From Spirochaetia bacterium (GTDB lineage: Bacteria > Spirochaetota > Spirochaetia > CADAEX01): a stretch of 64,000 nucleotides of DNA. Both the position numbers and the translations under genes were made by a program. Where the stretch lies: positions 928,001 through 992,000 of the forward strand of contig OY759746.1 of assembly GCA_963662795.1 (NCBI GenBank), written 5' to 3'. Shown here piece after piece: positions 1 to 64,000 of the stretch. The notes beneath the pieces were generated by a model. It did no database searches. It saw only the letters and a list, made by a program, of their open reading frames with translations, and had not been told where the DNA came from. Numbering within the stretch: position 1 is the first letter of the stretch; every line of letters starts with the position of its first letter.

Positions 1-1
1 A

Positions 2-169
2 AAAGCTTCAGGGATAAGTCCTTTGGACCTTGTAACAGCTGTGGCATCCCCTTCCGGAACTACAATCGAAGGGCTCAGAATTCTTGAGGGCAGCGGTTTT
101 AACGCGTCAGTTATGGATGCTGTTTACGCCTCATACAGAAGAGCGGCTGAAATCGAAGAGACTTACTAA
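2..169 (+). CDS. proC: pyrroline-5-carboxylate reductase, C-terminal fragment (5' end outside window)
   Basis: Manual frame-2 translation KASGISPLDLVTAVASPSGTTIEGLRILEGSGFNASVMDAVYASYRRAAEIEETY*; the V-x-SP-x-GTT-x-x-GL-x-x-LE motif is typical of the ProC dimerisation domain. Confidence 0.85.
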   Translation, partial: KASGISPLDLVTAVASPSGTTIEGLRILEGSGFNASVMDAVYASYRRAAEIEETY

Positions 170-177
170 ATTTTAAG

Positions 178-939
178 TCAGGCAGGATCTGGATGTTCCT
201 GCCAGTATTTCTTTACATCATGAATAAGCGCGTCCATGTGCTTTATCAGGCTCTTTTCAGCTTTTCTGCTGTCATGCTCACAGAGAGCTTCATATATCTC
301 ACGGTGATTTCTCAAATAGCTGCCGGAAGCTTTTTTCCTCATATACTCAAACAGCTCAGACTGCTGCCCAAGCCGTGAAATAATCAGATATATCTGTGAG
401 AGGATTTCATTTCTTGAGGCTGATGCAATAAGTGAATGAAACTCGATATCAAGAGAGGAGATACTTTCCTCTTTTTTTATATGTGCTTCCCGCACTTCAA
501 GAAGTTCCTTAAGCCTTGAAAGCTCTTCCTCAGTAATATTTTTTGCCGCAAGTTTCACAGTGGCTGATTCAATAATTCTCCTTGTTTCAAGAATCATTAT
601 AAAGGTTTTAAGAGTTTTTGAGCCAAGCATATTATCCAGTTCACTGCGGAGATTATTAACATGATTTCTTTCAAGGGCTTCACGCATCGCATTTTTTCCG
701 CTTGGAGTAATGATTCTTCCCTTATTTCTATCCTTTGTAAGATATCCCTTCCACTCAAGACTATTCAGTATTCGCCCGATACTTGCCTGGCTGATATTTA
801 TTCCCTGATCTTCAATAATTTCAGTGAGGTTGCCTGAACCTATAGGGCTGTCAAGATTCTGAAGTATCTGTAATATTAAAATCTCTTTTTCCCCGGTTAT
901 GCCTTTTCTGTTTGAAGACCGGGAAATTTTACGTGTCAT
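178..939 (-). CDS. FCD-domain (FadR/GntR-like) transcriptional regulator with an HrcA/NrpR-like N-terminal winged helix
   Basis: N-terminal ISQASIGRILNSLEWKGYL wHTH; C-terminal FCD motifs ETRRIIES, DIEFHSLIASASRN, HREIYEAL; ATGA overlap with the upstream aldolase gene. Confidence 0.85.
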   Translation of the reverse strand: MTRKISRSSNRKGITGEKEILILQILQNLDSPIGSGNLTEIIEDQGINISQASIGRILNSLEWKGYLTKDRNKGRIITPSGKNAMREALERNHVNNLRSELDNMLGSKTLKTFIMILETRRIIESATVKLAAKNITEEELSRLKELLEVREAHIKKEESISSLDIEFHSLIASASRNEILSQIYLIISRLGQQSELFEYMRKKASGSYLRNHREIYEALCEHDSRKAEKSLIKHMDALIHDVKKYWQEHPDPA

Positions 940-1619
940 GCATTACTCTTATTGTCATATTTTTTTGTATAATATACCCATTCACTTGTGGGTTTGTGTA
1001 TTTTAAGGTCATCCTGCCTAAGCGGTTCCGGCGTTCCTTTCATCGACGCGTACAGCATGATCCTGGCGTTTGTCTCAAGGGCAAAAGCGTTGACCGCCGC
1101 TTCTTCTACAGTTGCCCCGACAGTGACAATACCATGTCCCCGGAGCATCAGGCCTTTGCGGTCCTGAATTGCATCAGCTGTCGATTTTCCTTTTTCTTCT
1201 GTATCAATCTGCCCTGCATAATCAAGAACGGGGACATCCGGAAAAAACTGCGCCGCCCTGTAATATACAGGGAACATCGGTTTTCTGTCAATGCTGCATG
1301 CTATACAGTATTCCGGATGACCATGGACTATAGCCATTACATCAGGTCTTGCTTTATAAATTTCCGTATGGATAAAAAGCTCGCCCGGGGGCTCATACTT
1401 TCCTTCTATTGTTTTTCCTGATTTATCCATTAGAATAATATCATCTTCAGTAATCTGATCAAGAGTTTTATGTTCCTTATGCGCATGCCCCAGTATTACG
1501 ATGTTTCCGGATTCCTTGTCCCTGAAGCTGACGTGACCAACCATCAAGGTCAGTATTCCGCCCCCGGAGAGTGTCCGCACAGCCTGTGCAATTTCTTTTT
1601 TCTTTTCAAGTAGATTCAT
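936..1619 (-). CDS. class II aldolase/adducin family metalloenzyme (possibly a decarboxylase)
   Basis: GHVSFR, PPGELFIHTEIYKARPDV-x-AIVHGHP and LRGHG motifs; ATG at 1619 follows an AAGGA RBS (ORF track extends to 1637). Confidence 0.85.
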   Translation of the reverse strand: MNLLEKKKEIAQAVRTLSGGGILTLMVGHVSFRDKESGNIVILGHAHKEHKTLDQITEDDIILMDKSGKTIEGKYEPPGELFIHTEIYKARPDVMAIVHGHPEYCIACSIDRKPMFPVYYRAAQFFPDVPVLDYAGQIDTEEKGKSTADAIQDRKGLMLRGHGIVTVGATVEEAAVNAFALETNARIMLYASMKGTPEPLRQDDLKIHKPTSEWVYYTKKYDNKSNA

Positions 1620-1645
1620 TGTATTTATTCCTTTCACTTACAAAA

Positions 1646-3142
1646 TTATCCTATCTTGTGAATAATATTTTTACCCTTTTTTTTAACAAATACCGGAATA
1701 AAAATAACAAGCAAAATAAGACATATAATTACAAGATTGATATATCCGGTAATAAAAGTCGTATATGAGCCGTCAGAGATCATTATCGCACGCATAAAAT
1801 TCTTCTCTGCCAGCGGGCCCAGAATAACAGCCATTAAAAGAGGAATAATCGGATAACTTAATCTTCTCATGGCATAGGCAACCAATCCTATTAAAACGGC
1901 AGCTACAACCTCGGCAGGGTTATTGTGAAGGGCAAATGCGCCTGTGGCGGCAAAAAGCCAAATGAGCGGAATAAGAGTGTTGATCGGTACCAGGGTAATT
2001 TTAGCAAAAAATCCGGCTAGACTTAATCCCGCAATCCAGAAAGAAACCTGCGCAAGTATCAATGCAATAAACAGAATACCGACAAGAGATGGATTATTCA
2101 TAAACAGATCTTTGCCGGGGGAAATCCCGTACATCATCAGCCCTGCAAGAAAAACAGCGGAATCAGAGTTCCCGGGTATTCCAAGCGTCAACGCCGGAAT
2201 AAGCGCCCCACCCTGTACTGCGTTGTTTGCTGTCTCGGCTGCTACAAGCCCCTCAGCTGAACCATTGTTGAAAAGTTCAGGATATTTTGCCGACCTTTCA
2301 GCCTCACCATAGGCTACAACCGATGCCGCACTTGTACCAATACCGGGAGCAAATCCAAACAGTGTGCCGATTGCAGCTGATTTTATTAAGTGTCTCCAGT
2401 TTTTAAAAGTTAAAACAATCCCTTCCATATATGAACCGCTGATATCATTTACCTTGCTGATAGAGCAGGAGGTTTCCGATAAAAATGCGAAAACCTGGGC
2501 AACAGCAAAAAGTCCGATAACTACGACCAGAAAAGGGATACCATCCGTCAGATAGTCAATTCCGAATGTATACCTGATTTCCCCCGATATTATGTCATAC
2601 CCTACAAAACTGATCATTAGACCTAAACCGGCGGCAATAATTCCTTTTACTGTTGAGCCCTTGATAGTGGCAGAGATCATCACAAGACCGAATACTGTAA
2701 GCATAAAATATTCAGAAGGCCCGAACTTCATTGCAAAAGCTGCCAGAGGGGGGGCAAAAATAATCAGACAGAGTACTCCGGCAATACCCCCGATCATCGA
2801 AGATGTGGCGCACATTGCAAGAGCGGCTTTTGCCTTACCTGCACGGGCCATGGGAAAACCTTCAATCGCGGTAACAACATTTGCACCTGTTCCGGGAGTA
2901 TTTATCAGTACCGAGCTTATTGAACCTCCATATACTGCGGCAGCCCATGCAGCGACAAGAGTAATCAATCCCTGTTCCTTGGGGAAAAAAAACGTTACAG
3001 GAATCAGCAGCGCCATGGTAAGACTTGCTCCAATTCCAGGGAGAATTCCCGCGGTAATGCCGATTATTGTTCCGGTAAAAAACCAGATAATATTAATCGG
3101 AGTTAAAATTGTAAGAAGTGAATCAAATAGAATCTCAATCAT
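1646..3142 (-). CDS. tctA: tripartite tricarboxylate transporter large permease TctA
   Basis: GILPGIG, YGGSISSVLINTPGT, ETANNA and PALTLGIPG motifs; about 12 hydrophobic segments. Confidence 0.93.
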   Translation of the reverse strand: MIEILFDSLLTILTPINIIWFFTGTIIGITAGILPGIGASLTMALLIPVTFFFPKEQGLITLVAAWAAAVYGGSISSVLINTPGTGANVVTAIEGFPMARAGKAKAALAMCATSSMIGGIAGVLCLIIFAPPLAAFAMKFGPSEYFMLTVFGLVMISATIKGSTVKGIIAAGLGLMISFVGYDIISGEIRYTFGIDYLTDGIPFLVVVIGLFAVAQVFAFLSETSCSISKVNDISGSYMEGIVLTFKNWRHLIKSAAIGTLFGFAPGIGTSAASVVAYGEAERSAKYPELFNNGSAEGLVAAETANNAVQGGALIPALTLGIPGNSDSAVFLAGLMMYGISPGKDLFMNNPSLVGILFIALILAQVSFWIAGLSLAGFFAKITLVPINTLIPLIWLFAATGAFALHNNPAEVVAAVLIGLVAYAMRRLSYPIIPLLMAVILGPLAEKNFMRAIMISDGSYTTFITGYINLVIICLILLVIFIPVFVKKKGKNIIHKIG

Positions 3143-3154
3143 TTTAGTACTCCT

Positions 3155-3643
3155 TTATAACAGATTCTGAAGGATTCCGGCAGGAAGCGGCACTCCGAGG
3201 AAAGTACCGAATACCCAGTATAGCCCCAATGTCAGAAGAACAGCAGATATAATCAATGCTCTCTTGTTTTTAGCACCCAGGAAATAACCCATTCCGACAG
3301 TTACAATGATTGAGGATATTATAAAACCTGCGATATGCCACAATACAACTGTCATGACCATGAAGGTTAAAGTGATCATGATTTCTTTAACCGGAATTTT
3401 TGACCTCTCTTTTGCAGTATTATCAGATACTCCTGATGTCATTCTATTTTTTCTTTCTGCCGCAGCCATTACCAGGCAGTCAATTAAAATAAAAACAAGG
3501 GTAACTGATCCTATCAAAAGAGGCAGTCTTGCAGCCCGCTCGCTCAAATTAAAAGAATTTAAAAAAATCAGAATCACAAACCCGGCAATAAACATGTCAA
3601 AATAGAATGCACCTGCCTTTTTACCGAAAATTTTATTTGTCAT
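3155..3643 (-). CDS. tctB: tripartite tricarboxylate transporter small subunit TctB
   Basis: 4-5 TM segments, C-terminal VFGTFLGVPLPAG; lies between tctC and tctA. Confidence 0.88.
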   Translation of the reverse strand: MTNKIFGKKAGAFYFDMFIAGFVILIFLNSFNLSERAARLPLLIGSVTLVFILIDCLVMAAAERKNRMTSGVSDNTAKERSKIPVKEIMITLTFMVMTVVLWHIAGFIISSIIVTVGMGYFLGAKNKRALIISAVLLTLGLYWVFGTFLGVPLPAGILQNLL

Positions 3644-3673
3644 CTATACTCCTTTGCTGTAATGGTAAAGGGA

Positions 3674-3703
3674 CGGGTATGGACTTATTAAGATCCATAC
3701 CCG
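3674..3703 (-). other. intercistronic stem-loop after tctC (mRNA stabiliser or partial terminator)
   Basis: CGGGTATGGA-N10-TCCATACCCG, a perfect 10-bp stem between the binding-protein and membrane genes. Confidence 0.6.
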
Positions 3704-3714
3704 CGCAAAACAAC

Positions 3715-4755
3715 CTATTTAGCGGTTTTTAACAGGTCAAGAACTGAATTGATGCTGTCATAATCTTCCATGGTTGTGCTTAAGAACTCTTCCGAGCTTA
3801 AAGGCTCAACAAGAATGGAGGTTCTCTCCGCCCATGCCAGAAATTCCTTGTCCTGGCATGCCTTAAGAATAACCTTTTCGTATTTTTTCTGAATTTCTTT
3901 CGGTGTCCCTGGAGGAGCCCATGCTCCGACTCCGTAGGGAATTACAACACCTTTATAGCCGAGTTCAAGCATGGTAGGTGTATCAGGAAGCATTCTGCTC
4001 CTTTTCGGGCCGTGTATAGCTACAGTTTTAACATCACCCTGTTTTTCATATCTTGCAGAACTTGACACAGGCATGAGACCGAAATCGACATGTCCACCGA
4101 TTACTGCATTGGCAACTTCAGCAGTACTGTCAAAGGGGATAAAATCAGCATTCATTTTTACTTTTTCCCTTAAAAATACAGCCTGCAACTGAGAGGTTGA
4201 ACCAAGTCCGCCCCCTCCGGCCGCTTTAAGTTTCTTTGTTTTGCCTGCTTCCATAAGATCATTAAAACTCTTATAAGGCGATTTTGATGAGACAAGCACA
4301 GTCCGGTAATCTCCTCCAAGCCAAGCACCGAGGTGGACAAATTCCTTCATTGAATATTTTGATTCAGGATAAAGAAGCTCTCCTATCAGCCGTGATGGAA
4401 ACGCTGATACAACTATTGTGTATCCGTCTGGAGCGGCCGCAAATGCTTCCTGCATTGCTCTTCTGCCGCCCTGTCCTTCAAGGTTTTCAGGAACAACAGG
4501 AATACCGAACTCTTTTTCAAAATAAGGGGCCATTGCTCTGGCCGGTAAATCAACGCTTCCGCCTACACCATGTGTAATTATAAGCCGGATTCTTTTCCCG
4601 CTTTCGGGCCACTGCATTTCAGCAGGAGCAGCAGAAGCAGTTTTTGCGTCTCCTGCAGCCGGACCCTCTTTCTTACCGCCTGCTGAAACAGGCAGACAGA
4701 TTACAACAGCAAGTAATAGTGCTGCTAAAATCAGGACAACTGACTTTTTTTTCAT
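3715..4755 (-). CDS. tctC: tripartite tricarboxylate transporter substrate-binding protein (TctC/Bug family)
   Basis: Signal peptide, GGSVDLPAR, ENLEGQGG, APDGYT, LPDTPTMLELGY and APPGTP motifs. Confidence 0.9.
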   Translation of the reverse strand: MKKKSVVLILAALLLAVVICLPVSAGGKKEGPAAGDAKTASAAPAEMQWPESGKRIRLIITHGVGGSVDLPARAMAPYFEKEFGIPVVPENLEGQGGRRAMQEAFAAAPDGYTIVVSAFPSRLIGELLYPESKYSMKEFVHLGAWLGGDYRTVLVSSKSPYKSFNDLMEAGKTKKLKAAGGGGLGSTSQLQAVFLREKVKMNADFIPFDSTAEVANAVIGGHVDFGLMPVSSSARYEKQGDVKTVAIHGPKRSRMLPDTPTMLELGYKGVVIPYGVGAWAPPGTPKEIQKKYEKVILKACQDKEFLAWAERTSILVEPLSSEEFLSTTMEDYDSINSVLDLLKTAK

Positions 4756-4817
4756 AAATGAACTCCTTGTTTAACAAAAATAGACCGCAACGCGGTTTAA
4801 GATAAATATACTTAGTA

Positions 4818-5858
4818 TCAATTCCATTGCGCCATCGGAACAGTAAGCAACGGAGGATCAGGAAGATGCTTAAGAGCAATTCCCCTGATTTTTTCAACTT
4901 CCTCATATCTGTTTTCTTCCATCAGCAAATCAAGATCCATTATTACTTTCTTTATTGTATCCGCATCACGGTAGGCAATCTTGCAGACCTGAACACCGGA
5001 AGCTCCGGCCATTATTGCCTCGAGAACGTCTTCTCCGGTTTCAATCCCGCCTGAACATACAAGAGGAATATCTGTCTGTTTTGCAAGATATGCCGTATGA
5101 AGAATTGTGCTGGGCTTTACTGTACCAGTGACCATCGGAGAAATCGGCATCTTTTTTTCGATCATCACTCTCAGGTTTCCCGGTAGAAGCGGTTCTCCTG
5201 TCGCAACATTAATTTTAAGATTGGGAAGTCTCCCCCCGACAAAACTGATGGCATCAGGTTTTGCTTTTGAAACTATCGCTGTAAAAAACTGGCGGTTTAA
5301 GAGTTTCTCAAGCGGGAGTTTTGCCCACACAGGAATTCTAAGTACCTTTTTCATTCCTGTTATGAGTTCAATTGCCCTTTCTGATTCTGATGACCACCAT
5401 TTACCAACCTGGGCATAATCTTCCCCCAGATGAGGCCCTGAAGAAGGACAGACCATATTAAGCTCTACAGCATCCGCTCCTGCTTCTTCATATTTTTTTG
5501 CTATTACAATCATCTCTTCCATTGTGTTGGCAGTAAAGCTTCCAATGATTTTGGAATTCTGCTTCCTTGAAAGCTCCTTCATCTCTGAAACAGCAATTGC
5601 CATTTTGTCAATTCCGGGATTTTTCAGCGCCTCAGCTCCGCTCAGGAGTTTCTTTTCTTTGGGATCATACCAGAACACAGTAGGCTTTGGAGCGCCCGGA
5701 AGCGCTTTGGTAGTTACTGTTTTAGTTACAATTGCTCCATATCCGCGGATGAGATGCTGCTCAATACCTTTCGCTGTACTTGTGTATCCGGCAGAGGCAA
5801 GGATTAAAGGATTTTTCAACACAAGTCCGCCGAAATTTATATTCATGTTTCCCATCAT
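4818..5858 (-). CDS. dihydroorotate dehydrogenase / dihydropyrimidine dehydrogenase-like FMN oxidoreductase (divergent)
   Basis: LKNPLILASA, KTVT, ELNMVCP, PVWAKL, SGGIETGED and MAGASGVQV motifs of the DHOD TIM-barrel family; no C-terminal ferredoxin domain. Confidence 0.8.
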   Translation of the reverse strand: MMGNMNINFGGLVLKNPLILASAGYTSTAKGIEQHLIRGYGAIVTKTVTTKALPGAPKPTVFWYDPKEKKLLSGAEALKNPGIDKMAIAVSEMKELSRKQNSKIIGSFTANTMEEMIVIAKKYEEAGADAVELNMVCPSSGPHLGEDYAQVGKWWSSESERAIELITGMKKVLRIPVWAKLPLEKLLNRQFFTAIVSKAKPDAISFVGGRLPNLKINVATGEPLLPGNLRVMIEKKMPISPMVTGTVKPSTILHTAYLAKQTDIPLVCSGGIETGEDVLEAIMAGASGVQVCKIAYRDADTIKKVIMDLDLLMEENRYEEVEKIRGIALKHLPDPPLLTVPMAQWN

Positions 5859-5861
5859 TTC

Positions 5862-7253
5862 CTACCTTGATGCCGGTACAAACACGCCGTACCCCGGCTT
5901 TCCGATAACTTTTTCATCTTTCATTACAACAGTTCCCCTGACAACAGTATGAACCGGAACACCTTTCACTTTTCTCCCCTCAAACGGACTGTACCCCGCA
6001 CGGCTGTATGCATCATCCTTTGTAAGTATTTTTTCCCTGTTTAGGTCAACAATTGCAAAATCAGCATCTGCTCCAGGCTGGATAACACCTTTTCTCGGCC
6101 AGAAGCCGAACCTCTTTGCCGGAATTTCCGAACCCAGCTCTACAATTCTTTCAAGGGTGATCTTTCCCTCATTATAGGCATTAAGAAAAAGAGCAAGATA
6201 ATCCTGTACATAGGGAGCTCCGCCATGCGCTTTCCACATATCTTTCCAGCCCACCTCTTTCTCATCTATATGATGCGGCGCATGGTCTGTGCCCCAGAAT
6301 GCGGGGAAGGGAAGTTCTTTACTCTGAACAACATCCCAGAGAGCTTTCTGGTCTTTTGGAGGAGTCAGGGTTCCAAGAACATAAGGACCCCGTTTTTTAA
6401 CATCATCCATTGTTATAAAAAAATGAGGCGGATTCATTTCGCAGGAAAGGTCTACACCGTCATTGTAATACCACTCAGCCATTTTTGTTCCCAGATAAGT
6501 ATTTAAATGGAGGAGATTAAGTTTTACCTTAGAAGCGCGCGCCATTATAAAAAGGGTGGCAAAGGCTGTATCATATACAATCGAATCAGCATAGCGGAGT
6601 GCATTAACATAATCTTCCGGCCCGGTGAGCCCTTTTTCCCAGAAATACCTTTTTTCAATCCATTCAAAAAGTTCCTGATTGTGAGGATGTACAGCGCATA
6701 TCGCATTATTTCTTTCGCAGGCCTGAAATATTTCATACAGGTGGCCATAGCTGAGTATTCCAAGTTCAGGCATATGGGGATAGCTTCTTTTTGTGTCATT
6801 CATCATAAAAACCTTTATCCCAATGACTCCCTCACCCATTATTTTATCGACTTCCCTTAAATCAGCGGGAGGACCGATCCAGTGATTAAAATCAATCAGT
6901 GATTTGGTCGCGGCAAGAGCTTTATGCTCTACCGTTCTTTCCCAGGAATTAGTGGAAGGTTTTACATTCGGCATATCAACAGCAAGGGTTACTCCCCCTG
7001 CCGCCGCCGCCTGAGTTGCGGAAGTAATATCCTCTTTATGGGTAAATCCCGGTTCTCTCATGTGTACATGGGTATCTATAAGGCCAGGCAGAACATGCAG
7101 GCCAGATGCATCGATAACAGAATCCGCCTGAATGTCTTCCGCTGAATTAAGTATCGCCTCAACCTTTCCTCCGGTTACTCCTATGTGAACCTTTATAAAA
7201 TCGCCATTGGTATAGACCATACCGTTTTTCACAAGCAGGTCGTAATTCTTCAT
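5862..7253 (-). CDS. dihydroorotase/allantoinase-family cyclic amidohydrolase
   Basis: PGLIDTHVHMREPG, AAAAGGVT-x-x-DMPN, GIKVFM, TDHAPH, GADAD and YSPFEG motifs. Confidence 0.9.
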   Translation of the reverse strand: MKNYDLLVKNGMVYTNGDFIKVHIGVTGGKVEAILNSAEDIQADSVIDASGLHVLPGLIDTHVHMREPGFTHKEDITSATQAAAAGGVTLAVDMPNVKPSTNSWERTVEHKALAATKSLIDFNHWIGPPADLREVDKIMGEGVIGIKVFMMNDTKRSYPHMPELGILSYGHLYEIFQACERNNAICAVHPHNQELFEWIEKRYFWEKGLTGPEDYVNALRYADSIVYDTAFATLFIMARASKVKLNLLHLNTYLGTKMAEWYYNDGVDLSCEMNPPHFFITMDDVKKRGPYVLGTLTPPKDQKALWDVVQSKELPFPAFWGTDHAPHHIDEKEVGWKDMWKAHGGAPYVQDYLALFLNAYNEGKITLERIVELGSEIPAKRFGFWPRKGVIQPGADADFAIVDLNREKILTKDDAYSRAGYSPFEGRKVKGVPVHTVVRGTVVMKDEKVIGKPGYGVFVPASR

Positions 7254-7284
7254 AATAAAGTACTCCTTGAATAATTATTGTAGT

Positions 7285-7323
7285 TTCTTTATCACTACTC
7301 ATCTTATGAGTAGTGATAAAGAA
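7285..7323. promoter_or_regulatory. perfect 18-bp inverted repeat, putative repressor operator
   Basis: TTCTTTATCACTACTCAT-CTT-ATGAGTAGTGATAAAGAA, immediately downstream of the -10 box of the catabolic operon. Confidence 0.75.
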
Positions 7324-7351
7324 TGATAAAACAGGATATCACGTCTGTCAA
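7323..7351 (-). promoter_or_regulatory. sigma70-type promoter of the amidohydrolase operon
   Basis: Minus strand TTGACA (7351-7346), 17-nt spacer, TATCAT (7328-7323); AAGGAG RBS before the ATG at 7253. Confidence 0.75.
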
Positions 7352-7367
7352 GTTTTTTTTTAGGCTT

Positions 7368-8372
7368 TCAATGCGGAAGTGAAGAGAAAAAGATCAAAAA
7401 TACCGGAAGGAGCAGAACATACAATATATAGGTAACCAGAAGAACGTAGGCTGTCAAATCTTCATTAATGCCTGCGTCCATTGCCATTGTCGACAGGTTG
7501 TTCGCCGGCGGGATATGGAATTCAAGAAACAGGACAAAGATAATAGTTTTATCCAGATTGATGTGGCTCAGTACAAGAAAATATAAAAGATAAAAAATGG
7601 CAGGCATTATTAAATAATGAACAGCTGCTACTCCTGCGAGCACCAGGTTCATCTGTTTCTTGACTGATGAGTGAAGCCTAATGCCTGCAATCATTGCCCC
7701 CAGGTTTACAAGGATAAGGGGCGTAAGCACAGAACCGAGTCTCTCAAGAGCTTTATAGATATAGACAACCGGCAAAGCCGGATCAAAGACAAAATTCTGA
7801 AGATTTAAAAGAGGTATCAAAAGTCCCGCCATAATACCGTATAACGAAGGAGACAGGAGTTCCTTAAATGAAAATTTCACATTGCTGCGGGCTATCAGAA
7901 AGTTGCCGAACGACCACAGAAGCGGGCTGTAGATAAAAAGATAAACACCTATAAAGACTATTGCTTTTTCGAAATTATAGACAGAAGCAATCAAAGGCAT
8001 TGTAAGAGGCAGTATTTCAAGCAGGGAAAGAGGAATATATCCGGCATTGCCGAATGAGCTTAACGCAAGAGCGGCCCTTTTTTCCTTTAAGGGAAGAGAT
8101 ATAAACCTGAATATGATAGATGCAAACAATATTGATATAGCTGGAACTGCTATTGCAGCAATAGGCATGAAAAGAGAGCCTTTCAGAAAAGTGATATCAG
8201 CTTTTCCCATGTTTGCAAAAAAATAAACAGGAAGGGCAACCTTAACAAGAAAACCGCTCAGGGATTTCTGGAAATTCCCGTTTACTAGGCCGGTACGCCT
8301 GATTATAAATCCAAGGCCGATAAGGACAATAAACTGTATAGAGGTGTAAAAACCGGGGATAAGATACTGCAA
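7368..8372 (-). CDS. AEC (auxin efflux carrier / malate permease) family transporter
   Basis: About 10 TM segments; VALP, FGNAGYIPL, SPSLYG and PPA crossover motifs. Confidence 0.85.
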   Translation of the reverse strand: MQYLIPGFYTSIQFIVLIGLGFIIRRTGLVNGNFQKSLSGFLVKVALPVYFFANMGKADITFLKGSLFMPIAAIAVPAISILFASIIFRFISLPLKEKRAALALSSFGNAGYIPLSLLEILPLTMPLIASVYNFEKAIVFIGVYLFIYSPLLWSFGNFLIARSNVKFSFKELLSPSLYGIMAGLLIPLLNLQNFVFDPALPVVYIYKALERLGSVLTPLILVNLGAMIAGIRLHSSVKKQMNLVLAGVAAVHYLIMPAIFYLLYFLVLSHINLDKTIIFVLFLEFHIPPANNLSTMAMDAGINEDLTAYVLLVTYILYVLLLPVFLIFFSSLPH

Positions 8373-8384
8373 TGCCGGTTCCGC

Positions 8385-8972
8385 CTATTCCTTAATCACT
8401 TCAAGGGCTGCAAGCGGATTATGGTGATGCATCCTGTCTTTTACGGCAAAAACCGTAAATGGTTTTTCCAGATATTTATGAAAAAGGATATCATGGCCCA
8501 GGCATAGTCCCATCTCAATAACAAGGTCTGCGCTGCCGCTGTTAAGATCAAGGGCCTGTCCGATTGGATTGCAGTTTACTCCTCCTTTGAGAGAAGGGCT
8601 TATATCTGATTCCTTTATTCCGTTTATTGTGCACCTGCAGGAGGATACGGCAAGTGAGTTTTCTTCAAGAATGTCTTTTAATTTTACCGCTTCCTTCTCC
8701 ATGGAATAACAGTATGCAAGGGCGACTTCAGCATACCCCTGTGCCCTGCAGAATTCTATAATCTCTTCAAGCCTTGAAAGAGTGCCTGCCCTGCCGCCTG
8801 AGACAAGGCTGTCCGCGTTCTCATATAATTTTACAGTTCCGGGAGCCTCATATTCACTCAGAACAGGGCCCCTGCCCCGGTTGCAGTCCGCTCCCGATTT
8901 TTTACATGCTTTAGAATTACAGCTCAAACAATCCATGGGAATCAGTTTCCAATATATACCGATTTTTATCAA
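8385..8972 (-). CDS. DUF1847 family Cys-rich putative metal-binding protein
   Basis: RLEEIIEF, ALAYC, CNPIGQA, GLCLGHD, VKDR and HNPL motifs; TTG start with AGGAGG RBS. Confidence 0.85.
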   Translation of the reverse strand: MIKIGIYWKLIPMDCLSCNSKACKKSGADCNRGRGPVLSEYEAPGTVKLYENADSLVSGGRAGTLSRLEEIIEFCRAQGYAEVALAYCYSMEKEAVKLKDILEENSLAVSSCRCTINGIKESDISPSLKGGVNCNPIGQALDLNSGSADLVIEMGLCLGHDILFHKYLEKPFTVFAVKDRMHHHNPLAALEVIKE

Positions 8973-9034
8973 GTATCCTCCTATTGACAGAGGCAGTTTC
9001 CTTAATATAGCATGTTCGCATTCTGAACATTAAA

Positions 9035-10471
9035 ATGAAAACACTATTATCAAGACGGTGGAACGAGCCGAACGGGTACAGGGAAATCCTGCTCCTGGCA
9101 ATCCCGCTTATAATAAGCACAGGCAGCTGGTCCATTCAAAGTTTTATTGACAGACTTTTTCTGGCATGGTACTCGACAGAATCAATTGCCGCGGCAATGC
9201 CGGCAGGTATTCTCAACTTTACATTCATGAGTTTCTTCATCGGAGCAGCAGGTTATATCACAACTTTTATAGCCCAGTATAAGGGAGCAGGATATCCCGA
9301 AAAAATCGGACCTGCGCTATGGCAGGGAATTTATCTTTCAGTTGCAGGGGGATTCGTAATAATGATGATAATCCCTCTGGCCCCGGCGTTATTTAAACTG
9401 GCAAATCATGATCCCGCAATACAAAAACTTGAAATTATCTATTTTACAATTCTATGTTACGGAGCGTTTCCCGCGATCGCAGCATCAGCACTTTCAGGGT
9501 TCCACTCAGGGTTGGGATTTACATGGCCGATTATGTGGGTCAACATTTCTGCCACCGCTTTTAACATATTATTTGACTATCTTCTGATTTTCGGCCATGC
9601 GGGATTTCCCGAGATGGGAATAAAAGGTGCTGCGATCGCGACAGCACTTTCAGGAGTTGTTTCTCTATCGCTTTACACCCTGATTATTTTTACAAAAGCC
9701 AATAACAGGATATACAATGTAATAAACGGTTTCCGGTTCGATAAAAAACTTTTTTACCGGCTCCTCAGATTCGGCGCTCCGAGCGGAGCGCAGTTTTTTC
9801 TCGACATTGTTGCATTCACCTTATTCATACTGTTTGTAGGGGTCCTTGGAAAGGATTCACTTGCAGCTACCAATATATCATTCTCAATTAATACAATAAC
9901 ATTTATGCCGATGCTGGGGCTCGGTATTGCTGTCTCTGTGCTGGTAGGGCAGAATCAGGGGCGGGATAGTCCTGACGGCTCGGTAAAATGCGTCTGGAAC
10001 GGTTTTCATCTTACGTTTGCCTATATGTCTTTCATGGCTTTGCTTCTTTTCACTATGCCGGATTTTTTTATCACACCGTTTCTTAAAAAAGCCGACCTGT
10101 CATCGGAGCTTGTGATAAGAGTAATCTGCCGGGTGCTGCTTAAGTATATTGCAGTTTACACACTGTTTGATTCTTTCAACATTCTTTTTGTTTCTGCTTT
10201 AAAGGGCGCTGGCGATACAAGGTTTGTAATGGTAAGCAATACAGCTCTCTCGATTTTTTTCCTTGTTCTTCCTTCCTGGTTTTTTATTTTTAAATTCGGC
10301 AAGGGGATATATGACGTATGGGGACTTGCCACGTTTTACATATGCTCCCTCGGGGTAAACTTTTTACTCCGGTTTCTTTCCGGCAAATGGAAAACGATGA
10401 AGGTGATTGAGGAAGCTCATATAATTATTCCCCCTGTAACGCCTCCCCAGATACCTCTAAATCTGGAGTAA
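9035..10471 (+). CDS. MATE family efflux transporter
   Basis: 12 TM segments; LAIPL, IDRLFL, LIFGHAGFPEMGIKGAAIAT and LKGAGDTR motifs. Confidence 0.93.
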   Translation: MKTLLSRRWNEPNGYREILLLAIPLIISTGSWSIQSFIDRLFLAWYSTESIAAAMPAGILNFTFMSFFIGAAGYITTFIAQYKGAGYPEKIGPALWQGIYLSVAGGFVIMMIIPLAPALFKLANHDPAIQKLEIIYFTILCYGAFPAIAASALSGFHSGLGFTWPIMWVNISATAFNILFDYLLIFGHAGFPEMGIKGAAIATALSGVVSLSLYTLIIFTKANNRIYNVINGFRFDKKLFYRLLRFGAPSGAQFFLDIVAFTLFILFVGVLGKDSLAATNISFSINTITFMPMLGLGIAVSVLVGQNQGRDSPDGSVKCVWNGFHLTFAYMSFMALLLFTMPDFFITPFLKKADLSSELVIRVICRVLLKYIAVYTLFDSFNILFVSALKGAGDTRFVMVSNTALSIFFLVLPSWFFIFKFGKGIYDVWGLATFYICSLGVNFLLRFLSGKWKTMKVIEEAHIIIPPVTPPQIPLNLE

Positions 10472-10595
10472 CATTATTTTAATAAAAGCATATCCGTATC
10501 AGATATTTTCACTTTACATTCCGCATCAACAGACAGACAGGCATCCTTGCGGCTTCAGGACAGGAGATTTTCAACAGATATTTGACTAATAAGCT

Positions 10596-11684
10596 TTAAT
10601 TGCTTTTTTCACTATTTTTTTTATTGTCATGCAAAAATTCCGGATAAAATTTTTTTTCGCAGTCAGGGCAGATACTGTGACTGAAGTCTGCCTCAGAGTG
10701 GGTTGATATATAGGATTCCAGCTGGTTCCAGTATCCCTTATCATCCCTGATTTTTTTACAGTGAGCACATATAGGAAGAAGTCCTCCGAGTTTTTTTACC
10801 CTGCTTAATGCATCTTCAAGCTCTATAATAAGCTTTTCCTTTTCAAGCTCTGAACTCTTTCTTACAGCAATCTCTGCATTCAGCCTGCTATTGACAGCTC
10901 CGAGTTCCCTGAAGATCAACTCGTAGGGATATATTATCCCTGTCTGAATAATAGCCTTATAAATCAGGTAATATGAAAAAATTTTAAAATAGTGTCCTGC
11001 TATATTTGAAAAACCGTAGTTGCTTATATAAAACGCAAAAGCAAGTTCTGAAATCATGGTAAAAATAATTGACCAGAATATGAGCCTGTAGATATCTTCT
11101 TCAAAATTGTTTTTGCTCTTTTTTAAAAAAACAAGTGCAACAAAGAGTATAGCGCATATGATATATTCGCTTGTTATCTTAAAGGGGGTCTGCCCCGCTC
11201 CTTCTATAAAGCATACAGGAAAAATCTTCCATGTAAAAACGGTAAGGATTATGAGAGCAGTAGAAATAAAATAAATCAAAAGCAGCAGATTCAGATTGAC
11301 TTTACGCTTTTCTCCCAGCATAAAGAACGCAAACAGGAGGGTAAGGCTTTCCATGCAGCGGGTGGCTATCCAGAGTTGGTTTGCATAATAATCATAATCC
11401 GTAAAAATATTCATCCCGTGATAAGCAAGCGTATGAAGAAGGTCGAGAAAGGATATAAATAAATATGCAATTCCGATTATGAGCAGATATTGATTATTTA
11501 TATACTTTCTTGAATTCAGGGTAATGATAAAAAGGGAAAACGCCACAACAATACTGAATATTTCAGCAAGTGTATGGAAAAGAAGATAACTGTACATTGT
11601 TGTAAGATAAAGGCCTGCAAGGACCATGACCTTAAGCAGGAAAACCTGTTTGCTTTTAAGTTCTGATGAAAAGATATTTATCAC
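10596..11684 (-). CDS. MASE3 membrane sensor fused to a short Cys/His (CxxC...HxxCxxC) cytoplasmic domain
   Basis: YLLFHTLAEIFSI, DLLHTLAYHGM, QLWIATR, GQTPFKITSEY and GHYFKIFSYY (MASE3), then a coiled coil, then LLPICAHCKKIRDDKGYWNQLESYISTHSEADFSHSICPDC. Confidence 0.85.
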   Translation of the reverse strand: MINIFSSELKSKQVFLLKVMVLAGLYLTTMYSYLLFHTLAEIFSIVVAFSLFIITLNSRKYINNQYLLIIGIAYLFISFLDLLHTLAYHGMNIFTDYDYYANQLWIATRCMESLTLLFAFFMLGEKRKVNLNLLLLIYFISTALIILTVFTWKIFPVCFIEGAGQTPFKITSEYIICAILFVALVFLKKSKNNFEEDIYRLIFWSIIFTMISELAFAFYISNYGFSNIAGHYFKIFSYYLIYKAIIQTGIIYPYELIFRELGAVNSRLNAEIAVRKSSELEKEKLIIELEDALSRVKKLGGLLPICAHCKKIRDDKGYWNQLESYISTHSEADFSHSICPDCEKKFYPEFLHDNKKNSEKSN

Positions 11685-12241
11685 AGCTGTTCCTCCTTCC
11701 TGTTTTCAAGAATCAGAAACTGCTTTCTTGCGGAGGCTGCTTTATCCTTAAGTCCAAGCTCATCATATGTGTCAGCAAGATTATACCATGCATCAAGGTG
11801 CTGCCTGTCAATTGCAACTGCTTTTTCAAAACAATCCCTTGCCTCATTAATATTTTCTGTAACAAACTTAAGCACTCCGAGCCTGTTCCAGTATTCGCCG
11901 TTCTCTTTTTCTGCTTCAGACGCTGTCAGATAATATTTTTCCGACTTTCCATAGAGGGATGCCTCGAAACAGGCAAGGCCGCAGTCAAGGGCAAGTTTCC
12001 CCCTGTCCGGCCCGTCAGCTTCAGTATCCGGACCTGCTGGAGCATGGGCAAGAGCTTTATCAAACCATTTAACCGCCTCTTCCTTTTCTCCTTTTTTTAA
12101 GAGCGCAAAGCCGATGTTATAGCATATAAGCGGGTCGCCCGGTGATATTTCGAGTGCCTGCCTGAAATATTTTTCCGCAGTATCATAATCACCGGAAGAT
12201 GAAGCTTCTGCCCCGAGATTGTTTAAATATATTTTATCCAT
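11681..12241 (-). CDS. tetratricopeptide repeat protein
   Basis: Repeated TPR patterns (YLNNLG...A..YF.QALEI.P; YWNRLG; AWYNLA). Confidence 0.88.
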   Translation of the reverse strand: MDKIYLNNLGAEASSSGDYDTAEKYFRQALEISPGDPLICYNIGFALLKKGEKEEAVKWFDKALAHAPAGPDTEADGPDRGKLALDCGLACFEASLYGKSEKYYLTASEAEKENGEYWNRLGVLKFVTENINEARDCFEKAVAIDRQHLDAWYNLADTYDELGLKDKAASARKQFLILENRKEEQL

Positions 12242-13620
12242 TATCCATCTCCTTTTTGCCTGTCATTGCTCATAAGCTCAGAGACGGCAGAGGATTCCTT
12301 TTCAGGGTAAAGATAATAACATATAAAGGAAAAGACAAAAAACAGGGCGGCAAAAAGTGATGTCCTGTATATTCCCGAAACTTCAGGCTTATCTGGAACT
12401 TCCGTAAGCATACTTACAAAAGAATGACCTGCCCCGGAAACAAGGATAAGAGGAAGAACAGCTATTGATACCATAAAAGCCATTTTAAGAAAAAACCCCT
12501 GTATTCCGAAAAATACGCCCTCTATCTGTTTGCCTGTGGATGAAGAGACTGAAGCGCTTATCTCGCTAAGCATTGCCGGCGGAAAGATAAACGCAGCTCC
12601 TGCAACAGGGATGCCGCAGAGGGCAAATATCATAAATCCTGATTCGGCAGGAAGCAGTTTCCCGACCTGAAAAAGTAATATGGAAAACAAAAAAAGCATG
12701 GCCAGAAAGATGAGCATAAGTTTTCTGTATCCTGTTCTGGAGGCAATCCTGTTGATCGGGACAAAGCAGAGCGCTGAGACGCCGAAGAGCAGAGCCGACG
12801 CGGTTGTAATGGATGCGGGATTTTTTCCCATAATATCCGTAACAAAATAATTAAGCGATGCCCGCAGTATGTTAAAACCGATAAAGAAAAAAAGGAGCCC
12901 GCCGAGATAATAGATAAATGCCCTGTCCTTAAAAACTGTTTTAAGCGAAGATTTCAGATCAGATTCCGAAGTCCTGCCGCCGGAATATTTCCTCTCGTTT
13001 ACCGTAAAAGAGGTGACAAATAGCCCTGCTACGGCAAATAACGACAGCATAATCACCATAAGACGGAGACCTTTCTCATCATCTCCGTTTCCGAGGATTG
13101 AAATCAGGATGCCGGGAAGTATCATGGCAACTGCCGTATAAAAAAGCCGGAAAACAGCCTGCCAGGTTGAAAGATTCAGCCTGTCCTGCCGGCCGGAAGA
13201 TAGTTCAGGGATAAGGGCGTTGTAAGGGGCGCCCACTATTGTATAGAAAATGAAAAACAGGCTTCCTGTTGATGCAAGATAGTAAAACGAAACAGCCCCG
13301 CCCGCTTTCGGGGGATAAAAAAAGGCTATTGTGCAAAGGGCAAGGGGGACTGTCCCTGCAAAAACAAAAGGTATCCTTCTGCCCCACTTTGTGGAAACCC
13401 TGTCAGACCAGTGGCCGACAAGGGGATCAGAAACCATGTCGACAAAACGTGAAATTACAAGTGCAAGCGCTATCAGGACCGGGGAGAGAAACGGCCGGAA
13501 ACTGAACCGCTCCGGTGGCAGATAGTAGGTAAGTACCCACTGGGCGAATATCTGGTCAAAAACAGCATAACTTACACCGACTCCATAGAGCACCTGCAGG
13601 GAAAGGGGCAGTTTTTTCAT
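12241..13620 (-). CDS. MFS transporter, glycoside-pentoside-hexuronide (MelB-like) type
   Basis: DMVSDPLVGHWSDR-x-x-TKWGRRIPF and PYNALIPEL motifs; ATG at 13620 preferred over 13656. Confidence 0.88.
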   Translation of the reverse strand: MKKLPLSLQVLYGVGVSYAVFDQIFAQWVLTYYLPPERFSFRPFLSPVLIALALVISRFVDMVSDPLVGHWSDRVSTKWGRRIPFVFAGTVPLALCTIAFFYPPKAGGAVSFYYLASTGSLFFIFYTIVGAPYNALIPELSSGRQDRLNLSTWQAVFRLFYTAVAMILPGILISILGNGDDEKGLRLMVIMLSLFAVAGLFVTSFTVNERKYSGGRTSESDLKSSLKTVFKDRAFIYYLGGLLFFFIGFNILRASLNYFVTDIMGKNPASITTASALLFGVSALCFVPINRIASRTGYRKLMLIFLAMLFLFSILLFQVGKLLPAESGFMIFALCGIPVAGAAFIFPPAMLSEISASVSSSTGKQIEGVFFGIQGFFLKMAFMVSIAVLPLILVSGAGHSFVSMLTEVPDKPEVSGIYRTSLFAALFFVFSFICYYLYPEKESSAVSELMSNDRQKGDG

Positions 13621-13655
13621 AGAAAAGATATTACATTTTAAGGAGAATCTGCGCA

Positions 13656-13746
13656 ATGCCAGCTGCCGCTACGGTTGGGGTTGGGATTGCGGCTTCAGCT
13701 GCGGCTGCATCAGCGGTTACGGTTATGGGTATGGCTGCGGGGGGGA
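13656..13746. repeat. GC-rich low-complexity tract with roughly 6-nt periodicity
   Basis: gccagctgccgctacggttggggttgggattgcggcttcagctgcggctgcatcagcggttacggttatgggtatggctgcggggggg, in the usp-MFS intergenic region. Confidence 0.45.
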
Positions 13747-13858
13747 GTTTTCTGCCTGAAAAGCGGCAGTGCAAAAAGGGAAATTTCAGGGATTCACCCG
13801 GGACAGAGCTTTCCTTAAGCAGAATATTGAGTAGAATGCAGGCAGCTGCCTGTTGCTC

Positions 13859-14272
13859 TCATGGATTTCCTCTTATCATGATAATCGGGACTGAAACCGT
13901 GTGTTTAAGGTGGTCGGATATACTGCCAAATAAAATATCAGATAACATCTTGTGCCCATGGGTTGCAAGTGCAATAAGGTCATATTTACCTGTATCAATT
14001 TCTTTCACCAATTCAACTTCAGGTTCTCCACTTAATAAAAGAATATTTGTTTTTACCGATTTTTTTTCAAATAGAGTGAGATAATCACTCATACATTTAT
14101 CAGCTTTATCTTTTAATGCTGTATCCTGATCAATCGTATGGGAATGAATCACATGAGTAAGCGTGACTACAGCATTCCCACAAGAGGCTATTTTTTCTAT
14201 AATCTGAATTATTGCATTGTCAACAGGCGAACAATCAACCAGTAGCATGATATTATTAAATAAACAATTCAT
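13859..14272 (-). CDS. universal stress protein (UspA family)
   Basis: NIMLLVDCS, GEPEVELV, DLIALATHGH and LFGSISD motifs; ATGA overlap with mntH. Confidence 0.9.
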   Translation of the reverse strand: MNCLFNNIMLLVDCSPVDNAIIQIIEKIASCGNAVVTLTHVIHSHTIDQDTALKDKADKCMSDYLTLFEKKSVKTNILLLSGEPEVELVKEIDTGKYDLIALATHGHKMLSDILFGSISDHLKHTVSVPIIMIRGNP

Positions 14273-15537
14273 TTCATACCTCCAGTTATTGTTGAGAATA
14301 GTAAAAAGAGATTTAAACCAATTATTAAAATAGAAATAGACAAAGAAATAAGGAATTCCGGAAGGTTACTTCGAAATACTGTCATTATTTTTTTTCTCCG
14401 GCAAAGAATAACAAGCGGAATAAGTGTAAAGGGAAGTTGAATACTTAAAATTACCTGACTAAAAATAAGAATTTTATAAGTATCAATCCCTATTAAAATA
14501 ATAAGAAATGACGGAACAGCGGTAATGAAAGTGGCTATTTTATAGAGTAGTGTTTTAGGGTCTTCAGGCTGATTGAGAAAACCTGTTATTACATTTACCT
14601 CGGCCATTGATGAAGTTATAGAGGATCCCACGCCTGCAAAAACGAGTGCAACAGAAAACAGGAATACAGCAAGAGGGCCGGCCAGAGGTGCAAGAGTTAA
14701 AGATGCCGATTCAATACTGGTTACAATCACCTTATTTGAATGGAACACCCTGGCTGCAACTATAATCATTGATGCATTTACAATAAGACCGAGAAACATA
14801 GCAGATATAGTATCAAGTTTTTCATACTTAAGCAGTGACATTTTTTTCTCATCCGTAATTCCCCATTCCCGGGAATGAATAACGTTAGCATGAAGGAAGA
14901 TGTTATGCGGCATAACTACAGCTCCAAGAATTGCCATAGCTATATAAATGCTTGATCTATTTAAATGGGGGATAAATAATGAAGGAAGAACCTCTTGCCA
15001 TTCGGGTTTAACAATAACAATTTCCATGACATAACAAAGTGCAATAATTCCAAGAAACCCAATTATTATTCGCTCGAGATGATGATATCGCTGCCCGACA
15101 ATAAGAAAAACTTCCAGAAATACTGTAATTAGTGCTCCGACCCAAAGGGGAAATCCAAAAAGAAGGTAGAACCCTATTGCGCCACCCAAGAGTTCAGCAA
15201 TATCAGTTGCAACACATGCTGCTATTATAGTAGTTCCCAGTAAAAATGAAACTGGTTTAGAAAAGCCTTCCCTGATGTTGACAGCAAGCGATTTTCCCGT
15301 CGCAATACCAAGTTTTGCAGCCATATTCTGAATAACTATCAGGATTAATGTACTGAGCGTTATAACCCACAGAAGACTATAGCCAAATGAAGAGCCGCCT
15401 TCAATATTTGTTGCCCAGTTCCCCGGATCAATAAATCCAACAGTGATTAAAAATCCTGGACCAAGGAATGTAAATATTTTTTTATGTTTTTCAGAAATTT
15501 TCAAATTATTTTTCCTGCATTGAATACCGTTTATCAA
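14269..15537 (-). CDS. mntH: Nramp family divalent metal (Mn2+/Fe2+) transporter
   Basis: GFIDPGNWATN and GAVVMPHNIFLH signature motifs, SQVILSIQLPF; the true start may be the TTG at 15504. Confidence 0.93.
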   Translation of the reverse strand: MINGIQCRKNNLKISEKHKKIFTFLGPGFLITVGFIDPGNWATNIEGGSSFGYSLLWVITLSTLILIVIQNMAAKLGIATGKSLAVNIREGFSKPVSFLLGTTIIAACVATDIAELLGGAIGFYLLFGFPLWVGALITVFLEVFLIVGQRYHHLERIIIGFLGIIALCYVMEIVIVKPEWQEVLPSLFIPHLNRSSIYIAMAILGAVVMPHNIFLHANVIHSREWGITDEKKMSLLKYEKLDTISAMFLGLIVNASMIIVAARVFHSNKVIVTSIESASLTLAPLAGPLAVFLFSVALVFAGVGSSITSSMAEVNVITGFLNQPEDPKTLLYKIATFITAVPSFLIILIGIDTYKILIFSQVILSIQLPFTLIPLVILCRRKKIMTVFRSNLPEFLISLSISILIIGLNLFLLFSTITGGMK

Positions 15538-15624
15538 AGTATTATTTTAAATTATATAATAGTCAAATATAATAGATTATCAGAGAAATATCATCTCAAG
15601 GTAAATACTTCCTGTCGGATTCAC

Positions 15625-15663
15625 AAAAAAAATCCCGGCCACCCTGTTTCAGGAAGCCGGGTA
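15625..15663 (-). terminator. rho-independent terminator of the NSS transporter gene
   Basis: Minus strand CCCGGCTTCCTG-AAA-CAGGGTGGCCGGG followed by ATTTTTTTT. Confidence 0.8.
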
Positions 15664-15687
15664 TGAATGTCAAAGTTGTTTTAGTAA

Positions 15688-17070
15688 TCAGCTGAAAAAT
15701 TTATCAATATATCCCTGAATAAATACAACAATCATGATAGCCGGAATAACATACTTTACATACGGCTTAATCCACTGGGGGAATTTAGTCCCTACTCCCG
15801 CGTTAGCCTCTTCAATAAAATTGTCCCAGCCCCATCCTGCCTTGTAGCAGCAGAAGAAAACAAATATCATCGAACCGATAGGGAGAAGATTGTTGCTTAC
15901 GATAAAATCTTCAAGATCCAGTACTATTGTGCCGGCTCCAAGAGGAGCGAATGAACTCCACAAATTGAAACCGAGCGCACACGGAATTGAAAGGAGGAAC
16001 ATGGCGATACCGTTAATAACAGCACCTTTCTTCCTTGACCATCCCCATTCATCAATAGTAAACGCCATAATATTTTCAAATACGGCAATTACCGTAGTCA
16101 TGGCGGCAAAACTCATGAAAAGAAAGAACAGAGATCCCCAGAGTCTTCCTGCAGCCATTGTATTGAATATATTCGGAAGGGTTACAAATACAAGACCCGG
16201 CCCTGCGCCCGGATCCTGGTTAAAGGCAAAACATGCCGGGAAAATAATCATACCAGCCAAAAGCGCGACTGAAGTATCAAGAAGCATGATGTTGATTGAC
16301 TCACCTGTAAGAGATCTTTCCTTGCCGATATAACTACCAAAGATAAGCATACTGCCGATACCGAGACTCAGGGTAAAGAAAGCCTGTCCCATTGCGGCAT
16401 ATATAGCTTCCCAGAGTCCTGTTTCCGCAAGTTTTCCGAAATCCGGCATCAGGTAGAAAGCAAGCCCTTTACCGGCACCGGGAAGGGTTACAGACCTGAA
16501 TACAAGGATTATAAGGATAATAAAGAGCCCTCCCATCATCAGTTTGGTTACCTTCTCCACACCTTTCTGGAGGCCTATGGAGCAGACAATAAAACCGAGG
16601 ACGACAGCGAGCAGCATCCAGAAAACAAGAGCGCCCGGCTGACCCAGAAATCCTCCGAAATAACCCCCGACCTGATCAGGTGTCAAACCGGCAAGATCGC
16701 CTTTTACCATAAAGAAAAAGTAGGCCAGCATCCATCCGGCAATAGTTGTATAGAACATCATTAAAACAAGGTTACCGATGATAGCAAAATATCCGTATAA
16801 ATGCCATTTTGATCCCTTCGGTTCAAGGGCCTTTAATGCACCTGCGATATTCTTCTGACCTGCCCTGCCGATGGAAAACTCCATTACCATAATGGGAAGG
16901 CCCAGAATGACAAGAAAGACCAGATAAATTACAACGAAGGCAGCCCCGCCGTATTTACCTGTGATGTATGGGAATCTCCATACATTGCCGAGTCCTATTG
17001 CGCAGCCTGCAGAAAGAAGAAGAAATCCCAGCCTGCTGGCAAGATGCTCTCTTTGAACTTCATTACTCAA
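15688..17070 (-). CDS. sodium-dependent transporter, neurotransmitter:sodium symporter (NSS/SLC6) family, likely an amino-acid importer
   Basis: GCAIGLGNVWRFPY, GQAFFTLSLG and GPGLVFVTLP motifs; TTG start with AGGAGG RBS. Confidence 0.93.
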   Translation of the reverse strand: MSNEVQREHLASRLGFLLLSAGCAIGLGNVWRFPYITGKYGGAAFVVIYLVFLVILGLPIMVMEFSIGRAGQKNIAGALKALEPKGSKWHLYGYFAIIGNLVLMMFYTTIAGWMLAYFFFMVKGDLAGLTPDQVGGYFGGFLGQPGALVFWMLLAVVLGFIVCSIGLQKGVEKVTKLMMGGLFIILIILVFRSVTLPGAGKGLAFYLMPDFGKLAETGLWEAIYAAMGQAFFTLSLGIGSMLIFGSYIGKERSLTGESINIMLLDTSVALLAGMIIFPACFAFNQDPGAGPGLVFVTLPNIFNTMAAGRLWGSLFFLFMSFAAMTTVIAVFENIMAFTIDEWGWSRKKGAVINGIAMFLLSIPCALGFNLWSSFAPLGAGTIVLDLEDFIVSNNLLPIGSMIFVFFCCYKAGWGWDNFIEEANAGVGTKFPQWIKPYVKYVIPAIMIVVFIQGYIDKFFS

Positions 17071-17102
17071 TTGACACCTCCTGAAAATATTTTTAACATT
17101 TA

Positions 17103-17155
17103 ATTTTAATTCAGTAGTATTCGGCTGTCAACAATTTTTACCATATCATATTTGG
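17103..17155 (-). promoter_or_regulatory. promoter of the NSS transporter with conserved regulatory motif (copy 1)
   Basis: Minus strand TTGACA (17131-17126)-N17-TAAAAT (17108-17103); TATTCGGCTGTCAA is identical to 23551-23564. Confidence 0.7.
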
Positions 17156-17183
17156 AGTTATACAAATTATAAGAAATAATATC

Positions 17184-17651
17184 CTAGTTATTTAAATAAA
17201 TAGCTGTTTCTGATTTTATTGTGGACAGTACAAAAAGGGTGCTTATCTTCCCGACATGGGGTATGACGGCCAGTTTTTCAAGAGCAACAACTTCATAATT
17301 TTTTATACTGTCGGTAGCAACCTTAAGCAGATAATCCTTGTCTCCCGAGATATGATAACACTCAAGGACTTCAGGTATCTTTATAATATCATGATTAAAA
17401 CGCTTGATAGTTTCAGCAGAATGATCATTCATGGATATTTCAACAAAAGCAATAATCCCCTTGCCTATTTTTTCAGAATCAACCAACGCAACATATTTTT
17501 TTATAATCCCTGTCTTCTCAAGCTTCTTGACCCGTTCAAGAGTACTTGCAGGCGCAAGACCTATTCTCTTGGCAAGTTCAGCATTTGTAATTGCCCCGTC
17601 TTTCTGGAGGATATTCAATATCTGCCTGTTTGTTTCATCAATTTTGCTCAT
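17184..17651 (-). CDS. Lrp/AsnC family transcriptional regulator
   Basis: LQKDGAITNAELAKRIGLAPASTLERVKKLE HTH; PEVLECYHISGDKDYLLKV effector domain. Confidence 0.95.
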   Translation of the reverse strand: MSKIDETNRQILNILQKDGAITNAELAKRIGLAPASTLERVKKLEKTGIIKKYVALVDSEKIGKGIIAFVEISMNDHSAETIKRFNHDIIKIPEVLECYHISGDKDYLLKVATDSIKNYEVVALEKLAVIPHVGKISTLFVLSTIKSETAIYLNN

Positions 17652-17725
17652 AATCCATATTTTATACGTGAAATTATAAAAAAGCTATTAAAAAATATGT
17701 TCCGCGGCATTTAATCAAACGCCGG

Positions 17726-18394
17726 TTATTTTTTCAAAATCATGACACAGTCCAGAGCTGTCCATACCCCGCCGGAGAAAACAAGGGGATTAATATCAAG
17801 CTGGTTCAGAGCGCCGTTAAATGCATCAATCAGTCTGCTTACTTTTGAGACAATCCCTGCCAGGGAATAAAGGTCGAGAGTACTTCCCCTGTAGCCTTCA
17901 AGGACCGGCGAAATTCTGAGCTCGCGGAGCATTCTCACAGCTTCATCTTCCGTACATGGGCAGAGGCGGAAAACAGCATCTTCATAAAGCTCTGTCAGAA
18001 TTCCCCCGGCACCTGCCATTATAGCGGGGCCGAAAACAGGATCCACAAGTCCCCCGAGAATAAATTCAGATCCGGTAATTCTGCACATTGTCTCGGCAAG
18101 AAGGGGAGAGCCGGGGAAACGGCCTTCCAGTTCTTTTTTTACAGCCGGGAAACTTTCTCCTGTTACATTGAGGATTACCCCGCCGTGTTCAGTTTTATGC
18201 AGAATTGCAGGATCGCAGACTTTTAAAACAAGGGGAAAGGAAAACTCATCCGGGGAGAGTGATTCATCCGGCATGATACGCCTTCCTTCAGGGACAGGAA
18301 TACCGGCCAGTTTAAGAAGATTCTTTGCTTCCCATTCATCAGGTGAGCCTTCAACACGGAGATTTTCAACCCAGCGGGAAACCATGTCTTTCAT
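17726..18394 (-). CDS. ADP-forming acyl-CoA synthetase beta subunit (ATP-grasp)
   Basis: EAKNLL...GIPVP, FPLVLK, HKTEHGGV, DPVFGP and LDINPL motifs. Confidence 0.88.
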   Translation of the reverse strand: MKDMVSRWVENLRVEGSPDEWEAKNLLKLAGIPVPEGRRIMPDESLSPDEFSFPLVLKVCDPAILHKTEHGGVILNVTGESFPAVKKELEGRFPGSPLLAETMCRITGSEFILGGLVDPVFGPAIMAGAGGILTELYEDAVFRLCPCTEDEAVRMLRELRISPVLEGYRGSTLDLYSLAGIVSKVSRLIDAFNGALNQLDINPLVFSGGVWTALDCVMILKK

Positions 18395-19797
18395 AACTGT
18401 CCTCCTGAATTCTCCAGAAGCTGTTTGCGTTCCACCAAAAACCGCGCAGCCCTCACGACCCTGGCAATTGTAGGATATCCGGGGATTCCTTCATTGTAAA
18501 ACCTCTTCAGATAGCTGTCTGTAAACGGGCCGTATTCACTGAAAAGCAGAACAGGCTTACCTGAAGTCTGCGAAGCTTCTGAAATATGCGGTACCAAATC
18601 ATCAGACATACCTACAGGAGAGAAAAAGGCTATGCAGATTACCATATCGACACCTTCATCCTCCAGCAGGATCTTCAGGTTTTTCGCATATGTTTCGCTG
18701 TCTGCGGCAGCTGTGATATCAACAGGATTTTTTGAAGATGCAAATCCGATATTAACTTCTTTCAGCTTTTTCGAAGTTTCATCTGAGAGGACAGCCATCG
18801 CAAGGTTTCCCTTCTGATGTTTTTCTTCTATATAGTCAGCGCACATTACTCCATAGCCGCCTGCAGCAGTAAGAATGGCAATCCGGTTTCCTTTCGGAAG
18901 GGGAGACATGGAAAGAACTTTGCCTGCATCGCAAAGCTCTTCGTCATCAAGAACCCTTAATATCCCGTACTGGCGGAAAGCCCCGTCTATTACGCGGTCG
19001 GATCCGGCCAGTTTTCCGGTATGTGAACTTACGGCAGACTGCCCGGCGGCTGTTCGGCCTGCCTTTAAAACAATTACCGGTTTTTCAAGGCTGATTTTTC
19101 TGGCAGTTTCAAGAAATTCTCTTCCGTTTTCGATGCTCTCGACATATACTGCGATCGCTTTTGTCTTTCTGTCTTTTCCGAAATATCTTAAAAAATCCAG
19201 TTCCGTCAGATCGGTTTTGTTTCCAAGACCAACAAAAACCCTCATTCCGAAACCGATGTTGGAAGCATAGCCGAGGGCTTCTGATCCTACAGAACCGCTT
19301 TGCGTTAATATTGCGACTCCGCCGCCGCCGGCAAGCGAACGGTCTCCGTGTTCCACAAAGATGGTATTAAGGCCTGTTTCAGGAAGGAAAATACCAAGGG
19401 TATTGGGGCCAAGAATCCTTGTTCCGTATTTTTCAGGTATTTCGCCCAGTTGCTTTTCGAGAGCTTTCCCCTCTTCACCCGCTTCTCCGAAACCGCTTGC
19501 GACAACTATAAGAACTTTTGTCCCTTTGGCCGCGCATTCTTCAGCCGCCTTTACAGCCCCTTGAGCTCCGATTGTGATAACCGCCATATCAAGATCATCA
19601 GGCAGATCTTTAATATTATTGATAACCGGCATACCGAACAGAACTGTTTCTTTGGGATGGACAGGATAAAGGCGTATCCGTGTGGTCATGAGACGCCTGA
19701 AAATAATATTCCCGACTTTATCATGGTTGGAAGTAGCGCCGATTACCGCTATTGTCCTCGGGTAGAAAAGGGGTTCCAGCGGATCGCTGTTCTTCAT
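18391..19797 (-). CDS. ADP-forming acyl-CoA synthetase alpha subunit (CoA-binding)
   Basis: IAVIGAT, RILGPNTLG, QSGS, GNKTD, SHTG (phospho-His) and NPVD motifs. Confidence 0.9.
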   Translation of the reverse strand: MKNSDPLEPLFYPRTIAVIGATSNHDKVGNIIFRRLMTTRIRLYPVHPKETVLFGMPVINNIKDLPDDLDMAVITIGAQGAVKAAEECAAKGTKVLIVVASGFGEAGEEGKALEKQLGEIPEKYGTRILGPNTLGIFLPETGLNTIFVEHGDRSLAGGGGVAILTQSGSVGSEALGYASNIGFGMRVFVGLGNKTDLTELDFLRYFGKDRKTKAIAVYVESIENGREFLETARKISLEKPVIVLKAGRTAAGQSAVSSHTGKLAGSDRVIDGAFRQYGILRVLDDEELCDAGKVLSMSPLPKGNRIAILTAAGGYGVMCADYIEEKHQKGNLAMAVLSDETSKKLKEVNIGFASSKNPVDITAAADSETYAKNLKILLEDEGVDMVICIAFFSPVGMSDDLVPHISEASQTSGKPVLLFSEYGPFTDSYLKRFYNEGIPGYPTIARVVRAARFLVERKQLLENSGGQL

Positions 19798-20378
19798 TTC
19801 ATCCCCCCTGTTTCTCTTCCCAAGCGGAAAGCTTTTAGATTAGTCTGAACAACATCCTCACCCTTTGATGTGAATTTATCTTTTATCGCACTTTCAATCG
19901 CTTCAGGTTTAAATGGCAGATAAGGGGAGAGCGCCCCTACAAGAACCATATTTACCGCCCTCTGTGAACCTGCATCCTTTGCCAGGGTTTTACTTTCTAT
20001 AAGGCGGGAAGAGGATTGGGCTTTTATCATCCTGTGAATATCATCAAGAAGCGGATAATCAGTTATATTTTCAACAGATTCGGATGCTGTAATCAAAACG
20101 CCGTCCGGCCTTAAAAAATTCACATAACGGAGAGATTCAAGAGGTTCCATGCTTAGCACTACATCTGCCCCGCCCCGGGGAATCAGGTCGCTTTCTATAA
20201 CACCAGAAGAAATACGCAGATGGGCAAGAACAGCTCCCCCGCGCTGTGCCATTCCATGAACTTCCGACTGCCTCACGTTATATCCTTCCTTCATCGCTGC
20301 CATGGAAACAATTGCACCTACAGACAGGACCCCCTGGCCGCCTACTCCTGATAAAATAATATCTATTTTGTCAGACAT
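19794..20378 (-). CDS. iorB: indolepyruvate:ferredoxin oxidoreductase beta subunit
   Basis: GVGGQG, SEVHGMAQRGG and EPLESLRY motifs; ATG at 20378 with AAGGAG RBS. Confidence 0.92.
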   Translation of the reverse strand: MSDKIDIILSGVGGQGVLSVGAIVSMAAMKEGYNVRQSEVHGMAQRGGAVLAHLRISSGVIESDLIPRGGADVVLSMEPLESLRYVNFLRPDGVLITASESVENITDYPLLDDIHRMIKAQSSSRLIESKTLAKDAGSQRAVNMVLVGALSPYLPFKPEAIESAIKDKFTSKGEDVVQTNLKAFRLGRETGGMK

Positions 20379-20476
20379 AACCACTGCTCCTTTTTCATGC
20401 AATCCGTATATGACAATTCATACCGTCTGCAATATCAATTTGAGTCTCTTATAAATTATCTATCCGGACTGGTATC

Positions 20477-20665
20477 TTAACCGGTTATAGAAATCGCTGT
20501 CACAGGGCAGTCATCACATGCCTGTTGGCATGTTTCTTCCGCTTCTTTCGGTACAACATCTACAATCACAACAGCCTTGTCGCCTTCCATTCTGAAAACC
20601 TCGGGACATGTATTTGCGCAAAGATTGCAGCCGATACAGGTATCCTGATCAACACTTGCTTTCAT
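20477..20665 (-). CDS. ferredoxin (single [4Fe-4S]/[3Fe-4S] type)
   Basis: CIGCNLC-x3-CP...C-x-x-AC-x-x-CP in a 62-aa protein. Confidence 0.92.
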   Translation of the reverse strand: MKASVDQDTCIGCNLCANTCPEVFRMEGDKAVVIVDVVPKEAEETCQQACDDCPVTAISITG

Positions 20666-20669
20666 TTTA

Positions 20670-21860
20670 TTACCTCTTTTCTATTAATTTTTTTCCAAAT
20701 TCAACACATTCCAGTAATGCCGCATCGTCAGGATTCCATAAACATTTAATACCCTGATTTACAATCTGAAATCCTGATTTTTCCAGCAGGCCGTTAATCT
20801 TCGCTACAGATTCGCCGCTCCATCCATAGCATCCGAATGAAGCTGCCTTTTTATTTTTAAAACCTAATCCCTCAATTTCTTCAAGGATTCCTGCGGTAGC
20901 GCTTGTAATTCCTTTACCAATAGTCGGTGAACCGACAAGGATCAATTTTGATTTAAAAATTTCTGTAATAATGTCGTTCTTGTCAGTTTTCGCAATATTA
21001 TAAAGCTTTATATTTACCTTGCTGTCTGCCTGCTTGATACCCAGCGCAATGTTTTCCGCCATTGTTTTTGTCCCTTCCCACATGGAATCATAAAGAACTG
21101 TTATCTGGTCTTCCTGATAATTTTTCGACCATGCCAGATATTTTTCAACTATCTGAAGGGGCTTATCCCGCCAGATTACACCATGTCCGGTCGCAATAAT
21201 ATCAATGGGGAGATTCATTGCAAGAACTTCATTTATCTTTTTTTCTACAAAAGAACTGAAAGGGGTCAGAATATTCGCATAATATTTAATGCATTCTGTA
21301 GAAAGTTCCCCCTGATCAACAAGATCATTAAACATATATTCACTGGCATAATGCTGTCCGAAGGCATCCATGCTGAACAGGATATTATCACCAGTTAAAT
21401 AGGTTGCCATACTGTCAGGCCAGTGGAGCATTTTCATCTCTACAAACGCGAGCGCTTTTCCATTACCTATATCAAGCGTATCACCTGTTTTGACAGGGTG
21501 AAAATCCCAATCCTTGTGATAGTGTCCTTTAAGAGATTTCATGCAATTGGCCGTACAGTAAATCGGGGTGTCGGGGATCAGGCTCATCAATTCAGGAAGA
21601 CCGCCGCTGTGATCACTTTCTGCGTGATTTGCTATGATATAATCAATTTTATTTAAAACTATTTCCTTTTTCAGGTTCTCAACAAATTCTTTCGCGAAAG
21701 GTTTCCATACTGTATCTACAAGAACTGTTTTACCCTCTCTGATCAAATAAGAGTTATAAGTAGAGCCTTTGTGTGTTGAATACTCATTACCGTGGAATTT
21801 CTGGAGCTCCCAGTCAATTTTCCCGACCCAGTCAACATTGTTTTTTACTTTGATTTTCAT
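20670..21860 (-). CDS. fprA: flavodiiron protein (FprA/NorV-like O2/NO reductase)
   Basis: TYNSYL, NHAESDHSG, LHWPD, DAFG and GHG di-iron ligands; flavodoxin domain YDSMWEGT and FGCYGWSGE; ATG at 21860 with RBS. Confidence 0.92.
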   Translation of the reverse strand: MKIKVKNNVDWVGKIDWELQKFHGNEYSTHKGSTYNSYLIREGKTVLVDTVWKPFAKEFVENLKKEIVLNKIDYIIANHAESDHSGGLPELMSLIPDTPIYCTANCMKSLKGHYHKDWDFHPVKTGDTLDIGNGKALAFVEMKMLHWPDSMATYLTGDNILFSMDAFGQHYASEYMFNDLVDQGELSTECIKYYANILTPFSSFVEKKINEVLAMNLPIDIIATGHGVIWRDKPLQIVEKYLAWSKNYQEDQITVLYDSMWEGTKTMAENIALGIKQADSKVNIKLYNIAKTDKNDIITEIFKSKLILVGSPTIGKGITSATAGILEEIEGLGFKNKKAASFGCYGWSGESVAKINGLLEKSGFQIVNQGIKCLWNPDDAALLECVEFGKKLIEKR

Positions 21861-21879
21861 TTTATTTGCTCCTGCCTTT

Positions 21880-23484
21880 TTATTTTGATCTGGAATTTTT
21901 CTGGCGCAGTGTCTGCACGCATTCTCTAAGGGGAATAATAACAGACAATCCTTCATACGCAATCTCTTCCTTCAGTATCCCGACATTTTCAGCATGATTC
22001 TTTGGAAGGGGAATTATTTCACGAAGATGCTCTGGCTTTACTCCGCAGCCGAGAACAACTTCTTTTATCTGAAGAGAAGAAAGTATTGTATCCTGCCCCC
22101 CTGTCATCGCGGTTGTGGAATTGTCCAGTATCATGACAGTCATCGGGGTATCGGTAGAGACCGCATCTATCAGGGCAGTGATCCCTGAATGGAGAAAAGT
22201 ACTGTCACCGATTGTCGCAACTACATTTTTAAGACCGGATTCAGCGGCGCCTCTTGCCATTCCGATGCTTGCCCCCATGCACAGAAGGGTTTCAATCGCG
22301 TTATAGGGCGGATATGCCCCGAGAGCGTAACAGCCGATATCGCTTGTCACTGTTCCTCCGCCGAGTTTTTCAACCGCCTCATTCAGGGCCGTAAAACTAT
22401 CCTTATGGGGACATCCCGCACAGAGCTGGGGAGGACGGCCCGGGAGAGTCGCGGTTACAGGGGGCTGAGCGTTTAAAGGAGAAAGCCCAAGAGCTGCTCT
22501 TACATTATCAGGGTCAAGCTCCCCGGCAGGGGAAACAACGCTGTCCATCTTGCCGTTAATTATTTTATCCTGAGGCAGAATCCCCCTGACAAGACGCTCC
22601 ACAAAAGGATATCCTTCTTCTATTACTATTATCCTGTCCGCGCTGCTGCACAGCCAGCGGACTTTTTCCACAGGTATCGGGTATACTCCAATCTGAAGAT
22701 GAGAAGGAACAGGTGCAAAATCCGACAGATTTTCCCTGTAGTAGTTCCCTCCAAGACCGGTTGTTATAACTGCAATATCATGCCGGCCGGGATTGATATC
22801 AAGAAAATTGAAACTGCTGTTTTCAGAATATTCTTCAAAATCCTTTTGCATTTTTATATGATTTACCCAGCTTTTTCGTGACAACGCAGGGAGGGCCATC
22901 CAGTCATTCCTGTCTGGAGCTTTACCGGAATCGGTTCTTGCCGCTGTTTCTCCGCGGCTGATTACTGCTCTTGAATGCGAAAGGCGGGTTACAAGCTTGA
23001 TTAGAACCGGAATATGGAACAATTCGGAAATGCGGTAAGCTTCAACAGTCATATCATAAGCTTCCTGGTGGTTCCTCGGTTCAAAACAGATAATCCGCGC
23101 AAAATCGGCAAAAAACCGGCTGTCCTGCTCATTCTGGGAGGAATGCATCCCGGGATCATCGGCAACCGCAACAACAAGACCGCCGTTTATTTTCATAAGG
23201 GCGGAATTCATAAACGCGTCTGACGCAACATTAAGGCCTACATGCTTCATAGTCACAAGAGATCTGCGGCCGGCATAGGATACACCTACAGCCCCCTCAA
23301 GCGCTGTTTTTTCATTTGTACACCATCTTGCGATGAGATCAGGGTCTGATTTTTTATGATAATTGATTAAATATTCAAGAATTTCTGTTGAAGGGGTCCC
23401 CGGATAACCGTAAGCAACTGATAATCCGGCATCAACCGCTCCAAGTGCAAGTGCCTCATCCCCCAGAACCAATACTTCCTGCAT
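21880..23484 (-). CDS. iorA: indolepyruvate:ferredoxin oxidoreductase alpha subunit
   Basis: YPGTPSTEI, MKHVGLNVASD, DDPGMHSSQNEQD, LCAGCPH, DIGCY and GDSTFLHSG...LDNSTTAMTG (TPP) motifs. Confidence 0.93.
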   Translation of the reverse strand: MQEVLVLGDEALALGAVDAGLSVAYGYPGTPSTEILEYLINYHKKSDPDLIARWCTNEKTALEGAVGVSYAGRRSLVTMKHVGLNVASDAFMNSALMKINGGLVVAVADDPGMHSSQNEQDSRFFADFARIICFEPRNHQEAYDMTVEAYRISELFHIPVLIKLVTRLSHSRAVISRGETAARTDSGKAPDRNDWMALPALSRKSWVNHIKMQKDFEEYSENSSFNFLDINPGRHDIAVITTGLGGNYYRENLSDFAPVPSHLQIGVYPIPVEKVRWLCSSADRIIVIEEGYPFVERLVRGILPQDKIINGKMDSVVSPAGELDPDNVRAALGLSPLNAQPPVTATLPGRPPQLCAGCPHKDSFTALNEAVEKLGGGTVTSDIGCYALGAYPPYNAIETLLCMGASIGMARGAAESGLKNVVATIGDSTFLHSGITALIDAVSTDTPMTVMILDNSTTAMTGGQDTILSSLQIKEVVLGCGVKPEHLREIIPLPKNHAENVGILKEEIAYEGLSVIIPLRECVQTLRQKNSRSK

Positions 23485-23535
23485 GGCAAACTCCTGATAC
23501 ATAAAATATTTTAAACGGTAAATCAGTAATAAATA

Positions 23536-23588
23536 ATTTTACCCCCTCAATATTCGGCTGTCAAGTTTTTTTACCTTATATAATTCGG
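23536..23588 (-). promoter_or_regulatory. promoter of the ior operon with conserved regulatory motif (copy 2)
   Basis: Minus strand TTGACA (23564-23559)-N17-TAAAAT (23541-23536); shares TATTCGGCTGTCAA and flanking sequence with 17118-17155. Confidence 0.7.
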
Positions 23589-23655
23589 CTTTAAGGATTT
23601 TAACACAATATTTTAATAGTTTATCAGTTGCTTTCATCCGGTCGGATTTTCCCGA

Positions 23656-24084
23656 CTATTTTGCTTCTGAGTAATTAACCATCCACTGAATCCCGAATTT
23701 ATCTATAAAACTGCCGAAATAGTCTCCCCAGAAAGCATCTTCAAGCGGCATTTCAATTTTTCCGCCGGCCGACAGGGCTTTGAAAATTCTGTCAGCCTCT
23801 TCCCTGCTGTCGGGGTGAACTGATATAGAATAGTTGTTTCCGGGAATCAGCTTTTGACCAATGGATTCGAGGGTATCAGTTGCCATCAGAACAGCATCTT
23901 TTCCAATAGGCAGACCAATGTGCATAATCTTGTTTTTATCTGCATCCGGAATTGTGATCCCATCCATCTGCATGTCTTTAAACCGGACCAGATAATCAAA
24001 TTCCCCGCCGAAAACTGATTTATAGAAATTAAACGCCTCTTCACTGTTGCCGGGTAAATTCAGATATATATTTACTTTTATCAT
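23656..24084 (-). CDS. VOC family protein (PhnB/glyoxalase-like)
   Basis: YLN..GNSEEAFNFYKSVFGG, IMH and FWGDYFG...DKFGIQW motifs. Confidence 0.92.
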   Translation of the reverse strand: MIKVNIYLNLPGNSEEAFNFYKSVFGGEFDYLVRFKDMQMDGITIPDADKNKIMHIGLPIGKDAVLMATDTLESIGQKLIPGNNYSISVHPDSREEADRIFKALSAGGKIEMPLEDAFWGDYFGSFIDKFGIQWMVNYSEAK

Positions 24085-24232
24085 ATTCAACTCCTTATAT
24101 GGCTTTTTGATATATTCTAAAGCTATTCTAAAAAGTATATCGGTTTCAACCGCGAAGTCAAATTTGATGAGCAGTTATCATATTTTTTTGAGAAGTAAAA
24201 TAATAATTTTGCGAAACAGAAAAATATGTTTT

Positions 24233-27200
24233 CTATTCAAGCTCGATTAATAGGTCGTCCTTTTCAACAGCATCGCCGACATCAAAAAGAATATCCTTTA
24301 CAGTACCCGTAAGAGGCGCTTTTATATTTGTCTCCATTTTCATAGCTTCCGTTACAATAAGAACATCCCCTTCTTCGACTTCATCCCCGGCTTTAACAAG
24401 AAGTTTGAACACCTTGCCCGGCATCGGCGCTCCGACATGGTGCTTGTTGAACTTGTCCGCCTTTTCCTTTTCAGCAACTGCCCCGCCGACCGATTTATCC
24501 TTTACAATAACCGGCCTTGAAAGCCCGTTAAGCTCAAAATAAAGGTGCCTTGCCCCGTCATGGTGGGAACTGCCGACCGCGCTCAGCTTGATTATCAGAG
24601 TTTTACCCATATCGATATCAACACTCACCTCTTCTCCGGCATCAAGGCCATAGAAAAATGCCGGTGTCGGTATAACCGATGTATCTCCGTATTCGCTTCT
24701 GTGTCTGTCATACTCTATGAAAACGTGAGGGTAAAGGACATGTGACATAAGGTCTTTGTCACTTATCGGATGGCCTGTAATTGCTTCAAGCGAAGCTCTT
24801 TCAGCTTCAAAATCAACAGGGTCAAGCATTTCACCGGGTCTGCATGTTATCGGTTCTTCCCCCTTGAGTATCGCCTTCTGCAGTTCTTTCGGAAAACCCT
24901 GATAGGGCTGGCCGATCATCCCTTTAAAGAAATCCACTACCGACTGTGGAAAGGTAAGCTCAGGAGCTTTCGGAATAACATCATAGGTTGTGAGGTTGTT
25001 TTTAACCAGAAACATTGCCATATCAGCGACAACCTTGGAGGAAGGAGTGACCTTGATTATATCACCGAAAAGATCGTTAACATCGCGGTACATCCTCTTG
25101 CAGTCTTCCCATCTGTCAATCAGGCCGAGCCCTTCAACCATCGGCTTGTAGTTTGAGTATTGTCCGCCCGGAATTTCATGATAGTAGACCTCCGCTGTTC
25201 CGCTCTTAAGTCCTGATTCAAACGGGAAATAATAGGTGCGTACCGTTTCCCAGTAATTTGAAAGCGAGTTTATTCTTCCCATGTCAAGATGAGGGTCCCG
25301 CACGGTCCCCTCAAGGGCCGCCGCAAGGGCATTCATATTCGGCTGTGATGTAAGGCCCGACATTGAAGCGATTGCCGTATCGACAATATCCACCCCTGCC
25401 TCCGCAGCCTTGAGAAGGGAAGCCCCTCCGTTGCTTGATGTATCATGAGTGTGAAGATGTACGGGAATGCCGATCTCTTCTTTAAGCGCTTTGACAAGTT
25501 TCTCCGCAGCCATGGGCTTAAGAAGTCCTGCCATATCCTTGATTCCAAGAATATGGGCACCCATCTTCTCAAGTTCTTTAGCCAGGTTTACATAGTATGA
25601 GAGAGGGTATTTATCTCTTTTGGGATCAGTTATATCTCCGGTATAGCATATCGCGGCCTCGCAGATTCTGTCCTGTTTTCTTACAGCTTCCATCGCAACA
25701 GACATACCCTCAAGCCAGTTAAGAGAATCAAAAACCCTGAAGATATCGATACCTGAATCTGATGCTTCCTTTACAAACCTCTCAACAACATTATCAGGAT
25801 AATTTGTATAACCGACAGCGTTTGAAGCGCGCAGCAGCATCTGGAACATTATATTGGGTATTTTTTCCCTTAAATCGTGAAGTCTCTGCCAGGGGCACTC
25901 TTTAAGGAACCTTAATGCAACATCAAAGGTTGCCCCGCCCCACATTTCAAGTGAAAAAAGATCGGAGGCCAGACAGGAAACAGGCTCAGCTATTTTAAGA
26001 AGGTCATAGCTCCTTACCCTTGTAGCGATGAGAGACTGGTGGGCGTCCCTCATTGTTGTATCTGTAACAAGAAGTTTTTTCTGTCCGATAATCCACTCTA
26101 TAAATTTCTCTGTCCCGAGTTCTTTATAAAGATCGCGGCTGCCCTGCGGTCTTTCGGGATTTCCGTGCAGGTCAGGGACAAGAGGCTCTGTAAAGACTGG
26201 TTTTTTACTCTGCTTTTTGATAAACTCCTGTCCGTTGATGGTTGTATTGCCGATATAATTGATTATCTTTGACGCCCTGTCTTTTTTAATCTTCCCTTTA
26301 AGAAGATCAGGGTTAGAATCGATAAAGGAAGTGTCGCAGTTGCCGGCGATAAAAACCGGGTGTGTAACTACATTTTCAAGAAACGGAATGTTGGTTTTTA
26401 CCCCCCTTATCCTGAATTCCACGAGAGATCTTTTCATTACCCTTGCCGCATTTTCAAAAGTAAGACCCCAGCCGCTGAGCTTTACAAGAAGAGAATCGTA
26501 GGAAGATGTGATCCTCGCTCCGGAAAATGCGTTGCCGGCATCAAGCCTGACCCCGAACCCCGCAGGAGACCTGTAGGCTTTCAGTGTTCCGAAATCAGGA
26601 GCAAAATTGTTTTCCGGATCCTCTGTCGTGATTCTGCACTGTATCGCATAACCGCTTTTATGTATTGCCCCCTGATCAGGGATATTTATCTCGGGATCCT
26701 TAAGGCTGTGCCCTTCGGCGACCCGTATCTGCATCTGTACAAGGTCGCGCCCTGTTATCAGTTCGGTGACGGTATGCTCGACCTGAAGGCGGGGATTCAT
26801 TTCGATAAAATAGTAATTCCCGTCTTTGTCTATCAGGAATTCGACAGTCCCGGCGTTACGGTAGTCAACCTGCTTTGCGATTTTTATCGCATCCATGCAC
26901 AGTTTTTCCCTCATGACATCTGTAATTGCAAGGGACGGGGCAAACTCGACAACCTTCTGGTGACGCCGCTGAATTGAACAGTCCCTGTCATAAAAATGGA
27001 CAATATTGCCGTAATTGTCGCCCATTATCTGTATTTCTATATGTTTGGGTTTATCAAGGTATTTTTCAAGAAATACTGTGTCATCCCCGAAAGCCGCCTT
27101 AGCCTCGCTCCTTGCGCTTGAAAGCCCCTCGACAAGCTCAGTATGATTATTTGCAACCCGCATACCGCGGCCCCCGCCTCCGGCTGCGGCTTTTATGATT

Positions 27201-27679
27201 ATGGGATATCCATATGCTTTTGCGAATTTAAACGCGTCTTCGTCAAGTTCAACAGGTTTTTCAGTACCGGGAACTACCGGAACCCCGGCCTTTATTGCCG
27301 CGTGCCGCGCAGAAACCTTGTCTCCGAGAATTCTCTGCTGGTGTGCGGTGGGGCCGATAAAAGCAATCCCCTCTTTTTCGCAGCGCTCTGAAAATGCAGG
27401 GTTTTCAGATAAAAAACCGTAACCGGGATGAATCGCGTCAACCTCTTTCTTCTTTGCAAGCTCTATTATTTCATCGATTCCAAGATAGGCATCGATCGCC
27501 CCTTTGCCCTTACCAATAAGATAAGCCTCATCAGCCTTGGTTCTGTACAGGGAAAGCCTGTCTTCATTGGAATAAACGGCAACTGTCTTGATTCCGAGTT
27601 CCATACATGCACGGAATGTTCTGATTGCAATCTCTCCCCTGTTTGCCGACATTACTTTCCTGAAATTTTTAACCTGCAT
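24233..27679 (-). CDS. pyc: pyruvate carboxylase
   Basis: ANRGEIA, HPGYGFLSEN and GGGGRGMR (biotin carboxylase); RDAHQS, EMWGGATFD and HLHTHDT (carboxyltransferase); EAMKME biotinylation site. Confidence 0.97.
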   Translation of the reverse strand: MQVKNFRKVMSANRGEIAIRTFRACMELGIKTVAVYSNEDRLSLYRTKADEAYLIGKGKGAIDAYLGIDEIIELAKKKEVDAIHPGYGFLSENPAFSERCEKEGIAFIGPTAHQQRILGDKVSARHAAIKAGVPVVPGTEKPVELDEDAFKFAKAYGYPIIIKAAAGGGGRGMRVANNHTELVEGLSSARSEAKAAFGDDTVFLEKYLDKPKHIEIQIMGDNYGNIVHFYDRDCSIQRRHQKVVEFAPSLAITDVMREKLCMDAIKIAKQVDYRNAGTVEFLIDKDGNYYFIEMNPRLQVEHTVTELITGRDLVQMQIRVAEGHSLKDPEINIPDQGAIHKSGYAIQCRITTEDPENNFAPDFGTLKAYRSPAGFGVRLDAGNAFSGARITSSYDSLLVKLSGWGLTFENAARVMKRSLVEFRIRGVKTNIPFLENVVTHPVFIAGNCDTSFIDSNPDLLKGKIKKDRASKIINYIGNTTINGQEFIKKQSKKPVFTEPLVPDLHGNPERPQGSRDLYKELGTEKFIEWIIGQKKLLVTDTTMRDAHQSLIATRVRSYDLLKIAEPVSCLASDLFSLEMWGGATFDVALRFLKECPWQRLHDLREKIPNIMFQMLLRASNAVGYTNYPDNVVERFVKEASDSGIDIFRVFDSLNWLEGMSVAMEAVRKQDRICEAAICYTGDITDPKRDKYPLSYYVNLAKELEKMGAHILGIKDMAGLLKPMAAEKLVKALKEEIGIPVHLHTHDTSSNGGASLLKAAEAGVDIVDTAIASMSGLTSQPNMNALAAALEGTVRDPHLDMGRINSLSNYWETVRTYYFPFESGLKSGTAEVYYHEIPGGQYSNYKPMVEGLGLIDRWEDCKRMYRDVNDLFGDIIKVTPSSKVVADMAMFLVKNNLTTYDVIPKAPELTFPQSVVDFFKGMIGQPYQGFPKELQKAILKGEEPITCRPGEMLDPVDFEAERASLEAITGHPISDKDLMSHVLYPHVFIEYDRHRSEYGDTSVIPTPAFFYGLDAGEEVSVDIDMGKTLIIKLSAVGSSHHDGARHLYFELNGLSRPVIVKDKSVGGAVAEKEKADKFNKHHVGAPMPGKVFKLLVKAGDEVEEGDVLIVTEAMKMETNIKAPLTGTVKDILFDVGDAVEKDDLLIELE

Positions 27680-27870
27680 TTGAGCATCTCCTTGATGAAT
27701 CATTGACCTGCGGACGGTTTATATAGTCAAAATAGTGCAGAATCAATAAAAAAGTTCGGCTATTTTATATTTTTAGGGGTTATTTGACAAGATTTTCATA
27801 AGGAAAAGTTATAAGTATACAATAATACATAATATTTATGCAAAATAGTTCAATAAATATTTGCGGCAGG

Positions 27871-29832
27871 TTAATTCAGATACTCTTTCATCTCCATTTC
27901 AATACTTTCCCACTCGTTCATAAGATCTAACTGCTTTTTTTTGCTCTCATCAAGGAGTATTTTAAGCTCTTTGATCTTCAGTCCGTCAGAATAGTATTCG
28001 GGAAGCCCCATTTTATTTTCAAAATCCGAGGCTTCCTTTTCAAGTTTATCAATGAGGGCCATTACTTCATCAGCCCTTTTTTCAAGCTTCCTTTTTTCCC
28101 GTTTTACTGTTTTGTCCTTTTCCCTGTTACTGATTGCCCTGCCCTGCGCTGCTTCCGGACAGATTTCTTTTTCCTGCCGGCCCGAACCCCCGGAGCCGGA
28201 CATAAGGTTTTCTGTTTTTTCCTTTGACCAGATGTAATATTCATAGTCTCCCGGATAATCTTTTGCGGATCCCTCATCAAGTTCAATTACCCTTGTCGCA
28301 AGATTTTCAATAAAATACCTGTCATGCGAAACAAATATCAGGGTTCCGGTGTAGCTTTTAAGCGCATCAAGTAAAATATCCTTTGAATTTAAGTCAAGAT
28401 GGTTGGTCGGTTCATCAAGGACAAGAAGGTTCACAGGATGGAGAAGCAGTTTAAGAAGCGCTATCCTGTTTTTCTCCCCTCCCGAGAGGTATGATATTTT
28501 TTTAAAAATATCATCACCCCTGAATAAAAAAGCGCCCAGAAGATTGCGCAGAAGAGGAATAAGTTCTGTCGGTGAGATTGATTCAATTTCTTCAATAATT
28601 GTATTTTCCCCGGTTAGAGTCGCTTCGAAATCCTGGGAAAAATATCCGCACTTCACATCCTTGCCAAGCCGATAAGTACCTGAAAAAAGGCTGTCAGAAC
28701 CGGAGAGGATTCTTAAAAGAGTTGATTTACCTGCGCCGTTTTTTCCGGCAAGGGCAATCTTCTCTCCCCTCGTTATTGAAAGATTTATATCCTTAAGGGC
28801 ATGATAGCTGCCATAATATTTATCAAGTGACTCAATCGATATAACATCCTTTCCTGAATGGGGAGGAGAAGGAAAATGGAAATGAATTTTTTTAAGGCTT
28901 TCAGGTATCTCTATCCTTTCAATATTCTCAAGCTGCTTTATCCTGCTCTGAACAAGGCTTGCCTTTGAAGCGTTGCTCCTGAATTTTCTGATGAAATACT
29001 CTATCCTTTCAATCTCTTCCTGCTGCCTGTCATATCTTGAAACAAGCGATTCAAGTTCCTGCCGCCTGGTTTTCTCATAACTGCTGTAGTTGCCCTTGTA
29101 CCGGTTTAGTTTGCCTGCGAAAAGCTCAATAACCTCGCTGCACGTTACATCAAGAAAAAACCTGTCATGTGAAACTATTATTACGCCGCCGGCGAACCTG
29201 GAAATAAACTCCTCAAGCCACTGCCGCGCCTCAATATCAAGATAATTGGTTGGTTCATCAAGAAGCATGATGTCAGGCTTCTCAAGCAGGGTCCGCGCAA
29301 GCGCTATTCTCATCTGCCAGCCGCCTGAAAACTCTTCCGTCATTTTATCAAAATCGCCTCTTGAAAAACCGAGACCTGTCAGGATCCTGTCTATCTCCTT
29401 TTCCCTTTCATAGTAACCGCTTGAAAGAATTGATTCGTGTATATTGTGATGCTCTTCAAGGAGCCGCGAGAGGGCAGTCTCCTTACTGCTTGCGCCGGTG
29501 GTCCCTGTAAGTTCCTTTTCAATAACATGCATCCGCTCTATCATCTCTTCAAAACAGGAAAACGCCTTTTCCGCCTCGGAGATTAGAGGAACCCCGCTGA
29601 ACACAATTCCTGACTGGGGGAGATATGAAACACGCGACCCCTTTTGTCTGGAAACTGTGCCGGAATCCGCTTTCGAAAGCCCGGCCGCAATCTTTAAGAG
29701 TGTTGACTTGCCGCTGCCGTTTGCGCCGGCAAGCGCTATGCGGGAGTCTTCTGATATGTTTATGTTTACTTTATCAAGAACATCCCTGTTTCCGAATGCA
29801 ACAGAGACACCTGAGAGATTGACAAATGCCAT
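27871..29832 (-). CDS. ABC-F family ATP-binding protein
   Basis: Two ABC domains (GANGSGKS, FSGGW, LDEPTNYLD; GKNGAGKS, LSGGE, LDEPTNHLD), no TM segments, C-terminal coiled coil. Confidence 0.95.
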   Translation of the reverse strand: MAFVNLSGVSVAFGNRDVLDKVNINISEDSRIALAGANGSGKSTLLKIAAGLSKADSGTVSRQKGSRVSYLPQSGIVFSGVPLISEAEKAFSCFEEMIERMHVIEKELTGTTGASSKETALSRLLEEHHNIHESILSSGYYEREKEIDRILTGLGFSRGDFDKMTEEFSGGWQMRIALARTLLEKPDIMLLDEPTNYLDIEARQWLEEFISRFAGGVIIVSHDRFFLDVTCSEVIELFAGKLNRYKGNYSSYEKTRRQELESLVSRYDRQQEEIERIEYFIRKFRSNASKASLVQSRIKQLENIERIEIPESLKKIHFHFPSPPHSGKDVISIESLDKYYGSYHALKDINLSITRGEKIALAGKNGAGKSTLLRILSGSDSLFSGTYRLGKDVKCGYFSQDFEATLTGENTIIEEIESISPTELIPLLRNLLGAFLFRGDDIFKKISYLSGGEKNRIALLKLLLHPVNLLVLDEPTNHLDLNSKDILLDALKSYTGTLIFVSHDRYFIENLATRVIELDEGSAKDYPGDYEYYIWSKEKTENLMSGSGGSGRQEKEICPEAAQGRAISNREKDKTVKREKRKLEKRADEVMALIDKLEKEASDFENKMGLPEYYSDGLKIKELKILLDESKKKQLDLMNEWESIEMEMKEYLN

Positions 29833-29838
29833 TAAATT

Positions 29839-31113
29839 TTATCCTTCTTCAAGAAGGGAGGTTTGTCTGAAATAATACATAAACCGCTCTTCAGGCAGGT
29901 TTACGACAACCCCGTTTTCAATTGAGTCTTCCGGAACAAAGGTAAACTGGACTCCATCTTCCCTGAAAATATAGGCGAAGACTATCTCCCGGCCGCTTCT
30001 GTCAAAGACAAAAGAAAGAGTGCCGTCAAAATCGCCGGAAAGCTCTCCTGAAATAAAATATTTATTTTTAAGGGAACCGGAATTGCCAAACCCGAACGGA
30101 ATAATTTCAGGAACAAGATTGATATAGCCTGTCCAGATAAAACGGTCATCATCCCTTAAGGTAATTGAGCCGTAAAGTCCGCTGACGAGGTACTTTCCCC
30201 TGCGGTAAAAGGATTCAAGCTCTTTATTCCGCCTCGCAAGTTCAAGTTCAATATAATGATCAACCGGATTTTCCAGTAATGTATAAAATCCGGAATAATC
30301 GATCCCGCGGTTAACGTATTTTATATAGATTTTGTCTGCCGAATAAAAGATTATCTCGACAGGAGTGCCGGAGAGGACAAAACTGTTATTCCCTGATGAA
30401 ATAATATTCTCAAAATCGAACTCAATCCTCTCCTCCGGAGTCTGAATAATAATTTTTTTCCCTTCTTTATCAGGGAAAATTCCTTCTCCTGTCCTCAAAT
30501 TTTCTATAACAACCTGCCCGCTCTTCAGGGTATCAAGATATACGGTCGGATACCAGATATTGCCTAAAAAACTTTCAATATAATCTTTTTCATTTTCCGA
30601 TGTCAGCTTTGTGCTGTCTTTTTCATATACAGTAAGAAATTTATCAAAACAGTAGCCTTCAAAACCATCTTCAGTCAAAACCTGATACCAGAAACCTGAC
30701 AACTTATTAACAGTTACAGGTCCGGGAAGCCGGTCGACAATCTTTACGATCTGGCTGGGCCTGAGTTTATATTCCCTGTCTGATGAACCTGAGGGAGATG
30801 TCCTTATGATAAGGCTTTTCTCGGAATACCCGTATTGATTTATATACGGAGAATATTTTTCCATGAAAACTTCCGCTTCTTTTCTTTTTTTAAAAAATTT
30901 CCCTGTGCCTCTGGGCACCTCTTCCCGTTTTTTATCCTCTTTTTTTTCTATTACATAAACATCTCTTATATCTGACTGCGAAATGACATCCGCAATCTCT
31001 CCGGATTTGACACCGGCCTCTTCAGGCGGCCATATTGCACCATAATAGCCTATTCTCCCGCCGGAGCAGGAAGCAGTAATTAATGATATAAAGAAAAATA
31101 TTAACAGTCTCAA
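29839..31113 (-). CDS. SH3-domain-containing putative lipoprotein
   Basis: Lipobox-like LITASC; bacterial SH3 pattern LIIRTSPS...WYQVLTEDGFEGYCF. Confidence 0.7.
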   Translation of the reverse strand: MRLLIFFFISLITASCSGGRIGYYGAIWPPEEAGVKSGEIADVISQSDIRDVYVIEKKEDKKREEVPRGTGKFFKKRKEAEVFMEKYSPYINQYGYSEKSLIIRTSPSGSSDREYKLRPSQIVKIVDRLPGPVTVNKLSGFWYQVLTEDGFEGYCFDKFLTVYEKDSTKLTSENEKDYIESFLGNIWYPTVYLDTLKSGQVVIENLRTGEGIFPDKEGKKIIIQTPEERIEFDFENIISSGNNSFVLSGTPVEIIFYSADKIYIKYVNRGIDYSGFYTLLENPVDHYIELELARRNKELESFYRRGKYLVSGLYGSITLRDDDRFIWTGYINLVPEIIPFGFGNSGSLKNKYFISGELSGDFDGTLSFVFDRSGREIVFAYIFREDGVQFTFVPEDSIENGVVVNLPEERFMYYFRQTSLLEEG

Positions 31114-31271
31114 AAAATCCTCCGGTACTTTTCTGCAGATATTTATTTTATCAAAATTGCAGAGGAATCAGTATTTCAGATAAATCTACTATACCATAAA
31201 ATGAACTTGGTAAGTCAATCTTTACAGGCAAAAGATTTTAACGATATGCAGGATGAAGCTGGATGAAAGCA

Positions 31272-32156
31272 TTAAGGCGCAGATGCCGGACGGTCATGGA
31301 TAATGACAAATCTTCCTTCAGTAATCAATCTTTCATTTCTGCCGCGGTAAAGAAGTTTGTCAGCATCAGATACAGGAATAACAATATCTGTCCTGTTGCG
31401 TCCGAAAAGAGAAGATGCCATTGTATAAAGGGGTTTATCCCCGACCCTTTCCTTTATTCCGGGATCGGAAGGATCGCTGAAATAGGCGGCGCATCCCCAT
31501 TTTTCAAGATATTCAGGACTCACCATCTCCATTGAGATTATCTTTCTCATTCTCTCATCATAGACTGAAGGAAACAGCGCCGGGGGAAGAGTCCCCTTAC
31601 GGTTCTCGCCATGGAGAGGATATTCGCCTTTGGCATAAATGACAACTCCGCTGTATTTCGCTGACGGGATCCAGATGAATGTTTTTTCAGGTTTTACAGG
31701 AATTTTATGTTTTATAAAATAACTTCCGATATCACTGTAAATATCAAGCTTGTACTGCATTCTTACCCCGGCCATATCCTGGTTATAGACACTGAATACT
31801 TTTATAATGTTGTTGTTGATATCGTTTATACTGGAAAGCATATCCGGGGTTTTGCGGATCATTTCATCTATGGTAAATGAGGCATTATAGTATAAAGGGC
31901 CGTATTTATCCTTTTTAATTGAATCCATGAATATGTTGAAAAAGTTCTTCTTGAAAAATTCTTCACTATTGTCCCGCATCCTGAGACTTTCGCTGCCCGG
32001 GGCAAAAGTTGTCTCAACATCAATGACCATCTTTCCATCTATCCAGTTTACCTCAGAGTATGAACTCATACCTGTCTGCTGGGCAAAAAGAGCTGACGCG
32101 GACGGGAACAACAGCATTACGGGGGCCAGGATTAAAAATATTACAAAACGGCGCAT
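31272..32156 (-). CDS. exported hypothetical protein (LPP20-family-like C-terminal region)
   Basis: Signal peptide; SGVVIYAKG...PALFPSVYDE...RVGDKPL...DIVI pattern. Confidence 0.6.
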   Translation of the reverse strand: MRRFVIFLILAPVMLLFPSASALFAQQTGMSSYSEVNWIDGKMVIDVETTFAPGSESLRMRDNSEEFFKKNFFNIFMDSIKKDKYGPLYYNASFTIDEMIRKTPDMLSSINDINNNIIKVFSVYNQDMAGVRMQYKLDIYSDIGSYFIKHKIPVKPEKTFIWIPSAKYSGVVIYAKGEYPLHGENRKGTLPPALFPSVYDERMRKIISMEMVSPEYLEKWGCAAYFSDPSDPGIKERVGDKPLYTMASSLFGRNRTDIVIPVSDADKLLYRGRNERLITEGRFVIIHDRPASAP

Positions 32157-32168
32157 AACTACTCCTTT

Positions 32169-33512
32169 TCAGCTGTCTGTCCCGGGGACCCTGAGCTCCA
32201 TACCTATTGTAAGGAGGGTATCGACATGGATTCCGTTGTGATAGGCAACATTGTACGGGTCTGTGCCGTACCTGCGGGCTATTGACCACAGCGTATCGCC
32301 TGATCTTACTATGTGGCTTCCCCTGTAATTTGCAGGATTATCCAGAGCTACAGGGGCCGGTGCTGTCTGTTTTCCCTTATAGGGAGGTACATCCTTCAGG
32401 GCCGGGACAAGAATTTTCTGCCCTATTGAAAGAAATGACGGATCCAGATGCTTGTTGTAGCTTTGAATCATTGAAACGGAAACACCGTAGTGCCGTCCGA
32501 GATCATAAAGGGTGTCCCCTTTTTTAATCTGATAGAAATGGAATTTCATTAAATTTTCTTTGGAGAGGGATACAGTCTCAGCAACCGCCTTTCCCATCCC
32601 CTCAGGTACTTTAAGATAATAATCCCTGCCCGAAGGCGTTATGTCATAACGCAGTTCAGCGTTTGCGCTCTTTATAAGATCATAGGGCAGCTTCGCTTCA
32701 GACGCAAGTTTTGAAAGGCTCACCGAATAGTCAAGGTTTACCCTCTCCCATCTGTACGGCTGCCTCCAGGGGGTTTCAATACCGTATCTGCCTCTGGAGG
32801 AAAGAATCGCCGATAGCGCGAGGAACCTGGGAACATAGTGAATAGTTTCTGACGGAAGCAGTCCTTTTCCTGAAAGCTCCCAGTAATCCGAAATCCCTGT
32901 CGCTTTTATTGTTCGCTGGACCCTCCCGAGGCCGCAGTTATAAGCTGCAAGTGCGAGCAGCCAGTCTCCGCCGAGCATATCATAATTATATTTTAATTTG
33001 GCTATGGCCCCTTCAGTAGATTTCCAGAAATCTCTCCTGTCATCTGCCCAGTCGTCTATCTTCATCCCGTACGGGCTTATGCTGTTTCTCATAAACTGCC
33101 AGATTCCGACAGCGCCTGACCTTGAAACAGCGCTGTATCTGTATGCCGATTCTGTAACCGGAAGATAAAGCAGCTCATAAGGCATATCGTTTCTGTAAAG
33201 TACTTCATCAATAAAATCAATAAAGATGTCTGCCCGCTCCATAACAGATTCAAGCCATTTGATCTGCGCGGGAGAGGAATATTTTTCAAGATAGTAAAAA
33301 TAAAGAGCGCTGTTATTGTGATCAAAGGTAAAAACCTCTTTTCCCGCATGGGTCTGTGCAGATTCAAACCATCTGTTTCTGCTGATTACCGCGTTTACGG
33401 TATCAGCATTCATGCTCTTGTCATTTATATCCGGGATAAAAGGGAGTGGGCCTGCAAAGAGTGAGGCTGAAGTGAAAATAATAATCAGTAATAAAGCAAT
33501 TTTACCTTTCAT
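32169..33512 (-). CDS. lytic murein transglycosylase (SLT domain plus two LysM domains), MltD-like
   Basis: LPVTESAY, SRSGAVGIWQFM, LALAAYNCG and ETIHYVP; two LysM repeats (IKKGDTLY, VRSGDTLWSIA). Confidence 0.92.
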   Translation of the reverse strand: MKGKIALLLIIIFTSASLFAGPLPFIPDINDKSMNADTVNAVISRNRWFESAQTHAGKEVFTFDHNNSALYFYYLEKYSSPAQIKWLESVMERADIFIDFIDEVLYRNDMPYELLYLPVTESAYRYSAVSRSGAVGIWQFMRNSISPYGMKIDDWADDRRDFWKSTEGAIAKLKYNYDMLGGDWLLALAAYNCGLGRVQRTIKATGISDYWELSGKGLLPSETIHYVPRFLALSAILSSRGRYGIETPWRQPYRWERVNLDYSVSLSKLASEAKLPYDLIKSANAELRYDITPSGRDYYLKVPEGMGKAVAETVSLSKENLMKFHFYQIKKGDTLYDLGRHYGVSVSMIQSYNKHLDPSFLSIGQKILVPALKDVPPYKGKQTAPAPVALDNPANYRGSHIVRSGDTLWSIARRYGTDPYNVAYHNGIHVDTLLTIGMELRVPGTDS

Positions 33513-34572
33513 CTGAAGCTGCAAACGGTTTTTCTCCAAAATAGATACCTGCCCATTCCCAGTTCCCGTGTATCTCCGAATCCGCCGGGAAATTGATTTT
33601 CTGAAAGTAAAGATACCATGTACTTATCCTGTATGACCAGCCCGATGATTTAAGATATGCTTCCTGCTGATTGGAAGCCCTGTCAAGTTTCCTGTCGACA
33701 GTAATTCTGGGCGAAAGAAAAATCCCCAGGTTATCGACAAACTCAGGCTCTGTTGTTCCTTCACCTTCTTCCCATGATACGGCAAAAAAATTAACCTTTG
33801 TCATATATTTTCTCAGCAGCCTGCTGTCACGCCTGAATTTTGCTTCATTTATGGCATTAATTACAGTATCGACAAGCACATCAAGAGACTCAAATGTCCA
33901 GTTTTTATCAGTATTGTAGAAAGCAAGAAGGGCCTGCACCCTCTCCCTTGCATAGGAATCGCCTGCAACAGATAAATCTGAAAAATCAAGAAATTTCCTG
34001 TATGCCTGGATTGCCTGTTCCCACTCGCCGGCCTGTGCGTATGTGTCTCCAAGATAGTAATAGGTTTCGCCTATATTTATTAATTCGCTAAACCGGGCAA
34101 TAATATCCTTATAATAGACAATTCTCGCATCAGTATCCTCTATCATATCAAGGAGATCCCGGAGACAAAGGTAATGGATTGAATTACCCATGTACTTTAT
34201 ATCCTGATAGTTTTTCAGGATACGCTCGTAGTAGCTGATGGCAAAAGGATACGCCATGTCTTCCCTGTAATTTCTTGCGACAATCATCAGGTAATAGGCG
34301 TTAAAGGGATCCGGCCTGTTCTGTTCGACGTAGGTCGTAAGGAAAAGATTTATCTCGCCGTTGCTTGCCGCTGTGGACAGAAGTTCAAGCAGCTGCCTCA
34401 TGATAATGAACTTTTTCTCATAAAGCTCTTCGCCCTGAAGGGAGGAGTACAGCCGGGTAAATTCCTTTCTTTCGCTCCTTCCGAGATTAATATAATAACC
34501 TTCCCGGTAACAGCTGGTAAAAGAGATAGTCAGGATTATAATTAATATTGTGAATGTTATTCTTTTTTTCAT
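33502..34572 (-). CDS. TPR-containing putative lipoprotein
   Basis: MKKRITF...ISFTSC lipoprotein signal; TPR YYYLGDTY...A...Y..FL; C-terminal WEWAGIYFGE. Confidence 0.75.
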   Translation of the reverse strand: MKKRITFTILIIILTISFTSCYREGYYINLGRSERKEFTRLYSSLQGEELYEKKFIIMRQLLELLSTAASNGEINLFLTTYVEQNRPDPFNAYYLMIVARNYREDMAYPFAISYYERILKNYQDIKYMGNSIHYLCLRDLLDMIEDTDARIVYYKDIIARFSELINIGETYYYLGDTYAQAGEWEQAIQAYRKFLDFSDLSVAGDSYARERVQALLAFYNTDKNWTFESLDVLVDTVINAINEAKFRRDSRLLRKYMTKVNFFAVSWEEGEGTTEPEFVDNLGIFLSPRITVDRKLDRASNQQEAYLKSSGWSYRISTWYLYFQKINFPADSEIHGNWEWAGIYFGEKPFAASDER

Positions 34573-34665
34573 TATGCCAAAGCGGGGGAAGTATAACACA
34601 GCATGGCACAGTTGGCAAGAAGCCGGCTATCTGTTAATATTCATTCAATTCAAGGAGACAAACTG

Positions 34666-35871
34666 ATGGAAGCTAAGATTATAATGAAAGACGGCAAACT
34701 TGTTGTACCGGAAAATCCTGTAATTCCATTTATTGAAGGGGATGGAACAGGCCCCGACATATGGAAAGCAGCCAGAATAGTTTTTGATGCGGCAGTAAAC
34801 AAAGCTTACAAAGGGAAAAGAAGCATACAGTGGAAAGAGGTACTGGCCGGAGAAAAATCCCATAAACTGAACGGGGAATGGCTTCCAAAGGAAACTCTCC
34901 AGAACTTTATAGATTACCGGGTCGGGATAAAAGGACCTCTTACTACTCCTGTCGGGGGAGGCATCAGAAGCCTTAATGTAACACTTAGGCAGACTCTTGA
35001 CCTTTATGTATGCCTGCGGCCTGTCAAACACTTTGCCGGCATCCCGTCTCCGGTTAAAAACCCGGAAAACGTAGACATGGTAGTATTCAGGGAAAACACT
35101 GAAGATGTATACGCAGGATTTGAAACCAGATCGGGAGAACCCAAGACAGAGAAACTTGCCTCCTTTTTAAAAACAGAGTTCGGCTGGCATGTTCCTGAAG
35201 GTTCCGGAATCGGGATTAAACCGATCAGTAAAAAAGGGACCGAAAGACTTGTAAGGGCCGCGATTAAATACGCTATTGCCGGCAACAGAAAAAGCGTAAC
35301 CCTTGTCCACAAGGGCAATATCATGAAATTCACGGAAGGCGCTTTCAGGGAATGGGGATATCAGCTTGCGAAGAATGAGTTCGGGGGCAGCGTTGTAACA
35401 CTCGAAGAAACTGACGGAAAAATCCCTGAAGGGAAAATTTTGATAAAAGACTGCATTGCTGACGCTTTTCTGCAGCAGATACTCACCCGCCCGGCAGAAT
35501 ACGATGTAATTGCTACAATGAATCTTAACGGAGACTACATTTCTGACGCGCTTGCCGCCCAGGTCGGCGGAATCGGGATAGCACCCGGAGCTAATATAAA
35601 CTACACAACCGGAATCGGTATTTTTGAGGCAACCCATGGAACAGCTCCAAAATATGCAGGGAAAAACATGGTAAATCCGGGCTCACTTATCCTGTCAGGC
35701 CAGATGATGCTTGAATATATGGGATGGAAAGAGGCTGCTGCCCTCATCGAAAAGGGAATTGTAAAAACCATAAGCCAGAAAAAAGTAACCTATGATTTTG
35801 CAAGGCTGCTTGAGGGATCAGAGCAGGTTTCAACAAGCGATTTTGGTCAGCTTATAGCTGATAACATGTGA
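34666..35871 (+). CDS. icd: isocitrate dehydrogenase (NADP+), E. coli type
   Basis: [52 protein letters not shown] and [12 protein letters not shown] motifs. Confidence 0.97.
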
Positions 35872-35880
35872 TACTGAATA

Positions 35881-36423
35881 ATGAAAAATAAAAAACAGGC
35901 GCCTGAGAAACTGCTTGCCGGCGGGACAGTATTTATACTCACCGGGTTGTTTCTGCTGCTGATGACGACAGGGGTTTTTACAGGAAGGGAACTTATATGG
36001 CCTTTTTTCATCATTCTGCCGGGTTTATATTTTCTGTATAAAGCTTTTTTTAAAAAAGGGACGGAAGCCAATATCCTGCCCGGAATGTTCCTTACCCTTT
36101 CAGGGATATATATGCTTCTTGCAGGTACGATTCTGAGGACACATGAAATAAAAAAGATCTGGCCGATTTTCATGCTGATTTCAGGCATATCGCTTATTCC
36201 ATACGGGTTTAAGAAGAAAAGGGCATTCAGGACAAAGATATTTGTTCCCTCTATCGCAATAATACTCCTTTCCCTGTTTTTTCTTCCATTCAGCTTAAAG
36301 CTGATGACAATAAAATTTCTGACATTTACAACAATATGGTGGCCTGTTCTTCTCATAATAATGGGCCTGGTTCTTGTATCTGTATTTATACGCAAGCAAT
36401 ATGGAAAGAATAATGACAAATAA
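35881..36423 (+). CDS. membrane protein (LiaF/DUF5668-like WP repeats)
   Basis: Hydrophobic protein with repeated IWP/WWP-x-x-I-I-x-x-G motifs. Confidence 0.65.
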   Translation: MKNKKQAPEKLLAGGTVFILTGLFLLLMTTGVFTGRELIWPFFIILPGLYFLYKAFFKKGTEANILPGMFLTLSGIYMLLAGTILRTHEIKKIWPIFMLISGISLIPYGFKKKRAFRTKIFVPSIAIILLSLFFLPFSLKLMTIKFLTFTTIWWPVLLIIMGLVLVSVFIRKQYGKNNDK

Positions 36424-36517
36424 TTTACTGGAGAGCACAGAATGCTCCTTCAAGTCCGGCAGAACCTTTAAAAATGGTCTGCCGGAATTAATGCTGATTA
36501 ATGAAAAAAAACCTGCC

Positions 36518-37081
36518 ATGACTGTTTACAGGATGCACTTAAACCGGCTGCTTATTCTCATACTTTTTTTCGCACCGGTATCAGGCACTTTTATTTTCCC
36601 CCAAACACAGCCTGCCGGTACTAAACCTGAAAAAGAAATACAAATCCGGGATGAGGATAAAAAACCCGGCAGCGTAACTATGAATCCGGAAAATCTTCTC
36701 GGATTAAGTCCTTCCGATATATTTAGGATACTGGGTTCACCTGAATCAGTTTATCCGATGAGGGGAAAGCTTGAATGGCAGGATGATGTTATCTTCTACT
36801 ACAGCACAAACCTTTATCTCTTCTTTTATGATAACAGGGTATGGCAGGTGCGGGGTGATTACAGGTTTGAAGGAAATATACTTGGAATCACCGCCGGTAT
36901 GGAAAAACAAAAGACCAGGGAACTGCTTGGAAAACCGGGCCGCGAAGAGGAAGGAGAGGATATCTACCTCAACCCTGCAAAAATGACAAGACTTGAAAAA
37001 GGGTTTCCTGTAAGAATGCGTCTGATCTTCGATCAGGACAGCAGGGTTTCAGACATGTACCTTTACCGCGGCGATTATTGA
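36518..37081 (+). CDS. exported hypothetical protein
   Basis: Long ORF with signal-like LLILILFFAPVSG and repeated LGxP motifs; start uncertain (36518 or 36533 rather than 36374). Confidence 0.6.
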   Translation: MTVYRMHLNRLLILILFFAPVSGTFIFPQTQPAGTKPEKEIQIRDEDKKPGSVTMNPENLLGLSPSDIFRILGSPESVYPMRGKLEWQDDVIFYYSTNLYLFFYDNRVWQVRGDYRFEGNILGITAGMEKQKTRELLGKPGREEEGEDIYLNPAKMTRLEKGFPVRMRLIFDQDSRVSDMYLYRGDY

Positions 37082-37168
37082 AAATACTGTAAGTACTGAA
37101 TGTACTGAAACTGCGGATGCCGGGCACACAGGACCATAATTTTTTTTCGCACGGAGGCTGGTATTCAC

Positions 37169-38062
37169 ATGATAAACCACGGCGGCGAACTTGCCGCACT
37201 TCTAACAGCGTTTTGCTGGGTAGCAACTTCCATGAGCTTTGAAGCGGCAGGGAAAAGGATAGGCTCCCTTACCGTAAACTTCATCCGTCTTATCATGGCA
37301 TTTACAATGATGGGTTTCTACCTTTTTATCAGGACCGGCGCACCGCTCCCGCTGGATGCGGACGGCAGGGTCTGGCTGTTCATGGGGCTTTCAGGCTTCA
37401 TTGGATTTGCGCTTGGGGATCTTTTTCTCTTTCAGGCATTTGTCCTTGTCGGCGCCCGCATCTCAATGCTTGTGTATGCTTCTGTCCCCATAATTACAGG
37501 GCTTGCCGGATTTTTCTTTCTTCATGAAACACTCGGACTTAAGGATATTTCAGGGATGTTGCTTACGGTTACAGGTATTGCAATTGTAGTTCTTGACAGG
37601 AACAAGGGAAAGGGGCCGAAGAATTCCTGTTTCCTTAAAGGGGTGTTTTTTGCGGCCCTGGGGGCGGCCGGGCAGGCAGGAGGGCTTATACTGTCAAAAT
37701 TCGGCATGGCAGGCTACAATAATCCGTTCGGATCAAACATGATCAGAATTATTGCAGGTATTGCGGGGTTCGCCGTTATTATCTCCGTCACGCGCCGCTG
37801 GCTTATTGTAAAAGAAGCTTTCCGTGACGGCAGGGGGATGCTCTTTACAGCGTCAGGAGCATTTTTCGGCCCTTTTGTCGGTGTTTCTTTCTCCCTTATC
37901 GCCATAACCCTGACATCAGCAGGAGTAGCATCGACAATTATGGCAATTACCCCTGTACTTATAATTATCCCGGCAGTCCTTATCTATAAAGAGCAGGTAA
38001 ACTTTATCGAAATCGCTGGGGCAGTCCTTGCCGTCACAGGTGTAGCGCTTCTGTTCTTATAA
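37169..38062 (+). CDS. DMT/EamA family transporter
   Basis: 10 TM segments, two EamA repeats (AFCW...N.IRL; FLHE-x-L; IYKE-x-V). Confidence 0.9.
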   Translation: MINHGGELAALLTAFCWVATSMSFEAAGKRIGSLTVNFIRLIMAFTMMGFYLFIRTGAPLPLDADGRVWLFMGLSGFIGFALGDLFLFQAFVLVGARISMLVYASVPIITGLAGFFFLHETLGLKDISGMLLTVTGIAIVVLDRNKGKGPKNSCFLKGVFFAALGAAGQAGGLILSKFGMAGYNNPFGSNMIRIIAGIAGFAVIISVTRRWLIVKEAFRDGRGMLFTASGAFFGPFVGVSFSLIAITLTSAGVASTIMAITPVLIIIPAVLIYKEQVNFIEIAGAVLAVTGVALLFL

Positions 38063-38118
38063 AAACCGCCGTACATATGCGTGCCAAAATCTGTGAGAAA
38101 ATTTATATATATAATTTT

Positions 38119-38802
38119 TTATGTAAGTTTTTTATCAGAAGTAATCCCGAGCCTGTAGGCAATGAGGGCTGCCTGAGTCCTGTCCCGGAGATCAAGAGCT
38201 GTCAGTATATTTGAAACATAATTTTTAACAGTCCCCTCGCTCAGAAAAAGTTTTTCAGATATTTCCCGGTTGGTAAGTCCTTCCGCTATTTCTGCAAGTA
38301 CATCTTTTTCCCGGCCGGAGAGAGTATTGATAATCTTACGAATATCATTATCATTTTCTGAAATATCGTTATCATCTTTACTGATATTTCCGATGAGTTT
38401 TCCTGCGGCAGAAGGGGACAGCTGGTATACTCCCTTATATGCAAGCTTTACAGCCTGTGCCAGATCCTTTTCCGGAATATCTTTCAGCAGATATCCGACT
38501 GCTCCGGCTTTAAGTGACTTAAGTATATATTCATCATCATCAAAGGTTGTGAGCATAATAATTTTGCGGCAAAATCCTTTTTGAAGAATTTCTTTTACTG
38601 CAGATATTCCGTCCATCACCGGCATCCTGATATCCATAAGTATTACATCAGGGTGCAGTTCCATTGATAATCTTACAGATTCCCTTCCGTTTTCTGCAGT
38701 GCCGGCAACAAAAATATCCTCCTGAAGTGAAAGAAGGGATGCAATCCCTTCCCGGATAAGTCTCTGGTCATCGACTACCAGAACTTTTATTTTATTCCCC
38801 AT
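38119..38802 (-). CDS. NarL/LuxR family response regulator
   Basis: VVDDQ, LMDIRMPVMDG and GYLLKD; LSGREKDVL...GLTNREIS...LSEGTVKNYVS HTH. Confidence 0.95.
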   Translation of the reverse strand: MGNKIKVLVVDDQRLIREGIASLLSLQEDIFVAGTAENGRESVRLSMELHPDVILMDIRMPVMDGISAVKEILQKGFCRKIIMLTTFDDDEYILKSLKAGAVGYLLKDIPEKDLAQAVKLAYKGVYQLSPSAAGKLIGNISKDDNDISENDNDIRKIINTLSGREKDVLAEIAEGLTNREISEKLFLSEGTVKNYVSNILTALDLRDRTQAALIAYRLGITSDKKLT

Positions 38803-40063
38803 TTTCCGATGTCCTGTATTCTGTTTTTACCGGATCAAAGGGTGCTTCAACAGTAATCAGGGTACCCTCATCCGGGGCAGTTTTTATATTAAAAATACCC
38901 CTTACAAGTTCAATTCTCTCCTTCAATCCTGACAGACCGGAAGATGATTCTGATATATTGTCAATTATGAAACCCTTTCCGTTATCTTTTACTGATAAAT
39001 AAACCATATTGTCTGCAAATGAAACTGATACATCAATTTTGCTGCATAGAGAGTGTTTTACGGCATTTGTAAGAGCTTCCTGTACAACCCGGTATATGGC
39101 AAGTCTTACCGCATAACTGCATCTGCTGTCATCGCCTTCAAGCTGAAACCTTATATCGAAATTCTTCCCTTCGATTCTCCCTATAAGTTCTTTAACCACA
39201 GTACTGAGAGAAAAATCTTTCTGGGTTTTCAGACTTCTGACTGATTCCCTGACATCCTCCATTGCTTCAGTTGATGCTCTTCTGGCATCTTCGATAGCTT
39301 TAAGGGCAGATTCAGGATCAATTTTAAAATAGGCCTGTGCTTTTGCAAGCTGGATATTGGTTGCTGTAAGATAATGCCCGATGCTGTCATGAATATCTCT
39401 TGCAAGACGGTTTCTTTCTTCGACTGCTACTGTATCAGCAATAATACTGGCATATTCCCTGATTTTCATATTTGACTTTTTAAGGTCTTCAAGCAGCTTC
39501 TGGTTTTCCTTTATGCTTTTTCTGTCCTCGACCCAGAGGATTGCCATGGTTTGGAAAAAAATAACTTTTCCAATTCTGAATATATTCATTGCTGTCATAA
39601 CAAATTCAGGAGGCATCCTGTTGTCATGGAATGGAAAATGTGCAAAGTAAGGTACCAGAGCTGCCGTAACAAGAATTATAATAAAAACTGCCCATCTGAT
39701 ACGGTTTTGAAAAATAAATGTTGCGTAATAGATTACAAACGGGGCGAAAACAAATACATAAAGGTCCGGGCTTTTTATTATAACACAAAGAATAAACGGT
39801 GTTATTCTGATCAGGAAAAGAAAAATACTGATCTGCCCGGGAGTTTCATATTTCCATCTGAAATACTCGATAAGTTCAAGTAACAGGATAACAGAAGCTG
39901 AAACCAGTGTAATAATTATATAGGAAGGCAAACCCGATGACCCTCTCCATTCCTTCCCGAGAAATCGTAAATAAAGAGGAGCATGTATGGCAAGATATGC
40001 AGTAAGCAGTGCAAGCCTTGAGATATTTTGATTGCTAATTGAAGAATTAACTTTATTTTCCAT
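38792..40063 (-). CDS. sensor histidine kinase (HisKA_3 type, intramembrane-sensing)
   Basis: About 5 TM segments; EERNRLARDIHDSIGH, QEALTNAVKH, DNGKGF and GLSGLKER motifs. Confidence 0.95.
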   Translation of the reverse strand: MENKVNSSISNQNISRLALLTAYLAIHAPLYLRFLGKEWRGSSGLPSYIIITLVSASVILLLELIEYFRWKYETPGQISIFLFLIRITPFILCVIIKSPDLYVFVFAPFVIYYATFIFQNRIRWAVFIIILVTAALVPYFAHFPFHDNRMPPEFVMTAMNIFRIGKVIFFQTMAILWVEDRKSIKENQKLLEDLKKSNMKIREYASIIADTVAVEERNRLARDIHDSIGHYLTATNIQLAKAQAYFKIDPESALKAIEDARRASTEAMEDVRESVRSLKTQKDFSLSTVVKELIGRIEGKNFDIRFQLEGDDSRCSYAVRLAIYRVVQEALTNAVKHSLCSKIDVSVSFADNMVYLSVKDNGKGFIIDNISESSSGLSGLKERIELVRGIFNIKTAPDEGTLITVEAPFDPVKTEYRTSENGE

Positions 40064-40132
40064 AGTTATCAGGATTATAACACAGGACAGGGCTGTTAAT
40101 AATAATTAAAAGTCACAATCTCCTCCATCTTT

Positions 40133-40169
40133 ATATGACTTAAGTCATATCATTTTATGCCTCACGGCA
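40133..40169. promoter_or_regulatory. putative response-regulator binding sites upstream of the efflux operon
   Basis: Perfect palindrome ATATGACTTAAGTCATAT (40133-40150), plus a second site TGCC-N4-GGCA (40158-40169) offset by 22 bp. Confidence 0.65.
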
Positions 40170-40231
40170 CTGCAAGCTGCCGCTTATCTCCTTCATAATA
40201 TTTTTGAAACAGATAAGGAGAGGTTTATGCC

Positions 40232-41581
40232 ATGCGGAAGAAAGCACTAGTTACATTATTTCTTGCAACTGCAGTTTTGATCCAGCTTCCTGCTGATGAA
40301 AAAAAAGTCCTGGAAATAACAAGGGAAAAAGCACTTGAACTGGTTTTCAGTCACAGCAGGGAAGCCCAGATAATGCAGATAGATCTTGATCAGGCAAAAA
40401 GGGCTTCGGATTACAGCTGGAACGAGCTTCTGCCCCAGTTATCTGCATCAGCTGATCTTAATACTTCAGGAAATAAAGAGAGCTTTAATAAGGGAGAAAA
40501 CCCGTTTGATACAGATATTTCTCTTGGAATCTCATTTCTCCTGGATCCCGGGATCAGGGAGAAAATCAGACAGAAAAAAATAAGCTATTCAATTCAGGAT
40601 ATGAACATGGAAAAAACTACAGCATCAATAAAAAACAGTGTAGACAAGATGTTCTATTATCTTCTTGCGTCAGGAAAAAACATTGAAATCAAGGAAAAAG
40701 CTCTCGCTCTTGCAGAAAAACAGTACATCCAGGCTCAGGTTAATTTTAAAAACGGGCTTGAGTCTGAACTTCAGGTACTTCAGGCAAGAATCAGCGTTGA
40801 GAACCAGAAACCTGATATAAGCACAGCCAGACTTGATTATGAAAATACTCTTATGCGCTTTAAGGATATGCTCGGACTTGATAAAGAAACTCCGGTTTCC
40901 TTAAAGGGTGACCTTGAAATCGAACCGATTGATCTTGACGGGGAAAAGCTTATTAAAGAATTCCTCCGTTCAACATCAGATATAAAAATTCTTGAAAAGA
41001 CAGCCCAGCTTAACAGCAGCCTTTTAAAAGGAGCCAGGAAGACAGCTTATATTCCGTCCTTTTCAATCAGCGGGAGCTACAGTAATACTTTGAATGATTT
41101 TACTGAAAATCTCCCTGCCCTTTCCCAGTCGGCTGCCAGCAGCGGTGAATGGACTGACACCGCTTCAGTGACACTTGCCCTTACATGGTCTCCCAACTCT
41201 CTTTTGAAAGGATCTGCAGAAAACCTCAGTCTTAAATCAGCAGAAGATTCCCTGAAAAAATCACGTCTTGAGCTTGATGATGGGGCAGAGACACTAAAAA
41301 GAGACATAAACTCAAAAATTCTTGAACTTGAAACCTACCGGGACAATCTTGATCTCTCAAGAATGAATATCTCACTTGCTGAAAAGTCATATCAGATGAC
41401 TAATGACTCATTTAAAAAGGGAACGGCTGAAAGACTTGAAGTTGAAGAGTCAAGGCAGGAATGGGAAACAGCCCAGCAGAATTATCTTTCAAGCTTATAT
41501 CAATATCGATCAGGTCTTCTGGATCTTGCATTTCTGTTAAATACAAATATCGAAACACTCAGGGAGGTTGGAAAAAAATGA
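40232..41581 (+). CDS. TolC family outer-membrane efflux protein
   Basis: Signal peptide; two OEP repeats (LPQLS...Y..LL...A...F..G; A...Y......F..G...LE); first gene of the MFP-RND operon. Confidence 0.88.
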   Translation: MRKKALVTLFLATAVLIQLPADEKKVLEITREKALELVFSHSREAQIMQIDLDQAKRASDYSWNELLPQLSASADLNTSGNKESFNKGENPFDTDISLGISFLLDPGIREKIRQKKISYSIQDMNMEKTTASIKNSVDKMFYYLLASGKNIEIKEKALALAEKQYIQAQVNFKNGLESELQVLQARISVENQKPDISTARLDYENTLMRFKDMLGLDKETPVSLKGDLEIEPIDLDGEKLIKEFLRSTSDIKILEKTAQLNSSLLKGARKTAYIPSFSISGSYSNTLNDFTENLPALSQSAASSGEWTDTASVTLALTWSPNSLLKGSAENLSLKSAEDSLKKSRLELDDGAETLKRDINSKILELETYRDNLDLSRMNISLAEKSYQMTNDSFKKGTAERLEVEESRQEWETAQQNYLSSLYQYRSGLLDLAFLLNTNIETLREVGKK

Positions 41582-42543
41582 TTAAAAAAATAAACAGTGC
41601 CGAAATGACCCGGCTGGTGCTCATTGCCTGCACCGTTATTCTTACAGTTTCTGTTGCACTTAATATTTTAGGCAGCGGGGGAAAACCCATGCAGGGAGAA
41701 AATGGAGTGAAGCCATCTGTAATGGCTGATTCAGCAGATGCGGAGACAGTTTTTTCAGTTAATGCAGAAAACCCTTCACGGGAAAATATAAGTGAAAGTC
41801 TTAGAATCAATGGAGATGTGGTTACAGAAAACAGTGTTGAAATATATCCCGATACATCAGGCAAGCTTGTAAAAAGGTCTGTTTCAATAGGTGATTATGT
41901 TTCAAAAGGGGATGTTATTGCAAAGGTTGATCCGTCAAAACCGGGAACCGTTTATGAGGAAAGTCCTGTTGAATCAACAATTTCAGGAACTGTTACAAAA
42001 CTTCCGGGCAGTATAGGCGACACAGTTACAGCACAGAGTTCAATTGCAACGATCGGAGATCTTGAAAATCTCCAGATCCAGGTTTTTATCCCGGAAAAAT
42101 ATCTGTCATGGATCAAGTCAGGGCTGAAAGGGGAAGCTGAATTTACAGCATATCCCGGGAAAGGGGTTGCCGTACATATTGCCGAAGTCAGTCCGGTTCT
42201 TGACAGTGATTCACGAACGATCAGGGTTAAGCTTTCATTTGACAATTTTGACAGCAGAACTGTCAAAGCAGGCATGTTTGCCTCTGTCAGTATTTTTACC
42301 AGAATCTCGGAAAATACCCTTACAGTCCCGTCTTCCTCAGTTCTTGACAGCGGGAAAGGAAGTTATGTGTATGTAGTCGAGGGCGATAAAGCAATAATAC
42401 GATATGTTGAAATCGGATTGGCATCAGAGACAAAAACAGAAATTCTGTCAGGTATTGACGGGAATGACGATGTAATAGTCTCGGGACAGAGCCTTCTTTC
42501 AGACGGGGCTTCTGTCAAAATAATCAGGGGGGCTGTAAAATGA
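41578..42543 (+). CDS. RND efflux periplasmic adaptor (MFP)
   Basis: N-terminal TM; SGK...V.IGD.V.KGD, STISG, SPVLD..SRT, GMFA and G...V..G motifs; ATGA overlaps on both sides. Confidence 0.9.
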   Translation: MIKKINSAEMTRLVLIACTVILTVSVALNILGSGGKPMQGENGVKPSVMADSADAETVFSVNAENPSRENISESLRINGDVVTENSVEIYPDTSGKLVKRSVSIGDYVSKGDVIAKVDPSKPGTVYEESPVESTISGTVTKLPGSIGDTVTAQSSIATIGDLENLQIQVFIPEKYLSWIKSGLKGEAEFTAYPGKGVAVHIAEVSPVLDSDSRTIRVKLSFDNFDSRTVKAGMFASVSIFTRISENTLTVPSSSVLDSGKGSYVYVVEGDKAIIRYVEIGLASETKTEILSGIDGNDDVIVSGQSLLSDGASVKIIRGAVK

Positions 42544-45500
42544 CTTTCACCCAAAGGGTTATAGACCGCCCTGTCACTATAGTAATTGTTTTTATTCTGC
42601 TTATTGCGCTTGCTGTTTTTATGATCCCCGGAATCGCAATAGATCTGTTCCCTTCTGTTAATCCTCCTATTGTAGTTGTGAGAACATCATATGACGGGGC
42701 AGGAGCAGAAGAGGTTGAAAAAAACCTAACAATGCTGCTTGAGGGACAGCTTGCCAATGTAAGTGATCTTAAAGACATGACTTCTACCTCAAGTGAGGGC
42801 TTGAGTCTTATAATAATGGAATTTGACTTCGGTAAAGACCTTAATGAAGCGCTTGATGATATAAGAGACCAGCTTGAAATAATTTCGGACAGCCTGCCTG
42901 ACGACTGTGATTCCCCTGTCACATTTAAAATTGACCCGTCTGCCGAGGCTATTATGAGTCTGGTAGTAACGGGAGAGAAAACTCCCGAACAGCTGAGGGA
43001 AATAGCAGAAAATGATATAGAATCGATGATCGAAAGGGTAAGCGGCGTCTCCACAACCTCTGTCAAGGGGGGCAGAGGATCGGTAATCCGGGTGGAGGTA
43101 TTACAGAACAGGCTTGAAGCCTATAATCTCACCCTGACATCAGTATCTTCCGTTCTTGCCAGGCAGAACCTTCAGGTAGGCGGTGGAGACATAAAAAAAG
43201 GAGATATTGAATACTATATAAGAACTAACGAGGAATTCAGTTCGGTTGACGAAATAAGGGATACAGTTATCAGCACCAAAACAGTAACAGGAAGCGGAGG
43301 GATTGAGAGCACAAAAATCATAACTCTGGGAGATATTGCAGATGTCTTCCGGGGTTATGAAGATGCTGACTCAATTGTTACCATAAACGGGGAAAGCGGC
43401 GTCTATATTGAGGTAAAGAAGGAAAGCGGGACAAACAGCGTTAAGGTTGCTGAAAATGTAAAAGCATCTGTGGAGAAAGTTAACAAAAGCCTTCCTCCCG
43501 GGGTAAAACTCGAAATCCTGTATGATTCCACAGACATGATCGGAGGAGTCCTTGACACAGTTGTAAGATCTGCTATTCAGGGACTTCTTCTCGCAATGGG
43601 GATTCTCTTTTTTTTCCTGAGAAATATCAGGAGCACCATAATTGTAGGATTATCAATCCCGATTTCCATGCTTATAACAGTAATGTGCATGTATTTCTTT
43701 GATCTGACTCTCAATCTCATGACTCTTGCAGGCCTTATTCTTGGACTCGGAATGATAGTGGACGGCGCCATAGTAATTCTTGAAAATATTTATCAGTACA
43801 GGGAGAGAGGGACAAAGCTGAAAACTGCAGCAGCTCTCGGAAGCCATGAAATGTATATGGCTATTATTGCATCAAACCTTACCACAATCTGCGTATTTAT
43901 ACCGATCATAATTTTTAAAAATGATCTCGGAATGATGGGGCAGATATTCATGGACCTTGTTTTTACAATTGTCATATCGCTTCTTACTTCCCTTATTGTC
44001 GCACTTACCATTGTTCCCGTTCTCTGCAGCCATTATATAAAAATATATACATCAACCCAGAGACCTGTCAAAATCAGGTTTCTGGCAAAAATTGACTCTT
44101 TCATGTCAAAAGGGCAGGAACTGCTCGAAGAAGGCTATAAGAAAATTCTTGCAGGAGCCCTCGAAAACCGGGCGCTTGTTATTTTTACTGTTGTTCTTCT
44201 CCTGATATTCTCATTACAGCAGTTCCCTTCGCTCGGGATAGAACTTGTGCCGCAGATGGATGAAGATTCCGTAACACTTGAAGTTACTCTTCCTCCGGGT
44301 ACAACCCTTGAGAAGACCCAGGCTGTTCTTGAGGAAATGAAAAAAATGGCTGAAAAAGATATTAACGGATACAGTGATATAATACTCACGGCAGGAACAT
44401 CTGCAATGATGGGCAGCACTTCTTCATATAAGGGAAAGATGGAGATTGTACTATCTGATGAAAAAGGCGCGGACACAGACAAGGAAATAAAAAACAAACT
44501 AAGGAAATATTTTAATGATTTTCCTTCGGCGGAGTTTTCATTTTCCGCAGGAAGAAGGAGAATGGGGAATTCAAGCCCGGTGGATATTATTGTCAAGTCG
44601 GACAGTCTTGAAAAGGCGGTAGATACTGCCGACACAATACTTGCACTTATAAAGGAAAACCTTAAAGGTATTACAGATGCTGAAACAGATATGGATAAAG
44701 GGATTCCTCAGGTTCAGGTTGTAATTGACAGAAAAAGGGCTTATATACTCGGAGTTGATGTCAAGACAGTCGCCAATGAGATAAAGGCAAGCCTCGGAGG
44801 TATAACAGCCACGACATTCAGGGAAGATGGCGAAGAATATGATGTCCTGCTTGTTCTGAAGGAAAGCGACAGGGATGAAATACCTGATCTTGATAAAATA
44901 TCTGTAATAAGTTCTGAAGGTGAAAGAATTGCCGTTTCAAATATTGCTTCTCTTGTGGAGAATGAAGGACCGCTTGCAATAAACAGGGAGGATGAGATAA
45001 GAACGGTCCATGTGACAGGTGATCTTGCCAAAGGATATCCATCCAATGTTGCACTTGTAGATCTTAAAAAACTTGTCACTGACAACATAGTCGGTGATCC
45101 AGGCATAATTATTGAATACGGAGGAGATTTTGAGGACACGGCCGATTATACCAACAGTTTTTCTGTAATACTGATTATGGCAGCCCTTCTGGTTTTTGGC
45201 ATTATGGCAAGTCAGTTCGAATCATTAAAAGACCCTTTTATCATATTTTTCTCGATACCGCTCATGCTTATCGGTGTGATCTGGTTTTATAAACTTACAG
45301 GGGCTACATTCAGTATTTTTTCTGCAGTAGGGTTGGTTGTCCTTGTCGGTCTTGTTGTCAATAACGGGATTGTACTTGTAGACTATACGAACAGACTTAA
45401 AAACAGGGGGTATTCCGTAAGGAATGCATGTCTTGATGCCGCAGGCAGCAGGTTACGCCCAATACTTATGACAACCCTTACAACCATTCTCGGGATGCTC

Positions 45501-45689
45501 CCCCTTGCACTTTCTACCGGTGGCGATACCGCAATGGTACGGCCGACAGCTCAGACAATAATCGGCGGGTTATCCGTTAGTTCTTTTATAACCCTCTTTG
45601 TGACACCGGTAGTTTATTCGCTTCTTAACAGAAAAAAAAACAACTCCGGAAAAAACAGATTTGAAAGCAAAAGCATGGAGGCAGTTTAA
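42540..45689 (+). CDS. AcrB/AcrD/AcrF family RND efflux permease
   Basis: 1049 aa; IDRPV, GMIVDGAIVILENI, VNNGIVLVDY and RLRPILMTTLTT motifs. Confidence 0.95.
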   Translation: MTFTQRVIDRPVTIVIVFILLIALAVFMIPGIAIDLFPSVNPPIVVVRTSYDGAGAEEVEKNLTMLLEGQLANVSDLKDMTSTSSEGLSLIIMEFDFGKDLNEALDDIRDQLEIISDSLPDDCDSPVTFKIDPSAEAIMSLVVTGEKTPEQLREIAENDIESMIERVSGVSTTSVKGGRGSVIRVEVLQNRLEAYNLTLTSVSSVLARQNLQVGGGDIKKGDIEYYIRTNEEFSSVDEIRDTVISTKTVTGSGGIESTKIITLGDIADVFRGYEDADSIVTINGESGVYIEVKKESGTNSVKVAENVKASVEKVNKSLPPGVKLEILYDSTDMIGGVLDTVVRSAIQGLLLAMGILFFFLRNIRSTIIVGLSIPISMLITVMCMYFFDLTLNLMTLAGLILGLGMIVDGAIVILENIYQYRERGTKLKTAAALGSHEMYMAIIASNLTTICVFIPIIIFKNDLGMMGQIFMDLVFTIVISLLTSLIVALTIVPVLCSHYIKIYTSTQRPVKIRFLAKIDSFMSKGQELLEEGYKKILAGALENRALVIFTVVLLLIFSLQQFPSLGIELVPQMDEDSVTLEVTLPPGTTLEKTQAVLEEMKKMAEKDINGYSDIILTAGTSAMMGSTSSYKGKMEIVLSDEKGADTDKEIKNKLRKYFNDFPSAEFSFSAGRRRMGNSSPVDIIVKSDSLEKAVDTADTILALIKENLKGITDAETDMDKGIPQVQVVIDRKRAYILGVDVKTVANEIKASLGGITATTFREDGEEYDVLLVLKESDRDEIPDLDKISVISSEGERIAVSNIASLVENEGPLAINREDEIRTVHVTGDLAKGYPSNVALVDLKKLVTDNIVGDPGIIIEYGGDFEDTADYTNSFSVILIMAALLVFGIMASQFESLKDPFIIFFSIPLMLIGVIWFYKLTGATFSIFSAVGLVVLVGLVVNNGIVLVDYTNRLKNRGYSVRNACLDAAGSRLRPILMTTLTTILGMLPLALSTGGDTAMVRPTAQTIIGGLSVSSFITLFVTPVVYSLLNRKKNNSGKNRFESKSMEAV

Positions 45690-45982
45690 TGTACAGATTC
45701 GAAATAATCGCAAATAATGCAGTAGAAGAAGATATAATGGAAGCACTCGCCAATAAAAAAGCAAGCCGGTTTTATACCCGTTTGAACGGAGTACATGGAA
45801 GCGGGTACAGTGATCCCAAAATGGGTAATCCTGTCTGGCCGGAAGAGAATTTCATCCTGATTATCTATTGTGATGATAAAGAGGAAATAAATATAAAAAG
45901 TGCGGTGGAATCAGTAAAATTGAAATTCCCTGATGAAGGGATAAGATGTTTTGCAATTCCTTTTCCGGATAAGCAGAATTAA
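45689..45982 (+). CDS. small PII-like transporter-associated protein (PG0541 family-like)
   Basis: 97 aa; FYTRLNGVHGSG..DPKMG..VWPEEN motif; TAATG-coupled to the RND gene. Confidence 0.75.
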   Translation: MYRFEIIANNAVEEDIMEALANKKASRFYTRLNGVHGSGYSDPKMGNPVWPEENFILIIYCDDKEEINIKSAVESVKLKFPDEGIRCFAIPFPDKQN

Positions 45983-45988
45983 TTATTT

Positions 45989-46025
45989 CAGTTGAGGCAA
46001 TTCAAAAATTGTCTCAACTGTTTTT
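45989..46025 (+). terminator. rho-independent terminator of the efflux operon
   Basis: CAGTTGAGGCAATT-CAAA-AATTGTCTCAACTG followed by TTTTT. Confidence 0.8.
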
Positions 46026-46052
46026 CTGCTATTGAATATTTCCTAAACACTT

Positions 46053-47879
46053 TCAGGTTTTAAACCGCCCTATTTCGTTGTTAAGGTTATCAGTAGACTC
46101 ACCCAGTTCATCAGAAATCACAGTCATGGTTTCCATCACCCTGATGATCTCATCCGCGCCTGTCTGCATTTCAGACATCGCATTTGAAACCGAACTTGAA
46201 ATATCTTTTACGTTTTTCATAGCTTTCGAGGCTTTTTCGGTAGATGTCTGCATCTGGGATGCCTGGTCTCTTACAGAGACAGATGTTCCCTGCAGTTCTG
46301 TAATAGCTTCCAGTATCTGCCGTCCACCGGTATTTAATTCCTGGGTGCTTGCATTTATTTCACTCAGGCCATGAGAAACCTCTTCTATCTCGGCAGTTAT
46401 GCTTTCATAAGAATCCCTTGTTTTTATGCTTGATTCTGTGGCTGCCTGAATATCCTCAACCATATTTTTCAGAACTGTGGAAATATCCTTAACATTCGTA
46501 CTTGACGATTCCGCGAGTTTTCTTATCTCGCCGGCCACAACGGCAAATCCCCTGCCGGCATCTCCGGCATGGGCTGCTTCAATGGCGGCATTCATCGCAA
46601 GAAGGTTGGTCTGTGCGGCAATATTTGAAATTGTATCTGTCATCTTTTTTATTGCATCAATATTGTTGTTTATCCCCTGAACCATGTTGACGGTCCTGTT
46701 AAGTATTTCCCTGCTTGATGCCGCATTCTCTGACAATTTCCTGGTAGCCTCCTCACGTCTTGTCGCTATACTGGCTACATTGGATATTGAAGATATCATT
46801 TCTGTTATAGAAGCTGTGGACTGTTCTGTCATGGCCGACTGTGTTTCAATATCTTTATCCAGACTCCTGATGTTGTTTGTTATATCTTCAATACTAATTG
46901 AAGTATCCCTGATATTTCTGTCCAGGACCTGTATCTGTTCGTTGATATTTCTGATCGTTGCGGATATCTCTATTACTGAGGCATTTGCCTCCTCTGTGTT
47001 GACAGCAAGGGTCTGGCGGGATTCACTCGTTCTTGCTGCCACATTCTTGATATTGAGGACAATCTGCCTCAGTTTTTCTATAAAACTGTTAAAATAAGAG
47101 GCAAAAATTCCTATTTCATCTTTGCGGTCAATTGCAAGGACAGAGGAAAGATCCCCCTCCCCTTCAGCGATACCGCTAATCAATTTATTGGCCCTGTCCA
47201 GAGGTTTTCTGACTGTAAAATATACAAAAATAATCATAATCGGAACAAAAAACAGTACCAGGAGGATCAAAACCATGTAAACCATATTGGTCCGCTCCCC
47301 AAGTTTTACAATATGCTGATACTCCTGATCAGCAAGTGTAAGCGATACTCCGGTCAGCAGATCCATCTGGTTGCGCATATTCTCGAAATAGTCCCTGTAA
47401 AGTCCTTTATGGTATATCGTAAAAGCCTCATTCACATCTTCCGGACTTCCCTTTGCCTTCTGAAGAATTACATCAATTATATTTTTCCAGGAAGAGTATT
47501 GCTGATGAAAGGTTTCTATCTGTCCGTCCGACTCTGTCGAATAGCCTTTTATAAGAGGTTCAAAATTATTAAATCTGTCTTCCACCTGCTGTCTGTTTGT
47601 AACAACATTGTCTATAAGACTATCGTATTCAGCGTCAGGATTTCCTGTAAGGTATTCATATAGAAGGTCGAAAAGCCCAAGATTGGATTGGTAGGCATCA
47701 CGGTCAGCCTCAATCAGATAGTCAATGCTTACAAGACGTACTTTATATATCGACTCCGCATTGTCTCTTAATGAGTTCAGGTTGAAGACATTAAGAAATA
47801 TTCCCCCGCCCAGCAGAACCATAAAAATAATAAAGGCAAGGGTAATTTTTACCTGAAAAGTAATATCTCTGAATTTCAT
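46053..47879 (-). CDS. methyl-accepting chemotaxis protein (4-helix-bundle sensor, HAMP)
   Basis: Two TM segments, HAMP (GDLS...DEIG..A..FN), [35 protein letters not shown]. Confidence 0.96.
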
Positions 47880-48238
47880 AAATTCCTCCAGATATAAAGT
47901 GTTTTGCAGGTGCGATGCTATTATAATTATATATTAGTATAAATTTATATTGAAAAATGAAAATTCCTGTAAAAAGTACCGAATCCCGGCTTTTATTTAA
48001 TATTTTTCACCTTTTCAGAGGCAGATACGGCCAGGATCCGGAAGAGGGTCTTCATTTGAAACCGCGGCCATATTGAAGAAGGAATCTGACAACCACCATA
48101 TGCAATAAATATTGACGGAAGTTCAAAATAAAGCCTTGTCCCTGAAAATTTCCTTAATAAGGATCAAGTCCTGATTTTTTTTAATAAAACATTCCGGTTT
48201 AGGGTATTTTGTTTTACAATTATTATGGAGAGAACAGA

Positions 48239-51007
48239 TTGAAAGGATTTAATGAGAAAATACCGGGCAGATGGGCCGCCTGGTCCGTAACACAATATAA
48301 AAAAGCGCTTCTGCTTGTATTACTCATAACAGCTGCTGCCGGCATCGGAATTTCCTTTTTGTCAATGGAGATGACCTTTTTTTCAATACTCCCCAGGGAA
48401 TCTTCCCAGGTGAGAGACCTTGAAAAAATCACACAGGAATTTGCCTCCTCTTCACAGATTATTCTGGTCATTGATGCAAGGGATATTGAGGACCCTTCAG
48501 AAGCGGAGAAAACTGTCAGGAAAACAATAAAAGCCATGACAGAGGAATTCTCAAAGCCCAGGTGGTCAGGAACGCTTTCAGGAGTTACTTCAGGGACAGA
48601 CATTGATTTTATCAGAAAGCACTCAATGATGCTTACCGGTCCGGAAGACCAGAGGCGGATAATTGATATTTTCGGGAACCCCGATTTTGTCCCCTTTCTG
48701 ACCCGCCTTAATGATGACTTTGAAAGGGAATACTCAGGAAATGATAAAAATCTTGAGGATGATGAGGTGGAAGCAACTGCACAAATAAGGGGACTTGCGC
48801 AGATACTTAACCTCCTTGAAAATCAACTTTCCGGAAAATTTTTTTCAGATAATGATATGGATGCGGCACTGGATCAGTTTCTTTTCGGTGATTCCCTCAT
48901 ACTAAGCCGGAACAATAAAATGGGAATCATCATGCTCAGGCCCGGTTTTACTGTGGATGATTTTTTAAGGTTTACGGAAATTGAGGACCTTGAAAAGCGG
49001 GCTAATGAAATTGCTGCCGGTTTTGGCGTAAGGGCTGGATTTACAGGATTTCTTGTCGTTGGAAAAGATGAGATGGTAACATCCGAACAGGGCCTGGGAG
49101 CCTCTATGGCCGCGGCTTTTATTATAGTCATTCTCCTGATGGTCCTGGTTTTCAGGATGAAATCCGTACCGCTGATTGCGGGAGTTCCCCTTTTTCTCGG
49201 GATATTCTGGACAGCCGGGATTACAGGCTTTGTCGTTCACAGGCTTAACATAATGACAGCCATGTATATGGTAGCTCTCATAGGGCTCGGGATTGATTAT
49301 GCCATCCATATTCTCTCTTCCTATATCCAGTTCCGGGATCAGGGGCTGGATTTTAAACCGGCCATAATTAAAGCATACAGCACCAGCGGTCCCGGTATTA
49401 TAACCGGAGGCCTTACAACCGCGGCGGCCTTTCTCGCACTTATGTTTGCAAGAACGTCAATGGTAAGCGAGCTCGGACTGGTGGCAGGCCTCGGTATTCT
49501 CTGTGAAATGACAGCAATGCTCATGCTGATTCCCCCTTTACTTGCCATGCGTCACAACAGGCTTATGAATAAGGGGAAACCCGACAGCGTACACTTCGGA
49601 AAAATAAAAATCAGGTCAAATATGGCTTCCGGTCTTGGAAAGATGGTAGTACGCAGACCCGGGTTTTATGTACTGCTTCTTTTTTTCACAGGAATCGCGC
49701 TGGCCACACAGGCAGGGAAAGTCCGGATCGAAGACAACATGATGAATATGGAAGCCAGGGGTTTAAAGTCAATTGAGCTTCAGGACACTCTTGTGGAAGA
49801 GTTTTCAATGGCAGTGGATGGACTTCAAATCATCTCAGGCGATCTTGATGAAATAAGCCCCCTTTCAGATAAACTAAAAAATCTTGAGTCTGTAAAATCT
49901 GTCGAAGCTGTTTCCATTTTTCTTCCCGGCGGCAGAGAATACATGGAAAGGCTGCCGTTCACAAATGAATTAAAAATCATACTTTCAAATGCAGATGAAT
50001 CGCAAGCAGTTGATGCCGCCTCTTTAAGGGATGAACTTTACCGCCTTGAAATGAACCTGATTGAAATGGGCGACATGGCTTATCTGGGGCAGATGAGGAG
50101 GCTCAGCAATGAACTTAACAGCCTTACAGCTCTTGATGAAAACGGGGTAAAGACCGGGCAGAGTGTTTTTGACAGGATTGGGTTTACCCTTGAAAATCCG
50201 GCTGAGAATGTGCAGGACAGCCTGGATAGTTTCCAGAATAAAATGCGCGTCCCGTTACTTGCAAGGCTTAATGATATGTCAAACACGGAAAAAATCACTC
50301 AGGACTCACTTCCGGATTCAGTTAAGGATTCCTATATCTCGAAGGACGGAAAATCCTATCTGATATCAATTATTCCCAGGCAGAACCCATGGGAGGGGGA
50401 TTTCAGGAAAATCCTTGCAGCTCAGACAGCTTCCGTTACAAACCGCGCCACCGGAATGATACTTGCAGCGGACCAGATGAATAATGCCGCAAGAATTGAC
50501 GGCCTCTTTGCGGTGAAAATAGCGGTAACTGCAGTTTTTTTACTCCTTCTCCTGGATTTCCGGAACATCAAACTTGCGGCAATCACATTTATCCCCCTTA
50601 TAATGTCATTCGCCGGGCTTTTTGGAATCATGGCGGTAACAGGAATAAAATTTGATTTTCTGAATATCATCTCAATACCGCTGCTGATCGGCATCGGGGT
50701 TGATAACGCCGTCCACATCAATCACCGTTATCTGCTGGAAGGTAAAGGAAACATGGACAAAGTCATCGGCGCGACAGGCACTGCTGTTTTCCTTGCGACA
50801 CTGACTACAATTATAGGATTCGGGTCTTTTATCCCTTCCATCATGAGGGCAATGAGGGGAACGGGGATAGTGCTTGTCATAGCTATGGCGCTGGCCTTTA
50901 TCAACTCTGTACTTCTTTACCCCGGAATACTTATTTATATACGCGAAAAGGCGGGATGGTCTATTATGCCTTGGGGCAGAGGGAAAAAGGAGCAGTATAA
51001 TGAATAA
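48239..51007 (+). CDS. MMPL/HAE3 family RND transporter
   Basis: About 920 aa with two repeats carrying GLGIDYAIH and GIGVDNAVH; TTG at 48239 follows GGAG (ORF track starts at 48209). Confidence 0.9.
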   Translation: MKGFNEKIPGRWAAWSVTQYKKALLLVLLITAAAGIGISFLSMEMTFFSILPRESSQVRDLEKITQEFASSSQIILVIDARDIEDPSEAEKTVRKTIKAMTEEFSKPRWSGTLSGVTSGTDIDFIRKHSMMLTGPEDQRRIIDIFGNPDFVPFLTRLNDDFEREYSGNDKNLEDDEVEATAQIRGLAQILNLLENQLSGKFFSDNDMDAALDQFLFGDSLILSRNNKMGIIMLRPGFTVDDFLRFTEIEDLEKRANEIAAGFGVRAGFTGFLVVGKDEMVTSEQGLGASMAAAFIIVILLMVLVFRMKSVPLIAGVPLFLGIFWTAGITGFVVHRLNIMTAMYMVALIGLGIDYAIHILSSYIQFRDQGLDFKPAIIKAYSTSGPGIITGGLTTAAAFLALMFARTSMVSELGLVAGLGILCEMTAMLMLIPPLLAMRHNRLMNKGKPDSVHFGKIKIRSNMASGLGKMVVRRPGFYVLLLFFTGIALATQAGKVRIEDNMMNMEARGLKSIELQDTLVEEFSMAVDGLQIISGDLDEISPLSDKLKNLESVKSVEAVSIFLPGGREYMERLPFTNELKIILSNADESQAVDAASLRDELYRLEMNLIEMGDMAYLGQMRRLSNELNSLTALDENGVKTGQSVFDRIGFTLENPAENVQDSLDSFQNKMRVPLLARLNDMSNTEKITQDSLPDSVKDSYISKDGKSYLISIIPRQNPWEGDFRKILAAQTASVTNRATGMILAADQMNNAARIDGLFAVKIAVTAVFLLLLLDFRNIKLAAITFIPLIMSFAGLFGIMAVTGIKFDFLNIISIPLLIGIGVDNAVHINHRYLLEGKGNMDKVIGATGTAVFLATLTTIIGFGSFIPSIMRAMRGTGIVLVIAMALAFINSVLLYPGILIYIREKAGWSIMPWGRGKKEQYNE

Positions 51008-51767
51008 AAAAACTTACTATGCAGCAGTATCAATGCTTTTATGGGGACTTGCCTCAATCGGGGCCCAGACAGCGCAGGAGATAATTGAAAAGGCTGACAG
51101 GATTTTCACGGTAAACAATCAGCTGTACCAGAGGTGCAGCATGACGATTACAAAAGGCGGAAAAGAGCTGCCTGTCCAGATTATGGACTCCTGGTACCTG
51201 AAAGAAGATAGAGTGTCAAAAAGCCTTACCCTGTTTATCAAACCGGAGCGGGTAAAGGGAACTGCATACCTTACAATAGGGGATGACCTCTGGGTAAAAT
51301 TTTCATCAACCGGGAGGATCAGAAAAATGAGTTCCTCCGCCAAGAAGAACTCAGCAGGGGGCAGCGATTTTTCATACAGCGATATGGGTGAAGGAAATGA
51401 CGGGTTTGCTGTAAAATACCGCGGCGCCATCGACGGAAGTGAAAAAATCAGCGGAATGCAGTGCTACCGCATCGTACTCACACCCCGGGGAACATCGGAT
51501 GATGTCTATGAAAAAGCTGTCGCCTGGATATCTGAAAGTGATTTCAGATATCTGAAGATTGAGCTTTATGAGAACGGGGCTCACATCAAGACCATGTCCT
51601 TAACTGACTACAAACCCCTGAAGAACATTTTATACCCATACACAGTCAGTATGGAAAGTCTGGCCCGGAATTCAGTTTCAGTCATCGAGACACTTGAAAT
51701 TGAAGCAGACAGCCCGAAAGTGGAAAGCCGGTTCTTCAGCCAGTCCTGGATGGAGTCTGCAAAATGA
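51000..51767 (+). CDS. LolA-like 'outer membrane lipoprotein-sorting' periplasmic protein
   Basis: Signal peptide, TAQEII..AD, PERVKGTAYL..GDDLW and GSDFSYSDM motifs. Confidence 0.85.
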   Translation: MNKKTYYAAVSMLLWGLASIGAQTAQEIIEKADRIFTVNNQLYQRCSMTITKGGKELPVQIMDSWYLKEDRVSKSLTLFIKPERVKGTAYLTIGDDLWVKFSSTGRIRKMSSSAKKNSAGGSDFSYSDMGEGNDGFAVKYRGAIDGSEKISGMQCYRIVLTPRGTSDDVYEKAVAWISESDFRYLKIELYENGAHIKTMSLTDYKPLKNILYPYTVSMESLARNSVSVIETLEIEADSPKVESRFFSQSWMESAK

Positions 51768-51777
51768 GGAAGTTGCT

Positions 51778-53037
51778 ATGCAGAGTCTGAAAAATCTTTT
51801 TTCGGCATTATTTATCCTTATCATCCTCGCTCTCCCCGGCAGCATCTTTGCTGTTTCATTTTACGGAAAGGCGGAAACCCTCTTTGATTTCATGTTTCCG
51901 ATAGAGACAGGGTCAGACAGGTATGACTCACTGTTAAATCCCCACAATATAGCGGGGATAAATGACATATCAGCCGCAGCAGATGTTACAGTTAAGCTTG
52001 AAGATGAAGGTGAAAAAGGGAATTTTGCCCTTTGGGTAACGCTTGACTCGGAAACGGATACGGGAAGTTATGACAAGGCGGAACTCGATCTGCTGCGACT
52101 CACTTACGACTGGCGCATAACTGATACAATGCGGATAACAGCCGGGCGCATGAGCTTTTTAACCGGCTACGGATACGGATGGAATCCCATGGATCTTGCA
52201 AACCCGCTTAAAGATCCGTCAAATCCTGATCAGGAGCTTAAAGGGGTGGATGCCGTTTCATTTACATGGGACAGGGGCGGATTTTTTCAGGCCAGGGGGT
52301 ACACATTGCTTCAGACATCAGAGCCCGGCCGCATCGCATACGAAGAGGTAAAAGCAGGCGCGGAACTTACCTTTCTTCTCCCTCTGACAGAATTAAAACT
52401 CTCAGCCCTTACCGGGGCAGAACCTGATACAGGCAGGATTGAAAGTCTGCCCCGATCAATCGGGATGGGCTTTCTTATGGATATTGCAGGGGCCGGAATT
52501 TACGCCGAAGGAGCATTCAGGGAAAGACGGCGAACAGGAGTTCCGGGAGACAGCGGCGATTATGAGCTGAGGGCAGATGATGATCCGGTGTTCTCGGCTC
52601 TTGCCGGAATTGAATACTATTTCAAGTCGGAACTTGCGCTCATTGCGGAATATTTTTACAACGGTGAAGGATTCGGTCGGGGTGAGCGCTCTGATTTCAA
52701 AGAAGCCTTAAAATACTATAACAGCACAACAACAGGGTACGCGCCTGAAGAATACTATGAACTCTACAGGCCGGGATATTTTGCACGGCATTATCTGCTT
52801 TTAAACCTGACCTTCCCATTATATGATCTTGAATCAGAAACAGGTCTTACCGTTATCGGATCTCCGGATTCGCGCATGATTTCAGCAACCCCCCGGTGGA
52901 AGATACTGCCTGCCGGAAGTTTTGAGATTGAAATATCATACTCAGGCCTTTTCAGCCTGGACGACGGACAGTACAATGAGGCATGGCTTTCCCCGCTAAA
53001 ACACAGCGCATCACTTGCAACAACTTATCACTTTTAA
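51778..53037 (+). CDS. putative outer-membrane beta-barrel protein
   Basis: Signal peptide, amphipathic strands, AGR....G.G..WNPMD...GVDA, EYFYNGEG, C-terminal TYHF; ATG at 51778 with GAGG RBS. Confidence 0.65.
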   Translation: MQSLKNLFSALFILIILALPGSIFAVSFYGKAETLFDFMFPIETGSDRYDSLLNPHNIAGINDISAAADVTVKLEDEGEKGNFALWVTLDSETDTGSYDKAELDLLRLTYDWRITDTMRITAGRMSFLTGYGYGWNPMDLANPLKDPSNPDQELKGVDAVSFTWDRGGFFQARGYTLLQTSEPGRIAYEEVKAGAELTFLLPLTELKLSALTGAEPDTGRIESLPRSIGMGFLMDIAGAGIYAEGAFRERRRTGVPGDSGDYELRADDDPVFSALAGIEYYFKSELALIAEYFYNGEGFGRGERSDFKEALKYYNSTTTGYAPEEYYELYRPGYFARHYLLLNLTFPLYDLESETGLTVIGSPDSRMISATPRWKILPAGSFEIEISYSGLFSLDDGQYNEAWLSPLKHSASLATTYHF

Positions 53038-53099
53038 TTTTTTTGGTTAGGAGACGGTATGAGACACACAGAATGATGCTATAGGCTTCAATTTGTTTA

Positions 53100-53309
53100 T
53101 CAGTTTATTTTTCGTTTTTCCATCAATTGCCCTGTAATATATTTATGAAGAACGCTTTTAACAAAAGTCTGATATTTTAGACCCTGGCTATTTGCTAATT
53201 CCTTAATTTTTTTTAATTCATAAGGATCAGTTCTTATATATATTTTTGTCTCTTTCTTGAGAAATTTTAAAGTTGCATTTTTAAATGCCACGGATGCATA
53301 TGATTCCAT
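53100..53309 (-). CDS. antitoxin (BrnA/CopG-like RHH), probably internally deleted
   Basis: IYIR....L..IK..A...GLKYQTFVKSVLHKY motif; directly downstream of a toxin remnant. Confidence 0.7.
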   Translation of the reverse strand: MESYASVAFKNATLKFLKKETKIYIRTDPYELKKIKELANSQGLKYQTFVKSVLHKYITGQLMEKRKIN

Positions 53310-53322
53310 TATTTTTTTATTT

Positions 53323-53579
53323 TCATCCTCCTTGTTTATGAGATACCAGAAATTTTCTATTGGGGAAAATAGTTTTCAAATACCATGTACTTCCATTTCT
53401 CACATACGGTATACAATATGGATAATCATCATCCATTGATTGGGATATTTTTTCTCATTAGGGTTTTATAAATTTAATAAAATTCCATTCCCGGATATTG
53501 CTTCAATAATCTGGTGGAATGTAATTCCATGCTCGCTAAAAAGAATTTCATTTTTTTCTTTATTGAAATCAAACTCCAT
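53323..53579 (-). pseudogene. BrnT-like type II toxin pseudogene
   Basis: Manual translation MEFDFNKEKNEILFSEHGITFHQIIEAISGNGILLNL*NPNEKKYPNQW, then a frameshift to DDYPYCIPYVRNGSTWYLKTIFPNRKF; in-frame TAA at 53468-53466; absent from the ORF track. Confidence 0.8.
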
Positions 53580-53699
53580 GAGTTAAAATAGCTTTTGTGC
53601 GCACTTTGTCAATCATTTATTTTTAAAGTATTTCTTGCTTATTTACCTGAGATAGAAACTATATCCTGCCAGAACAAAGGAAGCAGGCACACCCGGTGA

Positions 53700-54440
53700 T
53701 CACTTCCTCAGCGACGCCTTCGAAAAGATGTAATCAGGGACTTTTTCGTCAAAGGAGATGGACTCGATCAGCAGCTCTGTACCGGAACCTTCCTTAAGGA
53801 CATCCTTGTAGGTTGCTGATGTTGCGACCCACCGCCCTTCTATCATCGAGACAGAATGGACATCAACCTGCTTCAGGAGTCTGCCGCTTTTGGCATAAAG
53901 GTTTTCCTTTAATATCAAATAACGCTCTTTATCAACCCATATTTTTCTCTTCGCATAGGCTGTATTATCTTTTCTGGAAGAGAGGTCTATTATCCATACA
54001 TCACGGCCTTCAATTTTTCCTGTATCTGTAATTTCCCCGTCATACTGGCTGCTCAGGAAAGGGTCCTCCATCATGTCCTCGTATGAAAGGTCAGAGCCCA
54101 TTACCGACTGACGGAGCATGTGGCCGCTTATCATTATTGTCCTGTCAGTTGAAGGCGAGTATGTCCAGAGCTGGTCCCCTAATTTAAGCATCTTGGTCCC
54201 CTTTTCCCGTGGAGGATCAAGATATTCGGTAAATGAGTCGTCAATATTTCTCTGCCATGATTTTGCCCTTACAGTCCTCTCTCCACGCCTTCCGTGTATC
54301 GCCATCTGTGAGATCACGACCTTGCTGTCCGATATTGTATTATCATCAATCTTTTCCAGTATCTCAGCCGGAGAAGGGTTGCTTTGAGAAAAAAGAAAAG
54401 CCGGAGTTATCATAAGGATAACCAGTGCCATATATTTCAT
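53700..54440 (-). CDS. LolA-like 'outer membrane lipoprotein-sorting' periplasmic protein (second copy)
   Basis: Signal peptide, EILEKID, PPREKGTKML..GDQLW, GSDLSYEDM and FSKASL motifs. Confidence 0.88.
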   Translation of the reverse strand: MKYMALVILMITPAFLFSQSNPSPAEILEKIDDNTISDSKVVISQMAIHGRRGERTVRAKSWQRNIDDSFTEYLDPPREKGTKMLKLGDQLWTYSPSTDRTIMISGHMLRQSVMGSDLSYEDMMEDPFLSSQYDGEITDTGKIEGRDVWIIDLSSRKDNTAYAKRKIWVDKERYLILKENLYAKSGRLLKQVDVHSVSMIEGRWVATSATYKDVLKEGSGTELLIESISFDEKVPDYIFSKASLRK

Positions 54441-55711
54441 ACTTCAAGCTCCTTGAATAAACCGGCAGTCTGCCTTCTGTAAATACCTATTCCCGCAATG
54501 GAGGCGCCGAGAACAGTTGATGCAATTCCGGGGATAAAACCGATAAAAAAACTGCCGATGCTTACCCTTGCGCGGTAGACATTTGAAATCATCATGGATG
54601 AGTTTTTCATCAGGTATCCGTAGTCGATTCCGTAAATCTGCATGAGATATGAAACGCCTGTCCCGGCAGCAGTGCCGAGTATGGAACCGAAGATTCCAAT
54701 AAAAAGGGATTCAAGTATAAGTGTTTTATAGATATGGGTCTTGTTCTCGCCTACCGCAAGGCGCACTCCGATTTCACCATACCGCCTCAGGCTTCCCATG
54801 AGTCCTGAGTTCCAGAGCACTATCGACATGACCGCGATAAAAATGGAGACCATGATTACCCCCATTGAATCGATTATTGTGATATAATCGGTAAGTCCGC
54901 TTTCAACAGGAAGTGTTCTCATAAGGGGTGAAAACCTGTCATCAGGGTCTTTATACTGCTTGTTGAATGAGGCGGCTATCTCTACAGCTTTTTCATCGTT
55001 GTATATATCATCAGGGAAATATCCCAGCAGCTCGCCTGCGGTGTCCTGCATATCGAGAGCATCCTGAATATCAGCTATATCAGCCAATATCGCCCCCCTG
55101 TCCATCGCTGAAATCCCGAAACTCACTGTTCCGGCAATTTTAAAATTGTAAATAGCCATACTTCCGAACATGGTTGAGCTGATAAGGGTTGCGGTATCAC
55201 CGGGACCGATATTGAGCTTTCCTGCAAACTCATCTCCGATTAGTATTTCGCCCCTTTCCTTAGGGATTCGTCCCCGTATAATGGATTTTTCTATTCTGAG
55301 AAGACCCCATTCAGGGCTTGATGGAGAAAACAGGTCAACCGCAAGCCCGGTAACAGGGCCCTGTTTTTTTGTCTCACCTTTTTCGTCAGGAATATCTAGA
55401 AGACCGCCGAATTTGATTCTCGTTGTCCAGATCATATCAGGATAATTATCTTTAAGGATTTGTGTTATTTCATTAATCCCTGTAAGGGCCAGATCGTTGG
55501 GTGTCTGGTTCGATTCTTCAGCATAGGCCTGAGTCATTACCTTAACATGGCCGGTCTGATAACGGGCGGTTGAATTTATCATATCCGCAATTACACCGTT
55601 CATAAAGGAGTAGAGCACAACGGCAAGGAATACGCCTGAAAATACGGTTAAAACAGGGAAGAGAGAACGGGACCTGTCACGGAGCAGCCCTTTTATTAAA
55701 AATTTTATCAT
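54437..55711 (-). CDS. ABC transporter permease, FtsX/LolE/MacB-like
   Basis: RDRSRS, N-terminal TM plus large periplasmic domain; RRYGEIGVRLAVG...ILES. Confidence 0.9.
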   Translation of the reverse strand: MIKFLIKGLLRDRSRSLFPVLTVFSGVFLAVVLYSFMNGVIADMINSTARYQTGHVKVMTQAYAEESNQTPNDLALTGINEITQILKDNYPDMIWTTRIKFGGLLDIPDEKGETKKQGPVTGLAVDLFSPSSPEWGLLRIEKSIIRGRIPKERGEILIGDEFAGKLNIGPGDTATLISSTMFGSMAIYNFKIAGTVSFGISAMDRGAILADIADIQDALDMQDTAGELLGYFPDDIYNDEKAVEIAASFNKQYKDPDDRFSPLMRTLPVESGLTDYITIIDSMGVIMVSIFIAVMSIVLWNSGLMGSLRRYGEIGVRLAVGENKTHIYKTLILESLFIGIFGSILGTAAGTGVSYLMQIYGIDYGYLMKNSSMMISNVYRARVSIGSFFIGFIPGIASTVLGASIAGIGIYRRQTAGLFKELEV

Positions 55712-56883
55712 GTCATTTTTCCCCTTAAAGCATCTGTCGGTTCAAGCTTTGCAATTTTTCTTGCCGGCAGATAGCTCACAATCGTGGTAACAGTTAAAAC
55801 AAGAAGGATTGAACCTGCGACAAGGGCTCCGGTAAACGACGGGAATATCCTGTTCCCTATGGCAAGACCGAAGTCGTCGGTAGATTCAGGCAGACCGAAA
55901 CCGGTTCTGGCTGAATATGCAAGCAGCGGTATTCCGTATATGGCAGCCGCAACCGCGGCAAGGACTGAGTGGACAGCACCTTCAAGAGTAAAAAGCTGAA
56001 TAAGGGTGCCGCGGGTCATGCCGAGGGCCATAAGGGTCCCCATCTCTTTTCTGCGCCTGAATATGGAAAGTATCTGCGTGTCAAAAAGGGCAAGCATGGC
56101 AAGCAGCAGCAGAATTATGTAAAAGATACTTCCTCCAATGGATTTTGTGAGAAAAAGGGCCCTGATATCCTTCAATAGAAATTCAAGGTTTTTATGGTTC
56201 CAGCCCTCAGCTTTTTCAGCAAACTGAGAACCGCTCTTAAGCACGACAATTGTTGCCTCACCTTTCATATTCATCATTTCCCGCATCTTTTCTATCGGAA
56301 TCCACAGCTGACCATTGTCGATTCCTGAATCATCTGTTTTCATGACATTGGAAATAAAAAATTCATCAGCGTCAAAGGTTCCGTTGGTATCGCGCCACCT
56401 GACTATTACATAATCTCCCTTTTTCAGTCCGGTACTTTTTGCCATTCTGCGGCCGATCAGGGCGGGTATGGAGGGCCCTCCGTTTTCAAGAACACCGGAA
56501 GGAATTGAAAGTATTTTCTGTTCCGGTGAAATCCCTTTCAGAAGGGCATTCTGAAACCTTCCACTGGGATATATTGATGCCGCCCTGATAAGGATAGGGA
56601 TTGCTTCTCCCCTGTCGATAAGGGTCTGAAGATTATCCGGTGTTTTACCATGTGCATCATCAAGAGTGAGGGGATCGAACGGATCATAACTGCTGTGCCA
56701 GTACTGTCCGCCGGCATATTCGGCTTCCCTGGCAATTTTTTCCATCTGGTCGCTCATTCCGTTGTAAAGCCCCTGCATGTATATAATGGCGACAAAAGAG
56801 AATGAGAGCGCGATGACGTTAAGCCATGTCCTGAGTCCCGCCCCGAATATGTTTTTAAAGGCAAGTTTAATAATAAGCATCAC
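55708..56883 (-). CDS. ABC transporter permease, FtsX/LolC/MacB-like
   Basis: LAFKN...RT, RRKEMGTLMALG and YLPARKIAKLEPTDALR motifs. Confidence 0.9.
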   Translation of the reverse strand: MMLIIKLAFKNIFGAGLRTWLNVIALSFSFVAIIYMQGLYNGMSDQMEKIAREAEYAGGQYWHSSYDPFDPLTLDDAHGKTPDNLQTLIDRGEAIPILIRAASIYPSGRFQNALLKGISPEQKILSIPSGVLENGGPSIPALIGRRMAKSTGLKKGDYVIVRWRDTNGTFDADEFFISNVMKTDDSGIDNGQLWIPIEKMREMMNMKGEATIVVLKSGSQFAEKAEGWNHKNLEFLLKDIRALFLTKSIGGSIFYIILLLLAMLALFDTQILSIFRRRKEMGTLMALGMTRGTLIQLFTLEGAVHSVLAAVAAAIYGIPLLAYSARTGFGLPESTDDFGLAIGNRIFPSFTGALVAGSILLVLTVTTIVSYLPARKIAKLEPTDALRGKMT

Positions 56884-57638
56884 TTATCCTCCCCTGCAGT
56901 TCTCTCATCCTTTGCAGCCCGTCCGTCGTTAAGCGTAATTATTCTTTTAAGATAGCGCATGACTTTTTCATCATGTGTCGCGAATATAAATGTAGTTTTA
57001 AGATTTTCATTTAGCCGGGCCATCGTATCCATTATGTTACGGGAATTTTCAGCATCAAGATTGGCCGTAGGCTCATCAGCCAGGACAAGCGCGGGCTTTT
57101 TTACTATTGCCCTCGCAATGGCCACCCTCTGGCTCTGTCCGCCTGAAAGCTGCATGGGTTTTGAAAAAGCCCTGTCGGCAAGGCCTACCCATTCCAGAGC
57201 ATCCATGACAAGCTTTTTCCGCTCAGCCGAGGAGAAGTTTTGAAGTAAAAGAGGAAATTCCACATTCTCATAAACAGAATATACCGGCAGCAGATTGAAA
57301 GTCTGAAATATAAATCCGATATGATGATTGCGCAGTTCTGCCGCCTCCCTGTGAGTGAGCGTTTCAACTTTCTTGCCCATAACAATGGCGCTCCCCTTTG
57401 TCGGGGAGTCAAGAGAGCCCATTATATTTAAAAGTGTGGTTTTCCCGGACCCTGACGGGCCGACAAGACCGGCGAAATCCCCTTTTGCGAAGGTGAGGTT
57501 TATATTATCGAGGGCTGTCAGGGTTGTAAGGCCGATAGGGTAAATCTTGCTCAGGTTTTCCGTTTTAATAAGATATGTACTATCTGTTTCAGCTTCCATG
57601 AGGCTATTTACCTTATTTTTTTCCACTATTTTCTCCAT
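56880..57638 (-). CDS. ABC transporter ATP-binding protein, LolD/MacB-like
   Basis: GPSGSGKTT, GFIFQTFNL, LSGGQSQRVAIARA, LADEPTANLD and ATHD motifs. Confidence 0.95.
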   Translation of the reverse strand: MEKIVEKNKVNSLMEAETDSTYLIKTENLSKIYPIGLTTLTALDNINLTFAKGDFAGLVGPSGSGKTTLLNIMGSLDSPTKGSAIVMGKKVETLTHREAAELRNHHIGFIFQTFNLLPVYSVYENVEFPLLLQNFSSAERKKLVMDALEWVGLADRAFSKPMQLSGGQSQRVAIARAIVKKPALVLADEPTANLDAENSRNIMDTMARLNENLKTTFIFATHDEKVMRYLKRIITLNDGRAAKDERTAGEDK

Positions 57639-57650
57639 CTTTTTCTCCGT

Positions 57651-58796
57651 TTAATAATTATATATAGTCATTATCTGAAATCCGTTTCCCGCCGCTGATG
57701 TGAATGAACTGCCGGAGACTGTTCCGCCGGCATCAGGATTCAAAAAACCGGAGATGTTGATTGTCCAGCTGTCATAAACCCGCTGCCACTGGAGAGTGAG
57801 ATAATTATCGTTATTTGTAATATCGAAGTAGTAAATTCCTGATACCCGGTCCAGCAGGGAAAGAGGATAACCGGCCCGGGCCCCCATAAACTGTGAACGG
57901 AGAAATGAGGTATCATCAAAGACATCCTCCCCTCCTGATGCGCTGAAAAATTCACAGAGTATATTTAAGCCGTATCCAATATTAAAAGTGTAATCAGCTC
58001 CGATTGTCCACATTGTGCTGTATTTCATGAAATCAATATCTGTATCCCGCTGTGTAACCGCCGCCTCAAACCACATTCCGATTACAGCGTCAAGCTTAAT
58101 ATCAAAAGCACAGTTGTTTTCCGTCACGTTTTCGTCATCCGTCTCCGAAAACAAAATCAGGTTTTCAGTAAAATCAGCTTTCCTGTGATGAAAGCTCAAT
58201 GCAGCTTCCCCGATTGGAAACGGCAACTGAATACGCCCGCCGGGTTCAGGGCTTTTTTCTGCGGTCGGGGAGGTTTCCCACCCTTTGATATCGTCATTGC
58301 CGTATAGACACCAGAGCCATATGTTGGCGTTATTCTGAAAATAGTACCTTCCGAGCAGCCCGTAGACCCCGTCGGTAAGCTCAAGCGGGTCGCGGGGGTC
58401 AATGTGATCAAACCACTTAAGCGGTCTGAATAGCGCTGCCGAACCGAAATTGATCTTTTGTAATCCAGCTCTTAGCTCAAATCTGCTTCCTGAAATGCGG
58501 ACCCAGAGGCGGTACGGCTTTATATCCGCCTCATTTACAGGGTCTTCCCCGTTTTCAAGTTCCGAGCTGCCGTAACTGTTAAGTGCTATCTGTGAGTCGA
58601 AATAGAGTTGGTCCGAAAGCGGCATTTCAAGCGTAAGCTCTGGAATATAGCGGTAGCCGAGCTGCGTGACAGGAAAATTATCCCCGATTCCTGCCGCCCA
58701 CCCTGAAATCTGGCCGCGGGAAGAGGCTGCCTGCGCAAAAACCATCCCATGTGAAAAAGAGATCAGCAAAATTAATATCCTTACATTTTTATACAA
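57651..58796 (-). CDS. putative outer-membrane beta-barrel protein
   Basis: TTG at 58796 with AGGAG RBS gives a signal peptide (ILILLISFSHGMVFA); YRLW, AGLQKINFG...RP...DP.DP....GV; C-terminal IYNY. Confidence 0.65.
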   Translation of the reverse strand: MYKNVRILILLISFSHGMVFAQAASSRGQISGWAAGIGDNFPVTQLGYRYIPELTLEMPLSDQLYFDSQIALNSYGSSELENGEDPVNEADIKPYRLWVRISGSRFELRAGLQKINFGSAALFRPLKWFDHIDPRDPLELTDGVYGLLGRYYFQNNANIWLWCLYGNDDIKGWETSPTAEKSPEPGGRIQLPFPIGEAALSFHHRKADFTENLILFSETDDENVTENNCAFDIKLDAVIGMWFEAAVTQRDTDIDFMKYSTMWTIGADYTFNIGYGLNILCEFFSASGGEDVFDDTSFLRSQFMGARAGYPLSLLDRVSGIYYFDITNNDNYLTLQWQRVYDSWTINISGFLNPDAGGTVSGSSFTSAAGNGFQIMTIYNY

Positions 58797-59448
58797 CTGC
58801 CTTCTCCTTCTCTTTCTCTTTCTCTTTCTCTTTTTCCGCAGCCGCAGCCGTTGCCGGTGTCCCGGCCGGAACCGGCGCCGTAATTCCGTAAAAAAAGAAA
58901 TTGGTAAGTTCCATTGCAAGCTCATTCGGAGTACTGTACATCCTGAGCAGTTCCTCGTCCCTGGTCATTTCCGTTAAATGATTCAGGAAATAGATGATAA
59001 ATTCAGGCTTCAGGTCGCGCCTTATCTCTCCGTTCTCTCTTGCCGCCCTGAAGCTTTCAAGCACTTCTTTCGTGGATTTTTCCCTGAGCTCTGCAAGCTG
59101 TAAAGCTATCTCCGGGTTGGGATTTAAAACCAGATCGGTGAAAAATTCCTTTCCCATCATCTCTGTCTGTTCGTTTTTGAGGACAAGTATAAGCTTAACC
59201 TTCTCTGTGAAGGGAACGGGCTTTTCCATGATTTTTCGGTATTTTTCCATCTGAACGGAAACAAGATTATCAATAAGATTCTTAACCAGGTGAGTTTTAT
59301 TTTTAAAGTATTTATAAAAAGTCATTTTGCTCACACCGGCTTTTGAGCATATTTCCTCTACTGTTACCCGGCTTATACCGAATTTCATGAATAGTTCATA
59401 AGCTGTATCTTTCAGAGCTCTGTATTTTTTATTTTTTCTTTTTTCCAT
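58789..59448 (-). CDS. TetR/AcrR family transcriptional regulator
   Basis: AYELFMKFGISRVTVEEICSKAGVSKMTFYKYFKNK HTH; low-complexity C-terminal tail. Confidence 0.93.
   Translation of the reverse strand: MEKRKNKKYRALKDTAYELFMKFGISRVTVEEICSKAGVSKMTFYKYFKNKTHLVKNLIDNLVSVQMEKYRKIMEKPVPFTEKVKLILVLKNEQTEMMGKEFFTDLVLNPNPEIALQLAELREKSTKEVLESFRAARENGEIRRDLKPEFIIYFLNHLTEMTRDEELLRMYSTPNELAMELTNFFFYGITAPVPAGTPATAAAAEKEKEKEKEKEKAVV
58801..58836. repeat. hexanucleotide tandem repeat (6 imperfect units) encoding (EK)6
   Basis: CTTCTC CTTCTC TTTCTC TTTCTC TTTCTC TTTTTC on the + strand. Confidence 0.85.
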
Positions 59449-59626
59449 TTTACCCCGTTCATCGGTACCTGTGACATAATACTTACGCAATATTTAAAAG
59501 TATACGTTTTACATATTATTATATATTCATCGTAAAGTTGTCAAGAAAAAATATCCCCTGAAGCAGATATTTTTAAGATGGAGCTGATTGAGCGGATAAT
59601 GTGAATTTAAAAAAGGGGAACTGGAT

Positions 59627-61666
59627 CTATTTTACAAAAAGCGATGTCCTGATTTTTCTTATAAGGCTTACCTTGCTGATGCTGATGCTGACTTCACTGT
59701 CATCCTGGAGCAGAATCCCTTTAAGATAATAGTTATTTCCATCTTTCTCAAGCTTTTCGGGTTTTATAAGCTTCTTGACAAGCTCGCCTTCGGGACCGGT
59801 TTCAATTATTTCGGCAAGAAAACCCTTGCTTCCTGCAACCTGTTCGGCAATTCTTACCTTACCGTTATAGTCAAGTCCTTTTGCCTCGGTCTTTTCGTAC
59901 CTTGCGATGCCTTTAGAGATTTGCTCGGGAAAAAGAATCAGTTTTCTTTCAATCCGCTCTGATATTACCTCTTTCTGATCAGAATTTAATTTTGAATCCT
60001 CAATTTTTTTTCGTATCTCATCCGAATCAGGATCTACAGATTCAGGGACAGGGTAAAACGGCTTGTTATAATCAAGCTCAAGAGCGGTTATGTTCTGAAG
60101 AGCCTGCACATCATCCGTCAGGGGCTCGGGTTGGTATGTTTTTTTCTCATCAGTTTCTACATAACCCGGGACAAGTGAATCAGGCGACGGGAGGTTGTCG
60201 ATTCCCGATTTTCTGAATGCCTCAAAAAGGGCAGGAATGTTTTTCTGGTTTACAAGGTATACACCGTCAGCAAGTTTTCTGCACAGATTCGAACTGAAGT
60301 GGCCGGAATTATCAATAATGTTTCTCTTTTTCTCATCAGCAACAAGAACAACCCCATTGTAAAAGGTAAGACTGTTATATTCCTTTTCCCAGTTTTCCAT
60401 TGAAAACATTATATTCTGGGGAACCGAAAACCCCCCAAGCCGGTTAAACAGTGAAGCGACTGCTGCGCTGTCATAGCCTGATTCAAGAGCACGAAGGAAA
60501 CTCTCCCGGGAAAAAAAGAAATAAACCATTTCGGAATATCTTTTTATGTCAGCTGAGAGTGCAAGCAGCAATCCGTCCTCAAAAGAGATATTTTTTGAGG
60601 CATGGATATCAAAGTTCGGCTGAATTACAAAGTTGTTTCTTCCTGAAGTTTCACTTCCGGCTTCCGGCAGAAAAGCTGTAACTGAGGGATTCGGAAAGTA
60701 AATGTCGCCTTCATTTTCAAGAAAACCGAGTCCGCACATTATCGTAATAATATGTTCGATTTTTTCAGGCAGCGGGTGGGAGTTTTTTATAAAGAGCAGC
60801 TCAATAATTTTTATCAGCGATTTTTTGTTAAATCCCTTTCCCGTACTGCGGAGCGTTTTAAGCAGCCCTTCAATAAAAGTGGTATATAATCTGTAATCTT
60901 TTGAAAAAGCGGCTCCGATGCAAAGTTTTTTTCTTTCTTCAGGAGAAAGTTCAGAGAGCTCCTTCCATCTGTCAGGGACAGGCTGAAAATAATCCCCAAC
61001 CTGTTTTACAAGCCCAAGGCGCCTGAAAATCATTCTGATGATATCTACCCGGATCTCGGGATTTACAGCGAGCTGGTCCGGGAATATAGTCTTAAGCTCC
61101 TCAGTTACCTTTTTCCTGAAATTGCCGTCAAGTTTAAGGATCTGCCCCTGTCTGAGCAAATAAGAGAAAACAGAAAAAAGGAGAGGGTCGTTGAGCCACA
61201 GGGCATCTTCTGCCGACACTTCACGGGGCACAGCTGATGATGGAATAATTATTTCAGGATTGATGATCCTTTCATCAAGTATATCGTCGAGAATCGGCGA
61301 TATAATCAGCAAAGGATAATCCCCGTTGCTCTCATCAGTGCAGATAAGCATTCTCTCTTCAAGGTTCTGCAGATGAAGGCAGAAGTCATAATAATTCTTT
61401 TTATCCGCAAAAAACTGGTAGAGGTTCTTGATTTTAACCGGCCCTAAAATACTTAATGCGGTAAGTACTGCAGCGTCATTTTTATCAATAAGCGAAATAA
61501 TTTTTTCAATATTTTTTTCTTTGCTGAAAAATACTGCCAGTTCATCTATAAGTGTATGCTTGTTAAAAGGAGTTTTTACATCACCGAGATAATTTCTCAT
61601 CAGATCAAAAAAGATCTGTTCATGCAGTGATATTACAATCTTTTTCCATTTTTCAATATCTGCCAT
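59627..61666 (-). CDS. Helicase_C_3 (XPB-associated) domain protein
   Basis: VIQPNFDI...FSRESFLRALESG.....F...L....VPQNI.FSM.NW pattern; no Walker A or DExH motifs seen. Confidence 0.7.
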   Translation of the reverse strand: MADIEKWKKIVISLHEQIFFDLMRNYLGDVKTPFNKHTLIDELAVFFSKEKNIEKIISLIDKNDAAVLTALSILGPVKIKNLYQFFADKKNYYDFCLHLQNLEERMLICTDESNGDYPLLIISPILDDILDERIINPEIIIPSSAVPREVSAEDALWLNDPLLFSVFSYLLRQGQILKLDGNFRKKVTEELKTIFPDQLAVNPEIRVDIIRMIFRRLGLVKQVGDYFQPVPDRWKELSELSPEERKKLCIGAAFSKDYRLYTTFIEGLLKTLRSTGKGFNKKSLIKIIELLFIKNSHPLPEKIEHIITIMCGLGFLENEGDIYFPNPSVTAFLPEAGSETSGRNNFVIQPNFDIHASKNISFEDGLLLALSADIKRYSEMVYFFFSRESFLRALESGYDSAAVASLFNRLGGFSVPQNIMFSMENWEKEYNSLTFYNGVVLVADEKKRNIIDNSGHFSSNLCRKLADGVYLVNQKNIPALFEAFRKSGIDNLPSPDSLVPGYVETDEKKTYQPEPLTDDVQALQNITALELDYNKPFYPVPESVDPDSDEIRKKIEDSKLNSDQKEVISERIERKLILFPEQISKGIARYEKTEAKGLDYNGKVRIAEQVAGSKGFLAEIIETGPEGELVKKLIKPEKLEKDGNNYYLKGILLQDDSEVSISISKVSLIRKIRTSLFVK

Positions 61667-62487
61667 TATTCCTTATCCCAGATTTCAAATCTTGATTTTA
61701 TGAAATCAATTGTTTTTTCGTGTTCTTTTTTCCCGGTGCCGTCAATGGCAATAGCCTCTCCGAAATCAACATACACTGTCCGTTCCGGGTATATGTACCC
61801 CATTGTGCTGAAGGTTTTTCCGTTTTCCCATAAGTCTGTTTTAAGCGCGGCCGGGATGACCGGAACCCCGGCTTTTTTGGCAAGCTTGATTCCAAGTGAA
61901 TTAAATTTTTCCGAATCAAAGACAGATCTTCTTGATGCCTGGGGAAAGATAATGACAGACCGCCCGCCGGCAATAAGCTCCGCCCCTTTGGCAAGCACTC
62001 TTTCAAGATCTTTCCTGGGTTCTTTCCTCTCAACATCTATCGGATCAAGAGATTTCATTACAGGGCCGAATATGGCATTTGTAATCAGGCTTCTCTTTAC
62101 AACAAATGTCGCATCCCTGATTATTCCGATTACACAGGGGAAAATTGCTGTTTCAAGTGTGCTCATGTGATTGGCGACAATAACGGCAGGCCCTTTGCAG
62201 GCCCTTAAGTTATCAAGGCCGGTTATCACAAACTTCCCTCCGGCTTTTTCAATACTTCTCATGACAGTAAAACCGCTTTTTATGAGTTCCCGTGGAGTGT
62301 AGACCTCTTTCAGCACTTTCCTGCGGGCCGAGAGAATGACGTTAATAAACCTGCCGTAAAAAGCCGCTGCTCTGATAAACGAAAGCCTGCCATTACCTGA
62401 GCTTTTTTCCCCCTGCCCCTGAGCAGTGATATAACTGTTTCCTGAAAAGAGTTTTTCTATATATGAGAAATCACTGTCTTGTTTCAT
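61666..62487 (-). CDS. plsC: 1-acyl-sn-glycerol-3-phosphate acyltransferase family protein
   Basis: VANHMSTLE (HX4D/E), FVVKRSL, IFPQ..R and AGVPVIP motifs. Confidence 0.85.
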   Translation of the reverse strand: MKQDSDFSYIEKLFSGNSYITAQGQGEKSSGNGRLSFIRAAAFYGRFINVILSARRKVLKEVYTPRELIKSGFTVMRSIEKAGGKFVITGLDNLRACKGPAVIVANHMSTLETAIFPCVIGIIRDATFVVKRSLITNAIFGPVMKSLDPIDVERKEPRKDLERVLAKGAELIAGGRSVIIFPQASRRSVFDSEKFNSLGIKLAKKAGVPVIPAALKTDLWENGKTFSTMGYIYPERTVYVDFGEAIAIDGTGKKEHEKTIDFIKSRFEIWDKE

Positions 62488-62665
62488 GGTAAATGACAGT
62501 ATATAAAAAAAAACTGTATTATTCCACCCCCGGCAATTCAATAAGATTATTTAACAGCAGCAGACTTTTCATTAATACGGATGGCGTGTTACTATCAATC
62601 CATTCATTCCTCAATGAATAAAGATCTGAATACTGGAACCAAAAGAAAATAATATTGGAGGATCA

Positions 62666-63247
62666 GTGTTGAATCTGTTTTACATCTTCGGTCTGGCTCT
62701 CGCATTGTCAATGGACGCTCTGGCAGTCTCTGTGGTTAACGGTTTTATCATAAAACAGCTTAAATTCAGGTATGCATTCAGGATCGCGTTTTCTTTCGGA
62801 CTCTTTCAGGGTCTTATGCCGTACCTGGGATGGAGTGCGGGACTTTATTTCAGGAGCTACATCGAGCATATTGACCACTGGATCGCGTTTTTTCTTCTTT
62901 CGGCAATCGGCGGTAAGATGATTTACGAGGCCAGATGTGTAAAAGGTGAAGTCTGCGAGATAGGCTCAGACAAAAAAAACTGCCTTCACATGGGAACACT
63001 TCTGACACTTTCAATAGCTACAAGTATCGATGCCCTTGCCGTAGGTTTGAGTTTTTCAATCCTGAACATAAATATTGCCCTTCCGGTTTTGATAATAGGC
63101 GCAGTAACTTTTACAGTGTGTCTTGCCGGGGTCTATATAGGGGACAGGATAGGACATATTTTTGAGGACAAGCTTGAGATAGCCGGCGGTATTATACTTA
63201 TCCTGATCGGAATTAAAATACTGCTTTCGCATTTATTTTCATTATAG
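62666..63247 (+). CDS. mntP: manganese efflux pump MntP family
   Basis: ALSMDALAVS, FGLFQGLMP, DHWIAF and ATSIDALAVG motifs; GTG start with GGAGG RBS. Confidence 0.93.
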   Translation: MLNLFYIFGLALALSMDALAVSVVNGFIIKQLKFRYAFRIAFSFGLFQGLMPYLGWSAGLYFRSYIEHIDHWIAFFLLSAIGGKMIYEARCVKGEVCEIGSDKKNCLHMGTLLTLSIATSIDALAVGLSFSILNINIALPVLIIGAVTFTVCLAGVYIGDRIGHIFEDKLEIAGGIILILIGIKILLSHLFSL

Positions 63248-64000
63248 AAATATTATAAGCACTATCCCGAGTGCAATCCTGTAGAAGGCAAAAGGGGCCA
63301 GCCCTTTTTTCTTTAGGTACTCCATGAAAAATCTGATTACCAAAAGAGCGGTCACAAACGATACAGCTGTCCCTGCGGAAAGAGCGCTCCACTGCCCGGG
63401 CGTTATGGCGGAAAACCCTGTTTTACAGAGTTTGTAAAGCGACGCTGCCATAATTGTCGGTATGCCGAGGAGGAATGAAAATTCTGCGGCCATGCTTCTT
63501 GAGAGTCCCGTGAAAAGGCCCCCTGCTATGGTTGAAGCGGATCTTGACATCCCGGGCCACATGGCAAGGCATTGAAACAGTCCTATTACAATTGCCTGTT
63601 TTACAGTGATGGCAGAAACATTTTCCGTAAGCTTATTTCCGCGGAACTTTTCCGCATAAAGCATCATAAATGCCCCTGCTATAAGCGCCGCAGATACGCT
63701 TCCGGTGTTGAAAAGATATCTTTCAAGAATGTCATCCGCACAAAAACCGATAACAGCGGCAGGAATGAATGCAATAATTATTTTTATCCAGAGAAGACAG
63801 ACCCCTGAATCCCGACTCCTGTAATCCGCACTTTTTTTCCCGGCAGATCCATTTTCAGCCTTTTTAAAAACAGAAATAAAACCTGGCGGAAAAAGTTCAG
63901 CCCGGAAGTAAAAAACAACCGCGAGGATCGCGCCGATCTGGATTACAATGTCAAATAAAGCTTCAAATCCCTTATCAAGTGTTATAAAGCGGTTTGCGAT
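63242..64000 (-). CDS. uppP: undecaprenyl-diphosphate phosphatase (5' end outside window)
   Basis: Open frame from the window end: FDIVIQIGAILAV...IAFIPAAVIG...GLFQCLAMWPGMSRSASTI...AAEFSFLLGIP...FAFYRI. Confidence 0.95.
   Translation of the reverse strand: MANRFITLDKGFEALFDIVIQIGAILAVVFYFRAELFPPGFISVFKKAENGSAGKKSADYRSRDSGVCLLWIKIIIAFIPAAVIGFCADDILERYLFNTGSVSAALIAGAFMMLYAEKFRGNKLTENVSAITVKQAIVIGLFQCLAMWPGMSRSASTIAGGLFTGLSRSMAAEFSFLLGIPTIMAASLYKLCKTGFSAITPGQWSALSAGTAVSFVTALLVIRFFMEYLKKKGLAPFAFYRIALGIVLIIFL

Follow-up and report, generated by a model that had tools for sequence, protein, structure and literature searches.

At one end of the window, by which we mean the whole 64,000-nucleotide stretch that was analyzed, a carboxylate-type importer and a regulator are encoded together with three enzymes, raising the question of which compound this operon handles and by what chemistry. 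The original prediction had described a self-contained route of uptake, ring redox, ring opening and decarboxylation or cleavage for an orotate-like compound. Our analysis points to a catabolic module, probably with a decarboxylation step; "self-contained" was not borne out, and "orotate-like" was weakened. We consider it likely that these genes form a reductive lactam-opening module, and probable, with less assurance, that together they serve as an inducible operon for breaking down a heterocyclic carboxylate that is imported and has an α,β-unsaturated ring amide (lactam).

Using a list of open reading frames and Pfam profile searches, we identified seven co-oriented genes on the minus strand between positions 178 and 7351, all above Pfam cut-offs, in the order cyclic amidohydrolase, DHOD-like flavoprotein, TctC, TctB, TctA, class II aldolase-fold protein and FCD regulator (Table 1). 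Intergenic gaps of −4 to 71 nt, with the regulator start and the aldolase stop overlapping by 4 nt, are compatible with a single transcript. The TTGACA-N17-TATCAT promoter that had been predicted ahead of the seven genes was borne out by a promoter scan. Its 11/12 score alone is not significant; the scan returned 24 promoter-like sites in 9.2 kb, versus 18.9 +/- 4.5 in shuffled sequences, and a second 11/12 site lies within the aldolase gene (1291-1262). We regard the promoter as credible because of its position, 70 nt ahead of the first ATG and accompanied by an AAGGAG ribosome-binding site, and because the layout recurs in related loci.

Table 1. Features of the operon, in window coordinates.
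Feature	Coordinates	Strand	Size	Basis
FCD-domain transcription regulator, N-terminal winged helix	178-939	-	253 aa	Pfam FCD 84 bits, HTH_12 36 bits
Class II aldolase/adducin-fold metalloenzyme	936-1637	-	233 aa	Pfam Aldolase_II 132 bits
TctA large membrane subunit	1646-3142	-	498 aa	Pfam TctA 426.9 bits
TctB small membrane subunit	3155-3643	-	162 aa	Pfam TctB 50.4 bits
TctC solute-binding protein	3715-4755	-	346 aa	Pfam TctC 113.7 bits
Short GC hairpin + T-run	4784..4796	-	5 pairs	Terminator-like; in 62-nt gap between flavoprotein gene and tctC
Stand-alone class-1 DHOD-like flavoprotein	4818-5858	-	346 aa	Pfam DHO_dh 103 bits
Cyclic amidohydrolase	5862-7253	-	463 aa	Pfam Amidohydro_1 82 bits; dihydroorotase/hydantoinase/allantoinase superfamily
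Ribosome-binding site AAGGAG	7263..7268	-		Direct sequence reading; 9 nt before ATG at 7253
Perfect palindrome TTCTTTATCACTACTCAT-AAG-ATGAGTAGTGATAAAGAA	7285..7323	-	18+3+18, 18-nt arms	Abuts −10 box
−10 hexamer TATCAT	7323..7328	-		17-nt spacer; 11/12 consensus matches
−35 hexamer TTGACA	7346..7351	-		Sequence scan; same position relative to first gene in L114, L115, L116, L119, L003

The palindrome is probably the operator of the FCD regulator. The same layout of TTGACA, −10-like box and palindrome with an ACTCA/TGAGT core precedes the orthologous first gene in L114, L115, L116, L119 and L003; the ACTCA...TGAGT arms measure 17 nt in L114 and 18 nt in L115, and are imperfect in the other three. 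As predicted, the regulator has an FCD domain, but its winged helix matches HTH_12, not the canonical GntR N-terminal model. In L002, L003, L117 and L119, the flavoprotein gene is followed by a homologue of the regulator with 40-41% identity. The hairpin upstream of tctC, which is not conserved, is possibly a partial terminator or processing site. TctC's PDB relatives are TTT/Bug binding proteins throughout (53-95 bits; none close), and every importer accompanying the amidohydrolase/flavoprotein pair is of carboxylate type, either TTT or TAXI-TRAP.

All three enzymes fall far short of every curated NCBIfam cut-off. The amidohydrolase, which we propose is a ring-opening lactamase, scores 270 bits on allantoinase (cut-off 631), 266 on dihydroorotase PRK09060 (482), 237 on dihydropyrimidinase (393) and 229 on pyrC_multi (279), and therefore reaches no curated family. 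Its top PDB match is L-hydantoinase 1gkr. It shares HxHxREPGxTHK, DMPN and TDHAPH..EKE with dihydroorotase 2gwn, motif comparison found no hydantoinase/dihydropyrimidinase-type substrate motifs in it, and 24 relatives all retain H62, H64, K147, H189, H249 and D323. We take Arg66, Asn96 and His327 to be a dihydroorotase-type triad that holds a carboxylate. Tetrahydro-6-oxonicotinate, with its carboxylate one ring atom further on, would fit this triad no better than dihydroorotate.

The flavoprotein, a proposed ene-reductase for a C=C beside a ring carbonyl, scores 132.5 bits on PyrD PRK07259 (cut-off 269), 91 on PreA (335) and 94 on PRK07565 (303). It retains the FMN lysine (K46) and the catalytic cysteine (C137). 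Of the four Asn residues in the genome's own PyrD, to which we ascribe binding of the pyrimidine ring in DHOD and DPD, it has lost three; DPD presumably keeps three of the set. Compared with that PyrD, the flavoprotein shows a 9-aa insert (GPHLGxxYA); the loop that follows the catalytic Cys is remodeled by two insertions. Among 1.84 billion representatives, only 17 match it at E<=1e-30. Among the operon's open reading frames, Pfam searches identified no PyrK-, PreT- or PydX-type electron-transfer partner.

The aldolase-fold protein is proposed to be a decarboxylase. It scores 118 bits on PRK06208 (cut-off 255), 106.5 on PhtC (200) and 50 on OtnC (250). Its predicted metal ligands E86, H105, H107 and H168 are invariant; residues of the genome's own OtnC paralog that we take to be the FucA-type phosphate site are replaced. 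It shares a GHVSxR motif with PhtC-like proteins, and on the PhtC model the outgroup nearest to it reaches 195 and 190 bits, just short of the 200-bit cut-off. By sequence, it appears closest to PhtC-like aromatic-acid decarboxylases. The carboxyl removed by PhtC and by the pyridoxine-pathway enzyme HMPDdc stands ortho to a hydroxyl or oxo group on the ring. The orthogroup comprises 24 full-length members at 50-82% identity, followed by a drop to <=38%, and is found with the operon's gene cluster wherever context is visible. The atypical active-site motifs noted earlier are thus real in this protein and the flavoprotein, but the amidohydrolase motifs are typical of dihydroorotases.

A gene-neighborhood check confirmed that the gene set is conserved elsewhere. 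Four other genomes keep the amidohydrolase/flavoprotein pair (Syntrophus, Peptostreptococcaceae and two Spirochaetaceae), as do at least nine metagenome contigs. The two genes are adjacent in four of five genome loci and in 6 of 24 metagenome loci, with three more split only by TRAP transporter genes. The order amidohydrolase-flavoprotein-TctC-TctB-TctA-aldolase recurs in two of the four other genomes (Syntrophus, L001; Peptostreptococcaceae, L004). Because the pair and the full order are conserved across different phyla, the grouping exceeds chance. A sample of 400 further genomes of the same phylum contained no orthologue (E<=1e-40), and neither did the 399 others scored in the class of G004, a patchy spread that would be typical of accessory catabolism.

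No operon gene handles the ring-opened product, which leaves "self-contained" unsupported: sister loci add amidases, molybdenum hydroxylases or aldehyde oxidoreductases. Beside flavoprotein relatives lie XDH-family molybdenum hydroxylases (L003, L119, L121, L127, L133; directly adjoining the pair in L003 and L119), aldehyde:ferredoxin oxidoreductases (L131, L133) and CN-hydrolase or isochorismatase-family amidases (L004, L124, L127, L131); an M20 peptidase also occurs, and an oxaloacetate-decarboxylase-type Na+ pump in one locus. The more distant flavoprotein relatives (38-51% identity) may have neighborhoods that serve other pathways. For the L119 hydroxylase, the two split subunits of E. barkeri nicotinate dehydrogenase give 182.6 + 141.5 bits, and the single best match is 4-hydroxybenzoyl-CoA reductase (301 bits). 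Across five genomes only, hydroxylase and aldolase appear complementary: the L119 hydroxylase orthologue is absent from all three genomes whose cluster has the aldolase, and XDH-family matches number 7 and 10 in the two genomes that lack an aldolase orthologue, one of these matches being adjacent, with 71% identity. These aldolase-less loci keep the amidohydrolase (79-81% identity), the flavoprotein (57-59%) and carboxylate importers, suggesting that the pair's substrate still bears a carboxylate. The window's own genome contains no close molybdenum hydroxylase. We therefore rejected nicotinate itself as the substrate in this organism, leaving only an already hydroxylated acid.

Between orotate and a hydroxypyridine carboxylate, for example 6-hydroxynicotinate, we favor the latter. 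A pyridone-type substrate has, in our estimate, slightly less than an even chance, and 6-hydroxynicotinate specifically, although the leading candidate, is a tentative choice. When no ligand is bound, the FCD regulator would occupy the palindrome and block the promoter. The acid would be taken up via TctCBA. The flavoprotein would saturate the C=C beside the ring carbonyl, FMN supplying the hydride and Cys137 the proton, and the amidohydrolase, with a binuclear metal center, would cleave the ring amide of the saturated lactam while Arg66, Asn96 and His327 hold the carboxylate. The PhtC-like metalloenzyme would decarboxylate via a metal-stabilized enolate, acting either on a β-oxo acid once the ring is open or on a hydroxy-dicarboxylate precursor ahead of the reduction. 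For 6-hydroxynicotinate, the products would be tetrahydro-6-oxonicotinate, then 2-formylglutarate and NH3, then glutarate semialdehyde and CO2. The fate of a glutarate-level product is questionable, as a genome search found no aldehyde:ferredoxin oxidoreductase and a single acyl-CoA dehydrogenase homologue.

Fermentation of orotate or a close pyrimidine carboxylate, as in Clostridium oroticum, would use TctCBA for import, the flavoprotein to form dihydroorotate and the amidohydrolase to form N-carbamoyl-aspartate, from which enzymes encoded elsewhere would release aspartate, NH3 and CO2. This reading fits the PyrC and PyrD superfamily membership of the two enzymes, the motifs REPGxTHK, DMPN and TDHAPH, and the retained Cys and Lys. 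Sister loci contain possible N-carbamoyl amidases, namely CN-hydrolases, the M20 peptidase and isochorismatase-family proteins; the L004 representative has weak best matches to biuret amidohydrolase (50.6 bits) and RutB (42 bits), and this resemblance to enzymes with ureido substrates would point towards a pyrimidine-like ring. The Na+ pump would suit conversion of aspartate to oxaloacetate. We nonetheless judge orotate unlikely, given the lost Asn residues and remodeled loop of the flavoprotein, the lack of a PyrK- or PreT-type partner in the operon, and the absence from the genome of carbamate kinase and of any M20 carbamoylase above cut-off; the decarboxylase would have no role, and the relatives' neighboring molybdenum hydroxylases and aldehyde oxidoreductases would be superfluous. 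Use of the pair for pyrimidine biosynthesis or salvage, making orotate from imported carbamoyl-aspartate or dihydroorotate, draws on the same superfamilies and dihydroorotase-type motifs and is disfavored as highly improbable. As originally argued, this is not pyrimidine biosynthesis: elsewhere the genome encodes pyrK-pyrD beside carAB (pyrD 329 bits, cut-off 269) and a dimer-type pyrC (333.5 bits, cut-off 292.95), and the operon proteins, far below such cut-offs, are patchily distributed and linked to an FCD repressor, carboxylate importers and a decarboxylase-like protein.

Two further readings move the chemistry rather than the gene assignments. If decarboxylation came first, for example from 5-carboxyuracil to uracil by the aldolase-fold enzyme, the flavoprotein and amidohydrolase would act as dihydropyrimidine dehydrogenase and dihydropyrimidinase in reductive pyrimidine catabolism. 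The PhtC-like outgroup agrees with this, as do the fold relationship of HMPDdc given in PMC11841055, the flavoprotein's ESM Atlas neighbors, automatically named e.g. "dihydrouracil dehydrogenase (NAD+)", and sister-locus CN-hydrolase and M20 proteins that could be β-ureidopropionases. It is very improbable, however, because the aldolase-less loci imply a carboxylated substrate, the amidohydrolase motifs are those of a carboxylate-binding dihydroorotase, and the flavoprotein lacks the Asn set and scores far below the PreA cut-off. Alternatively, an unsaturated cyclic imide or hydantoin with a carboxylate (citrazinate, 2-hydroxyisonicotinate, carboxy-maleimides from tetrapyrrole breakdown or 5-carboxymethylidene-hydantoin) could undergo C=C reduction, imidase/hydantoinase opening and cleavage by an amidase encoded elsewhere. 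The best solved relative of the amidohydrolase, L-hydantoinase (240 bits vs 155 for dihydroorotase), favors this, and a β-carbon carboxylate, as in orotate, would explain both the dihydroorotase-type residues and the altered ring-recognition set of the flavoprotein. Amidases in sister loci would fit as well, as would the context of wider amidohydrolase relatives (36-49% identity; Blastocatellia, Chloroflexia; L034, L053), which occur with molybdenum hydroxylases, luciferase-like monooxygenases and FCD regulators. The literature searched gave no anaerobic route for such compounds and the aldolase-fold enzyme fits poorly, making this reading improbable.

In agreement with the original prediction, the literature searched contained no described pathway with this gene set. 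If the lactam-opening reading is correct, an anaerobe's route for a nitrogen-containing ring acid has been built from small, unstudied branches of well-known enzyme families. Its proposed logic of pyridone reduction, lactam hydrolysis, NH3 loss and decarboxylation is that of the THON route of Eubacterium barkeri and Azorhizobium caulinodans; in Azorhizobium, a 1992 study by Kitts et al. reportedly has the product decarboxylated afterwards to the glutarate level. PMC3511419 and PMC9304392 set out how reduction gives THON, which is opened hydrolytically to yield 2-formylglutarate. The nicotinate dehydrogenase step, in which a molybdenum hydroxylase makes a 2-pyridone carboxylate, would have a counterpart in the XDH-family hydroxylases of L003 and L119 and has none in the window's operon. 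In place of 6-hydroxynicotinate reductase (Hnr) and enamidase, the operon has a DHO_dh-family reductase and a dihydroorotase/hydantoinase-type opener, a distinction drawn by description.

Reductive pyrimidine catabolism (DPD or PreT/PreA, dihydropyrimidinase, β-ureidopropionase) uses the same superfamily pair in the same reaction order, but the operon lacks PreT/PydX and β-ureidopropionase and adds a carboxylate importer and a decarboxylase-like enzyme. Orotate fermentation in C. oroticum proceeds through an NADH orotate reductase (a class 1B DHOD), dihydroorotase and ureidosuccinase; we found no paper describing its genes in the literature searched. The operon shares with it an imported heterocyclic carboxylate, DHOD-family reduction and dihydroorotase-family opening with dihydroorotase motifs, but has no PyrK-like subunit or ureidosuccinase, has the altered flavoprotein described above and has an extra aldolase-fold enzyme. 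PhtC (3,4-dihydroxyphthalate decarboxylase), HMPDdc (PDB 2z7b) and OtnC (3-oxo-tetronate 4-phosphate decarboxylase) have the fold and the Glu plus three His metal site of the aldolase-fold protein, which forms a separate orthogroup below the PhtC and OtnC cut-offs. HMPDdc, as presented in PMC11841055, illustrates that a class II aldolase fold can decarboxylate a hydroxypyridine dicarboxylate. Finally, sections of Barba et al. 2013 (PMC4016543) describe X1/X2 dehydrogenases of the DHOD/DPD superfamily near cyclic amidohydrolases and xanthine-dehydrogenase genes, which the authors read there as purine- or pyrimidine-like catabolism of unknown kind. Compared by gene neighbors, the X1 neighbors given in those sections (hyuA, ygeW, ygeY, ssnA and carbamate kinase) are absent here, and the likeness lies in a DHOD-like protein beside cyclic amidohydrolase or XDH-family genes.

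Our data show that the seven minus-strand genes at the left end of the window are a real and conserved gene set, which probably forms one regulated operon. All three subunits of a tripartite tricarboxylate transporter (TTT), TctC, TctB and TctA, are encoded together within it, and the intergenic gaps from the first gene to the last are 3, 62, 71, 12, 8 and -4 nt. A P5C-reductase gene is convergent with the operon's 3' end. Directly upstream, on the same strand, lie genes for an AEC-family (Mem_trans) transporter and a DUF1847 protein (window 7368-8972, minus strand), which end 17 nt before the -35 box and are divided from the operon by the promoter region. Because these two genes were found in no related locus, they are probably a separate unit.

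Features of the operon and genes found near relatives of its flavoprotein. Positions refer to the window unless a locus (L number) is named.
Feature	Position or locus	Strand	Description
Cyclic amidohydrolase	5862-7253	-	463 aa; Pfam Amidohydro_1
DHOD-like flavoprotein	4818-5858	-	346 aa; Pfam DHO_dh
TctC	3715-4755	-	346 aa; Pfam TctC, 113.7 bits, above Pfam cut-off
TctB	3155-3643	-	162 aa; Pfam TctB, 50.4 bits, above Pfam cut-off
TctA	1646-3142	-	498 aa; Pfam TctA, 426.9 bits, above Pfam cut-off
Aldolase-fold protein	936-1637	-	233 aa; Pfam Aldolase_II
FCD regulator	178-939	-	253 aa; Pfam FCD and HTH_12-type winged helix
-35 box TTGACA	7351-7346	-	followed by 17-nt spacer
-10 box TATCAT	7328-7323	-	precedes first gene (amidohydrolase)
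Perfect palindrome, 18-nt arms	7323-7285	-	directly after -10 box
Ribosome-binding site AAGGAG	9 nt before amidohydrolase ATG	-	3' of palindrome
Leader element	L119:7498-7550; L116:479-530; L002:7915-7960		nested hairpin possible
XDH-family molybdenum hydroxylases	L003, L119, L121, L127, L133		directly adjacent to or divergent from the amidohydrolase-flavoprotein pair in L003 and L119
Aldehyde:ferredoxin oxidoreductases	L131, L133
CN-hydrolase amidases	L124, L131
Isochorismatase-family amidases	L004, L127
M20 and M19 peptidases	L120
Oxaloacetate-decarboxylase-type Na+ pump	L124
Enoyl-CoA hydratases	L128, L130

The gene-neighborhood search that the original prediction had proposed as one check shows that the gene set is conserved elsewhere. 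When one genome per species was scanned with the protein as guide, the amidohydrolase turned up at 67-80% identity in four loci, from a Syntrophus sp. (L001), two Spirochaetaceae (L002 and L003) and one Peptostreptococcaceae (L004), and in all four the DHOD-like gene (50-59% identity) directly follows it. L001 and L004 keep the full order amidohydrolase, flavoprotein, TctC, TctB, TctA and aldolase; in L004 a gene of the isochorismatase family also follows the flavoprotein and there is a LacI regulator, and upstream in L001 are a PAS-LuxR regulator and an acyl-CoA dehydrogenase. L002 and L003 carry the amidohydrolase, the flavoprotein and an FCD regulator (40-41% identity) without the aldolase. 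No further conserved genes emerged from the sister loci, where nine flanking ORFs lack homologues both in the other loci and in the window. A metagenome scan found the flavoprotein at ≥38% identity on 23 contigs. The amidohydrolase lies directly upstream of the flavoprotein in 6 of 24 loci examined, with only TAXI-TRAP transporter genes between the two in 3 more; most of the remaining metagenome contigs are just a few kb long.

The module is rare and patchy in its distribution. The amidohydrolase clade holds 38 proteins at ≥53% identity before a drop to ≤48%, and the aldolase orthogroup 24 full-length proteins at 50-82% identity before a drop to ≤38%. Among 1.84 billion representatives, the flavoprotein has one cluster at 60% identity (480 bits), after which scores fall to 230 bits; no more than 17 proteins reach E≤1e-30. 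We found its orthologue (E≤1e-40) in none of 400 other genomes sampled from the window's phylum and in none of 399 others scored in the class to which the Peptostreptococcaceae genome belongs. Alignment searches of genome contigs at ≥45% identity, which are based on short patterns and give lower bounds, returned the same four genomes for the flavoprotein and two of them for the aldolase. The wider amidohydrolase family (36-49% identity) comprises at least 601 stretches, at least 596 of them confirmed, in mixed contexts of CobW, TctC, ABC transporters, molybdenum hydroxylases and luciferase-like monooxygenases. This family was rejected as a guide to the operon, as a DHOD-like, aldolase or FCD partner stands beside it in 0 of the 79 loci examined among the matches listed; only the clade at ≥53% identity informs the operon.

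The original prediction also placed the operon outside pyrimidine biosynthesis, and a match to an already described pathway would have counted against it. The first point is borne out, and biosynthesis was rejected, because the genome encodes a separate pyrK-pyrD and pyrC above curated cut-offs, so that the operon pair is not its only PyrC and PyrD. On the single 3.93-Mb contig of this genome, pyrK-pyrD adjoin carA-carB at 0.67 Mb (PyrD, 329 bits; cut-off 269) and an E. coli-type pyrC lies at 2.92 Mb (TIGR00856, 333.5 bits; cut-off 292.95); the operon pair falls below the cut-offs, and the operon has no pyr neighbors. On the second point, a full-text literature search, most subscription journals being outside it, found no published description of the gene set and no match to a described pathway. 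We also observed a third DHO_dh-family gene in the genome (C1:3343009-3343857, locus L008; a 329-aa open frame, PF01180 39.6 bits), distinct from both PyrD and the operon flavoprotein, which might be of the PRK07565 or 'X2' type.

The cyclic amidohydrolase scores below the dihydroorotase models TIGR00857 (228.8 bits; cut-off 279.05), PRK09060 (265.8; 482) and PRK07575 (251.8; 529), and also below the cut-offs for allantoinase (270 bits against 631), D-hydantoinase (237 against 393) and ErtD (203 against 650). Its best solved relative overall is the L-hydantoinase 1gkr (240 bits), and enamidase is not among the 60 solved chains listed for it. Three substrate-contact motifs match dihydroorotase 2gwn almost fully: the first reads HVHMREPGFTHKED in the amidohydrolase and QVHFREPGLTHKAT in 2gwn, and the second (DMPN) and third (TDHAPH..EKE) are the same in both. 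At these motifs the allantoinase and both hydantoinases compared (1gkr, 3hm7 and 1k1d) differ from our protein. H62, H64, R66, N96, K147, H189, H249, D323 and H327 are invariant among 24 relatives. We take the HxH motif, a carboxylated Lys, two His and an Asp to be the binuclear metal ligands, and the Arg/Asn/His triad of HxHxR, MPN and DHAPH (R66, N96 and H327) to bind the carboxylate of dihydroorotate. Because this dihydroorotase-type triad, with its presumed role, is kept, the likeliest substrate is a saturated lactam that has a six-membered ring and carries a carboxylate.

Like the amidohydrolase, the DHOD-like flavoprotein reaches no equivalog cut-off, including, in its own case, those of PRK07565 and PreA (91.3 bits; cut-off 335), and is below both PyrD models (PRK07259, 132.5 bits against 269; TIGR01037, 125 against 270). 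Its ESM Atlas neighbors are generic DHO_dh clusters alone, whose PreA-like names were assigned automatically. The FMN/substrate-site lysine (K46) and catalytic cysteine (C137), recognized by comparison with the PyrD of the same genome, are invariant in the flavoprotein alignment. Four Asn are conserved in that PyrD, one in each of the motifs MLN, ELN, CPN and GNT; the flavoprotein keeps only that of ELN (N134), the other three positions being G74, S139 and G209. Directly after G209 comes R210, invariant in the five closest sequences, and the Cys loop is followed by a 9-residue insert (GPHLGxxYA), with a second insert, of ~10 residues, further on. The first and fourth Asn (MLN and GNT) are also lost in about ten of the nearest 50%-identity clusters and reappear in clusters at ~30% identity. 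In DHOD the four Asn presumably bind the pyrimidine ring, as three of them presumably do in DPD; because three of the four are lost, the pocket, if these roles are right, no longer reads a uracil-type ring. No PreT/PydX ORF lies in or beside the operon, and because no PyrK- or PreT-like partner is encoded nearby, the flavoprotein is probably self-sufficient, like class 1A enzymes.

In the alignment of the aldolase-fold protein, the metal ligands E86, H105, H107 and H168 (Glu and three His) are invariant. At the phosphate site, the motifs of the OtnC paralog in the same genome are GNIS, PTNS and PTKE, positions that we take, per FucA, to be phosphate contacts; the aldolase-fold clade has His- and Arg-rich motifs instead, GHVSxR, LGHxH and PPGE. 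The protein scores 65-80 bits on FucA models (cut-offs 264-400), 48-56 on AraD models (257-389) and 106.5 on the model for PhtC, a 3,4-dihydroxyphthalate decarboxylase (200). Its nearest relatives outside the orthogroup, P0150 and P0182, share GHVSxR and reach 195 and 189.6 bits on the PhtC model (cut-off 200). Solved relatives include those named 'Decarboxylase NovR' and Mlr6791, the latter identified in one source as HMPDdc, a Mn-dependent hydroxypyridine-dicarboxylate decarboxylase (PMC11841055). The best reading of these residues and scores is a predicted metal-dependent decarboxylase acting on a non-phosphorylated acid. Elsewhere in the window's genome, an OtnC and OtnK pair (254.6 bits, cut-off 250, and 387 bits, cut-off 350; C1:3732271-3734153, L152:1483-3365) indicates a catabolic route for tetronate, a four-carbon acid sugar.

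As a consensus match the operon promoter is not special, because 24 promoter-like sites were counted where shuffled sequence gave 18.9 +/- 4.5, and another 11/12 site (TTGACA, 18 nt, TATATT; window 1262-1291, minus strand) lies within the aldolase gene. This internal site, ~320 nt upstream of the FCD regulator start, could supply the regulator with its own basal transcription. The order TTGACA, -10-like box and palindrome is repeated upstream of the first gene in L003 and in four other related loci (L114, L115, L116 and L119). The palindrome has arms of 17 nt in L114 and 18 nt in L115 and is imperfect in L116, L119 and L003, where it was recognized by eye in printed sequences; the common core is (G)CTACTCA, a few nt, TGAGTAG(C). 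Every locus whose contig extends far enough has an FCD homologue (the window, L002, L003, L117 and L119), and the palindrome is absent from L001, L004 and L122, whose regulators are of other kinds or not visible. The regulator matches FCD with 84 bits, and its N-terminus matches HTH_12 (36 bits), not PF00392. We infer that the FCD protein represses the promoter through the palindrome as a putative operator, and that the substrate or an intermediate would release it.

In L002, masked bases (N) directly upstream of the amidohydrolase gene (7814-7914) make the promoter and operator unreadable. Three related loci (L119, L116 and L002) carry, downstream of the operator and ahead of the start codon of the amidohydrolase, a ~30-nt leader element, CGGTGC(A/T)GCC(C/G/T)GGAAGGT(A/G/T)(T/C)CCGG, which is absent from the window and its genome. 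Covariation was found at 0 of 12 pairs in these three sequences, and Rfam at its gathering threshold gave no match in nine related loci, leader elements included.

The neighbors of the pair in sister loci include several enzymes of possible relevance to the substrate. The molybdenum hydroxylase of L119 reaches no curated cut-off. Compared with solved structures, it scores 301 bits against 4-hydroxybenzoyl-CoA reductase and 182.6 and 141.5 bits against the nicotinate dehydrogenase of E. barkeri, whose corresponding subunit is split in two. No match to this hydroxylase was found at E≤1e-20 in the three genomes with both aldolase and TTT genes in the cluster (those of the window, Syntrophus and Peptostreptococcaceae). 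The two Spirochaetaceae have no aldolase orthologue (best matches 28% and 38% identity) and have 7 and 10 XDH-family matches, one of which adjoins the pair (71% identity). This complementarity, across five genomes only, is small but suggestive. Because of it, hydroxylase and decarboxylase may be alternative feeds into the same reductase/lactamase core; alternatively, the decarboxylase may act after ring opening, a step that other organisms handle differently. In-frame stops in the hydroxylase match L170 (G002:C11:55427-58054; one TGA and one TAG) and the aldolase match L158 (G004:C24:20056-20730; one TAG) probably mark gene boundaries that the matches span, namely a 2Fe-2S gene preceding that of the Mo subunit and an overhanging N-terminus.

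A further locus with a flavoprotein relative (48% identity), L124, encodes a double CN-hydrolase, a DUF401 membrane protein and a YheO-type regulator (L124:5359-8595). Its Na+ pump is complete, with gamma, biotin carrier, beta and alpha subunits, and may stand for energy-conserving decarboxylation tied to the same or a related pathway. For one sister-locus CN-hydrolase the best model is deaminated-glutathione/omega-amidase (173 bits; cut-off 355). In the window's genome, the only XDH-family enzyme (C1:3568592-3572013, L166:9592-13013; 3.57 Mb) has a 699-aa Mo subunit and 2Fe-2S and FAD subunits, is very divergent (≤112 bits on any curated model) and has no match to the L119 hydroxylase at E≤1e-20. 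Its genes closely follow those for a LoaP-type antiterminator and for PseB/PseC-like sugar modification, and they adjoin a fused TRAP permease. This genome has one acyl-CoA dehydrogenase homologue and four CN-hydrolases, and no AFOR, carbamate kinase or M20 carbamoylase over cut-off; its downstream capacity discriminates between none of the rival substrates.

Together, these gene families suggest a general mechanism that we consider probable: the reductive, hydrolytic opening of a heterocyclic lactam acid with loss of a carboxyl group. A heterocyclic carboxylate whose ring amide is conjugated to a C=C would be imported; the C=C would be reduced, the ring amide hydrolyzed and one carboxyl group lost, the whole route being under substrate-relieved repression. 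A pyridine-type ring is favored over a pyrimidine-type one by the changed pocket of the flavoprotein, together with the molybdenum hydroxylases, aldehyde oxidoreductases and omega-amidase-like CN-hydrolases. By analogy, the best-fitting known chemistry would be the THON route of nicotinate breakdown, which the sources outline as reduction of 6-hydroxynicotinate to tetrahydro-6-oxonicotinate and hydrolysis of the latter to 2-formylglutarate and ammonia (PMC3511419, PMC9304392). 2-Formylglutarate is a beta-oxo acid, and a metal-enolate decarboxylase of the aldolase fold could handle such a substrate. In Azorhizobium, as Kitts reportedly described in 1992, decarboxylation to the glutarate level comes next.

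Several observations nevertheless speak against 6-hydroxynicotinate. The dihydroorotase-type carboxylate triad suits dihydroorotate or 4-carboxy-2-pyridone at least as well, the isochorismatase-family protein of L004 weakly resembles ureido-amide hydrolases, and the window's genome has no suitable hydroxylase or aldehyde:ferredoxin oxidoreductase and little acyl-CoA machinery. In view of these points our confidence is graded: a pyridone-type substrate has a chance a little short of even, 6-hydroxynicotinate itself is rather unlikely, and orotate or a close pyrimidine, which the triad would accommodate and the remodelled pocket argues against, is slightly less likely again.

A joint reading of all these data, which we put forward tentatively and regard as rather doubtful as a whole, is an anaerobic pathway, so far undescribed, for heterocyclic acids of the pyridone type (6-hydroxynicotinate or a related compound), into which the enzyme pair of pyrimidine biosynthesis would have been recruited wholesale. 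The remodelled dihydroorotate-dehydrogenase fold would act as a ring ene-reductase, the dihydroorotase-type enzyme as a lactamase and the PhtC-like aldolase-fold enzyme as a decarboxylase, all non-orthologous to the E. barkeri enzymes. Entry into such a pathway would run through either of two exchangeable modules, some genomes using a molybdenum hydroxylase and others a decarboxylase. Horizontal transfer would have scattered the pathway through Spirochaetes, Syntrophia and Clostridia.

N-heterocyclic acids include vitamin B3 derivatives, spore dipicolinate and tryptophan-derived pyridine acids. To our knowledge, gene-level understanding of their breakdown in strict anaerobes is scant, with the E. 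barkeri nicotinate cluster as the main exception. The operon offers a compact enzyme set: an importer with its binding protein, a predicted ligand-sensing repressor with a putative operator, and three soluble enzymes from small, unstudied subfamilies. Databases name these enzymes dihydroorotase, dihydroorotate dehydrogenase and fuculose-phosphate aldolase; all three names are wrong, and the subfamilies are widely mis-annotated. Because mis-annotated enzymes, a binding protein and a repressor/operator pair occur together, the substrate question is directly approachable. Knowing the substrate would correct three annotations and show how a DHOD pocket is re-tuned, and could give heterocycle chemistry an enzyme pair, an ene-reductase and a lactamase, that needs no oxygen. 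Pyrimidine and nicotinate catabolism anticipate this chemistry, which should surprise a specialist only moderately. While its enzymes fall outside the families of reductive pyrimidine catabolism and orotate fermentation, below the curated cut-offs and without the full set of defining residues, the module would work like both of these systems and like the THON branch of nicotinate degradation.
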